A stretch of 63,873 bases of DNA, the filler included, from an uncultured bacterium (GTDB lineage Bacteria; UBA8481), in the NCBI GenBank assembly GCA_964499705.1. It is 3 parts of 3 records of this genome, joined end to end, with 100 filler letters (N's around TTAATTAATTAA, not from the genome) between each part and the next. Parts side by side here need not be neighbours in the genome. Positions count along the whole stretch, not along the records: positions 26,093 to 48,672 come from CAZCME010000032.1; 2 more parts are not named here. One strand, given 5' to 3'. This document shows, piece after piece, positions 1 to 63,873 of the stretch. Made by a program: the position numbers and the translations under genes. Position 1 is the stretch's first letter; every line of letters starts with the position of its first letter. The notes under the pieces are model-generated. The model did not search any database and had not been told where the DNA came from. It saw only the letters and a program-made list of their open reading frames with translations.

Positions 1-91
1 CGTTATAGTACATCGTGGTGCCGGCTCCCACCTGGACGATCAACACGATGACGGCTGCAAGAACTGAAAAACACCTGAACTTTTCGCTCAC
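1..91 (-). CDS. 5' end of a hypothetical exported protein running off the window edge
   Basis: GTG at 91 preceded by AGGAGG (99-104); frame open to position 1, reading MSEKFRCFSVLAAVIVLIVQVGAGTTMYYN (signal-peptide-like). Confidence 0.5.
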   Translation of the reverse strand, partial: MSEKFRCFSVLAAVIVLIVQVGAGTTMYYN

Positions 92-173
92 GAAACTACC
101 TCCTGTCATTTCCCCGTCAGGGGAAAAGTGCGGAGCAAGACAGTATAGCCGACGAATGACCCGTTTCCCACCG

Positions 174-851
174 TTACCTTGAAATTTCTTTTGCGCGGAA
201 CGAGTCGCGGAGCATTCTCAGGCCCGTCCATTTCTTCTCCGTATGCTCTTCCGCGTGAGCGATGCAGACGGCAAAGAGCGCGTCCCGCGTGGGCGCGGAC
301 AGGCGGTATCGACGCCAGTTCGCGGGATCGTCATGGGTCACACGGCTGATGAAGTTCGCGGCTCCCGACTTCAATGGCGCATCCGGCAATCCAAAACCCG
401 CCTGCGATGACCAGGAGATGTAGAAAGCCAGGAGCGGTGTCCAGGGCTCCCGGGCGTAACCGAGCTCACGCCGGAATGTGGCGGCGAGCGGATAGGTCGC
501 CTTCTCCATCCCTTCGTGCGGCCCCGCGTGATAGATCAATTCTCCCGCGCTCTGCATGACAACGGGCATCCTCCAGTCCTCCGACGAAGGCGGCCTCACC
601 TGCACTTCCGCTTCCTTGACGGTCCAGAGCTCACCGCCCAGCCGCCGATAGAAAGATCCCTTGAGAAATGTGAACGGTTCGAAGGCTCCGGCAAACCGGC
701 TTCCCGGCCTCCGCACACCCGGCACCACCGCGTCCAGGCGTCCGAAATCGCGCGCCAGCAGGAGCATGATCCTGTCATTTTCACGGAGTTTCCGTGATCC
801 CAGAACGCAGACTTCGAAGTTCCTCGATCGCGTATCGATCTCACCGCTCAT
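174..851 (-). CDS. recO: DNA repair protein RecO
   Basis: N-terminal OB-fold pattern VLGSRKLRENDRIMLLLARDFGRL..VVPGVRRPGSRFAGAFEPF. Confidence 0.85.
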   Translation of the reverse strand: MSGEIDTRSRNFEVCVLGSRKLRENDRIMLLLARDFGRLDAVVPGVRRPGSRFAGAFEPFTFLKGSFYRRLGGELWTVKEAEVQVRPPSSEDWRMPVVMQSAGELIYHAGPHEGMEKATYPLAATFRRELGYAREPWTPLLAFYISWSSQAGFGLPDAPLKSGAANFISRVTHDDPANWRRYRLSAPTRDALFAVCIAHAEEHTEKKWTGLRMLRDSFRAKEISR

Positions 852-964
852 GTGGAAAGTCTCCCCGGGTTACCCCCTCTTGACAACAGGCGGCGTTTCC
901 ATCCATTATTAACCATGTCATTTATAGACACATTTGGTTCCAGGACCGTCCTCGGCGGGCCGGA

Positions 965-1138
965 TTATGTCCCGCGAACCATGCCTGACGAGCTCGTCGC
1001 AAGCACGCGCATCAACACCGCCCGCTCCATCGCCGTGGACTCGATCACCGAAAGTTTCAACCGTTCCACATCGGAAACCACGTCGCTCGCGAGCGTCGTT
1101 TCCAGTTCTCTGGGCAAAGGATCCTTCTTCAGCGGCAC
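965..1138 (-). CDS. small hypothetical protein (57 aa)
   Basis: GTG..TAA ORF MPLKKDPLPRELETTLASDVVSDVERLKLSVIESTAMERAVLMRVLATSSSGMVRGT just downstream of scpA; protein-like composition; below the ORF-track length cut-off. Confidence 0.4.
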   Translation of the reverse strand: MPLKKDPLPRELETTLASDVVSDVERLKLSVIESTAMERAVLMRVLATSSSGMVRGT

Positions 1139-1150
1139 GGCCTGAGAAGA

Positions 1151-1945
1151 TCACTCCTCCCTAAGCATCACCCGGATTTCCCCCAGTGTGTCATTCTGAA
1201 CCGCCATCAGTTCCTCCGACCGGATAAGCTCCAGGATCGCGAGGAACGTCGCGACGAGCACCGCGCGGGAATCCACGGAACCGAAGATCTCGGTGAAGAG
1301 AACGCTCTTTCGGTCTCGCAGGAGCGAACGGAGCCTCACCATGCAGTCCTCGATCCGGATCGGTTCGCGGGCGAGTTCGTGGACTTCCTCGATCGGCGCC
1401 CGCCGCAGGACGGATCGGAACGCTTCGAGGAGTTTCGTGAGGTCGACCTTCAGGACCTCCTCCTGCTCCGGTTCGAGGTAAGGCCTGTTCCTGAGGAAGA
1501 CCTTCGAGCGCGCGCGCATCTTTTCCTCCAGGTTCGACGCGACGGCCTTGAAGCGCTCGTATTCCTGGAGAAGTCTGATGAGGTCTTCCTTCGACATCTC
1601 GTCATCGTCGAGCAATTCCGATTCGTCGCGCGGAAGGAGATCTCGCGTCTTGATCTGGATGAGCGTCGCCGCCATGACGAGAAAGTCGCCGATCGCGTCG
1701 AGCTCCTCGCCCTCCACGATCAGCTCGTGCTGGATCGAGCGCACATGCGCCAGGAACTGGTCCGTGATCTCCGCGAGCGGAATGTCGGTCACGGTCATCT
1801 GCTTTTCCTTCACGAGGTGCAGCAGCAGGTCCAGCGGGCCTTCGAATTTCTCCAGCAGCACATGATGCCCCTCCCAGCGTGTGCCGTCCGGGAGCTTGAT
1901 GCCTTCGGGAATTTTCCAGTCTTTTTTTTCGATCATGTCGCTCAC
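1151..1945 (-). CDS. scpA: segregation and condensation protein A (SMC kleisin)
   Basis: FEGPLDLLLHL, FLVMAATLIQIKTR.LLP and VATFLAILELIR motifs. Confidence 0.95.
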   Translation of the reverse strand: MSDMIEKKDWKIPEGIKLPDGTRWEGHHVLLEKFEGPLDLLLHLVKEKQMTVTDIPLAEITDQFLAHVRSIQHELIVEGEELDAIGDFLVMAATLIQIKTRDLLPRDESELLDDDEMSKEDLIRLLQEYERFKAVASNLEEKMRARSKVFLRNRPYLEPEQEEVLKVDLTKLLEAFRSVLRRAPIEEVHELAREPIRIEDCMVRLRSLLRDRKSVLFTEIFGSVDSRAVLVATFLAILELIRSEELMAVQNDTLGEIRVMLREE

Positions 1946-2925
1946 TCGGGCAGCACCATGCCCACCGACTGCGCGACCCGATTCATCGTTTCGGCCGCGG
2001 CTGCGGAGGCGCGCCGGGCGCCGGCCGCCATCACGGCGCGGACGTCGTCATCGGAGATCGTGCCGCGGCGGGCGCGATATTCTCCGAGCGCGCGGTCGAG
2101 ACTATCCATCAGGATCTTCTTGCAGTCGACGCAGCCGAGAGCGGCCGTCGTGCATCCCTGCCGGATTTCGCCGGTCTGTTCGACGGAATAGATCGCGTGA
2201 TACGGATACAGATTGCAATGGTCGGGATTGCCGGGATCGGTGCGAAGCTTCCTGGCTTCGTCCGTCTTCATCGACCTGATTCTCTTCTGCGTTTCCTCCG
2301 CGGTCGCGGCCAGCTCGACCGTGTTGCCGTACGACTTGGACATCTTGCGCCCGTCCGTGCCCATCAGCTTCGGCGAGCTCGTCAACAGCGGCTGCGGCTC
2401 CACGAGCCGCGCGCCCGGAAAACGCGCGTTGAATTTCCGGATCACTTCCCGCGCCAGTTCCAGGTGCGTCACCTGGTCTTCTCCGACGGGAACCTTGTCG
2501 GCGCCGTACAGCGTGACGTCGGCGGCCATCAGGACGGGATAGGCCAGGAGCCCGAGATTCTCCGATCCCGAGCCGAGTTCGGCGACGCGGTCCTTGTACG
2601 TGGGGCATCGCTCGAGCCAGGAGACCGGGGTCACCATGCCGAGGAGCGTCGCCAGGGAGACATGCGCGGGCACGTGGGACTGGACGAAGATGGTGGATTT
2701 TGCCGGATCGATGCCGAGCGCGAGCCAGTCGCGGATCATCTCGAAACTCCACTGCGAAATGTCCTCCGGCTCGTACCGGTCCGTCAGCGCATGAACATCA
2801 GCGACGAAGTAGAAACATTCGTGCTCGTCCTGCATCCGGAGCCAGTTGCGGATCACGCCTTCGAGATGGCCCAGGTGGAGCCGGCCCGTGGGGCGCATGC
2901 CGGAGACGACGCGATTGTTCTTCAA
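1942..2925 (-). CDS. trpS: tryptophan--tRNA ligase
   Basis: SGMRPTGRLHLGH (HIGH), YPVLMAAD, VPVGEDQ, KMSKS. Confidence 0.97.
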   Translation of the reverse strand: MKNNRVVSGMRPTGRLHLGHLEGVIRNWLRMQDEHECFYFVADVHALTDRYEPEDISQWSFEMIRDWLALGIDPAKSTIFVQSHVPAHVSLATLLGMVTPVSWLERCPTYKDRVAELGSGSENLGLLAYPVLMAADVTLYGADKVPVGEDQVTHLELAREVIRKFNARFPGARLVEPQPLLTSSPKLMGTDGRKMSKSYGNTVELAATAEETQKRIRSMKTDEARKLRTDPGNPDHCNLYPYHAIYSVEQTGEIRQGCTTAALGCVDCKKILMDSLDRALGEYRARRGTISDDDVRAVMAAGARRASAAAAETMNRVAQSVGMVLPE

Positions 2926-2938
2926 GGACGAAGTCCGC

Positions 2939-4735
2939 TCAGGCCGCGGGATCGAGATAGACGATCGCGCCGCCCTGCTCGACCATCCCGCCGCTCTCCA
3001 CGGCGAAGGATCGCACCACGCCCTTCTGCTCCGCCTTCACCTCGTGGAAAAGCTTCATCGCCTCCACAAGGCCGATCACGGTCTCCTCGCTCACTTCGCT
3101 GCCGACATCCACGAACGGCGGCTGGCCCGGTCCCGACGAGCGATAGAACGTGCCCGAGAGAGGAGCCACGCACGCGAGCTTGGACTCCGGCTCCGAACTT
3201 TCCACCGTCATTTCCTCCATCTCGAATTCGGAAGGCTCGCCCGGAACGGGAGACCTCGCGGCGGCGGAGGGAGTGGGAGCGGAGCGTTTCACGAGTCGGA
3301 CGTGGAAATCCTTCCCGGAGAGTTCGAGTTTCCGGACGGCGCGGCGATCCATGAAGGCCGTGAGAAGTTCGAGCCGCGAATCGACATTGGAGACGACGGC
3401 TTTCCGGGGAATCTGCGGATCCTTGCGGTGACGGAAGAAGGAGAGCGCGAGCTGGCCGAAGAGCGCGTAGGTGATGATGTCCTCGCTTTTCTGGAAGAGC
3501 CCCTCCTTCTTCAATTCCGCCTCGCAGGCTTCGAGCCGGTCGGGCAGGAGCGCGGAGGATCGGCCCGTCATCTGCGTGACACCCTTCAGGAGATCGGGGT
3601 TCACTTCTCCGGGAGGAGTGCCGTACATGCCGCGGAGATAATCGTGCACTTCGCGGGACATGACGGAATAGCGCTTGCCGAAGATGACATTCTGGATCGC
3701 CTGAGCGGAGACCATCTGGGAGATGGGCGTGATGAGCGGGGGCCATCCGAAATCCTCGCGGACACGCGTCACTTCGGCGAGGATGTCGGAAAGGCGGCCG
3801 AGCGCGTTGATGCCCCTGAGCTCGGAGATGAGACCGGTCAGCATGCCGATCGGGATCTTGTGAACGGAGATCATGCTCTGGAAGAGCTGCTGCTCGTCCA
3901 GGCCGATGGAATGCCGGACCGCGATCTGCTCCGCCATTTTCGAATACGCCTTCAGCGCCTTGCGGTCGATCGACGTCTCCACGTGCATGTCGGCGATGGC
4001 TTCGAGCATCGCTTCCGACGTCGGCTGCGCGGCGGCTATGGAGAAGGGCGCGATGGTGCAGTCGATGCCGACGGCGCCGGCCTCGATCGCGGCGATGTAG
4101 GAGACGGCTCCCATGCCGGTGATGGACCGGGAATGGATGCAGACCGGCGCAAAACCGCTGATGGCGTGAACGAGCGAACGGGCGACGGACGGAGTCAGGA
4201 TACCGGCGATGTCGTTGATGCAGACGCTGCGGCAACCGAGATCCACGAGGTGCTTGGCGTCCATCGCGAATCGCTCCACGCTGTGAACCGGGCTCTGCGT
4301 GTAGATGATGGCGCCCTGGGGCTCCACGCCCGCGTCGATAAAGGCGGAGATGACGAACTCCAGGTTGGGGATGTCATTCAACGAATCGAAGACGCGCGCG
4401 ACGCGGATGCCGTTGCGGGCAGCCTCCCGCGCGAAAGCGTTCGTGACGTCCAGGGACATCGGGCGGTAACCGAGGAGATTCTGGCCGCGAACGATGATCC
4501 GCAGGGGGGTGTGCGACATCTTCTGCGAGAGAATGCGGAGCCGATCCCAGGGATCCTCGTTCAGGTACCGCAGGCAGGCGTCGAACGTGGCGCCGCCCCA
4601 TACCTCGGCGGAATGAAAACCCACCGCGTCCATGGCCTCGGCCAGCGGCAGGATCTCCTTCGCCGGCAGCGGAGCCTTCCGCAGGGCGTGCGTGGAATCG
4701 GAGAGCGTGGTATCGTGGATCTCGATGGAGCGCAT
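2939..4735 (-). CDS. pyruvate carboxylase subunit B / oxaloacetate decarboxylase alpha-like carboxyltransferase with degenerate active site, fused to a biotin carboxyl carrier domain
   Basis: EVWGGATFDACLRYLNEDPWDRLR, RGQNLLGY, GWPPLITPISQ; C-terminal APLSGTFYR...EAMKL; start set at ATG 4735 (MRSIEIHDTT). Confidence 0.88.
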   Translation of the reverse strand: MRSIEIHDTTLSDSTHALRKAPLPAKEILPLAEAMDAVGFHSAEVWGGATFDACLRYLNEDPWDRLRILSQKMSHTPLRIIVRGQNLLGYRPMSLDVTNAFAREAARNGIRVARVFDSLNDIPNLEFVISAFIDAGVEPQGAIIYTQSPVHSVERFAMDAKHLVDLGCRSVCINDIAGILTPSVARSLVHAISGFAPVCIHSRSITGMGAVSYIAAIEAGAVGIDCTIAPFSIAAAQPTSEAMLEAIADMHVETSIDRKALKAYSKMAEQIAVRHSIGLDEQQLFQSMISVHKIPIGMLTGLISELRGINALGRLSDILAEVTRVREDFGWPPLITPISQMVSAQAIQNVIFGKRYSVMSREVHDYLRGMYGTPPGEVNPDLLKGVTQMTGRSSALLPDRLEACEAELKKEGLFQKSEDIITYALFGQLALSFFRHRKDPQIPRKAVVSNVDSRLELLTAFMDRRAVRKLELSGKDFHVRLVKRSAPTPSAAARSPVPGEPSEFEMEEMTVESSEPESKLACVAPLSGTFYRSSGPGQPPFVDVGSEVSEETVIGLVEAMKLFHEVKAEQKGVVRSFAVESGGMVEQGGAIVYLDPAA

Positions 4736-4777
4736 GGGCGCAATCGTAGCGGAAGCGGGGGAATGCGGGAAGAGCGA

Positions 4778-5992
4778 ATGAAAAATCAAAGGGCAAAAGG
4801 CGGGGATCACTTGTTAAAAGTACTGCTGGCAGCGGCAGTATTCGCATGCGCTGCGGTTTCGTTCGCGGCCTCCTCCACCCGACCCGCGACGCCGGGCGGC
4901 GGTACGACCGATCTCCGGATGATGTGGAGCCTTGGCAAGTGCCAGGGAACCGGACCGATCCGGCTGAAAGCATCGCCCATTCGGATAGAGGATCTGAAGT
5001 CGATCACCCCGATGGGCCTGATGGTCGGCGGCCATGTCACGCCGAGCGATCATCTCGGCATGCAATCATCGAAGGAGTTATTCGATGTGGTCGCTCCGGC
5101 CGACGGCTTCATCGTGGCGATCCAGCTCCGCAACATGCCGACGCTCGATCCGGCCAATCCCGGCGAGAAGCACGAGTATCAGATCATCATCGAACACTCC
5201 TGCACGTTCTGGACATTTCTCGATCTCATCAATGAGCTCGACCCTATGATCCTGAAAGCCGTTGCGGGCGCGCCCGAGGCAGGCGTGAGTGGTAGCCGCG
5301 AGATCACCGGCGGGCCGGCCTCGCACTTCAGGATACCCGTGAAAGCCGGCCAGGTGCTGGGCGTGGTGCGCGGCAAGCATGGCATCGACTTCGCCGTGGT
5401 GAACACGGAGGTGACGCTCGCGGGCTTCGTCGTGCCGGCGCACTACAACAGTTATCCGGCCAAGATCCACACGGTCGATCCGTTCGATTATTATGATGAA
5501 CCTCTGAAGAGCAGGATGCTGGAGTTCAATCCCAGGAAGACCGCGCCGCGCGGAGGAAAGATCGACTACGATGTGGACGGCCGGCTCATCGGGAACTGGT
5601 TTCTCGAGGGCACAAACGGCCTAGCCGGATCCGGCCGCGACCGCAGGCTCTACTGGAAGAATCATCTCTCCATCGTCTACCACCACATCGACGCTTCGAA
5701 GATCACAGTCTCCATGGGCGACTTCGGCGGCACGGCGCGGCAATATTGGGTGAAGGGAAATTCACCGGATCCCGCGGTCGTCTCCGAGACGACAGGAATC
5801 GTGAAGTACGAACTCGTCTGGGCCGCGATCGGAAGCAACGGCCAGGCATTCGCGGGAAGAGACGAACGTGTGCAGGGAATTCTGCTGGCGCAGGTGATGC
5901 CGGGTCGCAAGGCGCGCATCGAGGCCTTTCCCGGAAAGACGGCGAGCGAGGTGAAAGGCTTCACGGCGAATGCGAAGATCTTCGAACGGTAG
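4778..5992 (+). CDS. secreted hypothetical protein with a degenerate M23/hybrid-motif-like segment
   Basis: signal peptide LLKVLLAAAVFACAAVSFA; VVAPADG and IPVKAGQVLG segments; the upstream part of the 1048-aa ORF is antisense shadow; start may instead be TTG 4811. Confidence 0.7.
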   Translation: MKNQRAKGGDHLLKVLLAAAVFACAAVSFAASSTRPATPGGGTTDLRMMWSLGKCQGTGPIRLKASPIRIEDLKSITPMGLMVGGHVTPSDHLGMQSSKELFDVVAPADGFIVAIQLRNMPTLDPANPGEKHEYQIIIEHSCTFWTFLDLINELDPMILKAVAGAPEAGVSGSREITGGPASHFRIPVKAGQVLGVVRGKHGIDFAVVNTEVTLAGFVVPAHYNSYPAKIHTVDPFDYYDEPLKSRMLEFNPRKTAPRGGKIDYDVDGRLIGNWFLEGTNGLAGSGRDRRLYWKNHLSIVYHHIDASKITVSMGDFGGTARQYWVKGNSPDPAVVSETTGIVKYELVWAAIGSNGQAFAGRDERVQGILLAQVMPGRKARIEAFPGKTASEVKGFTANAKIFER

Positions 5993-6338
5993 AGGCGGAT
6001 TCGAGGATATCAGGCGCGTCATCCTCCGGACGCTGGAGGAGTTACCTTCCGATATTCGCGATGCGCTCGCACGCTGCGGCGCATCCATCGACGTGCTCGA
6101 CGAGCCGCCGCCGGATGTCGGAGCCGACACCTACGGCACGATGTGCGGAGGAACCGCCTACGACATGGAGTCGCCATATTCGGTGGCGCCTGAGCCTCCG
6201 CGGATCGAACTGTATGTTTCGAGCTTCCGGGATCTCGTCGGCGACCGGCGCGCCTGGGAGAACGAAGTCCGGCTCACGGTAATCCACGAAATCGGGCATT
6301 TCATCGGGCTGGGGGAGGAAGATCTGGAGGATGTTTAG
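5970..6338 (+). CDS. minimal zincin (Zincin_1-type) metallopeptidase family protein
   Basis: PPRIELY...EVRLTVIHEIGHFIGLGEEDL (HExxH). Confidence 0.85.
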   Translation: MRRSSNGRGGFEDIRRVILRTLEELPSDIRDALARCGASIDVLDEPPPDVGADTYGTMCGGTAYDMESPYSVAPEPPRIELYVSSFRDLVGDRRAWENEVRLTVIHEIGHFIGLGEEDLEDV

Positions 6339-6432
6339 CCGTCATTCGTGCGAAAGCAGGTGACGGTTCAGGAAGTCTTCGCCTCTCGAAATCAGTCCCC
6401 GGCGCGAATCCCCAGACGGAGTGACGCTCGCG

Positions 6433-6452
6433 AATGTAATTAATATCACATT
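6433..6452. promoter_or_regulatory. CRP/FNR-family-like operator
   Basis: AATGTAAttaataTCACATT, matching TGTGA-N6-TCACA with one mismatch, about 90 nt upstream of the 6544 gene. Confidence 0.5.
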
Positions 6453-6543
6453 GCGATCCCGGAGCTATATCCACTAACATACAATCAGTTGCGCGGATAC
6501 AGGACCGAGTCTCAGGTCGATTCGGATTCATCAAGGAGGAAAC

Positions 6544-8169
6544 ATGACACGTCTCAGGGCTTCGACCGGGATTATCGCGTTGTTACTATTGGCATTGGGA
6601 TCCAGCGGAACTTATTCCGCAACTTCAGCAACCGATCTTTTCGGAAACGAGCAGGATCGTTCCGTCTCGATCGCATCGGCTACATCCAGCGAAATCGTCG
6701 GCATGGCCGCCTCCGATCCGACGCGCTCGCCGAGCCGCGCGAGGCCGCCGGCGCGCAACCGCCGAGTTTACACGCCCAAGGATCCGAATTCACCTCCGCC
6801 CCCCTCGGATTCCGACAATGACGGCGTCACGGACGACAAAGATAACTGTCCCGGAACCCCTGCCGGCGTCACCGTCGACTCGAACGGATGCCCTCCGCCT
6901 CCGCCGCCGCCCGATTCCGACGGTGACGGCGTTCCGGATGCCACGGATAACTGTCCCCTGGCGGCGAATCCGGGACAGGAAGACGAAGACGGGGACGGCA
7001 TCGGCGATGTCTGCGACAACTGCCCAAAAGTTGCGAACCCGGGACAGGAAGACGCGGACGGGGATGGCATCGGCGACGTGTGTAAACTTCCCATCTCACC
7101 GGGCAAGCGCCTGGTAGTCTGGGGCGACAACGGTTCGGGGCAGCTTACCGGAATTACCGACAACTCCGGGCAGGGCGCTCCGGAGAAAGAATACACTTCT
7201 ATACGCTTGGCCTCCAAACTTCAGGATGCGAATCACCCGCTGCCCGATGTGAACATACGTCAGGTAGTCGCGGGTAATGCAACCTCCTTCATACTTCTGG
7301 AGGACGGTACGGTTTGGGCGATGGGAGCTCACGCCCGAGGTGACGGTACAGATAACGGTATCGGTGCGAACGTCAGCAAAGATGTGCCAGGCCCCACGCA
7401 GGTGGTCGGAGTTGGTGGCAACGGTACGCTCGCAGGTGTTAAGATGCTGGCCAACGGGTCGGCTGGATACACCCTGGCTCTCCTGGACGACGGCTCTTTG
7501 GTGGCGTGGGGCAGCGGTTATGGAATCGCACCCGTGTCCGTGCATCCGGGGATTGCTTACATCGATGTCACCTCGCCGCATGAAGGCAGCAATGTCGGGC
7601 TCAGGAGCGACGGCACCGTCTGGTACATCGGAGGCGACAATGACGGCCTCCAGGTTCAACTGCCGGACAATAGCGGACCTGTCACCGGAGCCGTCGGTCT
7701 CGGTGCCGGCGGACATGGCATTTTTGTGATTGTCGGCGCGGACCGCACGGTACTGACCTATGGCACGAACCAGACACTGGAATCCCGCGGGCTTGCGGGC
7801 GCGGAACCGCCGGGAACAGTCGTTGGTCTTAGCAACATCATCGCCGTGAGCGCCGCGCATTTTCACACGCTCGCGCTCGACGCCGGCGGTACGGTGTATG
7901 CCTTTGGTGAAAATAATGTCGGAGAGCTGGGCTTCGATCCGAATGCCGGGAAATCCTCCACACCCGTCAAGGTTGAAGGACTGCCGAAGATCAAGGCGAT
8001 TGCCGCGTGCAGCGGCAGGCCGACGGCACGTTCGGGTATGGCACTTGCGGAAGACGGTACGGTATGGGTCTGGGGCAACGGCGAATTCACGCCGAAACAG
8101 GTGGAATTACTGAAAGACGTCACCGGCATCGCCGGGGATGGGTTCTTTGACAGCAAGTACGTATGGTGA
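6544..8169 (+). CDS. secreted protein with thrombospondin type-3 repeats and an RCC1/BLIP-II-like beta-propeller
   Basis: AAGGAGG RBS; signal peptide; DSDNDGVTDDKDNCP and NPGQEDxDGDGIGDVC repeats; RCC1-like AAHFHTLALDAGGTVYAFGENNVGELG. Confidence 0.85.
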   Translation: MTRLRASTGIIALLLLALGSSGTYSATSATDLFGNEQDRSVSIASATSSEIVGMAASDPTRSPSRARPPARNRRVYTPKDPNSPPPPSDSDNDGVTDDKDNCPGTPAGVTVDSNGCPPPPPPPDSDGDGVPDATDNCPLAANPGQEDEDGDGIGDVCDNCPKVANPGQEDADGDGIGDVCKLPISPGKRLVVWGDNGSGQLTGITDNSGQGAPEKEYTSIRLASKLQDANHPLPDVNIRQVVAGNATSFILLEDGTVWAMGAHARGDGTDNGIGANVSKDVPGPTQVVGVGGNGTLAGVKMLANGSAGYTLALLDDGSLVAWGSGYGIAPVSVHPGIAYIDVTSPHEGSNVGLRSDGTVWYIGGDNDGLQVQLPDNSGPVTGAVGLGAGGHGIFVIVGADRTVLTYGTNQTLESRGLAGAEPPGTVVGLSNIIAVSAAHFHTLALDAGGTVYAFGENNVGELGFDPNAGKSSTPVKVEGLPKIKAIAACSGRPTARSGMALAEDGTVWVWGNGEFTPKQVELLKDVTGIAGDGFFDSKYVW

Positions 8170-8308
8170 AATCGCCTGTTCTTCTCAGGCTCTAAACAAG
8201 TTCGTTTCCGAGGTGCCGGGCCGTCCCGCGAAAGCTTGACGGTCCGGCTGGAAACAATAATGACAAAACTCGGCGAGCAGAAGTTCCCCATCCGATGACG
8301 GCACATTA

Positions 8309-8429
8309 ACAGGATAGGCAGGATGGGCAGGATTTGGGGTTGAAATAATCCGCCGACGAAAAGGATATGGAAAATCGGACGGCATTCGTTTCTACTCTGA
8401 ATCGATCCTGCCTATCCTGCTCATCCTGT
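8309..8429. repeat. inverted repeat built of 9-nt CAGGAT-containing units (REP-like)
   Basis: ACAGGATAGGCAGGATGGGCAGGAT (8309-8333) versus ATCCTGCCTATCCTGCTCATCCTGT (8405-8429), between convergent genes. Confidence 0.75.
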
Positions 8430-8480
8430 CTATTTTTCGATGGGAAACTTCTACTCGACAAGCATCGCGACGTTCAAACT

Positions 8481-9011
8481 CTATTTTTCGGACAAGACAC
8501 TCGTATAAACGTCGAGATCGCGGGCGCTGAAGCAGACGAATCGGACGAGTTCGATCGAACCGGGATTCTTCAGAACTTCGCGCACGGTCTTCACCGCGAT
8601 CCGCGTCGCCTCTTCGATCGGATAACCGTAAACGCCCGTGGAGATCGCCGGAAAGGCGATCGACTTCAGGTTGTGCTCCTGGGCAAGCGCAAGCGAGTTG
8701 CGGTAGCAGGACGCGAGTTTGCCTGCTTCGCCCTGTCTTCCATCCTCGTAGACGGGACCGACCGTGTGAATGACATGTTTCGCCGGCAGGCGGAATCCAT
8801 CCGTGATCCTCGCCTCTCCGGTCGGGCATCGGACTCCGGGACACACTTCCGGAATTTTCCTGCAGGCCTCCATCAACGCGGAGCCCGCGGCGTAATGAAT
8901 CGCGCCGTCCACGCCGCCGCCTCCCAGCATCCGTTCGTTCGCGGCGTTCACGATCGCGTCCACTTCCACGCGCGTGATATTTTCCTGAACGGCTTCGATG
9001 CGGACGGTCAT
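8481..9011 (-). CDS. macro domain O-acetyl-ADP-ribose deacetylase (YmdB-like)
   Basis: DAIVNAAN..GGGGVDGAIH.AAG, VIHTVGP, SIAFPAISTGVYGYP. Confidence 0.93.
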   Translation of the reverse strand: MTVRIEAVQENITRVEVDAIVNAANERMLGGGGVDGAIHYAAGSALMEACRKIPEVCPGVRCPTGEARITDGFRLPAKHVIHTVGPVYEDGRQGEAGKLASCYRNSLALAQEHNLKSIAFPAISTGVYGYPIEEATRIAVKTVREVLKNPGSIELVRFVCFSARDLDVYTSVLSEK

Positions 9012-9487
9012 TCCTCGCTCGATCCGGGAGATGTCCGCTCGATCCTGTCGCCCTCGCGGATCACGCCCTGCCGCAGGACGCGCGCGTAGACGCGGCTCCA
9101 GCCCGGATGTCGTTCGTGTGAAATCCGCATGAATTCACGGTTCTCGAAGCAAGACGCGATCGTTGTGCACGGCGTCGTATACCTCGTGACTTCCACTTCG
9201 AGCGATTCTCCCAGTTTCCATCGGGATCCCGGCGTCATCAGCGTCCAATCGACGCCGGCAAGCGTCAGGTTTTCTCCGAGCGAACCGGGCTCGACGGAAT
9301 GACCTTCAGCCCGGAGCATCTCGATTAGCTCAAGGGAATACATGCAGACGGCACGATCGGGTCCCCCGTGGATGCTCGGATGAGCGACCTCGTCTCCGAC
9401 GATCCCGTTCGCTTCGACAGAGGCTTCCGGGACCCGGAGCTTCGGCACTCCCCCGCTGGAGCGGCTGATCTGCGCGATCCGGCTCAT
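9008..9487 (-). CDS. MOSC domain protein
   Basis: GGVPK, HGGPDRAVC, GSLGENLT, PCTTI, YARVLRQGVIREGD; start at ATG 9487 overlapping the hflX stop. Confidence 0.88.
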   Translation of the reverse strand: MSRIAQISRSSGGVPKLRVPEASVEANGIVGDEVAHPSIHGGPDRAVCMYSLELIEMLRAEGHSVEPGSLGENLTLAGVDWTLMTPGSRWKLGESLEVEVTRYTTPCTTIASCFENREFMRISHERHPGWSRVYARVLRQGVIREGDRIERTSPGSSEE

Positions 9488-10560
9488 GATCCGACGGCCT
9501 GCGTCTCCATCCGGCGCTTCAGCATCCTGCGGATCGCGTCCCTGAAGAGATTCATTCCCGCGCCGGACTTCGCGGAAACCGGGATCCATTCGTCGATGGA
9601 CGGATTTCGTCGCCGGAGATCGAGCGAACGGACGAGGTCCGCCTTGTTGAGGAGCTTGATGACCGGCTTCTTCTCCGCGCCCATTTCCTCCAGGAATTTT
9701 TCCACCGTCGCGATCTGATCCTTCAACCCGGGATGGGACGCATCCGCGACGTGCACGAGAAAATCGGCGTCGAGCGCTTCCTCGATCGTGGACCGGAACG
9801 AAGCGGCGAGCTGGGGAGGAAACTTGCGGATGAATCCGACGGTATCCGTCAGGAGCACGTTGCCTCCTTCGAATTCAACGCGGCGGGTCGCGGCATCGAG
9901 CGTGGCGAAGAGCTTGTTCTCCGTGTAAAGCTTTGTTCCGGCGATGCGGTTGACGAGCGTGCTCTTGCCGACATTCGTGTACCCGACGACCGCGCCGACG
10001 GGGAACCCGAGCCGGTTGCTGCGCTGGACTGTACGGCGATCGCGGATCTCGGAGAGGCGTTTCTTCAGCGTCGTGATGCGCGACCTGACCTGGCGGCGAT
10101 CCACCTCGATCTGCCGCTCGCCCGCGCCGCCGCGGACTCCGATTCCTCCGCGCTGGCCTTCGAGATGCGACCAGAGGTGACGGAGCCGGGTGAGGCTGAA
10201 TTCGAGCTGAGCGAGCTCGACCTGGAGCTTGGCTTCGAATGTCCTCGCCTTGTGAGCGAAAATGTCGAGGATCAGCTCCGTTCGCGTGATGATCCTCGTG
10301 CCGATGATCTTCTCCAGGTTGCGGAGCTGCGCGGGGGAAAGCTCATCGTCGAAGATGACGAGGCCCGCGCTGTGCTGCTCCGCAAGGCCCTTGAGTTCCT
10401 GCGCCTTCCCCGCTCCGATCCACGTCGCGGCCTCCGGCGCCGGCCGCGACTGCACAATTCTCTCGACCACGGCGACATCGAGCGAATCCGCGAGCGCGAC
10501 AAGTTCATCCAGGTGATCGGTGACGTCCTTGGGGGAGATCTTCGGCAGGCGAAGAGCCAC
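9484..10560 (-). CDS. hflX: GTPase HflX
   Basis: LILDIFAHKARTFEAKLQVELAQL, GYTNVGKS, LFATLD, DTVGF, NKAD; follows hfq. Confidence 0.96.
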   Translation of the reverse strand: MALRLPKISPKDVTDHLDELVALADSLDVAVVERIVQSRPAPEAATWIGAGKAQELKGLAEQHSAGLVIFDDELSPAQLRNLEKIIGTRIITRTELILDIFAHKARTFEAKLQVELAQLEFSLTRLRHLWSHLEGQRGGIGVRGGAGERQIEVDRRQVRSRITTLKKRLSEIRDRRTVQRSNRLGFPVGAVVGYTNVGKSTLVNRIAGTKLYTENKLFATLDAATRRVEFEGGNVLLTDTVGFIRKFPPQLAASFRSTIEEALDADFLVHVADASHPGLKDQIATVEKFLEEMGAEKKPVIKLLNKADLVRSLDLRRRNPSIDEWIPVSAKSGAGMNLFRDAIRRMLKRRMETQAVGS

Positions 10561-10592
10561 AGCCAGGGCGCGCTGCGGCGATGGTGCGGAAG

Positions 10593-10838
10593 TCAGGCTT
10601 CCTCGGTCTCCGGTACGTGCAGGTCGACGGGGCGCGAGGGCTGGATCGTCGAGATAGCGTGCTTGAAAACCATGTGCTGCTTGCCGTCCACTTCGAAGAT
10701 GACGACGAAGGAATCGAACGCAATAACACGGCCTTTCAGGGGAACGCCGTTCATGAGATAGGCCGTAATCGGGATGCGCTCCTTGCGGAGCCGGTTGAGG
10801 TACAGGTCCTGCGTCTGCGTCGGTTTGGCTGTGGCCAT
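10593..10838 (-). CDS. hfq: RNA chaperone Hfq
   Basis: QDLYLNRLRKE..YLMNGVPLKG..FDSF..QHMVFKHAISTIQP; start ATG 10838. Confidence 0.95.
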   Translation of the reverse strand: MATAKPTQTQDLYLNRLRKERIPITAYLMNGVPLKGRVIAFDSFVVIFEVDGKQHMVFKHAISTIQPSRPVDLHVPETEEA

Positions 10839-10845
10839 CCGCGTG

Positions 10846-10874
10846 AGCTTAAAGAGGTTGGGAGAAAGTGGCAA
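10846..10874 (-). promoter_or_regulatory. sigma70-type promoter of hfq (probably leaderless)
   Basis: TTGCCA-17 nt-TAAGCT, 7 nt before the ATG, no SD. Confidence 0.6.
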
Positions 10875-10921
10875 GGGGATTTCGATCAATGCGGGTTAAA
10901 CTTCGCGACCGCGAACAGGCA

Positions 10922-11560
10922 TTAATCGAGGGAGAGTTTCTCGATCGCCTCCTGCAATCGCGTCCGGAGAATCCGGCAGGATTTCGCATCGGCGGCGAGA
11001 TCGTCCATCGCCAGGGGCGCGCCGATCCGCACATACACTTTTGCCGGGCGAATTTTTCCGCTCTTGGGCCAGGCGGCGAAGGATCCCCTGATGAAGGCGG
11101 GCACGAGCGGGACGCGGGCCTGCAACGCCATCATGGCGGCGCCCGCGTGAATCTTCCCGAGCGCTCCGGTTCGTGTGCGCGTGCCTTCAGGAAAAACGAC
11201 GAGACCATGGCCCGCCTTCAGGAGCGCGATCGTCAAGGCGAGCGCGTCGCGGTCGCCCTTGCCGCGTTCGACCGGGATCGCGCCGAGGCTCCTGATCAGC
11301 CTTGCGAACCACGGCCGCGCGAAAAGTTCGACCTTGGCGAGATAGGTCATCTGCCTCGGAGACGCGACCGCGAGGATGGGCGGATCGAAATACGAAGCAT
11401 GATTCGACGCTAGGATGAATCCACCTGTCGTGGGAACATGTTCACGGCCCGTAATTGCGCGCCGACCGAGGCCCAGGAGAAGTCGCGACGAGAGGCGCAC
11501 GATCTGCAGGCAGTAAAAGTAAAGCCCGTGCGGCAGGTCATGCGCGGGAGGAATCAGCAT
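10922..11560 (-). CDS. plsC: 1-acyl-sn-glycerol-3-phosphate acyltransferase
   Basis: NHASYFD (HX4D) and VFPEGTR; follows cmk. Confidence 0.9.
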   Translation of the reverse strand: MLIPPAHDLPHGLYFYCLQIVRLSSRLLLGLGRRAITGREHVPTTGGFILASNHASYFDPPILAVASPRQMTYLAKVELFARPWFARLIRSLGAIPVERGKGDRDALALTIALLKAGHGLVVFPEGTRTRTGALGKIHAGAAMMALQARVPLVPAFIRGSFAAWPKSGKIRPAKVYVRIGAPLAMDDLAADAKSCRILRTRLQEAIEKLSLD

Positions 11561-12240
11561 CGAAGAACGGCGGCGGCGATCTGATCGACGACTTCGTCGA
11601 TGGAGAGCGGCGCCGTGTCGATGACGGTCGCATCTTCGGCGGGCTTGAGGGGCGCGACCGGCCGCTCGCGGTCATCCTTGTCGCGCTTGACGATATCGGC
11701 CAGCACCCACTCGAATTCCTTCCGGCGGCCCGCCGCGGCCAGCTCTTCCAGCCGGCGCTTCGCGCGCACTTCCGGAGCGGCATCGATGAAGAACTTCCAG
11801 CGGGCGTCGGGAAAAACGACGGTGCCGATATCCCGGCCCTCCATGACGATGCCGCCACGCGACGAGTCGCCGTCGCCGACGGTGTTGCGGGCCATGGAAC
11901 GCTGCAGATCAAGGAGCAGTTCCCGCACGCGAGGATACGAGGAGACGCGCGGGACATCGCGCGTTACGCGACCCGATCGGATCTCCACGGTCACGTCCGC
12001 TCCATCGAGAAATACTTTTCCCTCGCGCAGCTCGATCTTCGCATCCGCGGCGGCACCGGAAACGGAGGCCTCGTCGTCGATGGAGACTCCCTTATTGAGA
12101 GCCAGGAGCGTCACGGCGCGGAACATCGCGCCGGTGTCGATGTGGGTGAATCGCAAGCGTTCCGCGACGCGCCGCGCGACCGTGCTCTTGCCGCTGCCGG
12201 CGGGACCGTCGATCGCGACAACCCTGACATGCTCCTTCAT
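11554..12240 (-). CDS. cmk: cytidylate kinase
   Basis: AIDGPAGSGKST, DTGAMFR, EGRDIGTVVFPDA. Confidence 0.96.
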   Translation of the reverse strand: MKEHVRVVAIDGPAGSGKSTVARRVAERLRFTHIDTGAMFRAVTLLALNKGVSIDDEASVSGAAADAKIELREGKVFLDGADVTVEIRSGRVTRDVPRVSSYPRVRELLLDLQRSMARNTVGDGDSSRGGIVMEGRDIGTVVFPDARWKFFIDAAPEVRAKRRLEELAAAGRRKEFEWVLADIVKRDKDDRERPVAPLKPAEDATVIDTAPLSIDEVVDQIAAAVLRC

Positions 12241-12243
12241 CGT

Positions 12244-13536
12244 CTAGAACTCCGCGATTTCCGCGCCGAGAGAACACATAAGCCGGACAAAACCCGGAAA
12301 GGATGTCTCCACGCATTCGACATTCTCTACGACGACGCCGTCACGCGACAGGAGCCCGGCGACCGCGGCGGTCATCGCAATGCGGTGATCGCCCCGCGAC
12401 TGGACGCGACCGCCCCGGACGGATTGACGGCCGGGGATGATGAGACCGTCGGGAGTCGGCTTCGCGGTCAGACCGATGGAGGCGAATTCGCCGACAATCG
12501 CGTCGATCCTGTCCGTCTCCTTCACACGGAGTTCCGCGGCATCGCGCACGATGCTCTCGTCGGTATCCGCGAGCGCGGCGGCCAGGGACAGGACCGGAAT
12601 CTCGTCGATGAGGCGGGGAATATCGTCGCCCGCGATCGTCAGGGCTCCCCACTTCGCGCGAGCAACCTGAAGATCCGCGCGAGGTTCCCCGGATTCCACG
12701 CGGGGCGACCCGCATTCGAGCCGCGCGCCGGCCGAATTCATGACATCGAGAATTCCCGTGCGGAGCGGATTGACTCCGACATTCTCGATCGTCACATCCG
12801 CTTCGCGCGCCGCCATCGCGGCGACGAGAAAGAACGCGGCGGAAGAGATGTCTCCCGGCACATCGACCGGACGGCTGCGCAGAGTGGCGCCGCCTTCCAC
12901 GGCGACGATCCTGCCGGAATTTTCCTCCGTGACCGGACATCCGAAATGCCGGAGCATCCGCTCCGTATGGTCCCGGGAAGCCGCCGGCATCCGGACCGTC
13001 GTCCGGCCGGTCGCGGCGAGTCCGGCCAGGAGCAGCGCCGATTTCACCTGGGCGGACGCCACATCGATCGTGATGTCGCGCCCCTGCAGCCGGCGGCCCG
13101 AAACTTTCACCGGAGGCTTGTTCGCCGTCGTCTCGATCGAAGCTCCCATCGTCCTCAGATGCTTCGCCACGCGTTCCATCGGGCGCCGACGTAGGGATTC
13201 ATCGCCGTCGAGGATCACGTCAGGCGCACTTCCTCCATCCGGTCCTCGCCACGAGGATAGCGCTCCCATCATGAGCCGCATCGTCGTGCCTGAATTGCCG
13301 CAATCGCAGAGAATCGGGCCGGACTCATCCGCGTGCGATGCTCCGAGTGTCGCCCGGACGACCCGCCGAGTCGCGATGACATCCTCCGACTCGAGAAGCC
13401 CCGTGATGCCGGAACCTTCCCGGTTGCCGGCGAGCGCGTTCAGCATGATCGCGCGGTGTGAAATCGATTTGTCTCCGGGAACGCGGATCGTTCCACGCAG
13501 CGGCCCGTTCAGCGGCGAGACGCGCCATGACTTCAC
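12244..13536 (-). CDS. aroA: 3-phosphoshikimate 1-carboxyvinyltransferase (class II EPSPS)
   Basis: PGDKSISHR, GNSGTTMRL, ASAQVKS, RDHTERML, ELRVKETDRI, DHRIAM. Confidence 0.96.
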   Translation of the reverse strand: MKSWRVSPLNGPLRGTIRVPGDKSISHRAIMLNALAGNREGSGITGLLESEDVIATRRVVRATLGASHADESGPILCDCGNSGTTMRLMMGALSSWRGPDGGSAPDVILDGDESLRRRPMERVAKHLRTMGASIETTANKPPVKVSGRRLQGRDITIDVASAQVKSALLLAGLAATGRTTVRMPAASRDHTERMLRHFGCPVTEENSGRIVAVEGGATLRSRPVDVPGDISSAAFFLVAAMAAREADVTIENVGVNPLRTGILDVMNSAGARLECGSPRVESGEPRADLQVARAKWGALTIAGDDIPRLIDEIPVLSLAAALADTDESIVRDAAELRVKETDRIDAIVGEFASIGLTAKPTPDGLIIPGRQSVRGGRVQSRGDHRIAMTAAVAGLLSRDGVVVENVECVETSFPGFVRLMCSLGAEIAEF

Positions 13537-13591
13537 GCGAATGAGCCTCCGGCCAGTCCGTCAATTTTTGCCTTTCGATTTCCCATCGTCC

Positions 13592-14686
13592 TCAGCCCTT
13601 CATGCGGATCGTGTAGCCGGCGGAAGTCAAGGCGCGTGCCGCCCTGTCGCGGGCGTTCACGGTATCGAAGAGAAGGCGCAGTGGAGCCTCATCGTCGGAT
13701 CCTCGGACGTGCGCGATCTCGATATCGGCGATGTTGACGTCCTGCCGAGCCAGGACTCCGGTCACTTCCGCGATGGCTCCGGGCTTGTCGGCCAGTTCCA
13801 CGAAAAGGTCGATGATGGAGGGAAGAAGGCCGACGCCCTTCGGCGGAACGGCGTCACGCGATTTCTTGGCGGAGGTGAAGAAGGATTCGATGGCCTTCTC
13901 GTCATTCCGGTTCAACGCGATCCGGAATTCCGCGAGGCTCTTGTGCATCTCGTCGAGCGCGTCGAGGAGCGCCTTCCGGTTTGTGAGGCAGATATCCCGC
14001 CAAAGCCCGGGATTCGACGAGGCGATCCGCGTCGTATCGCGGAAGCCTCCGGCCGCGAGGTCCGTCGTCCGGCTGTCGCGTTTCGCGCGGGCGGCGACGG
14101 TGTTCACCAGTAGCGCCGCCGCCACATGCGGCATGTGGCTGATGGAAGCGACCACGCGATCGTGCGCATCCGCGGGCAGGACGACGGGTTGCGCTCCGAC
14201 CTGCCGCCAGAGTTCCTTCACGCGTTCCAGGGCTTCCTCGTCGGACGAAGTCGACGGCGTGACGATGACAACGGCCTGTTCGTAGAGGGCCGGATCGGCC
14301 GCGTCGATCCCATCCCGCTCCGATCCCGCCATCGGATGCGAACCGACGAAGCGCACGCCCTTCGGCAATCGCCGGGCCGCTTCCGCGATGATCCATTCCT
14401 TTGTCGAGCCGACATCCGTCACGATGGCGCCGGGCTTCAGGGATTGCGCGATCGCCGTCATCTGCTCGGGAATGGTTCTGACCGGCGCGCACAGGACGAC
14501 GATATCCGCGTCCCGGACGGCCTCCGCCGGATCCAGCGACCAGGAATCGATCGCGCCGCGTTCCTGCGCCCGCCTGAGCGTTTTCTCGGTACGGCCGAAC
14601 GCCGCGACGCGCGGAGGCGAAGGCAGCGCCTTCAACCGGAGACCGAGCGAGCCGCCCATCAGGCCGACCCCCCCGAGCGCGATCAT
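13592..14686 (-). CDS. tyrA: prephenate dehydrogenase with C-terminal ACT domain
   Basis: GVGLMGGS, TDVGSTK, HPMAGSE, SHMPH, GFRDTTRIA; C-terminal DKPGAIAEV. Confidence 0.93.
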   Translation of the reverse strand: MIALGGVGLMGGSLGLRLKALPSPPRVAAFGRTEKTLRRAQERGAIDSWSLDPAEAVRDADIVVLCAPVRTIPEQMTAIAQSLKPGAIVTDVGSTKEWIIAEAARRLPKGVRFVGSHPMAGSERDGIDAADPALYEQAVVIVTPSTSSDEEALERVKELWRQVGAQPVVLPADAHDRVVASISHMPHVAAALLVNTVAARAKRDSRTTDLAAGGFRDTTRIASSNPGLWRDICLTNRKALLDALDEMHKSLAEFRIALNRNDEKAIESFFTSAKKSRDAVPPKGVGLLPSIIDLFVELADKPGAIAEVTGVLARQDVNIADIEIAHVRGSDDEAPLRLLFDTVNARDRAARALTSAGYTIRMKG

Positions 14687-14690
14687 AATA

Positions 14691-14750
14691 TGGGGACAGT
14701 ATACCTATTTTCCGTGAAATATTTCACGGAAAATAGGTATACTGTCCCCA
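14691..14750. repeat. perfect 60-bp palindrome with GGGGACA...TGTCCCC ends (REP/MITE-like)
   Basis: TGGGGACAGTATACCTATTTTCCGTGAAAT followed directly by its exact reverse complement. Confidence 0.95.
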
Positions 14751-14757
14751 CATTTCC

Positions 14758-15792
14758 TCACATGACTTTCCCGGCGAGGCTCACGTAGGGACGAATATCG
14801 TTCATGCATTTCTCGAAGCGAGGAGCGTTCAGGCACTGGGGGCCGTCGGACATGGCCTGCTCGGGATCGAGATGGATCTCGATCATGAGACCGTCGCAGC
14901 CGGCGGCCACGCCGGCCTTGGCGAGCGTCGTGATGTGCTTCGACTTGCCCAGCGCGTGGGACGGATCGAAGATGATCGGGAGATGGGAAAGCTCCTGGCA
15001 GACGGGGATCGCCGAAATATCCGCCGTGTTCCGGTAGGCCTTCTCGAAAGTCCGGATGCCGCGCTCGCAGAGGATGACGTCGTTGTTGCCGCCGGCGAGC
15101 ACATATTCCGCGGAGAGCAGAAGATCCTCCACGGTCGCGGACATGCCGCGCTTCAAAAGAACCGGCCTGCGGACCATGCCGACCTCGCGGAGCAAATTAA
15201 AGTTCTGCATGTTGCGGGCTCCGATCTGCAGGACATCCGCCTCCTGTGCGACGAGCTCGACGTCCCTTGTGTCCATCACCTCGGTCACAATCGGCAGCCC
15301 GGACTCCCGCCGCGCGGTCGCGAGCATCTTCAATCCTTCCGGGCCGTGCCCCTGGAAACTGTACGGAGAGGTGCGCGGCTTGTAAGCTCCGCCCCGCAAC
15401 GCGTGCGCTCCGGCTTTCTTCGCGGCTAGCGCGGTCGCGACGATCTGCTCCTCGCTCTCCACGGAACACGGTCCCGCGATGACGGCGAAGCGGCCGCCGC
15501 CGATGAAGGCGGACGCGGCGTCATCGCGACCCTTCCCCATCTCCACGATCGTGGAATCCGGATGGAATTCGCGCGAAACGCGCTTGAAGGGTTTCGTGAC
15601 CTGCATGACGTTCTCGACGCCGCCGAAGATCTCCAGGGGGATCGTGTTGACGAGCGAATCGTCGCCGATGACACCGATGACGGTCCGTTCCTTGCCGACC
15701 GAGATGTTGACGTCCAGCCCTTTCGAACGGACGACGTCGACGATGTGCCTGCGATCCTGCTCCGTGGCTTCCGGAGCCATTACGATGATCAT
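14758..15792 (-). CDS. aroF: DAHP synthase (type I-beta, N-terminal regulatory domain)
   Basis: IAGPCSVE, RGGAYKPRTSPYSFQG, QIGARNMQNF, LCERGIRTF, DPSH. Confidence 0.95.
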   Translation of the reverse strand: MIIVMAPEATEQDRRHIVDVVRSKGLDVNISVGKERTVIGVIGDDSLVNTIPLEIFGGVENVMQVTKPFKRVSREFHPDSTIVEMGKGRDDAASAFIGGGRFAVIAGPCSVESEEQIVATALAAKKAGAHALRGGAYKPRTSPYSFQGHGPEGLKMLATARRESGLPIVTEVMDTRDVELVAQEADVLQIGARNMQNFNLLREVGMVRRPVLLKRGMSATVEDLLLSAEYVLAGGNNDVILCERGIRTFEKAYRNTADISAIPVCQELSHLPIIFDPSHALGKSKHITTLAKAGVAAGCDGLMIEIHLDPEQAMSDGPQCLNAPRFEKCMNDIRPYVSLAGKVM

Positions 15793-15883
15793 GAGTTCCT
15801 GTCCTTTACGGGGAAAATATTTTCCGTATCATAGGCCGGCGAACCAAAAAAGCAAGATTTGGTCGGGACAAGGGAGGTGCGCG

Positions 15884-17401
15884 ATGACGAATCCATTGGA
15901 GAGTCTTTCCACCTTGAGGCGCGTCGCGCACGACAAGGGATGGTTCAGGGACAAGTCCGTCGTGTACCAGGGCCTCGGTCCGCTCGGCGCGCACATGTTC
16001 TCACATTTTCTTCCCGTCGCCGCGATCATCGCCGAATACTACGGGGAGGAAGTTCCCCGGCACATCGAGGAGGCGTGGGGAGCGCCGGTCTTTTCTTATG
16101 AGAAATACAAGCGCGTCCGTCATGGCTCGTCCTCGCTCTTCATCAATCATTTCTACCAGGACCACGGAGAGGAAATCCTGAAAAGCCTATCGAAGGTCGA
16201 CGGAGATCTCCTCGTCGTCCCGTTCGCGCCTACGGGTCCGCTCCTCGATTTCCTCTTCAAGAAGGTGAAGCGCGCCCACTATTTCCAGAACACGCTTGTG
16301 ACGCAGAACTTCTTCGAGGACAAGACGATGCTCGCGTGGAAAGCCGACGAGATCGGCATCCCGATGCCGCCGCGCGCCGTTCTCTCCCAGTTCATCTCCC
16401 TCGCCTTCCGCGAGCTTGCCGACCAGTATCCGCAGGGTTTCGTCATCCAGATTCCTCATTCCCAGCACGGCGGCGGAACGGATTTCGTCTTCAACGAGGA
16501 TGACTTCATGCGCGTCCTGCACGAGAAGAAGAAGATGCTCGGGAAATCCTTCGAGCGCACGCAGGTCAAGATCACGCCCTACCTTTCCGGCCCCAGCCTG
16601 AACTGCACGGGCTGCGTCGTGAACGGGGCGGTGGCGCTCTCCCCTCCCGACATCCAGATCGTCGGCGACCCCGCGCTCGTCCCGAATCCCGCGATGTACA
16701 TCGGTTCCGACTTCTCGCGCCAGGGCCTGACGCCAGCGGAACGGCACGAGGTTCTCGACATCACGGAGCGGATCGGCCAGTGGCTCGGATCGAACGGCTA
16801 CCGCGGCAACTTCGGCGTGGATTTCCTGACGACGGTCGACGCAAACCTGAACCTGAAGGACATCTACGTCAGCGAAGTGAACGCGCGCCTCGTGGGCGAA
16901 TCGCAGTACATGGCCGACTTCGAAGCGATGAACGACATTGTCCCGCTCATCTTCTTCCACCTCGCCGAATATCTCGAACTCGACATCTCCCCGGAACATA
17001 TCTCCGAATACAACCGCAACCTGCCCGATGTGAAAGGCTCCGCGATCATCATCTATACGAACGAAAAGGGATGCCACCAGGCCAAGGGAGGCCTCACATC
17101 CGGTGTCTACCGGATCGATAACGGCGCGCTGACGAAAGTGCGCGAAGGCTGGACGCTCTCGGACACGCAGAGTGACGACGAGATCGTCCTGACGAACGGC
17201 GTTCCGTGGGGCGATCTCGTCATCGGCCACCCCCGCTACGGCGACGAATGCATCCCGCTCCTCTACATCATGACCCGGAAGTCGATCGTGGATCAGAAGA
17301 ACTGGAAGGTGGTCTCCGAGGAGTGGCGCAACAACATTCAGTTGGTCCGCGACGCCGTGAAGCTCGAGAAGTGCGAATATCGTTCGCTCCTGGAAGGATA
17401 A
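15884..17401 (+). CDS. ATP-grasp fold protein of unknown specificity
   Basis: GGGAGG RBS then ATG 15884; GYRGNFGVDFL...YVSEVNARLVG ATP-grasp C-terminal motif; HGGGTDFV loop. Confidence 0.78.
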   Translation: MTNPLESLSTLRRVAHDKGWFRDKSVVYQGLGPLGAHMFSHFLPVAAIIAEYYGEEVPRHIEEAWGAPVFSYEKYKRVRHGSSSLFINHFYQDHGEEILKSLSKVDGDLLVVPFAPTGPLLDFLFKKVKRAHYFQNTLVTQNFFEDKTMLAWKADEIGIPMPPRAVLSQFISLAFRELADQYPQGFVIQIPHSQHGGGTDFVFNEDDFMRVLHEKKKMLGKSFERTQVKITPYLSGPSLNCTGCVVNGAVALSPPDIQIVGDPALVPNPAMYIGSDFSRQGLTPAERHEVLDITERIGQWLGSNGYRGNFGVDFLTTVDANLNLKDIYVSEVNARLVGESQYMADFEAMNDIVPLIFFHLAEYLELDISPEHISEYNRNLPDVKGSAIIIYTNEKGCHQAKGGLTSGVYRIDNGALTKVREGWTLSDTQSDDEIVLTNGVPWGDLVIGHPRYGDECIPLLYIMTRKSIVDQKNWKVVSEEWRNNIQLVRDAVKLEKCEYRSLLEG

Positions 17402-17477
17402 AGAATATCGTCGCCATCAGATTCAGGATTGTATTGGATTTTTGGATTTAGGAATTCATCAGGATTTAGGATTACCA

Positions 17478-19457
17478 TTGACCCTTCACCGTACAAAAAC
17501 CGTCCAGCATTACGTCGGACCTCATAAGATCTTCGTCGAGGGAGCCATTCCCTCGGCGCGGACGAACAAACCGCCCATCCTCTGCATCGGCGGCGCGTTC
17601 GACGGGAGCTGGGTCTATGCCCGGTTCACGCGGATCATGGCGGAGCTGGGATGGCCGGCGTACGCCATGAATGTCCGGGGCTATTACAAAAGCTCCTGGA
17701 AGAATGTCGCCGAACTTTCGACGGCGGACTACCTCGCGGATATCGCGCATGTGCGCGACGGCCTGAAGCTCCGGAATCCCATCCTCGTTGGTTATTCCAT
17801 CGGAGGAGTCCTCGCGCAGAAATCGGCGGAACTGCTGGGCGCCTCCGCGCTCGTGCTGTACGACTCCGATCCCAGCCGCGAGATCGCGCGCGAAGCGGGG
17901 ATGAAGATCGGCTCGAAGGAGCATGTGCCGCCCTTCCTCGAGTTCTGGCCGGACCAGGGAATCGTGGAGGAAATGTGGGGGCGGAAGGTGACACGCGCGG
18001 AATACCTGGCGCAACTCGAGCTCTTCAAGAAGTCGCGTTTGTCGGGAAAAGCTTATCGCGAGATGGAGATCGAGAAACTGCCCATTGGGCGGATCGCATC
18101 TCCGATCCTGATCCTCGGCATCAACCGGAAGAACCCGGCACACGCGGTCATGTTCCATAAGCGGGGCTCGAACTGGTTCGTCTTCGAGGGATATTCCCAC
18201 GGAAGCCTGCTCGTCAGTCCCGAGGCCGATCGCATCACGCGCATGGTCGCCAGCTGGTTCTCGCTCGGATATCCCACGCATCGCCGCCGCGTCTTCCGCA
18301 CGGTCGTGATGCGCGACGACAAGCCGACGGGGCTCCTCGCCAAGGGCGGATCGTTCGCCGGCAAGCACAGCAGGAGAATCGCGGAGCGGAAGGGGCAGCA
18401 CATCATCGTCGCGGATGAAGGAGTTCTCATGGAGCTGAAGTATTATTCAGGATGGAGCGATCCGGCGGTCCGGGTCACGGACGGACCGAGGAGCCATGAC
18501 GTGGCGATGCGCCGCATCGGCAACGGCCGCGTGGAGGGCGAGCATCTCTTCGAATCGACGATCGAGATGAATCACAAATCCGGGTTTCACCTGTTCGAAG
18601 GGCATGACGAAGACCGGCCGGCGCAGGGCGCCCTTTACCGGCCCGAGCTTAAATCGATCTGGCTCGCCGATGGCGAGATCTTCGGATACAAGCCACCCGC
18701 GAAGCCCTCGCCGCCGAAATTCATCGACATGAAGATTCATTCCCGTGAGCTGGAGCATGATTTTGCCGTGAGAATCCGCCTGCCCCGGAACTACACGCCG
18801 TCGGTCACATACCCGATCGCCGTCCTGAACGACGGGCAGAACCAGTGGACAGGCCACGGATCTCATGGAGGATGGCATACGGATTCCACGACGGACGAGC
18901 TGATCCGCCGCGGCCAGCTCCGCGAGATCATCCTCGCCGGCGTGACGTGCCACCGGTTCCGTAACCGCGCGTATCTGCCTCCTCCGATCGCTCGCGCGCA
19001 TCAATACGTCGATTGGCTCGCCAATGTCATGCTGCCGGAACTGAGAAAGCACTGGTCGATCTCCACGAATCCCTCGGAGATCGCCATCATCGGAGCGTCG
19101 TATGGCGCGAACAATGCCGTCTACGCCGGATTGAAGCGGCCCGATGTCTTCGGACTCGTCGGGGCATTGTCATTCGCTTATCTCCACCAGAACCCGCAGA
19201 TCAAGCACATCGAGAATCTGACTCATCGGCCCTTCCGGAGAATTTACGCCGACTGCGGCACGCGGTGGGCGGACGACCAGCCCGGCCGCGACGACTACAC
19301 CGTCATCACGAGGAAGTTGATCGGAGCCTGTTCCAGGAAATGGATGACGCACGGCAAGGACCTGATCGGCGTCGTCGCCGAAGGCCACTACCACAATGAA
19401 TTCTACTGGCGAAAACGGATCGGCGGCTGCCTTAGGTTCCTCTTCCGGATGGAATAG
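17478..19457 (+). CDS. tandem alpha/beta-hydrolase fusion (N-terminal hydrolase, linker domain, C-terminal esterase)
   Basis: two nucleophile elbows, GYSIG and GASYG; YPIAVLNDGQN and HNEFYW esterase motifs; start uncertain (TTG 17478 or 17442). Confidence 0.8.
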   Translation: MTLHRTKTVQHYVGPHKIFVEGAIPSARTNKPPILCIGGAFDGSWVYARFTRIMAELGWPAYAMNVRGYYKSSWKNVAELSTADYLADIAHVRDGLKLRNPILVGYSIGGVLAQKSAELLGASALVLYDSDPSREIAREAGMKIGSKEHVPPFLEFWPDQGIVEEMWGRKVTRAEYLAQLELFKKSRLSGKAYREMEIEKLPIGRIASPILILGINRKNPAHAVMFHKRGSNWFVFEGYSHGSLLVSPEADRITRMVASWFSLGYPTHRRRVFRTVVMRDDKPTGLLAKGGSFAGKHSRRIAERKGQHIIVADEGVLMELKYYSGWSDPAVRVTDGPRSHDVAMRRIGNGRVEGEHLFESTIEMNHKSGFHLFEGHDEDRPAQGALYRPELKSIWLADGEIFGYKPPAKPSPPKFIDMKIHSRELEHDFAVRIRLPRNYTPSVTYPIAVLNDGQNQWTGHGSHGGWHTDSTTDELIRRGQLREIILAGVTCHRFRNRAYLPPPIARAHQYVDWLANVMLPELRKHWSISTNPSEIAIIGASYGANNAVYAGLKRPDVFGLVGALSFAYLHQNPQIKHIENLTHRPFRRIYADCGTRWADDQPGRDDYTVITRKLIGACSRKWMTHGKDLIGVVAEGHYHNEFYWRKRIGGCLRFLFRME

Positions 19458-19463
19458 GGGAAT

Positions 19464-19566
19464 AGGGGACATTCTCCAACATTGCAACATTCCGAATGAT
19501 GCAATTGGCGTCACATCGGTCTAACTACCAGTCTTCTGAATGTTGCAATGTTGGAGAATGTCCCCT
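19464..19566. repeat. 29-bp perfect inverted repeat with 45-nt spacer and GGGGACA...TGTCCCC ends (REP/MITE-like, possibly a bidirectional terminator)
   Basis: AGGGGACATTCTCCAACATTGCAACATTC (19464-19492) versus its reverse complement (19538-19566), between convergent genes. Confidence 0.9.
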
Positions 19567-19575
19567 TTTACCCTA

Positions 19576-20430
19576 TTACGCTGCGCGGCGGAGTTCTTCC
19601 TCCGGCGCAGGTGTAAGCGAACGGGGAGCGGGCAGCGCGGGGATCGCGGCGGAGCGGCCGAAGAGTACGCCGACGGCGGCGCGCAACCTTCCCCAGAGAC
19701 CGCGGGGCTTCGTGCGGGTCAGGGCTTCCAGCCGGGCAATGCGGGCCCGGGCGTTCCGGCGCTCCTCGTCGAGATCGCGGATGATCTCGGCGGATTCGAC
19801 GCGGAGAGACGCTGTCTCGTTGCGGAATCGTTCAATCGCGCCCTTCAATCGGCTCATCTCCGCGATGAATTCCGCTTCGCGGCGATCGGCATCCTCTTTA
19901 ATCCGGCGCAGTGTTTCAAGTTCCTGAGTCACTTTTTCTATCTCGGGCCTGGCGGCCACGATCTCCGCCGGCGACGCTTCTGTCGTGGCGACGGGTTCAG
20001 CTTCGACCAGCAGCGCGGGCGCGGATGCGGCCTGCGGCTGAGATGCAACCGGCGGTTCACTCGTCAAGGACGGCGCTTCCTGCCGGGCATCGGCGAGCAC
20101 GCCGCGGATGACCGCGAGCGCGTCGTGAATGGAGAGACCTCCTTCCCGGATGAGATTCGCATATTGCCTGATCACAGTCGCGGCTTCCGGAGTGTAGACT
20201 CCGGCGCGACCCGGGACGGGTCGGACCATGCCGGTCAGCTTCAGCGTGGACGCAATTCTCTGGCGAGTGCGGGGCCGGACGCCGGGAAGAATCCTCTCCA
20301 GCGACAAGGCATCCGGCGATTCGAGATTTCCTTCAACCGTTGAAACGGTGTCCGACTCCGCCAAAGGTTGGGCGCGCCTGTCAGCGGGCTTGGAGTACAT
20401 GCGACGGGCGGGTTCGAATTCGGGATCCAT
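19576..20430 (-). CDS. hypothetical protein: MerR-like HTH, Ala/Pro linker, coiled coil, amphipathic tail
   Basis: GVYTPEAATVIRQYANLIREGGLSIHDAL; E/R-rich heptads; KPRGLWGRLRAAVGVLFG. Confidence 0.7.
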   Translation of the reverse strand: MDPEFEPARRMYSKPADRRAQPLAESDTVSTVEGNLESPDALSLERILPGVRPRTRQRIASTLKLTGMVRPVPGRAGVYTPEAATVIRQYANLIREGGLSIHDALAVIRGVLADARQEAPSLTSEPPVASQPQAASAPALLVEAEPVATTEASPAEIVAARPEIEKVTQELETLRRIKEDADRREAEFIAEMSRLKGAIERFRNETASLRVESAEIIRDLDEERRNARARIARLEALTRTKPRGLWGRLRAAVGVLFGRSAAIPALPAPRSLTPAPEEELRRAA

Positions 20431-20552
20431 AACTGCAAGATCGGCGAGCCCGATTCAAAACTGAAGATTTTTCACTCCGGTATTTTTTTTGAACCCCGCT
20501 TCGCTCCGAGTGCCATTGTGAACGCGGTCGACGCATGATATATTCCGCGCCT

Positions 20553-21341
20553 ATGACCACCATGGACGCGCGCCGAACCGACGGGCCGCTTGAAATCGGC
20601 GGCGTGAAGTACAAATCGCGCCTCATCGTCGGAACCGGCAAGTACGAGACGATGGAACTGATGGAGCAATCCCTGCTGGCGTCGGGCAGCGAGGTCGTCA
20701 CCGTAGCCCTTCGCCGCGTCGATCTCGGCCGCCCCGACAAGAAAACGCTCCTCGATTTCATCCCGAAGCATTACACGCTCCTGCCGAACACGGCCGGGTG
20801 CTACAACGCCGACGAAGCGATCCGCGTCTGCCGGCTGGCGCGGGAAATGGACATCGGCAACCGCGTGAAACTCGAAGTGCTCGGCGACCAGAAGACGCTG
20901 CTGCCGGACATCGTGGAGACGTTGAAGGCCGCGGAAACGCTCGTGGGGGAAGGTTTCGAAGTCTGGGCCTACACGAACGACGATCCGATCGTCGCGAAGA
21001 AGCTGGAGAAGATCGGCGTCGCGGCGGTGATGCCGCTCGGAGCGCCGATCGGCTCGGGCCAGGGAATCCTGAACCCGAACAACATCCGAATTATTCTTGA
21101 AGAAGTTTCCAAACCCGTTATAGTGGACGCCGGTGTCGGAACGGCCTCCGACGTTACTTCCGCCATGGAACTCGGTATCGACGGCGTGCTCCTGAATACA
21201 GGCATTGCCGGCGCGCGGGATCCAGTGCGCATGGCTCGAGCCATGGCCGCGGCGATTGTCGCGGGCCGCGAAGCTTTTCTCGCGGGCCGAATACCCAGGC
21301 GTCTCTACGCGAACGCTTCGACACCGGTAAAAGATTTTTAA
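20553..21341 (+). CDS. thiG: thiazole synthase
   Basis: [43 protein letters not shown]. Confidence 0.96.
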
Positions 21342-21368
21342 CGACAGCGAAAAAACAAGGAGTCTCAT

Positions 21369-22319
21369 ATGTCCGGCGACAACAGCAACGTTCTGATCGA
21401 CAATATTCTCGACCTCTCTGCAGGAACCCCCATCCTGCAGCTCTCGCGCCTGGCGCCTTCGCCCGGCCCGACGATCTTCGCGAAGCTGGAGTGTCTTCTC
21501 CCCGGCGGCGCTTCCACGGACCGCGCGCTCCTTCATCTCATCTCGCTCGCGGAAAAAGACGGTCGGCTCCGCGAGGAATCGACGATCGTCGTTCCGACAG
21601 ACGGCGTGTCCGGCATCGGAGCGGCCATCGCCGCCGCCAACAAGGGCTACGGCTGCATCGCGGTCATTCCCGAGGGACAGCCCGACAGCTTCGCAACCCG
21701 GATCGGCTCCTACGGAGGACAAGTGGTGCGGACGCCCGAAAAGGAACGCCTCCAGGGAGCGATCGCGCGCGCGAACGAGCTTGTCAACGAGGATCCGGGC
21801 CGCAGGGTCATGATCAACCTCTACGAGAGCCCGGCGAACGCGGAGGCGCACAAGAAGTCGACCGCCACCGAGATCGTCAAGGTGCTCGGCAAGGACATCG
21901 ACGCGCTCGTCGTCGGCGTCGGAAGCGGCGGCACGCTTTCCGGCTGCGCGGAAATCATCAAGGGGCTCAATCCGAAGATGAAGGTCTTCGCCGTGGAGCC
22001 GGCCGAGTCGAACGTGTTGACAGGCGGAAAAGCCCGGACGCACACGACGTACGGCATCGGCATCGGCTTTGTTCCACAGTCGCTCAACCAGTCGCTCATC
22101 GACAAGGTCATCGCGGTTTCCGCGGAAGACGCCTTCGCCGGCGCATCCCTCCTGGCGAAGAAGGAAGGGCTCCTGCTGGGTCCGGCCGCAGGCGCGGTCA
22201 TCTCCGCCGCCCTGAAAATCGCGCCGGATTTCACCTCCGACCAGGATATCGTCGTCATCCTGAACGCCGGTGGCGACGCGGTCGCGCCTGTTGCCGAGGA
22301 GAAGCCCGCGGCGGCTTGA
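21369..22319 (+). CDS. cysteine synthase (CysK/CysM)-like fold type II protein lacking the PLP lysine
   Basis: [60 protein letters not shown]. Confidence 0.85.
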
Positions 22320-22350
22320 CACGGCGTGTCCTGACCCGCCGTGTAATTTC
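22320..22350 (+). terminator. possible intrinsic terminator
   Basis: ACACGGCG...CGCCGTGT hairpin right after the stop codon, followed by AATTTC. Confidence 0.4.
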
Positions 22351-22390
22351 AAATCGCTTTCTTCTTCTTCTCCAATTATCCTGATCGCGT

Positions 22391-23491
22391 ATGAGCTCGG
22401 TCCTCCAGAAACTCAAGGCCGCCGCGCGACAGCGCTGGGAGGCGATCCCGGAGGTTAAGTCGGAATCTCACGTTCATGCTTCCGGCGCCGCCGATTCTGC
22501 TTCCTCCCACATCGACACCGTCCGGCTCCTTCCCGTTGCCTCCGGCAAGGGCGGCGTCGGCAAGACCAACATGGCCGTCGGCATCAGCGTTTCGGTCGGA
22601 TTGAAATACGCCCGCGAAAACAAGCGCGTCCTCCTCATCGACGGCGACCTCGGGCTCCCGAACACCGACCTCGTCCTCGGAGTCAAATCCGAGCGCAACA
22701 TCAACGATCTCGTGGATCACAACGTGGATGACCTGTCCCATCTCATCCACAAGACCCGCTACCCCGGGCTCGATTTCATCGCGGGCGCGGAGGAAGCCTC
22801 GCTCGTTCTCGGCAACCTCTACTACCAGCAGCGCAAAAGCATCATGGGGCAGATCCAGAGATTGAAATCCAATCTCGTCGTCTTCGACCTCGGAGCATCA
22901 GCATCGAACGAAATTCTCGATTTCTTCTCCATGACATCCTCCGGGATCGTGATCCTGAATCCGGAACCGACATCCGTCCGGGACGGGTATGTCTTCATCA
23001 AGAATGCGATCATCCGGCGTGTGCGGCTGGAGCTCGAATTCTTCCCGCCGGTCAAGACGGAGTTCGACGGGATCCAGGAGCAATGCGGCGGGCATTTCCA
23101 GAAGATCCGCGCGATGATCCAGGAGAAGGGATCGGAAGAACTGCGAGGCGCCTGGAGCGGAACGATCGAGACGTTCAAGCCGATGATCATCGTCAACCGC
23201 GTCGAAACGTTCCACGAAGGGCTCGAATCCGCGCGGAAGTTCACGAAGGCCGCGGAACAGCATCTCGGGATCCATGTCCGCTATCTCGGATCCGTCATCC
23301 GCGACGACGCCGTCGTCCGGTCGGTGAAAGCGCAACGGCCGTTCCGAATCGCGGAGCCTGATTGTCCGGCGTCGAAGTGCATCGAGGAGATCACGAAGCG
23401 CATCCTGAACGACGACGACTTCGATCTCACCCGCAACTTCGCGACGTTCGGCAGGATCGTGACGTCCCGGCTCCTGGGGAGACCGGTATGA
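22391..23491 (+). CDS. MinD/FlhG-family P-loop ATPase
   Basis: ASGKGGVGKT deviant Walker A, LIDGDLGLPN, PEPTS...Y.FIK. Confidence 0.88.
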   Translation: MSSVLQKLKAAARQRWEAIPEVKSESHVHASGAADSASSHIDTVRLLPVASGKGGVGKTNMAVGISVSVGLKYARENKRVLLIDGDLGLPNTDLVLGVKSERNINDLVDHNVDDLSHLIHKTRYPGLDFIAGAEEASLVLGNLYYQQRKSIMGQIQRLKSNLVVFDLGASASNEILDFFSMTSSGIVILNPEPTSVRDGYVFIKNAIIRRVRLELEFFPPVKTEFDGIQEQCGGHFQKIRAMIQEKGSEELRGAWSGTIETFKPMIIVNRVETFHEGLESARKFTKAAEQHLGIHVRYLGSVIRDDAVVRSVKAQRPFRIAEPDCPASKCIEEITKRILNDDDFDLTRNFATFGRIVTSRLLGRPV

Positions 23492-25281
23492 GCACGCCGG
23501 AAACATTCAGCGCGGAGCCACGCGCGGCGGAAACGGCGAAGATCGTCGCCCTGCCTTCCGCGCAACCGGGAGCGGCCGCGGCACAGCCGGTATCACCGGA
23601 CGAAGAAAGCGTCGCGGGAGGCACCGCCGTGCTGGACGATGATGTGTACGGATTCCAGGAGAAGCCGTTCCACGTCACACCCGACGCGCGGATGGTCTAC
23701 GCGCACCGCCGCTACGAAGAGGCGCTCTCCGCGTTGAACTATTCCGTCATGAAGGGCAAGGGTTTCGCCGTCATCACGGGCGAGGTTGGCACGGGAAAGA
23801 CCACGCTCCTGCGGCACTACGTCAGCATGCTGGATTCTTCCGTGCGGTACGCGGTCATCTTCAACACGTGGCTCGGCGGCGCGGAGCTCCTCGCGGCCAT
23901 CGCGGACGATCTCTGCATCGATGCGCCGGCCCTCGCGGAGAAACCCCTGAACCGCAAGGCGCTCCTCGACGCCATCAACGATTTCCTCATCCGCGAGTTC
24001 GAGGCGCAGCATGCCGTCGTCGTCTTCATCGACGAAGCGCAGAATCTCTCCATCGAGGCGCTCGAATCGCTGCGCATGCTTTCCAACCTCGAAACGGAAA
24101 CGGAGAAGCTCATCCAGATCGTTCTGCTCGGCCAGCCGGAGCTGCAGGATCTTCTGGCGCGCGACGAGCTCTGGCAGCTCCGCAGCCGCATCGCGGTGGC
24201 CTATCACCTCTCGCCGATGGACGCGGAGGAGACCGCGGCGTACGTCACGCACCGGATTACGATGGCCCGTCCGAGAAAGCCGGTCTCCTTTTCCAGGCAG
24301 GCGTTCAAGATCCTGCATCGGTACTCGGGCGGATGTCCGCGGATCATCAACATCATCTGCGACCAGTGTCTCGTTGCCGGATCCGAACTGCGCGCCGAAG
24401 TGATCGATCGCGATATCATGGAAAGCGTCATTGCGGGATTCGAGCACCTCGATCGTCCGGGCCGCGGCCGTTACGACCTCCCGACCGTGCTCGTGGCGAT
24501 GGCCGTCGTCGTCCTCCTGGGAGCGCTCGTGGGCGCGGCGATCACGTCGTGGGGCCGAGATGCCCGGCGGGATGAGCGCTTGATGTCGCGCGCACTGCCG
24601 GTCAATCCCGTCCCCGCGGCGACCGCCGAGAAACCGGCCGCGCAGATGATCATGCCTCCGCCGGCCGCGCCCGCCGTGACCGAGCCCATCCCTTCAGCGG
24701 CGCCAGCCGTGGCTCCATCGCCCACGGTCCTGTCTCCCCTGCGCGCGCTTGTGGCTTCGCATTCCGTTCCGGCGCCCGAGGGTTTCGACCGCATGGCGCT
24801 GCCCGCCGTCGCTTCCGTGACCGGCCTGGTTCATACCGAGCTTCGCCTGAACGCGGCGACCATCGAAGCGCTCCGCCTGCCCGCCATTCTCATGCCCGGC
24901 AATCCGGTCCTCCTGAACGACGCCGCCGCGATCATCTCCAAATCCGAAGGTGGAACATGGACCGTCGAAACGATCGATCACGGTTCGACCTCGATTCCCG
25001 CGCCCGCTTTCGCCGTGCCCGTCTCCTTTCTCGCGCCTGCCCGCCCCTGGATGAAACGGACGCTCTACTGGAGAAACTACGGGCCGGAGATCACGGAAGT
25101 GCAGAAGGTCCTCGTGAAATCCGGCATCCTGGCCGGCGAGCCCACGAACCGGTTCGATCGTCGCACCATCGACGCCGTGAAGAAACTGCAGGAAAAATAT
25201 AAGCTCCCCGTCGACGGCGTGATCGGTCCGGCAACGGCGATGGCGCTCTTTGCCGAGGAACAAAGGGCGGAAGGAAGATAG
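23488..25281 (+). CDS. ExeA/GspA-family AAA ATPase with TM helix and C-terminal peptidoglycan-binding domain
   Basis: YGFQEKPF..TPD, ITGEVGTGKT, IDEAQNL, LLGQPEL, GCPRIIN..CD; AVKKLQEKYKLPVDGVIGPAT. Confidence 0.9.
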   Translation: MSTPETFSAEPRAAETAKIVALPSAQPGAAAAQPVSPDEESVAGGTAVLDDDVYGFQEKPFHVTPDARMVYAHRRYEEALSALNYSVMKGKGFAVITGEVGTGKTTLLRHYVSMLDSSVRYAVIFNTWLGGAELLAAIADDLCIDAPALAEKPLNRKALLDAINDFLIREFEAQHAVVVFIDEAQNLSIEALESLRMLSNLETETEKLIQIVLLGQPELQDLLARDELWQLRSRIAVAYHLSPMDAEETAAYVTHRITMARPRKPVSFSRQAFKILHRYSGGCPRIINIICDQCLVAGSELRAEVIDRDIMESVIAGFEHLDRPGRGRYDLPTVLVAMAVVVLLGALVGAAITSWGRDARRDERLMSRALPVNPVPAATAEKPAAQMIMPPPAAPAVTEPIPSAAPAVAPSPTVLSPLRALVASHSVPAPEGFDRMALPAVASVTGLVHTELRLNAATIEALRLPAILMPGNPVLLNDAAAIISKSEGGTWTVETIDHGSTSIPAPAFAVPVSFLAPARPWMKRTLYWRNYGPEITEVQKVLVKSGILAGEPTNRFDRRTIDAVKKLQEKYKLPVDGVIGPATAMALFAEEQRAEGR

Positions 25282-25304
25282 CTTCCTGGGGACCGGCCGG
25301 CTCC

Positions 25305-25937
25305 ATGCCGCATAGTCACGACTGTCCTTGTTGCGCTCGCGACATCGAGGTCGGCGCGGCGCGCTGTCCGCACTGCGGACTGGAACTCACCTGGGTGAAC
25401 AAGATGGAAGTGTCCGGAGACGCGGAGGAAAACCCCTTCGAGTTCGTTCTCGCAACGTTCAATCCGATCGATGCCGCGCTTCTGGATTCCGTTCTGACCA
25501 AGGAAGGCATCACGTTTCAACTCGTCGGTGAAGCGTTCAACGCGGTCCTTCCCACCGTGGATCCCATCCGGCTCCTCGTTCTGAAATCCGATATTCCGGC
25601 CGCCCGCCGCATCATCGCGGACCTGGATCTCTCCTACATGCTTGCGGCGCAGGAATCATCCGCGCATGCTCCGGGGGATTCGGATTCGGGTGAGGAACCG
25701 GTTTGGATTCTGCCGGTTGAGCTGGAAAGCGCTCCGGCCATTGAAGAGGAGGAAGAACCTGAGGAACTGGAATCGCCTACGTCTCCGTTTTTCCATTTTC
25801 TGTCCGCCGCGGCGTTCCTGCTGCTCTTTATGCTGCTCGTGTATTATCTCGTGACCAGTAAACCGGTGAACTCCCATCGAACGCTCCAGGACCGCATGGC
25901 CGGATCCGCGTCCCACAAGAGTCCCACCGGCAATTAG
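25305..25937 (+). CDS. zinc-ribbon plus DUF2007-like (PII-like) membrane protein
   Basis: CPCC...CPHCG; NPIDAALLDSVLTKEGI...IRLLVLKSD; C-terminal TM helix. Confidence 0.7.
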   Translation: MPHSHDCPCCARDIEVGAARCPHCGLELTWVNKMEVSGDAEENPFEFVLATFNPIDAALLDSVLTKEGITFQLVGEAFNAVLPTVDPIRLLVLKSDIPAARRIIADLDLSYMLAAQESSAHAPGDSDSGEEPVWILPVELESAPAIEEEEEPEELESPTSPFFHFLSAAAFLLLFMLLVYYLVTSKPVNSHRTLQDRMAGSASHKSPTGN

Positions 25938-25992
25938 CCCAACTTCAACAGTTTGGAAGCTTGAATGACGCTGGCGGGCAAATAGAGGCCGA

Positions 25993-26092
25993 NNNNNNNN
26001 NNNNNNNNNNNNNNNNNNNNNNNNNNNNNNNNNNNNTTAATTAATTAANNNNNNNNNNNNNNNNNNNNNNNNNNNNNNNNNNNNNNNNNNNN
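25993..26092. other. artificial contig linker
   Basis: N-run enclosing TTAATTAATTAA (stop codons in all six frames). Confidence 0.97.
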
Positions 26093-26162
26093 TGGGGGAC
26101 TAGGATTCGAACCTAGATAAACGGAGTCAGAGTCCGTTGTCCTACCGTTGGACGATCCCCCA
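26093..26162 (-). tRNA. tRNA-Gln(CTG), 3' end cut by the contig end
   Basis: reverse complement TGGGGGATCGTCCAACGGTAGGACAACGGA-CTCTGAC-TCCGTTTATCTAGGTTCGAATCCTAGTCCCCCA forms a cloverleaf. Confidence 0.95.
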
Positions 26163-26277
26163 AGGTTGCAGGGTTCTGCGGATGATTAGCTTCTGGAAGA
26201 ACAGCCCTTGCGTCAAGAGCGGAAATGGGGCGGGAATTGAATTGCGCTTCCCGCGCGGGCCTCCTAAAATTAACTCC

Positions 26278-26913
26278 ATGACGACTCCGAACAATAACGC
26301 CTGTCTCCCGGAATGGCAGGTCGCTCCGCCTCTGCCGGGACCCGATCCGGGTATCACCGTGCACGAGGACGCGCACGACAAGGACATGGCTCCGGGTCTG
26401 AAACTTTTGCGCCTGGAGGACGCCGTCAACTGGGCGCGCTCCAATTCGCTCTGGCCCCTGACGTTCGGTCTCGCCTGCTGCGCGATCGAGATGATGGCGA
26501 CGATGGATCCCCGGTTCGATCTCTCGCGATTCGGTTCGGAGGTCTTTCGCGGTTCGCCGCGGCAGGCGGACCTCATGATCGTCGCGGGAACGGTCAACAA
26601 GAAGATGGCGCCTGTCGTCAAACAGCTCTATGACCAGATGGCCGAACCGAAATGGGTCATCGCGATGGGGGTCTGCGCGTCCACCGGAGGCATGTATCGC
26701 GTCTACAATGTCGTCCAGGGCGTCGACCGCGTCATTCCCGTCGACGTCTACGTGGCGGGTTGCCCGCCCCGACCCGAAGCCCTGATCGACGGCATCATGG
26801 AACTGCAGCGCATGATCCGCGGCGAGATCGCCCGGCCCCGCCCCGCCGAATGGATCAAGCATCGGACCGATACCAACACGTACTTCACTCCCGGAGTCAA
26901 GGCGTCATGCTGA
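26278..26913 (+). CDS. nuoB: NADH-quinone oxidoreductase subunit B
   Basis: [57 protein letters not shown]. Confidence 0.95.
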
Positions 26914-27380
26914 AAGCCGACGATCCCGTCCCCGAGTTTTCGCTGAAAGGTTCCGACGGGAAAACCTATTCCCCAAAGAGCCTCCGGGGAAAAAAATGGG
27001 TCCTCTATTTCTATCCGAAAGACATGACGCCGGGCTGCACGCGGGAGGCCTGCGACTTCACGGACAACATCCAGCGGTTCGTCGCCGGCAACACGATCGT
27101 CCTCGGTGTCTCGGGAGGCTCCATGGATTCCAAGAAGAAATTCATCGAGGAATCCTCCATCGGGTTTCCTCTCCTGGCCGATGAGGATTTTCTGCTGGCC
27201 AAGGCCTTCGGATCGTGGGGAGAAAAAAAGAACTACGGAAAGACCTACATGGGGCTCATACGTTCGACGTTTCTGGTGAACGAATCGGGCCGCATCGAGA
27301 AGGTCTGGTCGAATGTGAAGGTCGACGGTCACGTCGACAAGGTTCTCGACGCTCTCTATTCGCTCGTGCCTTCGAAATGA
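26907..27380 (+). CDS. bcp: peroxiredoxin Bcp/PrxQ
   Basis: [26 protein letters not shown]. Confidence 0.93.
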
Positions 27381-28333
27381 CGCCGCTCCGCCCGCTCGCG
27401 CTGCTCGCGCTCGCTGTCGCCTTCGCTTCCGCGACATCCGCGGCGCCCGGCGATCAGCGCGCGATCGACTGGATCGTCGCGGTCGTCGACGCCGATGTCG
27501 TCACCTACACGGAATTCCTCGAGGAGCTCCGCGTTTCCGCCGCCCGCACGGGCCGCGGGCTCGATGCGTTATCCCGCGAAAACAAGGAGGCTCTCGCCGG
27601 CCAGGTTCTCGAGAAGCTCATCACCGACGCGCTTCTCGTCCAGGAAGCCAAGAGAAAGGGCATCACCGTGACTCCGGCGGAAGCGGACGAGGCCGCCAGC
27701 ACGGCCGTCGAGCGGATGCGCTCGCAATTCGTCGATCAGAACGCCTACGAACGCGCGCTCGCGTCGGAATTCACAACGCCCGACCGCGTCCGCGCCCGGT
27801 ATCGCGCGCAGGCCGAGAGCCAGATCTTCCGGAACAAGCTGATCGACCGCGAGATCCGGCGCCAGATCAAGATCAGCGACAGTGACGTGCTCATCGCCTA
27901 CGACAGACGCGGGATCGAGATCCACGTCCGCCACATCCTCGTCGCCGATTCCAACACCGCGGAAGCCGTCCGCGTCAGGCTCGTCAAGGGCGACGACTTC
28001 GACGCCGTATCCTCCAGCGTCGCGGCGATCGAGGCGGCCGACCTCGGCTGGGTCAAGCGCGGCAGTCTCGTACAGGCGTTCGAAGACGCCGCCTTCGCCC
28101 TCGCTCCGAACGAGATTTCCAGGGTCGTCCATACTCGATTCGGTTATCACGTCATCCAGTTGTTCGAACGCAGGGCCATCGAACTTCCGCCGTTGACGGA
28201 CGAATTGAAGGAGGAGATCTTCAACGATCTCTATTCCTCCCGCTTCGAGGAGCAGTTCACGAAGTTCATCGAGCGCATCCGGGCGCGCGCCTATATCGAG
28301 TTCCGAGAGGAATCGGTCCAATCGATCTTCTGA
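27377..28333 (+). CDS. surA: SurA-like parvulin peptidyl-prolyl isomerase
   Basis: signal peptide; IDWIVAVVD..VT; VRHILV; DLGW...FEDAAF; FGYHVI; surA-pdxA-rsmA synteny. Confidence 0.85.
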   Translation: MTPLRPLALLALAVAFASATSAAPGDQRAIDWIVAVVDADVVTYTEFLEELRVSAARTGRGLDALSRENKEALAGQVLEKLITDALLVQEAKRKGITVTPAEADEAASTAVERMRSQFVDQNAYERALASEFTTPDRVRARYRAQAESQIFRNKLIDREIRRQIKISDSDVLIAYDRRGIEIHVRHILVADSNTAEAVRVRLVKGDDFDAVSSSVAAIEAADLGWVKRGSLVQAFEDAAFALAPNEISRVVHTRFGYHVIQLFERRAIELPPLTDELKEEIFNDLYSSRFEEQFTKFIERIRARAYIEFREESVQSIF

Positions 28334-28349
28334 TACCCGGCACCCGAGC

Positions 28350-29303
28350 GTGAGGATCGGAATCACGGTCGGCGATGCGGCCGGCATCGGCCCCGAGATC
28401 GTCCTGAAGTCCCTCTCCGCGTTTCCCGCGGAAGAACTCCTCCTTATCGGACCGGCGGGCATCATACGAAAGGCCGCGCGGGCCTTCGAAATCGCCCTCG
28501 ACAACACGGAGCTCCTCGACACAGGCGCCCTGCATGACGAGTTCCTTCACTGCGGAAGAGACACGGCCGAAACGGGCCGCGCCTCGCACGAGGCGGTCGT
28601 CCTGGCCGCACGGATGGCGCTGGAGAAAAAACTCGACGCCATCGTCACTGCTCCCATATCGAAGGAGGCCTGGCACAAGGCCGGATTCACGGATCCGGGG
28701 CATACCGAACTGATCGGTTCTCTCTCCGGAGCAAAACCGGTGATGGCTTTCATCGGGCGGGAAACAGGCTCGCCCGGGACAGTCCTCCGCCTGGCCCTGG
28801 CCACGATCCACATCCCGCTGGCCGAAGTCCCGCGAGCTCTTTCCATCGAGGGGCTCACGAAGATCTTCGCCATTACCGCGCGGGACCTGCGCGATCGATT
28901 TCATATTCCCCGACCGCGGCTCGGCGTCGCCGGCCTCAATCCCCACGCGGGCGAATCCGGCCGCTTCGGATCCGAGGAAGCGGAGACGATCCTGCCGGCC
29001 ATCGAAGCCTCGCGCCGGGCGGGAATCGCGATCGAAGGTCCTTTCCCCGGCGACGCGATTTTTTCGCCGCGAATGCGGGCGCGCTTTGATTTGATCGTCG
29101 CCCTGTATCACGATCAGGGCCTAGCTCCGTTCAAGGCTCTCACTTCAGGCACCGGCGTCAATGTCACGCTCGGCCTTCCGATCATCCGCACCTCGCCCGA
29201 TCACGGGACGGCATACGACATCGCGGGGAAAGGCGTCGCGGATCCTTCCAGCATGATCGAGGCGATCCGGCTCGCACGCTCTCTCGCGACACCGGGAATC
29301 TGA
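28350..29303 (+). CDS. pdxA: 4-hydroxythreonine-4-phosphate dehydrogenase
   Basis: GDAAGIGPE, TAPISK, PGHTE, GLNPHAGE, YHDQGL, RTSPDHGTA. Confidence 0.95.
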   Translation: MRIGITVGDAAGIGPEIVLKSLSAFPAEELLLIGPAGIIRKAARAFEIALDNTELLDTGALHDEFLHCGRDTAETGRASHEAVVLAARMALEKKLDAIVTAPISKEAWHKAGFTDPGHTELIGSLSGAKPVMAFIGRETGSPGTVLRLALATIHIPLAEVPRALSIEGLTKIFAITARDLRDRFHIPRPRLGVAGLNPHAGESGRFGSEEAETILPAIEASRRAGIAIEGPFPGDAIFSPRMRARFDLIVALYHDQGLAPFKALTSGTGVNVTLGLPIIRTSPDHGTAYDIAGKGVADPSSMIEAIRLARSLATPGI

Positions 29304-29308
29304 AAGCG

Positions 29309-30154
29309 GTGCCCGCGCCCGCATCCGCCGTGCTCACGAGTTCCAGGACCGTGAAGGAGATCCTGACGCGCCATGGTTTCGTGGTTTCCAAAAGTCTCGG
29401 CCAGAATTTTCTCTGCGACGCGTCGGTTCTCCGGAGCATCGTCGATGCGGCCGAACCTGATGGCGAGGATGTCCTGGAAATCGGCCCCGGGCTCGGCGTC
29501 CTGACGGACGCGCTCGCCGCCCGAGCCGCGACCGTCACCGCCGTCGAAGCCGCGCGACGGCTCGAGCCGATTCTCCGGGAGACGCTCGCCCGTCATGCCA
29601 ACATCACGATCCGCTTCGCCGACTTCCTGCATGTTCCGTCGTCGGAATTGCCGGACAGGAAATTCGTCGTGGCGGCCAACCTGCCCTATTCCATCACGAC
29701 GCCCGTCCTCTTCCGGTTTCTCGACGGCGATATCGCGTGGAAGCGGATCGTGGTCACGATCCAGGCGGAAGTCGCGGAACGACTGGCGGCCCGGCCCTCG
29801 ACGCATGAATACGGCGCCCTGTCCGTCTCCGCGCAGGCGGCGGCCTCCGTGGAGATCATCCGCCGGATTCCGTCATCCTCCTTCTGGCCGCGCCCGAAAG
29901 TGGAATCTGCCATAGTCCGGTTAACGCCGCGACCGCGAGATAAGCCGTCCAACCTCCGCCTCGTTCTCCGCACCGCCTTCTCTTCGCGACGCAAGACGAT
30001 GCGCAATGCGGTCGCGCCGCTGCCGGGCGGATCCGAAGCGCTGAAGAAATCCGGCATCAGCGAGATAAGAAGGCCGGAAACCCTGAGCGTGGAAGAATGG
30101 ATCGACCTCGCCCGCCTGATGGCTCCCGCGCCCGACGTGGCACTCGGATCATGA
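29309..30154 (+). CDS. rsmA: 16S rRNA m6,2A dimethyltransferase
   Basis: KSLGQNFL, VLEIGPGLG.LT, ANLPYSITTP, F.PRPKVES. Confidence 0.95.
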   Translation: MPAPASAVLTSSRTVKEILTRHGFVVSKSLGQNFLCDASVLRSIVDAAEPDGEDVLEIGPGLGVLTDALAARAATVTAVEAARRLEPILRETLARHANITIRFADFLHVPSSELPDRKFVVAANLPYSITTPVLFRFLDGDIAWKRIVVTIQAEVAERLAARPSTHEYGALSVSAQAAASVEIIRRIPSSSFWPRPKVESAIVRLTPRPRDKPSNLRLVLRTAFSSRRKTMRNAVAPLPGGSEALKKSGISEIRRPETLSVEEWIDLARLMAPAPDVALGS

Positions 30155-30660
30155 TCGAAAAAAGCCTTCGGCTCCTCGATCCCCGGGCGCAAGCAGGAAC
30201 CATCGGGCATTGCTATTGCGCTTTCCGTTGCGCGGGCTGTCCCCATACCACGCATGCCGACGCGCTCCACCTTCGCATCGTGGGTTACGATGAGCAAGCT
30301 CTCAGCGTTCTGCAATCTTTCCACCCACGGGCGACTGAACTCGCCGCGGGTGAAATATCCGCGTCACAAGACACACTGGAGCAGATGAAAAAAGCCGGAT
30401 TGCAGCAGATCCTGATTCCCCTCTTCGGTACCGAATCCGTTCATGACGAAAGAGCGGACAGGCCAGGCGCCTATGCGGAAGTTTTCCAAACGATCAAGCG
30501 TGCGCAGGACGTCGGCTTGCGGACCCAGATCATTGTCCCCGCCGAGCTTCTCTCGCCGGAAGATCTCCGTTCGTTAACCCGTCATTGCTGGGCTCTGCAG
30601 ATTCAACTTACCCTCGTAAATTCCGGAGCCCCCCCTTGCTTTGCGTCGCGAATGGAATAA
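30151..30660 (+). CDS. miniature, divergent radical SAM-like protein (169 aa)
   Basis: ATGA overlap with rsmA; CAFRCAGC matches CxxxCxxC; GLQQILIPLFG.ESVHDERADRPGAY resembles the S.DG..E.HD..RG..GSF segment of radical SAM enzymes. Confidence 0.65.
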   Translation: MIEKSLRLLDPRAQAGTIGHCYCAFRCAGCPHTTHADALHLRIVGYDEQALSVLQSFHPRATELAAGEISASQDTLEQMKKAGLQQILIPLFGTESVHDERADRPGAYAEVFQTIKRAQDVGLRTQIIVPAELLSPEDLRSLTRHCWALQIQLTLVNSGAPPCFASRME

Positions 30661-30672
30661 AATCTTTCTCAC

Positions 30673-30876
30673 ATGAGTAATTCCATCCCTCACTTGGGCG
30701 CCAAAAAAGCAAAGTCCTACTCCAAGCCAGCGCTCGTTCGATATCGACCGGTCGAAACAAGCCCCATGGAATACACCATTTCATCCGGCACCCCGAACTC
30801 GGCAAAATGCGCCAATAATCCACCAGGCTGTCGGGGTCGAGGTCGCGGCATGATCGCTCCTCCTCCCTGGGGCTGA
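30673..30876 (+). CDS. candidate RiPP precursor peptide (67 aa)
   Basis: KKAKSYSKPALVRY matches the YxxPxL leader motif; Gly/Ser/Pro/Cys-rich C-terminus; TTGCTT-16-TAAAAT 9 nt upstream. Confidence 0.55.
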   Translation: MSNSIPHLGAKKAKSYSKPALVRYRPVETSPMEYTISSGTPNSAKCANNPPGCRGRGRGMIAPPPWG

Positions 30877-30907
30877 AACTCCCTTTCGATCACAACACTC
30901 GACTTTC

Positions 30908-31492
30908 ATGACCGCTTCCTGCCAGATCTCCTCGCTCTCGCTTCCCCATTGGGATGTTTATCTCCTCCACCGCCCAGCTCCGCAGGGTTCCCACCAGCTT
31001 CTGGAATGTCTGGAATTCCCCGACCGCAATCATATGATCTTCCTGGCAAGCTCGATCTCATCGGCGCAAGGCGCGCAATCCCTGGATTTTCTCAGGGGGC
31101 TGATCGCCAGCCTGGGCATGAAGGTCAAAGGGCTGGAAAGAATGCAGCAAGCATTACTTCAGCATCTGAGGAACTTGATTCCAGACGGCAACCTACCCGC
31201 AATACTCATCCTGGACATACCCGCCGGAGATTCCGATGTTTGCTGGTCGTCATCGGACCCTGGGCGCTTCATTCATGCACCATCCCGGCAGAATGTACCG
31301 CCCCCGCGTTCACCACTCACATTCCTTACCTCTGACGATCCCATGCTGATTCAGGAAATCAGACCATTACTGACGAACACGGAGACCAAATTTTCCATAG
31401 TGGATGCCATGGAAAGCATTAGAGATCTATTAGAATCATCCGGCAGGCTCTCCACATCCATTAGCCTGGTTCACCTGAACAGGACGAGATAA
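30908..31492 (+). CDS. hypothetical protein, degenerate SpoIIE/PP2C-like fold
   Basis: segment order WDVYLLHRPA / LLECLEFPD..MIFLASS / AILILD..VCWSSS / LTFLTSD / SISLVHL mirrors SpoIIE phosphatase domains, but most catalytic Asp residues are missing. Confidence 0.5.
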   Translation: MTASCQISSLSLPHWDVYLLHRPAPQGSHQLLECLEFPDRNHMIFLASSISSAQGAQSLDFLRGLIASLGMKVKGLERMQQALLQHLRNLIPDGNLPAILILDIPAGDSDVCWSSSDPGRFIHAPSRQNVPPPRSPLTFLTSDDPMLIQEIRPLLTNTETKFSIVDAMESIRDLLESSGRLSTSISLVHLNRTR

Positions 31493-31507
31493 GCGGGTAT
31501 AACCGCC

Positions 31508-31533
31508 TCACTCCGATATATTTATCGGAGTGA
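31508..31533. promoter_or_regulatory. palindromic operator candidate
   Basis: TCACTCCGATA-tatt-TATCGGAGTGA, about 20 nt upstream of a TTGACA box; no U-tract follows it on either strand. Confidence 0.5.
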
Positions 31534-31552
31534 AAAGAATTGAATTAAACTG

Positions 31553-31581
31553 TTGACAACTTTGCTGCTCTGACTTAGCTT
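31553..31581 (+). promoter_or_regulatory. sigma70-type promoter
   Basis: TTGACA-17 nt-TAGCTT. Confidence 0.65.
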
Positions 31582-31672
31582 CCCTTGGATCCGGGCCGAG
31601 TCGCCATGTGGCAAGTCGGCTCCATTTCGTGGCTCCCCACACTTGGTGGCAAGCCACTTTGAGGAGCAGGGT

Positions 31673-31918
31673 TTGACAGATCAGCAGCAGCAGCAACCGC
31701 GATGGGAAGAATACCTGACGAGTAAGGAAGCACAGGCTTACCTCAAGGTTTCGAGCGTTACGCTCTGGCGCCTGGTCAAAGAAGGTCAGCTTCCCGTCTA
31801 TAAAATCCATAATCGCAACCGGTACCGGAAGCATGATCTGGATGCCTTCATGGAATCGCATCGAGTCGGCCCCCCCTCCATCTTACCGCCATCCGGAGGC
31901 GATACCGGCAAACCCTGA
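31673..31918 (+). CDS. excisionase/BldC-like HTH_17 DNA-binding protein
   Basis: YLTSKEAQAYLKVSSVTLWRLVKEGQLP..KI..RNRYRKHDLDAF; GAGGAG RBS before TTG 31673. Confidence 0.88.
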   Translation: MTDQQQQQPRWEEYLTSKEAQAYLKVSSVTLWRLVKEGQLPVYKIHNRNRYRKHDLDAFMESHRVGPPSILPPSGGDTGKP

Positions 31919-31935
31919 TTCAAACGGGAGTAGAT

Positions 31936-32778
31936 ATGTTTAAGTGGTTATCACAAGCAAGAAGAGGGCGGCGTCCTAGATCAAACCGAGGTCGGAGCGT
32001 CTTGACCCGCTGGGCTCGACTCAGTCTCCAGGCAAGCGACATCCCAATCATCGCCGCGCTCCTCATTTCGGGAATTGCTCTCTGGTTTCTCGATCCTTCC
32101 TCAGCATTCAGTTCCTCCCCCGCCTGGGCGATGCCCGCGCGCTTCATCTCCACCGAGCTTGCTCTGCCCAATTTTCTGAAAGTCGTAGGGACGGAGGCGG
32201 GTTCAAGCCGAGTCTTGGATCTTGCCGAATTAGACGCGTCCGGAATTCAAGGCTGGGGAGGCAGATTACCCGAGCAGGATTTCGATCAATCGGACATATC
32301 CTGGCAAAGTTTACGTGATGAGACCGCGAATTTGCTCTATTCCTCAACCGCCGGCGGGCTCAATCCAGCGGCCGCATCCCCGCGCGAAAATCCGGATGCG
32401 AGCGGTAGCGGCCCCCGGATCACGTCGGGATTCGGATTCAGAAAGCTGGGCGGAGTGACCCGCCATCACGACGGCATCGACATCGCCATGACCTACGGAT
32501 CTCCGATCGCCGCGAAATGGGCTGGTGAAGTCGTCTATGCGGGATGGCATCACGGTTATGGTCTGGCCGTTTTATTGAATCACGGCCAGGGCAAGGAATC
32601 TCTTTATGCGCACGCCTCATCGCTGCGGGTTCAGGCCGGCGACATGGTCCAGGCCGGCGACGTCATCGGCTACGTGGGAACCACGGGACGTTCCTTCGGC
32701 CCTCACCTTCACTTCGAAGTCCGCTACGACAACATCGCGGTCGATCCCGAAGAGGAATTTCTCCGCTCGCCTCGCTGA
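31936..32778 (+). CDS. M23 family metallopeptidase, membrane-anchored
   Basis: ITSGFG.R, HDGID (HxxxD), YAH, GPHLHFEVR (HxH). Confidence 0.92.
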   Translation: MFKWLSQARRGRRPRSNRGRSVLTRWARLSLQASDIPIIAALLISGIALWFLDPSSAFSSSPAWAMPARFISTELALPNFLKVVGTEAGSSRVLDLAELDASGIQGWGGRLPEQDFDQSDISWQSLRDETANLLYSSTAGGLNPAAASPRENPDASGSGPRITSGFGFRKLGGVTRHHDGIDIAMTYGSPIAAKWAGEVVYAGWHHGYGLAVLLNHGQGKESLYAHASSLRVQAGDMVQAGDVIGYVGTTGRSFGPHLHFEVRYDNIAVDPEEEFLRSPR

Positions 32779-32831
32779 GCGAACGACTGAATTCCTCACT
32801 GACACCTCCGTTTTTCCGTTAAGATTGGATC

Positions 32832-34664
32832 ATGCAGAGAGAAATCATGGTGGAGGCCGAAAACCTGGCAAACGCCCTGCGCATCGCGGCGACAAAGCTC
32901 GCCTGCCCGCCCGAGCGGCTCCGCCATAAGATCATCCAGGAGCCGCGGGCCGGGGTGCTGGGATTATTCTCCAGGAAAGCCCGTGTCATGGCGTGGTTCG
33001 ACGACGGCGCCGAGCGTCACATCGATCAGGCGATTCATGCCGTCGGCAACCTCGACGGCAATTTCGTCGTGGAAGTCCGGGACACGGAACTTCTTCTCAC
33101 GGTCTTTCCTCCTTCCGGCTCCGGAAGAGCGATCGATGAAAACAGCATCTTCATCGAGCTCATGGAATACGAACCCGAAGGGCTCGACGAAATCCTTCTC
33201 GCGCAGGTCGCCAGGGAAGCGGACGGGGCTCCGCACGTCATCGGAAAAATGGACTCCTCCGTATCGCGCGACGGCAAGGTCGAATTCCAGGTCGCCGACG
33301 ACGCGATGACGGCGACCATGATGCTGGCGCCTCCGCGAAAGGGCGGGCGGGATATTTCCGGACAGGAAATCGCCGTAGCTCTCGTGCAGGCCGGAATTGT
33401 TCACGGCATCGATGCGAACGCGGTGGAAAAAGCCCTGCAGGAAAAGAACTATTTCCATCCCATGCCGATCGCGGCGGGCTCCGAACCCGCGACGGGCGAA
33501 GCGGGAGTGATCGCCTTCATGTTCCGCACGGACAGCCACATCGTGAACTTCAAGGAGGACAAGTCGGGCCGCGTCGACTATCACGATGTCGATCTCATCC
33601 AGGAAGTCAGGTCCGGCGACGTCCTGGCGCGCCGCGTGCCCGCCGGACCGGGCAAACCGGGCCGGGATGTTCTGGGAGGCGAAATACCCGCGCGGCGCGG
33701 AAAGGAAGCGAAGCTTCCCTCCGGAAAGAACGTCTTCGTCGACGGGAACGAATTGAAATCGGGAATCGACGGGCATGTATCGTTCGAATACGGCGATGTC
33801 ATCGTTTCGCCGATCTATCATGTCCGCGGCGACGTGAACCTGGAGACAGGAAACATCGATTATAACGGAACGGTCCGCGTGGACGGCCTGATCGAGGACG
33901 GCTTCTCCGTCACGACGAAAGGGAGCCTCTTCGTGAAGAAGTCGATCGGAAAATGCAGGATCGACGTGGCCGCCAACCTCGTCGTCATCGGCGGAATTCT
34001 GGGCCGCGACGAGGCTGTCATAAAGACCGGCGGAGACATTGTCGCGCTCTTCATCGAGCACTCCAGCGTCCGCGCAGGTCGGGATGTGGTTGTCGGGGAA
34101 GTCATCCTGCATTCGGACGTGATCGCCGGCCGGAACCTGATGATGAACGGCACGCGCGGCGCCTTCATCGGGGGGCACGTTTCGACGGGCAGCAACATCA
34201 CGGTGCGCACGCTGGGCGGAGAAGGCGCGACGCGAACCCACGTGCGGGCGGGGGTCAAGCCCGATCTCCTGGAATCGACGCGCTCGATGGACGCGGAGCT
34301 GCACGACCTGGAGGAAAAACTGGCGAAGATCCGTGAAGCGCTGAAGCTGATGGAGACGAAAGGGAGCCAGATCGCCGACATCGAACGGAAGCGCGTTCTC
34401 CTGATGCAGAGCGAAGCTCAGATTCGAACGCGCATCCGCGTCCTGTCAGACGCGCTGAAGAATCTCGGGAACAAGATCGAGACGGATTCCGCTCACGCGC
34501 GCATTCACGTCCTCGACACCGCGCTCTCCGGCACGCGCGTGGAGATCGGCAGCACGCATCTCCTCCTGCCCACCGACGTGCATTACGCCACCTTCAAGAA
34601 AATGGCGGGCGAAATCAAGATCTTCACATACAGCGAACGCCCGGCGGCGGGAGCGCAGGCATGA
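32832..34664 (+). CDS. FapA/DUF342 family protein with an N-terminal Jag_N-like domain
   Basis: EAENLANALRIAATKL..IIQEPRAGVLGLFSRKARV; GRVDYHD; GDVNLETGNIDYNGTV. Confidence 0.85.
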   Translation: MQREIMVEAENLANALRIAATKLACPPERLRHKIIQEPRAGVLGLFSRKARVMAWFDDGAERHIDQAIHAVGNLDGNFVVEVRDTELLLTVFPPSGSGRAIDENSIFIELMEYEPEGLDEILLAQVAREADGAPHVIGKMDSSVSRDGKVEFQVADDAMTATMMLAPPRKGGRDISGQEIAVALVQAGIVHGIDANAVEKALQEKNYFHPMPIAAGSEPATGEAGVIAFMFRTDSHIVNFKEDKSGRVDYHDVDLIQEVRSGDVLARRVPAGPGKPGRDVLGGEIPARRGKEAKLPSGKNVFVDGNELKSGIDGHVSFEYGDVIVSPIYHVRGDVNLETGNIDYNGTVRVDGLIEDGFSVTTKGSLFVKKSIGKCRIDVAANLVVIGGILGRDEAVIKTGGDIVALFIEHSSVRAGRDVVVGEVILHSDVIAGRNLMMNGTRGAFIGGHVSTGSNITVRTLGGEGATRTHVRAGVKPDLLESTRSMDAELHDLEEKLAKIREALKLMETKGSQIADIERKRVLLMQSEAQIRTRIRVLSDALKNLGNKIETDSAHARIHVLDTALSGTRVEIGSTHLLLPTDVHYATFKKMAGEIKIFTYSERPAAGAQA

Positions 34665-35368
34665 CGACGCTGGCGGAGCCCACAGAATACGGGATGAAGC
34701 GCGCGCGCCTCATTGCGCTCATCCGAAGGCATATCGAGGCGGAACTGATGCTCGATTCCGGCGTCGTGTCCCGCCGGCCTGCCGCTCGGAACGAAAAAGA
34801 CGAGCGCATGAAAGCACTCCTTGCGGGCTACGCGAATTGCCGCCTCTGCCGGCTCTGCGAGGAGAGAAAGACGATCGTTTCCGGCTCCGGAAGTGTCGCG
34901 GCGAAACTGATGATTGTCGGCGAAGCGCCGGGCGCGGACGAGGACGAGCAGGGGCTCCCCTTCGTGGGCCGTTCCGGACAGCTTTTGACAAAGATGCTCG
35001 CCTCGATCGGCATGGCCCGCGAGGACGTCTACATCACCAACACCGTGAAGTGCCGGCCTCCCGCAAACCGGAATCCGGAACCGGACGAACTCTCGGCATG
35101 CCAGCCGTTCCTGAGAGCGCAGATCGAGATCATCCGTCCGACGCTCATCGTCACCCTCGGTGGATTCGCCGCGCGCATCATTCTCGGGCTGGACGAAAAG
35201 ACACCGATCTCGCGCGTGCGAGGACAGGTGTATCTCCATGACGGCATCCGATGCATACCCACGTTTCATCCCGCGTATCTTCTCCGTAATCCCTCCGCCA
35301 AGAAAGAAGCGTGGCAGGATCTGAAGAAAATCCGGGTACTGCTGGATGAACAGGGAGCGAAGTCCTGA
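34661..35368 (+). CDS. uracil-DNA glycosylase family 4 (Fe-S)
   Basis: CRLCRLC, GEAPGADED.QG.PFVGRSG, VKCRPP.NR, TFHPAYLLR. Confidence 0.94.
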   Translation: MTTLAEPTEYGMKRARLIALIRRHIEAELMLDSGVVSRRPAARNEKDERMKALLAGYANCRLCRLCEERKTIVSGSGSVAAKLMIVGEAPGADEDEQGLPFVGRSGQLLTKMLASIGMAREDVYITNTVKCRPPANRNPEPDELSACQPFLRAQIEIIRPTLIVTLGGFAARIILGLDEKTPISRVRGQVYLHDGIRCIPTFHPAYLLRNPSAKKEAWQDLKKIRVLLDEQGAKS

Positions 35369-37596
35369 ACCCGGAGGCGCCACCGGATGACGCGGCCGGC
35401 GATAAGCGCTTCGTTTCGCTCCTGCTGCCCGTTCCTCCGCGCGTGGGCGAGACCTTCACGTATCGCGCCGGCGGGGAGGTGCGGCTGGGAGAGCGCGTCG
35501 AGGCGATCTTCGGCAAGCGCCCCCTGATCGGATATGTCGTCGCGGAAGGCTCCCCGTTCAAGGACGCCCGCGACGTCGGCCGCCGTCTCGACGACGAACC
35601 GCTTTTCACGCCTGAAATCATCGATTTGACGCGGTGGATGTCCCGGAAATATTTCGCGCCCTGGTATCGATGCATGGAAGCGGCGGTGCCGGCGGGCCTG
35701 AAGATGAAACACGCGGCACGCGGAAAGTCGCGCCGCGTTCTCGAATCGATGCTGGGCCGAGGCGATGCGGAAAAAGCCTTCGCGGGCGACGAGCGGATGC
35801 GATCGGCCATGCTCATGGTCATCGATCATCCCCGCTCGCTCTCCATTCCCGATGTCGCCGCCAAGTTCGAATTGACGAGAGGTCGCATCGAAACGCTCGT
35901 ACGGCGCGGTCAGTTGAAAGTGGAGTCGATCGAGGAACGGCGCGATCCGTTCGGCAGGGGGCGGCTGGAGCGCGACGAGCCGAGATTCCTGAACGTGGAG
36001 CAGGCCGCGGCTCTGGCGCGGATCCTGGAATCGCGCGAGGGATCGGAAACGCTCCTGATGGGTGTCACCGGATCAGGAAAAACGGAGGTCTATCTCCAGG
36101 CCATATCGGCTTCCCTGGCGGAGGACCGCGGGGCCATCATCCTCGTTCCGGAGATTTCGCTGACGCCGCAGACGGTCGACCGATTCCGCGCCCGCTTCGG
36201 CGAGACGATCGCGGTGCTTCACTCCGCTCTCTCGGCGGGCGAGCGCTATGACGAATGGATGCGCATCCGATCCGGCACGGCGCGCGTCGTCGTCGGCGCC
36301 CGCTCCGCCGTCTTCGCTCCCGTCGACCGGCTGGGTCTCATCGTCATCGACGAGGCTCACGAGTCCGCGTACAAGCAGCAGGAGTCTCCCCGCTATCATG
36401 CCGTGGACATCGCCCGCGAGCGAGCGCGGCTGACAGGAGCGCGCCTGATTCTCGGCACGGCGACGCCTCTCTGCGAAACCGCCGCGGCGGCGCTGCAGGA
36501 GCCTCGCCGGATCGGGGTGGCCCGCCTGACACGTCGGATCGCGGAACGCCCCCTGCCGGAAACGACGATCGTCGACATGCGCGAGGAACTGGCGGAGGGA
36601 CACCGTTCCATCTTTTCGAGGGCGCTTCAAAAGCGCGTCAGGCTGGCGCTCGCGGCGGAAGAACAGGTGATCCTCTTCATCAACCGACGCGGCCATGATT
36701 CGTTCATTCTCTGCCGCTCCTGCGGCGAAGCCGTGAAATGTCCGCTCTGTTCCGTTTCGCTCACTCCTCATCGCGGATCCCATCGGGACGGTCAGCTCAT
36801 CTGCCACTTCTGCAATCACAGGGCGTGCATGCCGGAGACATGTCCGAAATGCGGTTCGCGAGCCATCAAGAGTTTCGGCGCCGGCACGGAAAAGATCGAG
36901 GCGGAGGCCCGGAAGACATTTCCGGGCGCGCGCGTCATCAGGATGGATGCCGATACGACGGTCCGCAAGGGCGACCACCGCCGGATTCTCGACGACTTCG
37001 CCTCGGGACGATTCAACATCCTCGTCGGCACGCAGATGATCGGCAAAGGACTCGATCTCCCGAAGGTCACGGTCATCGGCATCATCGCCGCGGACAGCTC
37101 GCTTCACATTCCCGACTTTCGCGCTCCGGAACGCACGTTCAGCCTCCTGACACAGGTGACCGGCCGGGCGGGCCGAAGCGATCTGCCGGGACACGCCGTC
37201 ATCCAGACCTACGCGCCCGAACACTACGCGATCCGCCACGCCGCGGCCCAGAACGTGGACGCGTTTCTCCGCGCCGAGCTCGCGATCCGGAAAGCCTCGG
37301 GACTTCCGCCGTTCACGCGCATCATCCAGTGGACCTGCGAATCGCAGCGCGAAGCGATGGCGATGGAAGCGGCGGGCCGGGTCGCGGAATCTCTGCGGTC
37401 CCGGCCCGGCGTGATCTCAGGTCCCGCGCCGGCACCCTTCTCGAGGCTCCGCGGGCGCCACCGATGGCAGGTCCGGTGGATCTTCGATCCGCTCCTGGCG
37501 GAAGAGTCGATCCGCGAGACCGTCCTTGCGGCCGAGCAGCCCTTCGCGGAAGAACTCCGGATCGTCCTTGACGTCGATCCGGCCGACATGTTGTGA
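35365..37596 (+). CDS. priA: primosomal protein N'
   Basis: GVTGSGKTEVY, VPEISLTPQ, NRRG, two CxxC pairs, GTQMIGKGLD, QVTGRAGR; homology extends upstream of GTG 35443, likely start CTG 35365. Confidence 0.93.
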   Translation: MNPEAPPDDAAGDKRFVSLLLPVPPRVGETFTYRAGGEVRLGERVEAIFGKRPLIGYVVAEGSPFKDARDVGRRLDDEPLFTPEIIDLTRWMSRKYFAPWYRCMEAAVPAGLKMKHAARGKSRRVLESMLGRGDAEKAFAGDERMRSAMLMVIDHPRSLSIPDVAAKFELTRGRIETLVRRGQLKVESIEERRDPFGRGRLERDEPRFLNVEQAAALARILESREGSETLLMGVTGSGKTEVYLQAISASLAEDRGAIILVPEISLTPQTVDRFRARFGETIAVLHSALSAGERYDEWMRIRSGTARVVVGARSAVFAPVDRLGLIVIDEAHESAYKQQESPRYHAVDIARERARLTGARLILGTATPLCETAAAALQEPRRIGVARLTRRIAERPLPETTIVDMREELAEGHRSIFSRALQKRVRLALAAEEQVILFINRRGHDSFILCRSCGEAVKCPLCSVSLTPHRGSHRDGQLICHFCNHRACMPETCPKCGSRAIKSFGAGTEKIEAEARKTFPGARVIRMDADTTVRKGDHRRILDDFASGRFNILVGTQMIGKGLDLPKVTVIGIIAADSSLHIPDFRAPERTFSLLTQVTGRAGRSDLPGHAVIQTYAPEHYAIRHAAAQNVDAFLRAELAIRKASGLPPFTRIIQWTCESQREAMAMEAAGRVAESLRSRPGVISGPAPAPFSRLRGRHRWQVRWIFDPLLAEESIRETVLAAEQPFAEELRIVLDVDPADML

Positions 37597-37597
37597 G

Positions 37598-37639
37598 GAG
37601 GATGAAGTAATTCATCCTTCATAATTCATCCTTCATCCC
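37598..37639. repeat. TTCATCC heptamer low-complexity repeat with a short inverted partner
   Basis: GAGGATGAA..TTCATCCTTCATAATTCATCCTTCATCC. Confidence 0.6.
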
Positions 37640-37651
37640 TATAATGCTTCC

Positions 37652-38494
37652 ATGATCGATCAGAGCAAGCCCGTGCTTATTCTCGGGGGCGAAGGATTCG
37701 TGGGATCCCATCTCGCGGACCGCCTACCCAAGGCGCGCGCTCTCGACGATCGCAGTTTCAACAAGCATCTCTTCGACAGCACGACCGTCAAGGATATCTG
37801 TGCCGATCTCGAATCGGACATACGCGGCTGCGGCCTCGTGATCCACGCCGCCTGCCGCGACATCCGGAATTCGATGGTGCAGCCTCTGGAGGATGCCCGG
37901 ACCAATGTGCTGGGGACGTTGAACGCTCTCTCCGTGTGCAGAAAATTGCAGGTTCCTCTCTTCTATATCTCCTCCGTCTCCGTGGAGCGCGAGGTGAATC
38001 ACTATGCGGTCTCGAAATCCGCGGGCGAACGATACACCCTGATGTACCGTCAGTGGGTGCCGACTTGCGTCGTGCGGCTCTCCAACGTCTTCGGACCTCG
38101 CGACACGGAGAGCGTCGTCGCCCGGTGGCTGAGGGAGGATGAAATCACCGTCGTCGACGAGAATGCGACCAGGGACTTCACCTATGTCGAGGACACGGTC
38201 AGCGGCATCCTCCGCGCGATCGAAGTCTGGCCTGCGGAGGTCGTCAACATCGGAACGGGAGTCGAAACGAGGCTCGGAGATCTCGCGGAATGGATCGCGA
38301 AGAAGACCGGCAAGCCGATCCGCATGATGCCCCCTCGTGAAATCGATAATGTTCACCGTCGCGTGGTGGACCCGCGCGATGCGGAAGCCCGGATCGGCTA
38401 CCGCGCCAAGTGGAATATGAACGATGCTCTGGAACACTACCTGGGGAAATACGATCATCCCAGCCTGAAAGCCACCAACCGATTCAGCCGATGA
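37652..38494 (+). CDS. NAD-dependent epimerase/dehydratase
   Basis: GGEGFVGSHL, YAVSK (YxxxK), RLSNVFGP, TRDFTYVED. Confidence 0.9.
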   Translation: MIDQSKPVLILGGEGFVGSHLADRLPKARALDDRSFNKHLFDSTTVKDICADLESDIRGCGLVIHAACRDIRNSMVQPLEDARTNVLGTLNALSVCRKLQVPLFYISSVSVEREVNHYAVSKSAGERYTLMYRQWVPTCVVRLSNVFGPRDTESVVARWLREDEITVVDENATRDFTYVEDTVSGILRAIEVWPAEVVNIGTGVETRLGDLAEWIAKKTGKPIRMMPPREIDNVHRRVVDPRDAEARIGYRAKWNMNDALEHYLGKYDHPSLKATNRFSR

Positions 38495-39198
38495 AGTTCG
38501 GCGTCATCATACCGGTCTACAACGAACCGCGACTCGCCGGGCTCCTCGCCCGTTTCGATTTCGCCGCCACGCCCGACGTCTTCGTCGTCGACGACGGATC
38601 CGATGACGGTTCCACGCGGTTGACGGGGTCCTATCCCGTGACGCTCCTGAAGCATGAGCGGAGAATCGGCGTCGGCGCGGCGATACGGACCGGGCTCCTG
38701 CATCTCAAGGATTCCGGATTCGATGTCGCGGTCGTCATGGCGGGAAACAACAAGGATAATCCCGCGGAAATCCCTCTCCTTCTGGATCCCCTCTCTTCCG
38801 GCGCCGACTACGTCCAGGGGTCCCGCTACATGAGGACTTCGGAACGCGGCGCCTTCGGGCTCGGCAGGCATTTTCTCACGCGCACGGCGCCGATCCTCTG
38901 GTCGCTCCGGTTCGGCCGCAGGCTCACGGAAGTCACCAGCGGCTTTCGCGCCTACAGGCTCTCGCTGCTGGACCGTCCCGGAGTCGACATCCGGCAGGAC
39001 TGGCTCAACAAGTATGAACTGGAACTGTACCTCCAGTACAAGGCCCTCGCGCTGGGTCTGAATTACGTGGAGGTGCCGGTCACGAAGGTCTATCCGTCGG
39101 ACGGCAGGCCAACCTCGAAGATCAGGCTCCTGCTGGATTGGGACTGGTGGTCCTTCATGCGGCCGATCGTGCTCCTGTCGCTGGGATTGAAAAAATAG
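38491..39198 (+). CDS. GT2 glycosyltransferase (polyprenol-phosphate glycosyltransferase-like)
   Basis: IIPVYNE, VVDDGSDDGS, YVQGSRY, TSGFRAY. Confidence 0.9.
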   Translation: MKFGVIIPVYNEPRLAGLLARFDFAATPDVFVVDDGSDDGSTRLTGSYPVTLLKHERRIGVGAAIRTGLLHLKDSGFDVAVVMAGNNKDNPAEIPLLLDPLSSGADYVQGSRYMRTSERGAFGLGRHFLTRTAPILWSLRFGRRLTEVTSGFRAYRLSLLDRPGVDIRQDWLNKYELELYLQYKALALGLNYVEVPVTKVYPSDGRPTSKIRLLLDWDWWSFMRPIVLLSLGLKK

Positions 39199-39209
39199 GG
39201 AGAAATATT

Positions 39210-40883
39210 CTAGCGGGGTTCGAGCACCTTCATCACGACAAATACTTCGGTCGGTCGCGTGGAAAATGCATAGGGGAACGCTCCCCCCGCCGACGCGTAA
39301 AACGCGGCGCCGCATTCGAGCGAATTGAGCCGGACGGGCAGCGGCGAATCATAGCGGAATTCGCGAATCGTTTCCGTAGGCAGGGTCCAACCGCGTCGGA
39401 TGGTCGCGGGAATGGAGTTGGTCGGCGAGAGCACCAGGTCGCCCGGCCGCAGATCAGCCTGGTTCCAGACGGGCGTCCATCCCTTCCGCCTGAGATAATG
39501 ATTGAATCCGAAAAAGGAATCTCCTACGAAACGCTTTCCGCCGGTCTCGGCGCTGATGATCGGATCCCGCGCCACATCCTCCGCAATCCGACTCTGCGTC
39601 TCCGCCTCGATGCGTTCCTCCGTGGCCAGGACGGCGGAGAGGCTGCCGGTTCCCACGATGAGGAGAACCATGACGAAACGAAAAGGCCGCTCGGACGCGA
39701 AGGAGAAGCGAACGCTGTCGACCGCCAGGCATGCCAGGGGCGGAATCAGGACCAGGTAATACCGGGCGGCCAGCCACGGCATCGGCACGTGAAGAAGCAA
39801 TAGGTAGCCCCACATCCAGATCTGCGCCATGCGATTCAGATTCCGACGGAGAATCAGGAAGAGAGCGAGCATGACCAGAGCCGAACTCTGAAACAGGGAG
39901 AGCAGTATCGCCGGGTCGGCGGAAAATCCTCCGAGAGGGGTCGTGTAAAAATACGCGAGGACGACCGCAAAGGAACCGAATGAGAACGCGACCCTCGGAT
40001 GACGCAGGGCCGCTAGCGGGAGAAAAGCCAGAGCAAAGCCGGTTGCTCCGCCGAGAAACGAGAAGCCTGAGAAGGTCTTGATCCAGAGCACGCCCGAGAG
40101 AGGGCGTTTCCACGCCGCCGTGATATGCGGCTCCCCATACAGAGCGGCTGTCCATAGACACCAGGCCAGGGAGATGAGAAGAGGCGCGATCATGCATTTC
40201 AATTTTCCTATCCTGGAGCGGAAACAGGGGTCTTCGATCCAGACCCATGCCGGCGCCAGGAGGAGAAAGGGATAGGCCGTATATTTCACGAGGGGCGCCA
40301 GTCCCAGCAGCGCGCTTCCCGCCCAAAGCGAAAGGCCGGACCCGTCCTTTTCCCATCCGCGTAGAAATAATTCAAGCCCCCAGACGGCGAAAGGCAGGAT
40401 GGCCATATCGATGAGCAGGGAACTGGAATTCAACCAGAAGACCGGGCATACAAGCGCCAGCCATGCGGCCCACACGGGACGCGAGCAGAGACGGCGAGCC
40501 AGCGCGAGTATGCCCGAGATCGAGATGAGAGGAAAGATGAGGTAGACGAGACGCAGCCGGCTTTCGTCCGAGCCGAACAGCGCCATGGCGGCGGCGAGGA
40601 AATAGTGCATGACCGGCGGATTGACCATGCGCGGAGGTTCGCCGGAGACCCAGCCCGCCGCATCCTCCATGGTATCGTCGCTCCGAAAATCATACGGCCT
40701 GGCAGGATCGTGGAGAAGTCCCTCCGCCATCGTGACATGGTAATGGTCGTCGACGTAATAGGGACGCGAGCAGAACGGAAGACTCAGGACGATGCAGGCG
40801 ATCCAGAGCGCCAGGTGCTGCCGACCGCTTGCCGCGCGCGAACGCCCGGCCGGCGCCGCTATTTCAGCTTCCACAAGCGGCAT
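39210..40883 (-). CDS. GT-C fold (family 39/ArnT-like) membrane glycosyltransferase
   Basis: YYVDD in the first loop, NPPVMHY, LVKYT, RYYLVLIPP; many TM helices. Confidence 0.75.
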   Translation of the reverse strand: MPLVEAEIAAPAGRSRAASGRQHLALWIACIVLSLPFCSRPYYVDDHYHVTMAEGLLHDPARPYDFRSDDTMEDAAGWVSGEPPRMVNPPVMHYFLAAAMALFGSDESRLRLVYLIFPLISISGILALARRLCSRPVWAAWLALVCPVFWLNSSSLLIDMAILPFAVWGLELFLRGWEKDGSGLSLWAGSALLGLAPLVKYTAYPFLLLAPAWVWIEDPCFRSRIGKLKCMIAPLLISLAWCLWTAALYGEPHITAAWKRPLSGVLWIKTFSGFSFLGGATGFALAFLPLAALRHPRVAFSFGSFAVVLAYFYTTPLGGFSADPAILLSLFQSSALVMLALFLILRRNLNRMAQIWMWGYLLLLHVPMPWLAARYYLVLIPPLACLAVDSVRFSFASERPFRFVMVLLIVGTGSLSAVLATEERIEAETQSRIAEDVARDPIISAETGGKRFVGDSFFGFNHYLRRKGWTPVWNQADLRPGDLVLSPTNSIPATIRRGWTLPTETIREFRYDSPLPVRLNSLECGAAFYASAGGAFPYAFSTRPTEVFVVMKVLEPR

Positions 40884-42796
40884 GCCCGATCCTGATATAC
40901 AAGCTCAAGTTCGTTCGCCTGCAGTCTTTCCCAGCGCATGGCTCCGGTCTCCGTCAGGGTGAGCGTTTCATAGGATTGAAGCCGTCTCCACTCCGCGTCG
41001 TTCACGAGAAGATGCGTAAATCCTCCGGACCGCAGGTAACGGATTCCCTTCTCTTCGTCATCGGGATCGTTGAGGTTCGCCACGAGCGGCTGGTTCGAAT
41101 AGACGGGAACGGCCTGGAACGGCCTCTCGATATAGTGCGCGCGCTGATCCCCGAGAACATGAATTCGCGCGTTGTCCGGCAGGTTTCCCGTGAATTTCGC
41201 CGCTTCGTGATAATCGAGCTTCCGCCCGAGATACGCGTCCGCGGGCTCCAGCGAGATCGCGGCCTCGAGCTTGCCGGATTGGCGCGTGATGAGCGCGAAG
41301 GAGTGGATATTCGAGAAGAAGAGAAGGAGGATGGGAAGAAAAACCATTCCTCGTCCTGCTCCATGAGCCGCCCGTGTCCACACGCAGAGGCCCCATGCGG
41401 ACAGTACCGCGAGAAGAGGAAAGGCGGGAACGAGAAACCGCGAGACAGGCTTTGTCATCACCCAGACCACGTAAAATCCGGCGAAGAGGAGAAAGAGCGG
41501 GCGGGACAGGCGATGGCGTATCGGTTGCAGGGGCCAGATGAGCAGCAGCGCGAGTGGAAGTCCCCATCCGAAATTTCCAAGGAGATCGAAGCCTCCTCCG
41601 AATTTCTCTTTCTCCAGCGCGAGCTCGATGGGAATGACCAGGATGGCGCGGAGATTGGTCCACGTGTCTCCGTATTCGGAAAGCATGCGCAGAAAGTACA
41701 GCGACGCCTCGCTTTTCAAAGCCGGGTCCGACATGGCGTCGCTGAAAAAGGGGAAGACGGGATTTCCGGTCATCCAGATGTTTCTGACAAACCAGGGCGC
41801 GGCGGCCAGGAAGGCTCCCAGCGAGAAACGAACCACGCGGCGGCGCGCCACCCATCCCACGGCAAGCAGGATGACCAGCGCGGCGCCTGTGTATTTGATA
41901 CCGAATGTGAATCCCGCAGACAAGCCGCACAGCCATTCGCTGCCGTATGACGTTTCATTCCGATCGAAAAGGCAAAACGCGAAGAGGGAGAGAAACGTGC
42001 AGCAGGCGAGAGGAATATCGACGTACGCGTCGGACGCCAGCAGGAGCCAGAACGGCGTCACGGAAACAAGCGCGGCGGCCGTCCAGCCGACTCCTTCATC
42101 CACGAAACGGCGCGCGAAGGCGATCACCGCGATGACGCTCAGGATGGACATCGTCCAGACGAGAAGACACGGCCCGCTCGCAGCGCCGGTTCCCATCAGC
42201 AGCAGAAAATTCATCTCCATCACCTGCGGGTAGGACGCGAAGACATTTCCGGGTACCGGGATCCAGCGACCTTCCTGCAGGAACATGTTCGGAAGTCCGC
42301 AATGGTACACGAGCGAATCGTAGTACACGGGCGGCATGAGCGCGGCGAGAAAAGTCAGAAAATGGGGGACGATGAGAAGGGGCGCCCAGGAAGGCGGGGC
42401 GAGCGGGATTCCGCCATTCATGCCTCGCTCCCTGAGAAACGCTGGCCACGCCGGCAGGAGGGCCAGGGCGAGAAAGGCGGTCAGGCAGGGGCGCGACCAG
42501 AGCCCCGCGATGCCCAGGATGAACACTTCGATGGAAATGAGACCGAGCCCGAGCGTGATGGAAAAGAGAGCCCGTTCCCATCGATCGAGCGTCACCCGCA
42601 GGCGCGCGACGAGGCACAGTCCCTGGCCCCACGAAGCGATCAGGAGCAGTGCGACCGCGATGACATTTCCTGCGCAGGACAGAAGCGCGCGAAGATTCCA
42701 TCGCGCCAAGAGCTCCGCCGCGGCATAGAAAAGCAGCGCTCCAAGAATCCAGGATCTCGCGGACGGCGAAAGCGAGAGGCCGCCTCGCGAATTCAA
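40859..42796 (-). CDS. polytopic membrane protein, GT-C-like
   Basis: YDSLVYH, YVDIPL, GIKYTG, WFVRNIWMTGNPVFP, RFLVP; TTG 42796 overlaps the hemH stop. Confidence 0.72.
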   Translation of the reverse strand: MNSRGGLSLSPSARSWILGALLFYAAAELLARWNLRALLSCAGNVIAVALLLIASWGQGLCLVARLRVTLDRWERALFSITLGLGLISIEVFILGIAGLWSRPCLTAFLALALLPAWPAFLRERGMNGGIPLAPPSWAPLLIVPHFLTFLAALMPPVYYDSLVYHCGLPNMFLQEGRWIPVPGNVFASYPQVMEMNFLLLMGTGAASGPCLLVWTMSILSVIAVIAFARRFVDEGVGWTAAALVSVTPFWLLLASDAYVDIPLACCTFLSLFAFCLFDRNETSYGSEWLCGLSAGFTFGIKYTGAALVILLAVGWVARRRVVRFSLGAFLAAAPWFVRNIWMTGNPVFPFFSDAMSDPALKSEASLYFLRMLSEYGDTWTNLRAILVIPIELALEKEKFGGGFDLLGNFGWGLPLALLLIWPLQPIRHRLSRPLFLLFAGFYVVWVMTKPVSRFLVPAFPLLAVLSAWGLCVWTRAAHGAGRGMVFLPILLLFFSNIHSFALITRQSGKLEAAISLEPADAYLGRKLDYHEAAKFTGNLPDNARIHVLGDQRAHYIERPFQAVPVYSNQPLVANLNDPDDEEKGIRYLRSGGFTHLLVNDAEWRRLQSYETLTLTETGAMRWERLQANELELVYQDRACRLWKLK

Positions 42797-43818
42797 ACCG
42801 TCGCGCCCGCGGATTTGCACCAATATTCGAGCGTGTCGATCCACCGCGGATGGTCGTTCAGGCAGGGAATCAGCTTCAGATCCTCACCGCCCGCCTCGAG
42901 AAAGGTTTCCCTCCCCCGCACCGCGATCTCCTCGAGCGTCTCGAGGCAGTCGGAGACGAATGACGGGCAGATGACGAGGATCTTCTTCACGCCTTCCTTC
43001 CCGAATCGTTCGAGCTCATGATCCGTGAAAGGAGTCAGCCACGGATCGCGGCCGAGCCGGGACTGGAACGCGACCGCGTACTTCTGCCTGGGAATTCCCG
43101 CCCTCTTCACAAACGCCCTCACGGTCTTGAAGGCCTGGGCGCGGTAGCAGGTATCATGAGCGATGCTCTTCGTCTCGCAGCAGTTTTCCACCTGCTGGCA
43201 ATGCGTATGCGTGGGATCGGCGAGCTTCAAGTGCCGGACAGGTAGGCCGTGAAAGCTGAAGAGCAGGAGGTCGTAATCCGTCTCCAGGAATTTCTTCGAC
43301 GCTTCAACCATCGCATCGATGTACATCGGATCCTCGTAGAACGGAGGATGAAGCGTGAGTTCCAGGTTCGGCGCCTGCGCTTTCAGCTCCTCGCGAACCT
43401 TGACGACGCAGGTCTCGTAGGACGACATCGCGTAATGCGGGTACAGCGGAACCAGATGGATGCGGGTGATGCCGGGCTTGGCGGCCAGGCGGGAAACGGC
43501 CTCGCGGATCGAAGGATTGCCGTACCGCATTCCCAGTTCCACCGGCGCCGCAATGCGCTCCTGCAGGAGCCTTCGAACGGTCCTGCTGGTGACGACGAGC
43601 GGCGAGCCGTCGGCCGTCCAGATGCTGGCGTACGCCTTGGCGGTCTCCTTCGGGCGAAACGGAAGAATCATTCCTTCCACGACGAAGAGCCGGACGGGAA
43701 ACGGACTGTCGATGACGCGCTCGTCCATGAGGAATTCCCGGAGGTATCGACGCACGTCGGGAACCTGGGTCGAGTCGGGCGATCCGAGATTGATCAGGAG
43801 CACCGCGCTACCGCCCAT
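42793..43818 (-). CDS. hemH: ferrochelatase
   Basis: LLINLGSP, MRYGNP, PLYPHY, FSFHGLP, FQSRLG..WL.P, FVSDCLETLEE. Confidence 0.95.
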   Translation of the reverse strand: MGGSAVLLINLGSPDSTQVPDVRRYLREFLMDERVIDSPFPVRLFVVEGMILPFRPKETAKAYASIWTADGSPLVVTSRTVRRLLQERIAAPVELGMRYGNPSIREAVSRLAAKPGITRIHLVPLYPHYAMSSYETCVVKVREELKAQAPNLELTLHPPFYEDPMYIDAMVEASKKFLETDYDLLLFSFHGLPVRHLKLADPTHTHCQQVENCCETKSIAHDTCYRAQAFKTVRAFVKRAGIPRQKYAVAFQSRLGRDPWLTPFTDHELERFGKEGVKKILVICPSFVSDCLETLEEIAVRGRETFLEAGGEDLKLIPCLNDHPRWIDTLEYWCKSAGATV

Positions 43819-45169
43819 GAATCGCCTCGCTCATCCTTCTCGCCGCCGTCCATCCGGACTCGATCGCATTCGGAAGCGAAATCCCGTCCCGCCACGTTCC
43901 CGCGAAAAGCAATCGCGGATTCGCCTCCTCGATCGCCGCGCACGCCGAAATAAAACTGCCGTGTCCCGTCTCCATCTGCGGAATGGCGCGATCGAACTGA
44001 AAGCTCTTTAGGTATACAGGCTCGCTTTTCACACCCAGCAGCTCCTTCAATTCCGCCATGAGAATCGGCAGCACGGCGTCCAGTCGATCCCTGCCCATGT
44101 CCGGTCGCCGCGATCCCCCGATGAAACTCGCCAGCGTCACGCAACCGTCCGGAGCTCTTCCCGGAAAAAGCGAGGACGTGAAGAGCGTGCCGAGGTGATT
44201 CAACTTTTCCGAGGACGGGATCAGATATCCGAAACCGTCCAGGGGATGCTCAATATCATTCCTCCGGAAACCAAGCGTCACCGTGCGAACCGGAGCGTAT
44301 GGAATTTCCGCCAGCATCGCAACATCGTTGGACCTCCCGGGCAGCCGGAATTCGCACGAACCAAGAGCGTGCGACGGCAGGCAGCAGATGACGCCGGAGG
44401 CTTCCAGGACGAACGGGCCGCCGCCGGATTGCCCATGCACCTTCCAACCACCCGCGCCGGATTCCACGGCCGCCACGCGGCAGGACGGATGAAAATCCGG
44501 TCCGAGCCGCGCGGCAAGATGCTCCGGAAGCGCTTTCATTCCGGAACGGAAGGAGACGATCCCGCGCGATCTTGTCTTCGGCTCCTTCACCTTCCTGATC
44601 ATCCCCATGAAGATCGAGCCATAGTCGCGCTCCATCCCGTGCACGCCCGGAAAAGCATGGCGCATGGAGAGGCGCTCCGGATCGCCGGCGTAAATTCCCG
44701 AGATGAAGGGATCGACCAGATAGGCGAGCGGCTCCTCGCCGATTCGTCGGCGGACGAAATCCGCGATAGTTTCATCAGGATTTCCCCGGGGCATGAACGG
44801 CTCTGCCAGGACGCGCATTTTAGCGGCCAGGGAGAGAACCGGTGATGTGAGAAGAGCTCCGGGGGAAGCCGGGAGCGCCAGCAGCTTGTGGTTCCGTACG
44901 ATGTAGCGCTTCTTCGCGGCATCCTGAGCTTCGATGAATTCCGAATTCTCCAGGCCGGCATCGCGGACCAATTCCCGCACGCGGGGCGTGGCGGCCATCA
45001 GGGAATTCGGGCCGGCCTCCGCGAGAAATCCATCCTCGATCGAGGTATCGATCACGCCGCCGGGCCGCGAAGACGATTCCAGGACGACGGATTCGAGATT
45101 CATCTTGTGCAGGTAGTGAGCGGCGGCCAGGCCCGTGATTCCTCCTCCCAGTACGGCAATCGGTTTCAT
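43808..45169 (-). CDS. hemY: protoporphyrinogen/coproporphyrinogen oxidase (HemY family)
   Basis: GGGITGL, EAGPNS, PFISGIYAGD, GFGYL, AIPQ; hem cluster context. Confidence 0.92.
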   Translation of the reverse strand: MKPIAVLGGGITGLAAAHYLHKMNLESVVLESSSRPGGVIDTSIEDGFLAEAGPNSLMAATPRVRELVRDAGLENSEFIEAQDAAKKRYIVRNHKLLALPASPGALLTSPVLSLAAKMRVLAEPFMPRGNPDETIADFVRRRIGEEPLAYLVDPFISGIYAGDPERLSMRHAFPGVHGMERDYGSIFMGMIRKVKEPKTRSRGIVSFRSGMKALPEHLAARLGPDFHPSCRVAAVESGAGGWKVHGQSGGGPFVLEASGVICCLPSHALGSCEFRLPGRSNDVAMLAEIPYAPVRTVTLGFRRNDIEHPLDGFGYLIPSSEKLNHLGTLFTSSLFPGRAPDGCVTLASFIGGSRRPDMGRDRLDAVLPILMAELKELLGVKSEPVYLKSFQFDRAIPQMETGHGSFISACAAIEEANPRLLFAGTWRDGISLPNAIESGWTAARRMSEAIHGR

Positions 45170-46539
45170 ACCGTCTTTGAAAAGCGGGCCTGCCCTTCCT
45201 TGTAATAGGCGTCAAAACGCATGGCGATGATGCGGATCAGGAGCCGGCCAAGCTGGGTAACGTCGATGCCGGAAGCGGAGCGAACGAGGAGACCGTCCTT
45301 CTCGAGATCCTCGAGGTTCTCGATTTCTCCGCGGAAATAATCCGCGAAATCGATCTTCGCCAGGCGCGACATTTCCGCGTAGTCGAGCGCCATGTCGCAC
45401 ATGAGCCTCTGAATCGTGACGCGCCTGATGCGATCGTCGTCGGTCAGGAGGCAGATCTTCGCCAACGGCCACTTGTTCCGGTCCAGGGCCGCGCCATAGT
45501 CGCCGATCTCCTTGAGGTTCTGCGCATACAGTTCCTCCGTCTGGGATATGGCCGACATGCCGTAAGCGTGGATATCCGCTCCGGAACGCGTGCTGTAGCC
45601 CTGGAAGTTCCTCTGCAGGGTTCCGGCCTTCTGAGCCGCCGCCAGCTCGTCATCCTGACGCGCGAAATGATCCATCCCGATATAGACATATCCAGACGAC
45701 GTCAGCTTCTCGATTGTCATCTTCAGAAGTTCGAGCTTCATCTCCGGTGACGGCAGGCTCTCATCCTTCAATATCTTCTGAGCCGGTTTCATCCACGGAA
45801 CATGCGCGTAGCTGAAGACAGCGAAGCGGTCGGGTGAAAGCGCGAGGATTTCGTCCAGCGTTTTTTCGAACGAGGCGACCGTCTGGTACGGTAGACCGTA
45901 GATAAGGTCGATGTTGAGGGACGAAAAACCCTCCTCGCGGATCCACTGGATGACTGTGGATGTCATCTCCAGGGGCTGGATCCTGTTCACGGCCTTCTGC
46001 ACTCTCGGGTCGTTGTCCTGCACTCCTATGGAAGCGCGGTTGAATCCGGATCGGGCCAGCGCCGCGACATGGTCGCGCGTCAGTTCCCGCGGATCCATCT
46101 CCACTCCCAGTTCCGCCTCAGGATCGAATCGGAACCGGCTTCGTATGATGTCGTTCAACCGCAGGATTTCATCGGGCGATAGAAACGTGGGTGTGCCGCC
46201 GCCGTAATGCATCTGCACGACCGGACGGTCCGGATGGACGAGCGGCGCGCGCAGCTCGATCTCCTGCTGCAAACGATCCAGGTATGGAGTGGTCACCGCG
46301 TGATTTCTGGTGATGACGGTCGTGCAGCCGCAGAACCAGCAGAGCGTGTCGCAGAAGGGCAGGTGAAAATAGAGGGAGAGCGGCCGGTCCGGTTGATTGG
46401 AGAGCTGCATGGCCTTCCAGGCTTCATCGCTGTCGGCGGCATCGCGGAACTGCGGCGCTGTCGGATACGAGGTGTAGCGCGGACCGGGCTTGTTGTATTT
46501 GCGGATGAGATCGAGATCGACGATGAGCGGACTGGTCAT
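45166..46539 (-). CDS. hemN: oxygen-independent coproporphyrinogen III oxidase
   Basis: GPRYTSYPTA, HLPFCDTLCWFCGC, GGGTP, IGMDHF, RNFQGYS. Confidence 0.96.
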   Translation of the reverse strand: MTSPLIVDLDLIRKYNKPGPRYTSYPTAPQFRDAADSDEAWKAMQLSNQPDRPLSLYFHLPFCDTLCWFCGCTTVITRNHAVTTPYLDRLQQEIELRAPLVHPDRPVVQMHYGGGTPTFLSPDEILRLNDIIRSRFRFDPEAELGVEMDPRELTRDHVAALARSGFNRASIGVQDNDPRVQKAVNRIQPLEMTSTVIQWIREEGFSSLNIDLIYGLPYQTVASFEKTLDEILALSPDRFAVFSYAHVPWMKPAQKILKDESLPSPEMKLELLKMTIEKLTSSGYVYIGMDHFARQDDELAAAQKAGTLQRNFQGYSTRSGADIHAYGMSAISQTEELYAQNLKEIGDYGAALDRNKWPLAKICLLTDDDRIRRVTIQRLMCDMALDYAEMSRLAKIDFADYFRGEIENLEDLEKDGLLVRSASGIDVTQLGRLLIRIIAMRFDAYYKEGQARFSKTV

Positions 46540-47609
46540 GACTTTCCGCCCGGGCGCGCGCGGTGGCTCCGGACGGTCTCCACGAGCGCCTCGATATTTT
46601 CCAGCTTCGCGTCGGGCGGCACGCCGTGCCCGAGGTTGAAGATGTGACCGGGCCGGCCCTTCATCTCGTCGATGATCCTCCGCGTGCTCCGCGCGACCGT
46701 CTCCGGGGTCGTGCGCAACAGAGCCGGATCGAGATTCCCCTGCAGCGCCATGCCGCTGGGGATGCATGAAGCGGCTTCCGACAAGGAATACGACCAGTCG
46801 ATGGAGAGGGCATCCGCGCCCGTTGCCGCGAGATCATTCCAGATCCCGTGCACGCCTCGGGCAAACACGATCACGGGAATTTTCCCATCGAGCGCCCGGA
46901 TGATGCGCTCGATCCATCGCCCAGATGCATCCCAGTAATCCTGCTGCGCCAGCATTCCTCCGAAACTGTCGAAGATCTGGATCGCATCGACGCCCGCGCG
47001 GATCTGGAGCTTGAAATACTCGATGAGGGCGCGCGTCAGGATCGCCATGAGCCGGTCGAACGATTTCCGGTCCTCGAAGAACCATTCTTTCAGATGAGCG
47101 AATTCTCCGGAGGAACCGCCTTCCGCCATGTAGTTTCCGAGGGTCCAAGGCGAACCTCCGAAACCGAGGAGGGCTGTCTCAGGAATCGCCGTGCGCAGCA
47201 GGCGCAGGGCGTCATATTCGTAGGCCAGCCGTTCGGCGATCCCTTTCGTCCGGAGACGATCGATGTCCCGGCTGCGGCGGATGCTGAACGAGAGCGAAAT
47301 CCCCTTGCCTTCGACGAAGCGGTACGACTGGCCGAGAGCTTCGGGCACGACGAGAATATCGCTGAAGAGAATCGCCGCGTCGAAACCGAAGCGACGAACC
47401 GGTTGGAGCGTGACTTCGGCAGCCAGGTCCGGATCGCGAACCAGCTCGAGAAAGGAATATTTTTTCCGGAGCCGGCGATACTCCGGCAGCGACCGGCCGG
47501 CCTGGCGCATCAGCCAGACGGGCGCACGATCCGTGCGTTCGCATCGGCAGGCGCACAGGAATCGTTCCCGCGCCGTAATGGTCTTTCTGTCAGGAGATTT
47601 CTTCACCAT
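46536..47609 (-). CDS. hemE: uroporphyrinogen decarboxylase
   Basis: PVWLMRQAGRSLPEY, AILFSDIL, QGNLDP, FNLGHG. Confidence 0.96.
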   Translation of the reverse strand: MVKKSPDRKTITARERFLCACRCERTDRAPVWLMRQAGRSLPEYRRLRKKYSFLELVRDPDLAAEVTLQPVRRFGFDAAILFSDILVVPEALGQSYRFVEGKGISLSFSIRRSRDIDRLRTKGIAERLAYEYDALRLLRTAIPETALLGFGGSPWTLGNYMAEGGSSGEFAHLKEWFFEDRKSFDRLMAILTRALIEYFKLQIRAGVDAIQIFDSFGGMLAQQDYWDASGRWIERIIRALDGKIPVIVFARGVHGIWNDLAATGADALSIDWSYSLSEAASCIPSGMALQGNLDPALLRTTPETVARSTRRIIDEMKGRPGHIFNLGHGVPPDAKLENIEALVETVRSHRARPGGKS

Positions 47610-47616
47610 GCGTTGC

Positions 47617-48492
47617 TCATATCCGGCCTTTCAATTCCATGATCTGATCCACGAGCGAAGGCGGATCATAGCCCAATGCATAGGCGCGGGCGCTGTCCAG
47701 CGCCACATCCGGCGGGCGCGGCGCCGCCATCGGCACATCCTTCTGACGGCACGGCTTGATATCGGCCGAGACGATTTCCAGCCGGGAAGCCAGCATCAGG
47801 CCGAAATCATGGCGGCTGATCCGTTCACGACCTCCGAGATGAATCAGGCCGTTCACCTTCGCCAGCGCCAGCAGCAAGCCCTGGCTCGCGACGCGTCCAC
47901 TGACCGGCGTCCGGAATTCATCCATGAAGAGACGCAGCTCCTGCCCCGCACGCATCGACTTCAGAAACGGCTGGATGAAACTCGTCGCCACCGGTCCCGG
48001 ATCTCCGAACATCAAAGGCATCCGGCTGACCGCCGCGCGGGGATAGCGTTCCATGATGCCCTTCTCCGCCTCGACCTTCTGTTCGGCGTAATAGCTGACC
48101 GGCGAAACAGGATCGGATTCCCTGTAAGGCGACCGTGTCCCGTCGAAGACAAGATCAGTGGAACAGAAGGCAAGAGCAATACCGCGATCCGCGCAGAGGC
48201 CGGCGATGTTCAGGGCGGCATCCACGTTGATCTTCTGCGATTCCGATCGGTGTTCCTGGCAATAATTCGGCTGTGAAGCCGCCGCAGTATGGATCATCGC
48301 ATCCGGCTTGATGGAGGAGAACATTTCCTTCAAGGCGCGATAATCCGTCAGATCGACCTTCTCGACCGTCGCTCCGTCGAGCTCGATCCGGCGTGAATGA
48401 ACTGTCGCATAGACTTCCCAATCCCGTCCCGCGGTTTGCACAAGATTCCATCCCAGGAATCCACCGCCACCGGTAACGAGAAGTTTTTTCAT
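47617..48492 (-). CDS. RmlD/MAT2B-like NAD(P)-dependent oxidoreductase
   Basis: LLVTGGGGFLG, STDLVFDG, YRESDPVSPVSYYAEQK; start ATG 48492. Confidence 0.88.
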   Translation of the reverse strand: MKKLLVTGGGGFLGWNLVQTAGRDWEVYATVHSRRIELDGATVEKVDLTDYRALKEMFSSIKPDAMIHTAAASQPNYCQEHRSESQKINVDAALNIAGLCADRGIALAFCSTDLVFDGTRSPYRESDPVSPVSYYAEQKVEAEKGIMERYPRAAVSRMPLMFGDPGPVATSFIQPFLKSMRAGQELRLFMDEFRTPVSGRVASQGLLLALAKVNGLIHLGGRERISRHDFGLMLASRLEIVSADIKPCRQKDVPMAAPRPPDVALDSARAYALGYDPPSLVDQIMELKGRI

Positions 48493-48601
48493 CCGTTTAT
48501 CATAGAAGAGAATGCCCCTTGGATGAAGCTCATTCAAGACAGCGGCACCCAGCGAAATGAATTGATCTTGATATCGGTGCGTGGTAACGTATGTGCCTCG
48601 T

Positions 48602-48672
<71 letters not shown>

Positions 48673-48772
48673 NNNNNNNNNNNNNNNNNNNNNNNNNNNN
48701 NNNNNNNNNNNNNNNNTTAATTAATTAANNNNNNNNNNNNNNNNNNNNNNNNNNNNNNNNNNNNNNNNNNNN
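48673..48772. other. artificial contig linker
   Basis: N-run enclosing TTAATTAATTAA. Confidence 0.97.
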
Positions 48773-49106
48773 TGATGCTGTCGATTCGGATGCGGGAGAT
48801 TTCCTGGCGGTGGCCGCGCTTGCGGCGGTAGTTCTTCACCTTCTTGAATTTGAAGACGAGGATCTTCGCGGCGCGCTCGTGAGCGAGGACGGTCGCCTTG
48901 ACCGAGGCGCCGTTCAAGGCGGGAGTACCAACCTTGACCTGCGAACCGTCTTCGAGGAGGAGAGTCCTGCCGAGCGTGAACTGGGTTCCGATATCGCCGG
49001 GAACGCGATCGACCGTGAGGATGTCGCCTTCCTCGACGCGGAACTGCTTGCCGTTTAATTCCACGATGGCGTACCGCGATTTAACCTGTGCTGAATCTGC
49101 AATCAT
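48773..49106 (-). CDS. rplU: 50S ribosomal protein L21 (last codons cut by the contig end)
   Basis: YAIVELNGKQFRVEEGD, KILVFKFKK.KNYRRKRGHRQ. Confidence 0.95.
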
Positions 49107-49226
49107 AAGGCGGGAACTATATCCGCACGTTCCAGGATGCGCAAGCGAATTTCTCCAGAAAAAAGTGCCCGAGGGCGCGTGGGATTCGATTTGCAATTTC
49201 GGTACGCATCGGACAAGATTCTGCGC

Positions 49227-50315
49227 ATGTCGAACACCTCGTCCGGCGAAACCGGTTTCTCCTTAAGCTCGTCACAGAAAATGCTGCTGATGGCGCTCGG
49301 CGCCCTGTACACGATCCTCATGCTCCTCTGGTGGATGAACAACAGGAACAAGCCGCTCCTCGGCGTCGGCTCCGTCGAAGGCTTCAACCGGATGCCTCCG
49401 CCCGTGGCCGCGGAGGCGCCGATGACCTGGAGATTCGCGCCGAGCATCGCGCAGATGGCGGTTCCGCATGTGATCTCTCCGGCTGCCGTTGCCACCGAGA
49501 TCAAGCGGCTCGAGAAGATCGGAGAGGGCGCCAACGGAGCCGTTGTGTATCGCGCCTCCTATCTTTCCGATTCCATCACCGTTTACGGGGTGCTGGGAGT
49601 ACCGGCGAAGACGCCCGCGCCGGCCGTCGTCGTCTGCCATCCTTCCGACTCGCCCTATCAGACGGGAATGCATACCCTGGATACCGTGAAGTGGCTGGCG
49701 GAACTGGGGATCCTGGCCTTCGCGCCCGATTACCGGGGATGGGGTCCTTCGGGTGGAACTCGCGGCACGGAAGTCCGCGATGTTTACAATGCGCTCGCGA
49801 CGCTTCGCGCGGATGACGCCAACGTGCGAGACGACCGCATCGGATTGATCGGCTATTCGATGGGCGGAGGAATCGCCGCGACCGCGGCCGCCGCCGACAC
49901 GAACCTGGCACTTCTTGTACTGTACTACCCGCAGATGCGCGGCTCGGTGGAGGAACTGCAATCCGCGGTCCGGTACGGCCAGTTCGAGAAGGGATCCGGC
50001 GGCATCCGGCAGTTGATCCAGGAAGCGCGCGCCGCCGGCGCCGATGCCTCCGAGATGGAATACACGCTCCGGATGATCTCGCCGATCTATCACCTCCGCG
50101 AATTCGCCGGCCGCGTCGCCCTGTTTCACAGCGAGGACGACCAGGTGGTTTCGATCCGCCAGTCCGAGGGGCTCGTGAACGAGTACGGCCGCCTGGGCAA
50201 GCCGGTGAAGATCTTCAAGTACAAGGACCTGGGGCATGCCTTCGCGAATTCCATCGAGAACAAGTCGAAGGCGGACTTGGAAGCGGTTCTGAAGGAGAGC
50301 CTTCTTGCCGGGTAG
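49227..50315 (+). CDS. membrane-anchored alpha/beta hydrolase (S9/dienelactone hydrolase-like)
   Basis: N-terminal TM helix; APDYRG.G.S, GYSMGG, HSEDDQVV, GHAF (Ser-Asp-His triad). Confidence 0.85.
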   Translation: MSNTSSGETGFSLSSSQKMLLMALGALYTILMLLWWMNNRNKPLLGVGSVEGFNRMPPPVAAEAPMTWRFAPSIAQMAVPHVISPAAVATEIKRLEKIGEGANGAVVYRASYLSDSITVYGVLGVPAKTPAPAVVVCHPSDSPYQTGMHTLDTVKWLAELGILAFAPDYRGWGPSGGTRGTEVRDVYNALATLRADDANVRDDRIGLIGYSMGGGIAATAAAADTNLALLVLYYPQMRGSVEELQSAVRYGQFEKGSGGIRQLIQEARAAGADASEMEYTLRMISPIYHLREFAGRVALFHSEDDQVVSIRQSEGLVNEYGRLGKPVKIFKYKDLGHAFANSIENKSKADLEAVLKESLLAG

Positions 50316-50371
50316 GGGAATGCGGAATAGAATCGTCCTGCTTCATATACAGGCCGCGAGGTGAGGGAATC

Positions 50372-51859
50372 ATGACCAGGAAAACTCTGCAGCAATCATT
50401 GACCGTCGGCATTCTCCTCATCGTCTCGATCACTGTCGCGCTCGCGACTGTGTTTCCGATCAGCGGATCGGAGCACGGTTACTGGGTTTCGCGATTCACT
50501 CCAACTTCGTCGGCTCCCAATGATACCGGCGTCGCCCTCTTCAAGTATTTTTCGCAGGCGGATTCGCGCGCCATCGGCTTGCACTTCACGGGCGGATCGG
50601 GCGCGCTTGACACGGGAATCGCCACATGGGGAGCGACCACCCCGTTCTACCTCTTCGGGTCGGTCGCATCATCAGGAAGCGCCCTGCGTTATGTTCAATT
50701 GACCGACACCGCGCAGATCAACTTGCTGACGACATCCTATTCCGACTCCATCACGGCGGCGGCTGCCGCAACCACGTGGTCCAATCCCCTGCGGGGCACG
50801 ACGGGCACCGCGACCGATTCCTTTCTGTACGACACTCCGAATTTCGGTCGCGCCGCGCTGACGACCGTCGCGAACGATTCGAGCATCCGCTTCTTTGTGG
50901 CCAGCGACAAGGCGACCGATTCAGCGCGGACGGTTTTTATCAGGCCGGGCGGTCAGATACATGACACCTACATGATCCGCACGTCCGGCGGCGGAAACGG
51001 CGTGGAGACGTTTTCCACGCCGAATGTCTTTGTGTTTGAAGCAGGGATCACGCGGATATTTCAATTCTTCTGGAACTCCGATTCGGGAAAGCTCCAGGTC
51101 AAGGAACGCACATGGTTCACCGGTGCCTCACAAACATTTCTTACGGGAGGGACCGGTTCGGCGGGCAGCATCAACCTGACCGCCAATATCAGGGCGTTGT
51201 CCATCTCGGTCAATTCCATAGGCATGGCGAATCAGGCCGCGTCCGTAATTATCATGGCCAGCCCGAGCGCGCCCGGCTCTCACAATGCCTCCGATCTCTA
51301 TCTGACCGTGGATTCCAACTCGTCGGTCATCGGATTCGACACCCGTTTTCCAAATTCCGTCTTCGACATCACCGTGATCGATTCCACGGGCGCCACGATT
51401 ACGAAATTGCCGGCCGGCCAGAAATATCTCGTGACCCTGACCTATGCGTTTAATGAAATTCCACTCGCGAAGGTTCAAAGAGCAAAGCTGCTGCACTACA
51501 ATTTCGCGTCCAATTCCTGGGATGCCTTGACGACTACCGTCACCGTGGACACCAGCGGCAATTCCGGCAACGCCGTCGCGATCGCCGAGGTATCGGAGTT
51601 CTCCCAGTTCGCTTTCGGTACGCTGTCTCCCGGGTCGGAAATCTCCAACGACGACAATAATTGCCTGATCGCATCGTCCGCATCCGGTACGTCGGCGGAA
51701 CGGGGTCTGCCGGGGCTCCGGTCGCTTCGCGACGCGGCGCTCGAGTCCGTTATCGGGCGATTCCTCGTCGGAGGTTACTACTCCGCAATGATCATCCTGC
51801 TCGCGCTCTCGCTGCCCCTCCCGCTCCTGGCGGTCGCGCGTCGAACTTTCCGGGACTGA
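50372..51859 (+). CDS. exported Ser/Thr-rich surface protein with a CFI-box-CTERM-like C-terminus
   Basis: signal peptide; CLIASSASG...LRSLRD...IGRFLVGGYYS, then a TM helix and RRTFRD. Confidence 0.75.
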   Translation: MTRKTLQQSLTVGILLIVSITVALATVFPISGSEHGYWVSRFTPTSSAPNDTGVALFKYFSQADSRAIGLHFTGGSGALDTGIATWGATTPFYLFGSVASSGSALRYVQLTDTAQINLLTTSYSDSITAAAAATTWSNPLRGTTGTATDSFLYDTPNFGRAALTTVANDSSIRFFVASDKATDSARTVFIRPGGQIHDTYMIRTSGGGNGVETFSTPNVFVFEAGITRIFQFFWNSDSGKLQVKERTWFTGASQTFLTGGTGSAGSINLTANIRALSISVNSIGMANQAASVIIMASPSAPGSHNASDLYLTVDSNSSVIGFDTRFPNSVFDITVIDSTGATITKLPAGQKYLVTLTYAFNEIPLAKVQRAKLLHYNFASNSWDALTTTVTVDTSGNSGNAVAIAEVSEFSQFAFGTLSPGSEISNDDNNCLIASSASGTSAERGLPGLRSLRDAALESVIGRFLVGGYYSAMIILLALSLPLPLLAVARRTFRD

Positions 51860-51916
51860 CGACGATTCCTCGTTTCCGGGACCGATCCTTTCCGTTCATC
51901 CTCATGGAGGCTTTCC

Positions 51917-53257
51917 GTGGCTGAAAAAATATTCGTCCTCGATACCAATGTGCTGCTCCACGATTCAGCTTCCATTCGTTCCTTCGGAGCCGATAACGAG
52001 GTCGTTATTCCGATCACCGTTCTCGAGGAACTGGATCAGTTCAAGAAGCGACAGGATGAAGTGGGAAGGAACGCGCGCCAGGTGACGCGCGACCTGGATG
52101 TGCTCCGCCAGTCGGGACCTCTGGCTTCCGGCGTGCCTCTCCCCAGCGGCGGAAGCATCCGGATCGAGCTCGGCCACCAGGACGGCACAACGCTTCCTTC
52201 GGGCTTCAGCGTGGAAAAACCCGACGTCCGTATCCTCTCGCTCGCGCATCACCTGACGCGCACCGAGGCGCGTTCCGCGCACTCCAAGCATGTCACGCTC
52301 ATCACCAAGGACATCAATCTTCGCGTCAAGGCTGACGCGGTCGGAGTCGCCACGCAGGATTACGAGACCATGACGATCGATCCGGACGAGCTGTACACCG
52401 GACAGAGAACGATCCAGGTGTCCACCGATGCGGTGAACGCCTACTACCGCGATAAGGTGTTCCGCGGGCCGTTCGAATCGGAACCCTGGCCGAATGAATT
52501 CGTGATGCTCCAGGATGAGGCCAATCCCGACCACACCGCTCTCGGGAAATATTCGACCGTGGAGCGCGCCGTTGTTTTCCTGAACCATGCCGATGATGTC
52601 TCCATATTCGGCATCCGGCCCCTCAACAAGGAACAGCGCTATACCATCGAGCTGCTGATGGACGACTCCGTCTGCCTCGTGGCGCTCGTCGGAATCGCCG
52701 GCACCGGCAAGACGCTGCTTGCCTTGGCGGCGGGCCTCGAGAAAGTCGTGAACACCGATTCCTTCCGCCGCCTCCTCGTCTCCAAGCCGATCATGCCGAT
52801 GGGCAAGGACATCGGGTACCTGCCGGGCGATATCGAGGAGAAGCTGATGCCCCGGATGCAGTCGGTCTCCGACAATCTCGAGTACCTCTTCATGGCCGGC
52901 GGCAGCGTCGAATCGGGGGATGGACGGCTGCAGGAGCTGATCGAGGACGGCATAGTCGAGCTCGAACCGCTCACCTACATCCGCGGCCGATCCATTCCCG
53001 GCCAGTACGTCATCGTGGATGAAGCGCAGAACCTGACTCCCCTGGAACTGAAGACGATCATCACGCGCGCCGGCAAGGGATCGAAGATCATTCTCTGCGG
53101 CGATCCACAGCAGATCGACCATCCCTATCTCGATTCCCGATCCAACGGACTCTCGCACGTCATCGAGCGATTCAAGGGCGAGCCGCTCTTCGGAGCCGTG
53201 ACGCTGTACAAGGGCGAGCGGTCCGATCTCGCGGAAGCCGCCGCGAAGAGGCTGTAG
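51917..53257 (+). CDS. PIN-PhoH (PhoH2/YlaK-like) protein
   Basis: FVLDTNVLLHD, TKDINLRVKA, GIAGTGKT, GYLPG, YIRGRS, DEAQNLT. Confidence 0.93.
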   Translation: MAEKIFVLDTNVLLHDSASIRSFGADNEVVIPITVLEELDQFKKRQDEVGRNARQVTRDLDVLRQSGPLASGVPLPSGGSIRIELGHQDGTTLPSGFSVEKPDVRILSLAHHLTRTEARSAHSKHVTLITKDINLRVKADAVGVATQDYETMTIDPDELYTGQRTIQVSTDAVNAYYRDKVFRGPFESEPWPNEFVMLQDEANPDHTALGKYSTVERAVVFLNHADDVSIFGIRPLNKEQRYTIELLMDDSVCLVALVGIAGTGKTLLALAAGLEKVVNTDSFRRLLVSKPIMPMGKDIGYLPGDIEEKLMPRMQSVSDNLEYLFMAGGSVESGDGRLQELIEDGIVELEPLTYIRGRSIPGQYVIVDEAQNLTPLELKTIITRAGKGSKIILCGDPQQIDHPYLDSRSNGLSHVIERFKGEPLFGAVTLYKGERSDLAEAAAKRL

Positions 53258-53277
53258 AAGAAGCAGGAAGGACGACG

Positions 53278-53976
53278 TTGTTTCCAGCCGCAGCTCATAA
53301 GCCTTTTCCCGTATTGATTCTCGCGCCGGAGATCGTTGCGGAGGCCATGGCGCTCAAACCTCGCGCGGTGGAATTCCGCGCGGACCTCTTTCGCGATTAT
53401 TCCATCGGTGAAATGAAGAAGGTGATGAGCCGGTTTGCGGCGAGGGGAAGCCCGACGCTTCTGACCATTCGCCGCAGGCACGATGGCGGCGCCTGGCGGG
53501 ATGTTCTTGAAAAGGATCGTCGCGCGCTTTTTACAAAGCTGCTCCCCCTGGCCGATGCCGTGGACCTGGAACTGGATCGGCTCGCTTCCGCCCGATCCCG
53601 ATTGCCGGACGTGCTGAAGCGGGCGCGCGCCGCCAAAATTCCCGTTTTCGTCTCGCGCCATTTCATGAAGCGCATGCCGTCGATTGCGGAGCTCGACGTA
53701 TGGTTGGCGCGCGCGCAGGAGTTCTCCGCCGCCCGGTTCAAGATCGCGGGTTTCGCCGCGAAAAAGAGCGAGGCCGAACGCCTCGCGCGATGGGCGCTCG
53801 AAAGTTCCTCGCCGTCACTGCCCATCACGGCCGTCGCCATGGGAAAGGCCGGATCGTGGACGCGCTGGAAATTACCGCTCCTTCTCGGCGGCCCCGCGTA
53901 TGCGCCGCTCCGCGATGCCGTGGCTCCCGGCCAGATCTCCTACACGGATCTGCTGAAAAAAATGCGCGCGCGCTGA
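53278..53976 (+). CDS. aroD: type I 3-dehydroquinate dehydratase
   Basis: VEFRAD, LLTIRRRHDGG, VDLEL, SRHF, FKIA, AMGKAG..TR, APGQI. Confidence 0.85.
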   Translation: MFPAAAHKPFPVLILAPEIVAEAMALKPRAVEFRADLFRDYSIGEMKKVMSRFAARGSPTLLTIRRRHDGGAWRDVLEKDRRALFTKLLPLADAVDLELDRLASARSRLPDVLKRARAAKIPVFVSRHFMKRMPSIAELDVWLARAQEFSAARFKIAGFAAKKSEAERLARWALESSSPSLPITAVAMGKAGSWTRWKLPLLLGGPAYAPLRDAVAPGQISYTDLLKKMRAR

Positions 53977-53991
53977 TTCCGCCGCGGACCG

Positions 53992-54408
53992 TTATCGAGC
54001 CGAGGGATGACGGGGCATGAGCGCGGTCACGAACGACAATCCCGACGCGATGGCTCCGGCAATACCGATGGTCCTCAATCCCTCCGCCATCGCATCCAGC
54101 GGCGCCGCCTGCACGGCGGCGGCCATGGTTTCGAAGATGCCGCGGCCCGGAACCAGAGGGATGATGGCGCACGTGGAGAAAATAGTCGCGGGACTGCGCG
54201 TCAGCCGCGCCATGACTTCGCCGTAGCCTCCGACCCATATCGCCGCCGTGAACGTGGCGAAGATGGTGGAAGATGAAAAATCGAATGCGCCGAGATAGAT
54301 CCACCAGCAGCACCCGCCGCCGAGGCCGACCGGCAGCAGCAGGCGCGGAGGAACCTGGAAGAGCACGGCGAACCCCATCGTGGCGATGAAGGCGTAGAGC
54401 GGCTGCAT
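53992..54408 (-). CDS. threonine/serine exporter family protein (ThrE_2, YjjB-like)
   Basis: GFAVLFQVP, PATIF..AIIPLVPG. Confidence 0.85.
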   Translation of the reverse strand: MQPLYAFIATMGFAVLFQVPPRLLLPVGLGGGCCWWIYLGAFDFSSSTIFATFTAAIWVGGYGEVMARLTRSPATIFSTCAIIPLVPGRGIFETMAAAVQAAPLDAMAEGLRTIGIAGAIASGLSFVTALMPRHPSAR

Positions 54409-55160
54409 CAGGCCGCGAACCGGGCGATGAGATCGCCGCATTTCAACGCGAAGCCGGCTCCGACCGCCAGGGCGGCGGCGAGCAGAAAGGCTTCGAGGCC
54501 GCGCGAGAGTCCCGCGACCAGGTCTCCTTCGATCGTGTCGCGGACGGAGTTGGTGATCGCGATGCCGGGCACGAGGAGCATGAGCGGACCCGAGGTGAGC
54601 GAACCGAGATCGACTCCGGGCCGGACGGCGACGGCCGCCATCGCGAGAAAGACGACGAGCGCGGAATTTCCCATGCGCTCGAAATAGGGAGGAATGCCCG
54701 CGCGATCGAGGAGGATTCCGGAGAATGTGATGATGGGACCGATCGCGAGAGCGAAGCCGAATTCATTCGAGCCGCCTCCGAAGAGGAGCGCGAAGCAGGC
54801 GGCGATCCAGGAGGAGGCGAGAACGCGGATCGCGAGCGTGAAACGGCGCGGCGGTGTTTCCCGGCGCAGCGCCGTCTTGAAGGCGTCGAGCGGCAGCGAG
54901 CCGCTCTCCAGGTTCCTGACGAGGCTCTCGATCCGGCATATCTCGCCGAGGTTGATGCCGCGCCGTTCGATTCGGCGCACGATCGATTTCTGTCCGTCCG
55001 CATCATCCCCGCTCGCCATGATCCCCGTGGGTGTGACGAAGCTGTGGCAGGATTTCATGCCCGCTGCGCCCGCGGTTCGCGCGAGCAGCTGCTCGGCGCG
55101 GTAGGTCTCCCCGCCGTTCTCTATGACGCGCCGCGCGACTTCAGCGACGAGGTCGAGCAT
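54408..55160 (-). CDS. threonine/serine exporter family protein (ThrE, YjjP-like)
   Basis: ENGGETYRAE, FVTPTGI, LVPGIAITNSVRD..GDLVAG. Confidence 0.9.
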   Translation of the reverse strand: MLDLVAEVARRVIENGGETYRAEQLLARTAGAAGMKSCHSFVTPTGIMASGDDADGQKSIVRRIERRGINLGEICRIESLVRNLESGSLPLDAFKTALRRETPPRRFTLAIRVLASSWIAACFALLFGGGSNEFGFALAIGPIITFSGILLDRAGIPPYFERMGNSALVVFLAMAAVAVRPGVDLGSLTSGPLMLLVPGIAITNSVRDTIEGDLVAGLSRGLEAFLLAAALAVGAGFALKCGDLIARFAA

Positions 55161-55169
55161 GTGAGGGTG

Positions 55170-55817
55170 TCAGCGCGCGTTTCTGACGACCGGAGTGATT
55201 TCGTCGGCGGCTTTCGTGAGGCAGTCCTTCAGGCCGGCCTGAAGGAATTTCACCAGGGTCTCCTGGTCGAGCCGCCGCGCGGTGGAAGCCAGGCCCGCGA
55301 TCCCCACCCATTCATCCGCGTTTCGGGAAGCGGAGAATCTTTTCTCCAGGATCGTTCCCCGCGCGGTCGTGACCTTCAGGTCGAGGACGACGCCGGCGGA
55401 GAGCTTGTCGTGAGTCCAGATCCAGGTCACGTAGCTGACATAGGGGATGAACGCGGTTCGCGGGGGGACGATGAAGGCGCGGTAGTTCGCGATGCGGCCG
55501 GTGATATGAATCGGAGCCGGCGCGACCGAGGTCGCGTCGATGCCGCGCGCCCGGAGCTCGTCGATGAGAGCGGTCGTGATGCCGGAGGAAACGTTGTCGG
55601 AGTAGAGCGCATCCTTCGTGGACTTGTTGAAGAGCCCGGCGCCGGCGCCGGTTTTCTCGTCCTCGGCGCGCGCGTCTTCGAGAAGCAGCACGGCGACGCG
55701 CGGCGCTCCCGCGCCCACGACGGGAGCCGGCTCGATGCGGTAGGCCGACTGCATCGGAGCGCATGCGGTCGATGCCATGACACAAAGCATGAATGTGATG
55801 GAGGTGAATGTCTTCAT
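55170..55817 (-). CDS. hypothetical lipoprotein
   Basis: AAGGGAG RBS; lipobox-like STAC at residue 19; VAVLLLEDAR. Confidence 0.7.
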   Translation of the reverse strand: MKTFTSITFMLCVMASTACAPMQSAYRIEPAPVVGAGAPRVAVLLLEDARAEDEKTGAGAGLFNKSTKDALYSDNVSSGITTALIDELRARGIDATSVAPAPIHITGRIANYRAFIVPPRTAFIPYVSYVTWIWTHDKLSAGVVLDLKVTTARGTILEKRFSASRNADEWVGIAGLASTARRLDQETLVKFLQAGLKDCLTKAADEITPVVRNAR

Positions 55818-55835
55818 GAAGGAGCTCCCTTGGTA

Positions 55836-57548
55836 TCAGTTCGCGTTGAAATAATCTTCGAGCTTTTTGAGGATGTCCGCTTCGTCCGGAGAAATGCCCG
55901 CGCCTCTTTGCGCCAGCATGTCGTAGAGCATCCTGAGATATTCCTTCTCCGCGGCGTCCAGGCCCGGGCCTCCGGAACCGAGATCGGCCCGGGGGCGGGC
56001 CCGGTAGATCGATTTGTCCGCGAGGCCGTCGATGTCGATCCTGCCTTTCCTGACACCCTCACCGGAGTAGCTCAGGTGAATTCGGTAATAGCCCGGTCCC
56101 TTCGTCTTGATGCGCTCGCCCTCCCAGCCGCGCCCCTCGGCGCGCTTGTCCCAGAGCGATGTGCCATCCGGTGCGGAGACGCGCATGACGTCGATCCTGC
56201 CGGCGTCGCCCCAGCCCGTGTAAATCTCGATCATGAACGTCGCTTCATCCTGGACGCGGACATAACCTTCGAAGTCCTTGCCCCGAGTGATCTCGTAAGG
56301 CACGGGCGGCTTCTGGCCCGTGTCGAAGGAACCCGGCGTTTCCTTCGGAGGCGTGACGGGCGTTGTCGCGACAGCGGGAGCGCCGGACACGCGCAGCGAG
56401 ATGTTGAATGGGCTTTCGTCCTTCTTCTGGAAGGCGCCGACGCGGATGTAGTAGACCGCCGATTCCGCCGGGGAGACGGCGGCGCTTTCGAATCGGGATC
56501 CGTCCTCGCGACTCACGCCGCGCGGGTTGCCGAGATCGTCGTAGATCCAGAGGTCGAGATCCTTGTCCGGCTTCGAGCCGCGCACTTCCGCCTGGATGCT
56601 GCCGCTTCGAAAAAGCGGGATGATGTACCAGGCGGATGTGGCGAACGTGCTTCCGGCTTCGGCGGTTGCCGCGAAATTGTCGCCCGCCGGCACGGCGGAA
56701 CCCGCCGAAGGATCGCGGCGCGAACGGGCGAGCGAAACCCGCTCCGCCGAGATCCGGAAGGAGCTTTCCTCGCCGCGCTTGAAGGCGAAGACGCGGACGG
56801 TGAGCGTTTCATTCTCCCACACCCGGATGATCGACGATTCGCTTCCTCCGCCCTCGGCTTCCGATGCGCCGCGGCGATGCGCCATCGAGTCGAGCACTTC
56901 GAAATCGAGATCGACCGCGGGATTGTCCGCCATGACCTTGATGCGGATGGCATCGTCCCGGTCGGACGAGTGCGAACGGGCGGGCAGCTTCAGAATCGCC
57001 TCGCGCTCCTTGCCGTATCCCGCTGTCATCGTCCGCGGCGCGGCGCCGACTTCCAGCCAGGCCGTGGTGTCCGGCGGAGGCTGCGGCGCGGGAATCGCGG
57101 TGGGATCGACGAAGAACTTCACGGCGCGGCCGTTGGCGAAGATCTGCTCGCTCGTGCGGGATGTGATTTCCGCGAACATGTCCGACGGATTTTTCCGGTC
57201 GAAACAGAAGAGCAGGTAGTGGGCTCCGATCTCGCCGGGAGCGATGATGTCGACCTGGGCCACGGCCTTCTCGCTTCCTCCGATCGATTTCAGGAACGCG
57301 CGCATCTCGCCCTGCTCCCGCTTCCACGACGGCAGCCAGACCGCGGTATGTGTGCGGAAGACGGATGTCGACATGGTTCCGACCGTCACCGATCCCGTGA
57401 TGCGCTCGCCCGGCTTGACGCGGAATTCCCTGGATGTGAAGCCGTTCAAGGAAACGGCTTCGATGGAGAGATCGCGTTCCGCCCGCGCGCCGAGAGCGAT
57501 CGCGGAAAGGAGGAGCGCCAGCAGTAAGCTACGAATCCTCCCGGACAT
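55836..57548 (-). CDS. secreted protein with repeated PPC-like beta-sandwich domains
   Basis: signal peptide; two DLDxxxxD...E....Y/V.V.AF repeats; start ATG 57548 overlapping the trxA stop. Confidence 0.7.
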   Translation of the reverse strand: MSGRIRSLLLALLLSAIALGARAERDLSIEAVSLNGFTSREFRVKPGERITGSVTVGTMSTSVFRTHTAVWLPSWKREQGEMRAFLKSIGGSEKAVAQVDIIAPGEIGAHYLLFCFDRKNPSDMFAEITSRTSEQIFANGRAVKFFVDPTAIPAPQPPPDTTAWLEVGAAPRTMTAGYGKEREAILKLPARSHSSDRDDAIRIKVMADNPAVDLDFEVLDSMAHRRGASEAEGGGSESSIIRVWENETLTVRVFAFKRGEESSFRISAERVSLARSRRDPSAGSAVPAGDNFAATAEAGSTFATSAWYIIPLFRSGSIQAEVRGSKPDKDLDLWIYDDLGNPRGVSREDGSRFESAAVSPAESAVYYIRVGAFQKKDESPFNISLRVSGAPAVATTPVTPPKETPGSFDTGQKPPVPYEITRGKDFEGYVRVQDEATFMIEIYTGWGDAGRIDVMRVSAPDGTSLWDKRAEGRGWEGERIKTKGPGYYRIHLSYSGEGVRKGRIDIDGLADKSIYRARPRADLGSGGPGLDAAEKEYLRMLYDMLAQRGAGISPDEADILKKLEDYFNAN

Positions 57549-57877
57549 CAGAGCGCGTTGTCGATCTTCTCTTTGATCGTGGACTTCGGGAGCGCGCCGA
57601 TTATCCGATCGACGACCGCGCCGCCCTTGAAGATGAGAAGTGCCGGAATGCCGCGGATCCCGTGTTCGATCGCGTACTTCGTGTGATCGTCGACGTTGTA
57701 TTTCGCGATCTTCAGTCGCCCGGCGTACTCGCCGGCCAGCTCGTCGAGCACGGGCGCGATCATCTTGCAGGGGCCGCACCAGGGAGCCCAGAAGTCCACG
57801 AGGACGGGAACGGGCGACTGGAGCACATCCGTCGCGAAAGAGTCGTCGGTGAGTTGCATCATCGATTCCGCAGCCAT
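57548..57877 (-). CDS. trxA: thioredoxin
   Basis: VDFWAPWCGPCKMIAP. Confidence 0.96.
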   Translation of the reverse strand: MAAESMMQLTDDSFATDVLQSPVPVLVDFWAPWCGPCKMIAPVLDELAGEYAGRLKIAKYNVDDHTKYAIEHGIRGIPALLIFKGGAVVDRIIGALPKSTIKEKIDNAL

Positions 57878-57911
57878 GTTCTTTCCTTCCTTTTTCCTTT
57901 ATCCGTATTGC

Positions 57912-59021
57912 TTAGACGCGACCGGCCATCGCCGGGTTCCCGGGCTTGCCTGTTTTCGATCGGGTTTCCATGTCGGTTGTTTTCAGCAGGAGCTCCGCGA
58001 TCTGCACGGCGTTTGTGGCGGCTCCTTTTCTCAATTGATCTCCGGAGATGAAGAAGGTCAGCGAGTTCGGGCCGGACGTGTCCTTGCGGATCCGGCCGAC
58101 GTAGACGAGATCCTGTCCGGCCGTTTCGATGGGCATCGGGAAGTAATTCTTCTCCCGGTCGTCCACGACGCGGACGCCCTCGGCGTGAGACAGGATCGCG
58201 CGCGCATCGTCGGGAGAAAGAGGGGAGGCGAATTCCGCCGTGATCGATTCCGCGTGAGACCGGAACGTCGGAACGCGGACGCAGGTGGCGGAGATGCCGA
58301 TCGAAGTATCGCCGAAGATCTTATAGGTCTCCTTCGTCATCTTGGTTTCCTCTTCGTTGTATCCGTCCGCGCCGATCTTGGAATTATGCGAGAAGAGATT
58401 GAAGGCGATCTGGTGGGAAAAGATCTCCTTTCGCGCGGGACGTCCTTCGAGGACGTCCTTCGTCTGCTTCTCCAGTTCGTCGATGGCGCGCGCTCCGGCG
58501 CCGGAAACCGCCTGGTACGTGGAGACGATGAGGCGACGGAGCCTGGCCTTCCTGTGAAGGGGCCAGAGAGGAACCAGCGCGATGATGGTGGAGCAGTTCG
58601 GATTGGCGATGATGCGCTTCGGGGCATCCTGGACGGCTTCGGGATTGACTTCGGGAACAACGAGCGGAACCTCGGGATCCATGCGAAATGCCGAGGAGTT
58701 GTCCACGATCATCGCTCCGGCGGCGGCAAAGCGCGCGGCGTGAGCCCGCGACGTCGAAGCCCCGGCGGAAAAGAGCGCGATGTCGATCCCGGAGGGATCG
58801 GCCTTTTCGAGATCCTCCACGACATATTCGCGACCGCGGAAGGTCATCTTTTTTCCGACGGAACGGGAGGAAGCCATCAGGCGGAGATGACCGATGGGGA
58901 ATTTCCTCTCATCGAGTATCGTGAGGAATTCCTTGCCGACGGCGCCCGTGGCGCCGACGATCGCGATGCACGGAGCCGCTCCGCTGTCTGAACCTGGCCG
59001 GGTTGTTGTCATGATCATCAC
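57912..59021 (-). CDS. asd: aspartate-semialdehyde dehydrogenase
   Basis: GATGAVG, DNSSAFRM, IIANPNCST, TYQAVSGAG, CVRVP...H, DQLRKGAA.NAVQIAE. Confidence 0.96.
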   Translation of the reverse strand: MMIMTTTRPGSDSGAAPCIAIVGATGAVGKEFLTILDERKFPIGHLRLMASSRSVGKKMTFRGREYVVEDLEKADPSGIDIALFSAGASTSRAHAARFAAAGAMIVDNSSAFRMDPEVPLVVPEVNPEAVQDAPKRIIANPNCSTIIALVPLWPLHRKARLRRLIVSTYQAVSGAGARAIDELEKQTKDVLEGRPARKEIFSHQIAFNLFSHNSKIGADGYNEEETKMTKETYKIFGDTSIGISATCVRVPTFRSHAESITAEFASPLSPDDARAILSHAEGVRVVDDREKNYFPMPIETAGQDLVYVGRIRKDTSGPNSLTFFISGDQLRKGAATNAVQIAELLLKTTDMETRSKTGKPGNPAMAGRV

Positions 59022-59025
59022 CTTG

Positions 59026-59104
59026 ATTTACGATATACGAGATACGATTGCCGATTTACAATCTGTTCGCGTCAATCTTAAATCGTATATCAGTGATCGT
59101 CAAT
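59026..59104. repeat. degenerate heptamer (ACGATAT-like) inverted repeat between divergent genes
   Basis: GATTTACGATATACGAGATACGATTGCCGATTT ... AAATCGTATATCAGTGATCGTCAAT. Confidence 0.5.
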
Positions 59105-59162
59105 TCCCACGATAATCCACGAGGAAGGGGAACCACCTGGGCGTGAAAGAGTCAAAGCTGGA

Positions 59163-62100
59163 GTGATACGAATGGGTCGGAACAATCTCGCATTTCCTTT
59201 CTTTTTATCCCTGGTGGCCGTTGTGACTTCCGCGTCGCCCTCGCGGGCTCTCGAAGCGGTCTCCATTCGCGATTACTTCGTGCTCCCCGAGGAACGTGAC
59301 GCCACGGCTATCGAGGAACCGTCCTGCATCGCTTCGTTTCCGGACGGCACGATCGCCGTCGGAGACGTGGACGGCAGGAAGGTCATTCTGCGTTATCCGG
59401 ACGGCAGGAAAAAAGCCCTGGCGGTGCGTGCCGGCGGGCTGGTCGTCAATGATGGGAAGTTGATTGTGACGGAAGCCTCGCGCATCCGGATGTTCAACAG
59501 GGATGGCGATGAACTTCCGGTCCTGGCGGATGACACCGTCCGGGATTTTTCCCGGACGCTCGGGATGAACGTGGATGAGCGCGGCAATGTCTACATCGCC
59601 GATTCGGGCCGCGACGTCGTCTTTGTCCTCTCCGCCGACGGGCTTCCTCTCTCCATCATCGGAGAAAACGCGGACGGCGACGCGGAGCTATCCAACCCCG
59701 TCGACGCGGCGGTCGACGGCCGCGGCCGCATCTTCATCGCGGACGCGGGCAACGAGCGCATCGCGATCTACTCGACGGGCGGCGTTTATCGGGGACAGAT
59801 CACCGGCATCGAAAAGCCGGTCGCCGTGGCCGTCGACTCCGCCGGGCTCGTCTATGTCGCCGATGCGGATCAGAATCGAGTGCTGCGTTACGATGTGACG
59901 GGCAAGTTGCTCGGTTCGTTCGGCACGAAAGGAAGATCCCGCGGGCAGTTCCGCAGGATCGTCGACATGGAACTTGGTTCCGATGGGCTCCTGCGTGTGC
60001 TGGATTCCTCGAATCGCTCGCTGCACATTCTGGCCTGGCCGGCGCCCGAGGTCGTGACCGCGGCTCCCCGCGTAATTCCGCTTTCTGCTCGCTGGGGCGG
60101 CATGGCCCAGGTTAATCTGAGGCCGATCGGCACGTCCTTCGACAACCGGCTTGTCGCCGCGGATCCGGACGGCAATGTCCTCATGCTGGACCAGGCGTTC
60201 AGGGAACTGGCGCGATTTCCCGCGGGCACGTTCCGCGATCCGTCGGCCGCGGTCTCGGACGGCGTGGATCGTCTTTATGTCGCGGACCGCGCCACCGGTG
60301 AAGTGCATGTCTTCGACAGGAATCTCCAGCTTCTCTTCACGTTCGGCAAGGGTTCCCGCGTCCTCTTTTTCCGCGGCGGAGAGGGCAAGCTCGTCAGTCC
60401 CTGTGCCGTCGCGCTCTCGAATTCGGGTCTTGTCGCGGTGGCGGACAAGAACAAGGTCGAGATCTTCGGTCCGGACGGGACCTACATGGCCACCGTGGGA
60501 AAAGACGCACCGGACGAGGGAGTGATCGATGAACCGATCGGCGTTGCGTTCGGACCGGACGGCGCGATCTTCGTGGCGGATGCGGGCAGCGGAATGCTGG
60601 CCCGCTATGACGCGTCCGGGAATTTTCAGAAGCGTGTGGGTAATCTCGAACCCCTTGCGATGGGAGCTGATGAGGAGGGAAGGGTGTATCTCCTCGAGGA
60701 AAACGGTCCTCGAATCCTCGTTTACGCTCCGGACCTGGAACCGATGCTTCTCATCGGGACACCGGGTGAAGGAAGGGGTTCCATTCGCAGGGCGTCAGCG
60801 CTTGTTTGCGCGAAGGACGAACTGCACGTGGGAGTGCGTGACGGTATCGTTTCGATTCCGCTCGATCTTCCCCTCTCGGCTCCAGCGCTGCCCGTCGTAT
60901 CCGGCGCGATGCGTTCGCTGGTTGTCACCTGGCCGCGCTCCACGTTGAAGGTGGTATCCGCCTATCGCGTGACGATCGATGACATGAAATTCGAAACTGC
61001 CGATACGACGCTCGTGGCGAGCGGCCTCGCGGATGAGAAGGCCTATGCCGTCCGAATCGCGTCGCTCAATCGATTCGGACTTCCCGGTTACTCTTCCGAG
61101 AGTGTCCCGTCGCGAACGCTCACTCTTGCCCTGTCCGCTCCGCCCCCGCCATCCGTGATGACGGTCCAGGGCGGCGCCCGCGTTTCGATCGCATGGGACG
61201 CGGACTCGTCGCCCTATGTCGCCTCGTATGCGATCGAGGGGCAGCGCAACGGCCTGTACGAGCGGCTGAGCACCGTGGAGGCCGCGCATGCGGGCATGAT
61301 GCGGGTGACCATGGAACCGGGGGCGACCCGTCGGTTCCGTGTGCGCGCCATAGCGGACAACGGCAAGGAGGGTCCGCCATCGGTCGAAGGCGTCTATTCG
61401 GCCGGAGAAGGCTTCGATGCCCTGGCGGCCGCTTCCTATGCTCTGGCTGCGGAGAAGTTCCTATCCGCGACTTCCGTGGAATCGGACAATGCGAGGATCT
61501 GGAGCGGGCTGGGCGAAGCGAGCGAGAAGCTGGAGAGATTCTCGGAGGCCGCGCGCGCGTTCGGTCGCGCCCTGGAGATCGAGCCGCGCGACACGATCTC
61601 CGCGTTCGGCCTAGCGCGGCTCGCGCTCCTGAAAGGCGATTCGCTCACCGCGCGCCGCGCTCTGGCGGGACTCGCCTCATCGGGTGTCACAACCGATCCG
61701 GAGTTTTTCTACATCGGCGGGATGATCGCCATGGCGGACGAGGAATATGAAACCGCCGTCCGAAGGCTCTCCTCGGCTGTCTCGGCAAATCCTTCCGCAC
61801 GGAATCGCGCGGCTCTGTCCAGGGCCGAAGAGGCGCAGAGGTTGTTCGGCGAAAATCGGCCCCGGCTCGAAATATCCGACGCGGAAATTCATCCTGTCTT
61901 TCCCGCGCTCTACAAGATCTATGCGACGGCACCCATCGGCGCCGCCACTGTCCGAAATGCCGGCCGGTTTCCGCTCGACCGGCTCCGCTTCTCCGTCTTC
62001 ATCCGCGGCGCCATGGATTTTCCGGCGGACACGCTCATCATGCGGCTGGAGCCGGGCGAGTCGATCCGCGTGGCCATACGCGCGGAATTGTCCAATAGCA

Positions 62101-63164
62101 TACTCGACGCGACGGAGGACGAGACGAAGCAGGCTGAACTGCGGCTTACGTATTACAGGTCCGGCGAGCCCGTCGAAGTGAAGCAGACCGTACCCTTCCG
62201 GCTCCTGGCACGCACGGCACTTCAGTGGGACGATCCCCGGAAGATCGCCTCCTTCGTGACAACCAGGGCTCCTGTTGTCGCCGAATTCGCCCGGAATGTC
62301 GCCGGTTACGGGTCGGACCTGTCCGGCGCGGTCAATGCGCCGTTGCGGATCGTCCTGCTGCTGAGAAACGCGCTGGCGGTGTACGGGATCCGGTATCAGC
62401 AGGATCCGTTGAATCCTTACCGCGATGTTTCCGAGAATGCGCAGACAATCGACCATGTGCAGCTACCGGAGGAAACGCTCCGTAACAAGGGGGGCGATTG
62501 CGACGACCTGGTGGTATTGTATGCGTCACTTCTGGAAAATCTCGGCGTCAGGACGGCCGCCGCCGATCTGCCGGGCCACATCCTTCTTCTCATCGATTCG
62601 GAATTGCCTCCGGAAGCTGCGGACCAGGTTGTTTCCGGCGGAGCATGGATACTCCGGGAAGGAACGGTCTGGATACCGATCGAGACGACGATGCTGGAGG
62701 GAACCTTCGAGGAGACTCTTCGATCGGCGGCGGAATCCCTGAAAAGCGCGACTATCATCGATCTGAGGGAGGCCTGGAGCCTTTATCCTCCGGTGACGAC
62801 GCAGTCCTCCTCCTGGCGCGCGGCCCTCCCGGACCGCGATGCGACGATGAAGCGGAATGAACCGGATGAATCGGCGGCGCGATTGCGCCGCGCCGTGGTA
62901 CTGGCCGGAGCGGATGCCGCGCTGGCGGGGACGGACCCGGAAGCGGCGATCCGTGCCGGCATCGTTTACGGTCGGATGGGACTTCTGGACCAGGCGGAGA
63001 ATTTCTTCAGGCAGGCAGGCGAGACCTCAGCGGCGTTGAATAATCTCGGAAATGTCGCGCTCCTGAGAGGCGATGCCGCGCGGGCACGAGCTTACTATGA
63101 ACAGGCAGCCGGACTTGATCCGGAGGATGAGGGAATCAAGGCGAACCTGGAGAAGATGAAATGA
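59163..63164 (+). CDS. large secreted protein: NHL beta-propellers, FN3-like domains, TPRs and a transglutaminase-like domain
   Basis: signal peptide; P.DAAVD..GRIFIADAGN.RI repeats; TPR patterns; GGDCDD...PGHI...WIPIETT. Confidence 0.85.
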   Translation: MIRMGRNNLAFPFFLSLVAVVTSASPSRALEAVSIRDYFVLPEERDATAIEEPSCIASFPDGTIAVGDVDGRKVILRYPDGRKKALAVRAGGLVVNDGKLIVTEASRIRMFNRDGDELPVLADDTVRDFSRTLGMNVDERGNVYIADSGRDVVFVLSADGLPLSIIGENADGDAELSNPVDAAVDGRGRIFIADAGNERIAIYSTGGVYRGQITGIEKPVAVAVDSAGLVYVADADQNRVLRYDVTGKLLGSFGTKGRSRGQFRRIVDMELGSDGLLRVLDSSNRSLHILAWPAPEVVTAAPRVIPLSARWGGMAQVNLRPIGTSFDNRLVAADPDGNVLMLDQAFRELARFPAGTFRDPSAAVSDGVDRLYVADRATGEVHVFDRNLQLLFTFGKGSRVLFFRGGEGKLVSPCAVALSNSGLVAVADKNKVEIFGPDGTYMATVGKDAPDEGVIDEPIGVAFGPDGAIFVADAGSGMLARYDASGNFQKRVGNLEPLAMGADEEGRVYLLEENGPRILVYAPDLEPMLLIGTPGEGRGSIRRASALVCAKDELHVGVRDGIVSIPLDLPLSAPALPVVSGAMRSLVVTWPRSTLKVVSAYRVTIDDMKFETADTTLVASGLADEKAYAVRIASLNRFGLPGYSSESVPSRTLTLALSAPPPPSVMTVQGGARVSIAWDADSSPYVASYAIEGQRNGLYERLSTVEAAHAGMMRVTMEPGATRRFRVRAIADNGKEGPPSVEGVYSAGEGFDALAAASYALAAEKFLSATSVESDNARIWSGLGEASEKLERFSEAARAFGRALEIEPRDTISAFGLARLALLKGDSLTARRALAGLASSGVTTDPEFFYIGGMIAMADEEYETAVRRLSSAVSANPSARNRAALSRAEEAQRLFGENRPRLEISDAEIHPVFPALYKIYATAPIGAATVRNAGRFPLDRLRFSVFIRGAMDFPADTLIMRLEPGESIRVAIRAELSNSILDATEDETKQAELRLTYYRSGEPVEVKQTVPFRLLARTALQWDDPRKIASFVTTRAPVVAEFARNVAGYGSDLSGAVNAPLRIVLLLRNALAVYGIRYQQDPLNPYRDVSENAQTIDHVQLPEETLRNKGGDCDDLVVLYASLLENLGVRTAAADLPGHILLLIDSELPPEAADQVVSGGAWILREGTVWIPIETTMLEGTFEETLRSAAESLKSATIIDLREAWSLYPPVTTQSSSWRAALPDRDATMKRNEPDESAARLRRAVVLAGADAALAGTDPEAAIRAGIVYGRMGLLDQAENFFRQAGETSAALNNLGNVALLRGDAARARAYYEQAAGLDPEDEGIKANLEKMK

Positions 63165-63769
63165 GAATCTTGCGGAACATCTGCCTTACGGCGCTCATGG
63201 CTCTGGTTGTGTCATACGTTTATGCGGAGCCATTGAAAGCCTCCGGGCTGTCCATTTCGCCGGGCGCCCTGCGGGCGCTCTCTCGAAGCCGGTCCGAGTC
63301 CATGCGCCAGCTTTCGCAGCCTGTCGCCGTCGCGGGAACCCGAGGATCGCGCATCGAGGCCGGAGAATTGTACTGGAAGGGCGGAACGACATCGGCGGAA
63401 AAAATGATCCAGGAAGCCGAGTTGCTGGAATCCGGCGATAAGCATGAGGAAGCCATGAAGGTCTATACGCGGATCATGATCGAGGGGGCATCCGGCCGGG
63501 CGCTCGAGCGCGCATCGATCGGATGGGCGGTCTGTAAGTTCAGGATGGGCGACGCGCCCGCCGCCATCCGCCGCCTTCGCGACCTCTGTGCCCGGTCCGC
63601 CGACCGCGACATCCAGTTCTCCGCCTCGATTCCGCTTGCGCTGGCCCTTCATGCCACGGGAGCCTCGCAGGAAGCGATGGATCTCCTGAAAAAGCTGGTG
63701 AGCCGCCATCCCGATCATCCGCTCGCCGGCCAGGCCGAGGGAATGATCCTGTTCTTATCCGGAGAGTAA
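63161..63769 (+). CDS. secreted TPR protein
   Basis: ATGA overlap with the upstream gene; signal peptide; TPR-like helices ending LVSRHPDHPLA. Confidence 0.75.
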   Translation: MRILRNICLTALMALVVSYVYAEPLKASGLSISPGALRALSRSRSESMRQLSQPVAVAGTRGSRIEAGELYWKGGTTSAEKMIQEAELLESGDKHEEAMKVYTRIMIEGASGRALERASIGWAVCKFRMGDAPAAIRRLRDLCARSADRDIQFSASIPLALALHATGASQEAMDLLKKLVSRHPDHPLAGQAEGMILFLSGE

Positions 63770-63873
63770 CTCCTTCTAACCCAGCTTCAACAGTTTGCGT
63801 TTAATTTCAGCTGTTTTCGGCCTGTGGAAAGTCGAAGTCGGGCGTGCAAGGCGCTCTCAGATGCGGTGTAGAA

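Follow-up and report, generated by a model that had tools for sequence, protein, structure and literature searches.

The analysed window was a stretch of 63,873 nucleotides, filler included, from an uncultured bacterium of the GTDB lineage UBA8481 (assembly GCA_964499705.1), and the locus under study lies in the part taken from CAZCME010000032.1. The following genes were annotated at the locus.

29309..30154, + strand: rsmA, 16S rRNA dimethyltransferase (TIGR00755, 238 bits, cut-off 171)
30151..30660, + strand: mini radical-SAM-core protein of 169 aa, with C23/C27/C30 and C163, without SPASM and without RRE
30673..30876, + strand: type-A precursor-like peptide of 67 aa (alignments, codon test, 5/5 genomes)
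30908..31492, + strand: ORF3, PP2C/SpoIIE-fold protein of 194 aa, probably a pseudo-phosphatase (structural matches)
31643..31918, + strand: HTH_17 (excisionase/MerR-type) DNA-binding protein (PF12728, E 8.8e-15)
31936..32778, + strand: M23 metallopeptidase, the next gene after the HTH gene (PF01551, 113 bits)

The three short ORFs which an earlier note had placed behind rsmA were all present on the + strand, and the 67-aa peptide with the sequence quoted there began 12 nt past the stop of the CxxxCxxC ORF. Counted from its earliest ATG the first ORF would span 30097-30660, and the true start was set at 30151 (169 aa), as the aligned family members and the overlapping rsmA stop indicate. The start of the HTH gene was uncertain, its conserved portion beginning near 31694. 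The lower G+C that had been described for this DNA was real but modest, being 0.573 for the mini radical SAM gene, 0.564 for the peptide and 0.535 for ORF3, compared with 0.652 for rsmA and 0.646 for pdxA. Rfam, promoter/terminator and PADLOC scans of the locus returned nothing beyond a generic HTH match. Six sequencing runs were listed as carrying the locus, none of them RNA; these DNA runs come from two studies, and the source sample may account for two.

The locus was compared across five genomes of one small Hydrogenedentes-labelled phylum, namely the genome of the window (G000) and G001-G004. Conserved synteny, which the earlier note had named as a check, was found: the order rsmA, mini radical SAM, peptide, ORF3 and HTH was repeated in 3/3 other genera of the family, and with pdxA in front of rsmA the arrangement was shared by 4/4 genera, own included. 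In 4/4 genomes the rsmA stop overlapped the start of the mini radical SAM gene as ATGA or GTGA, and the peptide followed the latter after a gap of 6-12 nt or with an ATGA overlap. The surroundings were of a housekeeping kind (surA, pdxA, rsmA, priA). Orthologues of the HTH protein were 68-79% identical in all four other genomes of the phylum and always lay at this locus, whereas matches elsewhere reached only 32-46%. The G+C of ORF3 and the HTH gene was also below the flanks in two other high-G+C relatives. The excisionase-type HTH and the lower G+C had pointed to a recent mobile insertion, a reading that was rejected because the synteny is conserved and the HTH gene is single-copy throughout the phylum; the description of the cassette as "inserted" was not confirmed, since it occupies the same place after rsmA in 4/4 genera of the family.

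The CxxxCxxC motif of the first ORF was located at C23/C27/C30. In the family alignment of 14 rows, 2 of them N-terminally truncated, it was kept in all 12 rows covering the N-terminus, and C163 near the C-terminus was a fourth invariant Cys. The AF2 model (pLDDT 84.4, pTM 0.78) gave BlsE, BioB, SkfB and MoaA as top Foldseek matches (E 8e-5 to 8e-4), and the top 50 VIA rows were all radical SAM enzymes (Z 9.2-10.9, 122-160 aligned residues), including the peptide maturases SkfB, SuiB and PqqE (PqqE Z 9.7). The peptide-modifying enzymes among these structural matches all had 312-498 residues and extra domains. The window protein had no Pfam or NCBIfam match above cut-off: against Pfam Radical_SAM (PF04055) it scored 24.1 bits, below the cut-off of 29.5, and the same model was matched at E <= 0.01 by 9 of the 14 family rows (best 8.7e-8). 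Its 14 NCBIfam matches at E <= 1 were all SPASM-class or MoaA/HpnH-type, and in SPASM-class families only model positions 82-178 of 412 were covered. A SPASM/twitch domain was absent, as only 13 residues follow the final core strand and C163 is the single conserved Cys there, and family-model scans and the AF2 model revealed no recognisable peptide-binding domain. Judged from its sequence and predicted model, the 169-aa protein is a SPASM-less radical-SAM core. The mini family aligned with the core of a radical SAM/SPASM maturase encoded elsewhere in the genome (the type-B maturase described below; hhalign probability 95.3%, E 2e-8), and against the mini-family alignment this maturase did not score clearly above other SPASM enzymes. 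Thirteen short members of 120-192 aa were found among 1.84 billion representatives, which marked the family as rare.

Features of SAM binding include an aromatic residue before the third Cys, the GGE motif and the ribose motif. In the mini protein the residue before the third Cys was Gly or Ser, not aromatic, PLFG was aligned with SIDG of SkfB, and the stretch from the Cys motif to the next conserved strand was ~26 residues shorter than in the type-B maturase. By sequence, the fourth invariant Cys could fill the SAM site, and the protein may bind a cluster without SAM cleavage. NrdG/PflA-type radical SAM activases, of ~150-250 aa, resemble it in small size and in having no accessory domains, and a PFL-activase domain (3can) tied with its best structural matches at Z 10.7. 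Unlike the activases, no activase occurred among its 14 NCBIfam matches and no glycyl-radical enzyme was seen near it. Prediction of a complex between the mini protein and the peptide scored 0.00 in two runs without controls, which counts neither for nor against an interaction.

The reading of ORF3 as a degenerate phosphatase was supported by its fold. The Atlas model gave TM 0.71-0.79 to 10/10 rows, all of them SpoIIE clusters, and the AF2 model (pLDDT 75.5) retrieved 50 PP2C entries in VIA with Z 14.0-10.0. The best match was the PP2C-like C-terminal domain of Pseudomonas aeruginosa RssB (chain 3f79_A, Z 14.0, rmsd 3.1 A over 173 residues); unlike RssB, ORF3 has no receiver domain, and the two are only 13% identical. 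Pfam, PF07228 included, gave no match for ORF3, and when PF07228 was run against four ORF3 relatives one was matched at E 0.025 with 15 bits (cut-off 25). PP2C phosphatases have a set of metal-binding aspartates; in the four family orthologues of ORF3, E33 and E36 were the sole invariant acidic residues and no Asp was invariant. A profile search with ORF3 retrieved its own protein and one 228-aa protein, taken as the ORF3 of a relative, and nothing else, and comparison of the profile with PDB sequences gave nothing relevant.

The 67-aa peptide carries the YxxPxL motif reported for it, at Y16-P19-L21, within a leader of the form Y16-x-x-P19-x-L21-x-R23-Y24, followed by a conserved core, C46...C53-R-G-R-G-R...P-P-P-W66-G67. 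Y16, P19 and L21 were invariant in all five type-A rows of the peptide alignment. Over 28 conserved codons, genome pairs differed at 14-22 third positions and at 2-7 first or second positions, a pattern by which the peptide is under strong coding selection. Its mean identity (62.5%) was above that of RsmA (53.8%), and that of the mini enzyme was 32.3%. Compared with typical antimicrobial RiPPs and most RiPP cores, a core conserved beyond its enzyme is unusual, and it hints at a cellular rather than an antibiotic role. The peptides matched no Pfam or NCBIfam model, and literature searches found no description of the peptide family or the mini-enzyme family. Among 5.8 billion proteins the profile recovered 13 clusters, compared with one match when a single type-A peptide served as query; the peptide family, too, is rare. 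A metagenome scan with the profile returned at least 599 pattern matches and one tblastn match (L012), which was rejected because it runs antisense to a secD/F-like gene in DNA of high G+C.

A new observation was that each of the five phylum genomes carries a second, paralogous peptide: the profile detected two peptide genes per genome in 5/5 genomes, designated type A (the window locus) and type B. R23, Y24, Y34, C46, C53, G55, P64 and W66 were invariant across both types, and P19, L21 and P65 nearly so, such that the paralogues have in common a [Y/W]xxPxLxRY leader and a C...C...PPW core. The leaders differ in G001 and G003, where type A has YxxP and type B WxxP. The type-B peptide of G000 lies on another contig (C4), and a PqqD gene was present 1.1-1.3 kb from the type-B peptide in 5/5 genomes. 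Between the two, a radical SAM/SPASM gene was read in three genomes (G000, G001, G004). The cluster of G000 contained SPASM (43.4 bits), lasso_biosyn_B2 (52.7 bits, cut-off 33), an HprK-like protein and PRMT_C (40.5 bits, cut-off 27); B1 (RRE) and B2 both lay at about 2-3 kb from the peptide, and both were absent at the type-A locus of the window. A lasso-B2-type peptidase with an HprK-like protein adjoined the type-B peptide in two genomes, and a methyltransferase followed it in four, PRMT-like in the own genome. In G004 the type-B ORFs (146, 321, 313, 75, 362 and 110 aa), placed by position only, agreed with the G000 cluster in size, order and orientation. PqqD matches were absent from all type-A contigs, that of the window locus as well as those of G001-G004, and no exporter was seen. 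All type-A peptides nevertheless retained the leader motif [Y/W]xxPx[L/V/I/F/A].

The type-B locus was compared with clusters that combine a discrete RRE with a radical SAM/SPASM enzyme (sactipeptide-/ranthipeptide-like; the SynChlorMet system of Haft, ScmC/ScmD/ScmE). Like SynChlorMet, it has a PqqD, a radical SAM/SPASM enzyme, an HprK-like protein and a short precursor, but its partial matches remained below the cut-offs (ScmC 25.1/125, ScmD 20.4/100 and ScmE 110.9/400 bits), and the window locus differs further, with no RRE, no SPASM and an enzyme of only 169 aa. The type-B cluster resembles paeninodin-type lasso clusters (A, B1, B2, C, HprK-like kinase) in its PqqD/B1-like protein, which is discrete, in a B2 that exceeds the NCBIfam cut-off and in the HprK-like protein, and both peptides share the [Y/W]xxPxL leader of that type. 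Unlike that type, neither locus has a lasso cyclase, a radical SAM enzyme being found instead, and the type-B PqqD scored 47.2 bits against the lasso_PqqD_Bac cut-off of 80.

The G004 genome (94% complete) was the exception. In its type-A locus the peptide, the HTH gene and a gene in the position of ORF3 are kept, a mini radical SAM gene is absent, and rsmA is not adjacent. The peptide therefore does not require the enzyme. An M23 peptidase gene (123 bits) also follows the HTH gene there. The gene in ORF3's place aligned with the family ORF3 at an hhalign probability of only 4.6%, and it may be an ORF3 equivalent by position, size and a few shared residues only.

These results partly bore out the interpretation given in the earlier note. 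It had looked for the peptide and its YxxPxL in relatives, for co-location with the CxxxCxxC protein and for an RRE-containing protein in the genome. The peptide was present in 5/5 genomes, its motif was invariant in all nine type-A sequences covering it, the own genome encodes two PqqD proteins above the Pfam cut-off, and co-location held in four of the five phylum genomes and failed in G004; with all these found, nothing that the note had named as contrary evidence was seen. The degenerate phosphatase was supported by its fold, and the option of a satellite precursor served in trans gained real support from the paralogue with the same leader in a PqqD / radical SAM-SPASM / lasso-B2 / HprK-like cluster. 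A recent insertion was not supported, G004 keeps its type-A peptide without a mini enzyme, and the peptide core is conserved beyond the enzyme. We read the locus as an old satellite belonging to a RiPP-like family not described before, with a mini radical SAM protein at its side and a peptide whose modification we infer.

Our leading explanation, held tentatively, is that the window contains the type-A copy of a two-member precursor family whose type-B copy sits in a standard RiPP cluster on another contig, and that this copy belongs to an old operon, specific to the lineage, that is read through from rsmA. Genes, conservation, folds, paralogy and co-occurrence were observed, and from them we infer every biochemical step that follows. 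The type-A peptide would be made as leader plus core, and the lasso-type PqqD of the type-B cluster would bind its [Y]xxPxLxRY leader, which the B2-type peptidase, the transglutaminase-like leader peptidase of that cluster, would cut off. The invariant core (two Cys, RG repeat, PPPWG) would be modified by the neighbouring 169-aa radical-SAM-core enzyme, which lacks domains for recognition and for an auxiliary cluster. Regulation probably falls to the PP2C-fold pseudoenzyme and the conserved HTH protein, which would bind or sense the peptide or its product. According to PMC13381572, discrete lasso RREs bind [Y/W]xxPx[L/V/I/F/A], and co-resident RREs discriminate their own precursors by Y versus W; the Y of type A and the W of type B in G001 and G003 speak against one RRE serving both types there. 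The absence of the enzyme in G004, the atypical SAM motifs, the sub-cut-off Pfam score, the conservation of the core, the lack of a visible exporter and the type-B maturase's failure to score clearly above other SPASM enzymes against the mini family also count against the leading explanation.

Several of these same points would fit a domesticated protein, an account we consider doubtful though it deserves weight. The type-A peptide would then be an unmodified, basic, RG-rich intracellular protein acting with an HTH regulator and a pair of pseudoenzymes, one an Fe-S protein derived from radical SAM, the other a PP2C pseudo-phosphatase; its role could be in regulation, or in ribosome/RNA biology given the coupling to rsmA. 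Conservation of the whole peptide, core included, above RsmA is in keeping with this, as are the housekeeping neighbours (surA, pdxA, rsmA, priA), the translational coupling in 4/4 genomes and an HTH protein 68-79% identical across the phylum at this locus only. G004, with peptide, ORF3-place gene and HTH but no mini enzyme, points the same way, and so do the atypical SAM motifs with the fourth invariant Cys and the missing Pfam PP2C match of ORF3. However, the RRE-type leader motif, invariant in type A, would have no role in an unmodified peptide, the three cluster Cys were retained in 12/12 rows at only ~32% overall identity, both paralogues and the PqqD cluster co-occur in 5/5 genomes, and the G004 locus is not beside rsmA.

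It is unlikely that the mini radical SAM protein modifies the adjacent peptide in a self-contained minimal RiPP system, with no help from an RRE or from type B, and with ORF3 or the M23 peptidase supplying binding or cleavage. The tight coupling of enzyme and peptide (6-12 nt gaps or ATGA overlap) would suit such a system, G000 and G004 have an M23 peptidase gene downstream, and the Y versus W difference in G001 and G003 suggests two pathways kept apart. Yet the mini enzyme has no recognisable peptide-binding domain and is missing in G004, and the peptide-modifying structural matches all have 312-498 residues with extra domains. Chance ORFs, or decay of one larger radical SAM/SPASM gene, are highly improbable: with 1342 nt the region would hold about one SPASM maturase gene, and in SPASM-class models the first ORF covers positions 82-178 of 412 and no others, but the three ORFs are separately conserved in four genera with intact frames and similar lengths, both larger proteins have confident folds, and the synteny in relatives, the 13 mini family members of 120-192 aa in the representative library and the selection seen in the peptide codons refute this reading. 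A lasso peptide precursor is equally improbable, since, despite the YxxPxL-type leader and the lasso-type PqqD and B2 peptidase in the genome, none of its eight Asn-synthase-family (PF00733) matches lies on C32 or C4, the contigs of the two peptide loci, and the type-B cluster has a radical SAM/SPASM enzyme in the cyclase's place.

Peptide-derived cofactor systems, PqqA/PqqD/PqqE and mycofactocin MftA/MftB/MftC, likewise pair a radical SAM enzyme and a PqqD-type chaperone with a short precursor that stays conserved as far as its C-terminal end. The present system is like them in its highly conserved short precursor, PqqD-type protein and radical SAM enzyme; the peptide sequence is unrelated, and the type-B maturase matches the PqqE and mycofactocin maturase models partially and far below the equivalog cut-offs. 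As a bolder joint reading, which we regard as improbable, the peptide paralogues would be precursors of an intracellular peptide-derived cofactor or signal, as in PQQ/mycofactocin, and not antibiotics; the 169-aa protein would be the smallest known peptide-modifying radical SAM enzyme, a bare core lacking recognition domain and auxiliary cluster, acting on the invariant Cys/Trp C-terminus of a peptide conserved beyond RsmA; the PP2C pseudoenzyme and the phylum-specific HTH protein would read out the product; and methylation of the GRGRGRG stretch in trans may come from the PRMT-like methyltransferase of the sister cluster. Two Y/WxxP-leader precursor families per genome are also described for LPP and paeninodin by Popov et al. 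2026 (PMC13381572), and the same question of cross-talk and discrimination arises here; unlike LPP and paeninodin, which have their own RRE each, the RRE is here near type B only.

If active, the mini protein would lower the known minimum size of peptide-modifying radical SAM enzymes, and recognition and auxiliary-cluster domains would be dispensable or supplied in trans. A satellite locus of this kind would escape genome-mining tools that require an adjacent RRE. Together the two loci would represent a natural instance of a RiPP pathway in two pieces, one a full cluster and the other a satellite operon attached to a housekeeping gene.

The earlier note's observation was confirmed: three plus-strand ORFs are present after rsmA.

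Features of the locus, in window coordinates
26093-48672: locus contig (C32), the middle of three contigs
29309-30154: rsmA (TIGR00755, 238 bits against a cut-off of 171), its 3' end overlapped by the first ORF
30097-30660, + strand: mini radical SAM ORF, start taken as the ATG at 30151 (ORF listing and family alignment)
30673-30876, + strand: type-A peptide, 67 aa (ORF listing)
30908-31492, + strand: ORF3, 194 aa (ORF listing)

The ATG at 30151 is the start position common to all aligned members of the mini radical SAM family and overlaps the rsmA stop as ATGA, so the protein was taken to be 169 aa long, the length given in the earlier note. The G+C content of the three genes was 0.535-0.573, against 0.646-0.652 in pdxA and rsmA. 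The upstream housekeeping neighbours were a NuoB-like gene, surA, pdxA and rsmA, and genes for an HTH_17 protein, an M23 peptidase, FapA, PriA and sugar-modifying proteins followed downstream. Farther downstream, at 42796-46767 (- strand), lies a heme-gene group unrelated to the peptide locus, with a HemN-like radical SAM gene (533 aa; the only full-size radical SAM gene in the window), an amine-oxidase-family flavoprotein that may be protoporphyrinogen oxidase, and ferrochelatase. The 150-nt intergenic stretch before the HTH gene (31493-31642) had the lowest G+C of the locus (0.507) and contains a TTGACA hexamer; no promoter was called there by consensus scan. The minus-strand ORF at 31508-31861 (117 aa, no family) lies opposite the highly conserved HTH gene and is most likely spurious. 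A tRNA gene at 26093-26162 (- strand; Rfam RF00005, 59.2 bits) is cut by the contig edge. The joints at 25993-26092 and 48673-48772 are N spacers, each of two N runs with a short letter stretch between; the first stretch is contig C31 and the middle one C32, and features are not to be read across the joints.

For the mini radical SAM protein, a profile search of 1.84 billion representatives returned 13 relatives of 120-192 aa (E 4e-78 to 8e-17), and below a clear gap only partial matches within larger radical SAM proteins. CxxxCxxC was found in all 12 rows covering the motif, and C163 near the C-terminus is a fourth invariant Cys. Nine of the 14 family members hit Pfam Radical_SAM (E <= 0.01); the protein from the window scored below the cut-off (24.1 vs 29.5 bits). 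Its AF2 model was confident (pLDDT 84.4, pTM 0.78), and the best-ranked matches by Foldseek and VIA-align were all radical SAM enzymes (Z 9.2-10.9, 122-160 aligned residues), viperin, BlsE, the PFL-activase domain, SkfB, MoaA, NifB, SuiB and PqqE being among the structural matches. By hhalign, residues 61-147 were aligned onto residues 95-181 of the type-B maturases, which accompany a paralogous peptide at a second locus (probability 95.3%, E 2e-8). These alignments and structural matches indicated that the mini protein is a radical SAM core alone, with neither a SPASM domain nor an RRE (the PqqD-type RiPP recognition element). The profile gave the type-B maturase no preference over other SPASM-class enzymes, and so does not point to a duplicate of that gene as its source. 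From the Cys motif to the next conserved strand the mini protein is about 26 residues shorter. SAM-related motifs were atypical, with Gly or Ser before the third Cys and PLFG at the position of SIDG in SkfB; together with the fourth invariant Cys, they are compatible with a protein that binds a cluster without cleaving SAM.

ORF3 matched no Pfam or NCBIfam family, and one relative gave a weak SpoIIE match (E 0.025). Its AF2 model (pLDDT 75.5) matched PP2C domains, the best structural match being the RssB C-terminal domain (Z 14.0, rmsd 3.1 A over 173 residues), and for the Atlas's own model (pTM 0.75) 10 of 10 SpoIIE clusters matched (TM 0.71-0.79). No Asp is invariant in the four family orthologues, and of the Glu residues only E33 and E36 are. 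Given this fold and the lack of an invariant Asp, "degenerate phosphatase", as ORF3 had been called, is a fair description in which the loss of activity is inferred.

Two peptide genes per genome were found by peptide profile search in all five genomes of the phylum, which is represented by only 5 species genomes in the genome collection. The two types have in common a [Y/W]xxPxLxRY leader, a core with two Cys and a C-terminal PPW; in the joint alignment of types A and B R23, Y24, Y34, C46, C53, G55, P64 and W66 are invariant and P19, L21 and P65 nearly so (window peptide numbering). Type A is basic (GRGRGRG) and ends in PPPWG; in type B the charge is neutral or acidic and the end is PPWLxP or similar. 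In a set of 5.8 billion proteins the joint profile matched no more than 13 clusters, of which 4 were type A and 9 type B.

Type-B cluster of the window's genome, outside the window
contig C4, about 60650-64500: type-B peptide and the genes flanking it
radical SAM/SPASM enzyme, 353 aa (Radical_SAM 64.1 bits, SPASM 43.4 bits)
PqqD, 98 aa (64.1 bits)
methyltransferase, 308 aa (PRMT_C 40.5 bits, cut-off 27)
HprK-like protein, divergently transcribed
lasso-B2 transglutaminase-like peptidase, divergently transcribed (52.7 bits, cut-off 33)

By gene content, this locus is identified as a complete RiPP-type cluster without a lasso cyclase. No Asn-synthase-family gene was found on the contig of either peptide locus, so neither is a lasso cluster; six full-length paralogues of that family lie on contigs C2, C9, C13 and C30, none near either locus. 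A PRMT-type enzyme beside a precursor peptide is in itself unusual in a bacterium. PqqD lay 1.1-1.3 kb from the type-B peptide in 5/5 genomes, and no PqqD match was found on any type-A contig of these genomes. G001, of another genus in the family, showed the PqqD, radical SAM, peptide and methyltransferase portion, and in G004, from another family of the order, ORFs assigned by position only matched the cluster in size, order and orientation. The type-B locus belongs to a known class in which a discrete lasso-like RRE is paired with a radical SAM enzyme, and RRE-Finder reported about 300 such cases (PMC7470986); none of its components reached any equivalog cut-off applied, those of the SynChlorMet, PqqE and mycofactocin models among them. 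Contig C8, outside the window, carries a further PqqD-family protein (84 aa, 42.8 bits) at about 11967-13700, beside a large ORF resembling an ATP-grasp protein and a next one resembling a PLP-dependent decarboxylase (translation by eye); this may be another peptide-modification system.

Of 41 genomes searched with the first ORF, 12 had matches at E <= 0.01; these were full-length only in the three other genera of the family (G001-G003; 29-35% identity), the remainder being short stretches within 250-550-aa radical SAM ORFs. All three genera kept the order pdxA, rsmA, mini radical SAM (175-191 aa), peptide (63-67 aa), ORF3 (about 218-237 aa) and HTH_17. The rsmA stop and mini-enzyme start overlapped (ATGA or GTGA) in 4/4 genomes, and the enzyme was followed by the peptide after 12, 6 or 9 nt or with a stop overlap. 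Across the four genera mean pairwise identity was 72.8% for HTH, 62.5% for the peptide, 53.8% for RsmA, 32.3% for the mini radical SAM protein and 29.8% for ORF3. Over 28 conserved peptide codons, each genome pair showed 14-22 third-position differences against 2-7 at first and second positions (10-20 synonymous and 2-6 non-synonymous codon changes). This pattern, seen across one genome of 40% G+C and others of about 60-65%, clearly pointed to coding selection on the peptide. ORF3 and HTH were also below their flanks in G+C in the two other high-G+C genomes. With synteny and the low-G+C pattern kept in relatives, the locus is judged to be old rather than a recent insertion.

In G004 (94% complete) no mini radical SAM gene was found, and the type-A locus is not adjacent to rsmA; it keeps the order of type-A peptide, a 255-aa gene at the ORF3 position (no significant sequence similarity to ORF3), HTH and M23 peptidase. 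An HTH orthologue (68-79% identity) was present in 5/5 genomes of the phylum, always within this locus, and matches outside the phylum were generic only (32-46%). The core kept throughout the phylum is thus the peptide, the gene at the ORF3 position and HTH, to which one family has added the mini enzyme and the rsmA coupling.

The earlier note had read the locus as either a stripped-down radical SAM/peptide system or a precursor locus served in trans, and this was supported in part. A split RiPP-type pathway was tentatively favoured: an RRE-type leader is kept in type A although its own locus lacks an RRE, every genome having the peptide also has a lasso-type PqqD with a B2 peptidase, and next to the peptide, in translational coupling with it, stands a conserved radical SAM core predicted to bind a cluster. 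Against this pathway weigh the absence of the mini enzyme from G004, its atypical SAM motifs, the higher conservation of the peptide than of the enzyme, and the leaders of G001 and G003, YxxP in type A vs WxxP in type B. According to Popov et al., discrete lasso RREs bind the motif [Y/W]xxPx[L/V/I/F/A], and it is through the Y vs W difference that co-resident RREs can reject one another's precursors (PMC13381572). The main rival, in which a domesticated peptide would serve, unmodified, as a small RG-rich protein alongside two pseudoenzymes and HTH, was considered rather unlikely, and a self-contained minimal system quite improbable. Chance ORFs and a lasso peptide, the latter lacking an Asn-synthase-family gene on either contig, were dismissed as extremely improbable.

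No prior description of this locus was found in the full text of open-access papers and bioRxiv. It differs from discrete-RRE/radical SAM, SynChlorMet, PqqE and mycofactocin systems in its core-only 169-aa enzyme, the lack of an RRE, the presence of a putative PP2C pseudoenzyme and the fusion to a housekeeping operon. In the split pathway, PqqD and B2 would act in trans on the type-A leader, recognising and cleaving it; the invariant peptide core would be the substrate for modification by the mini enzyme, and ORF3 and HTH would serve to bind or sense either the peptide or its product.
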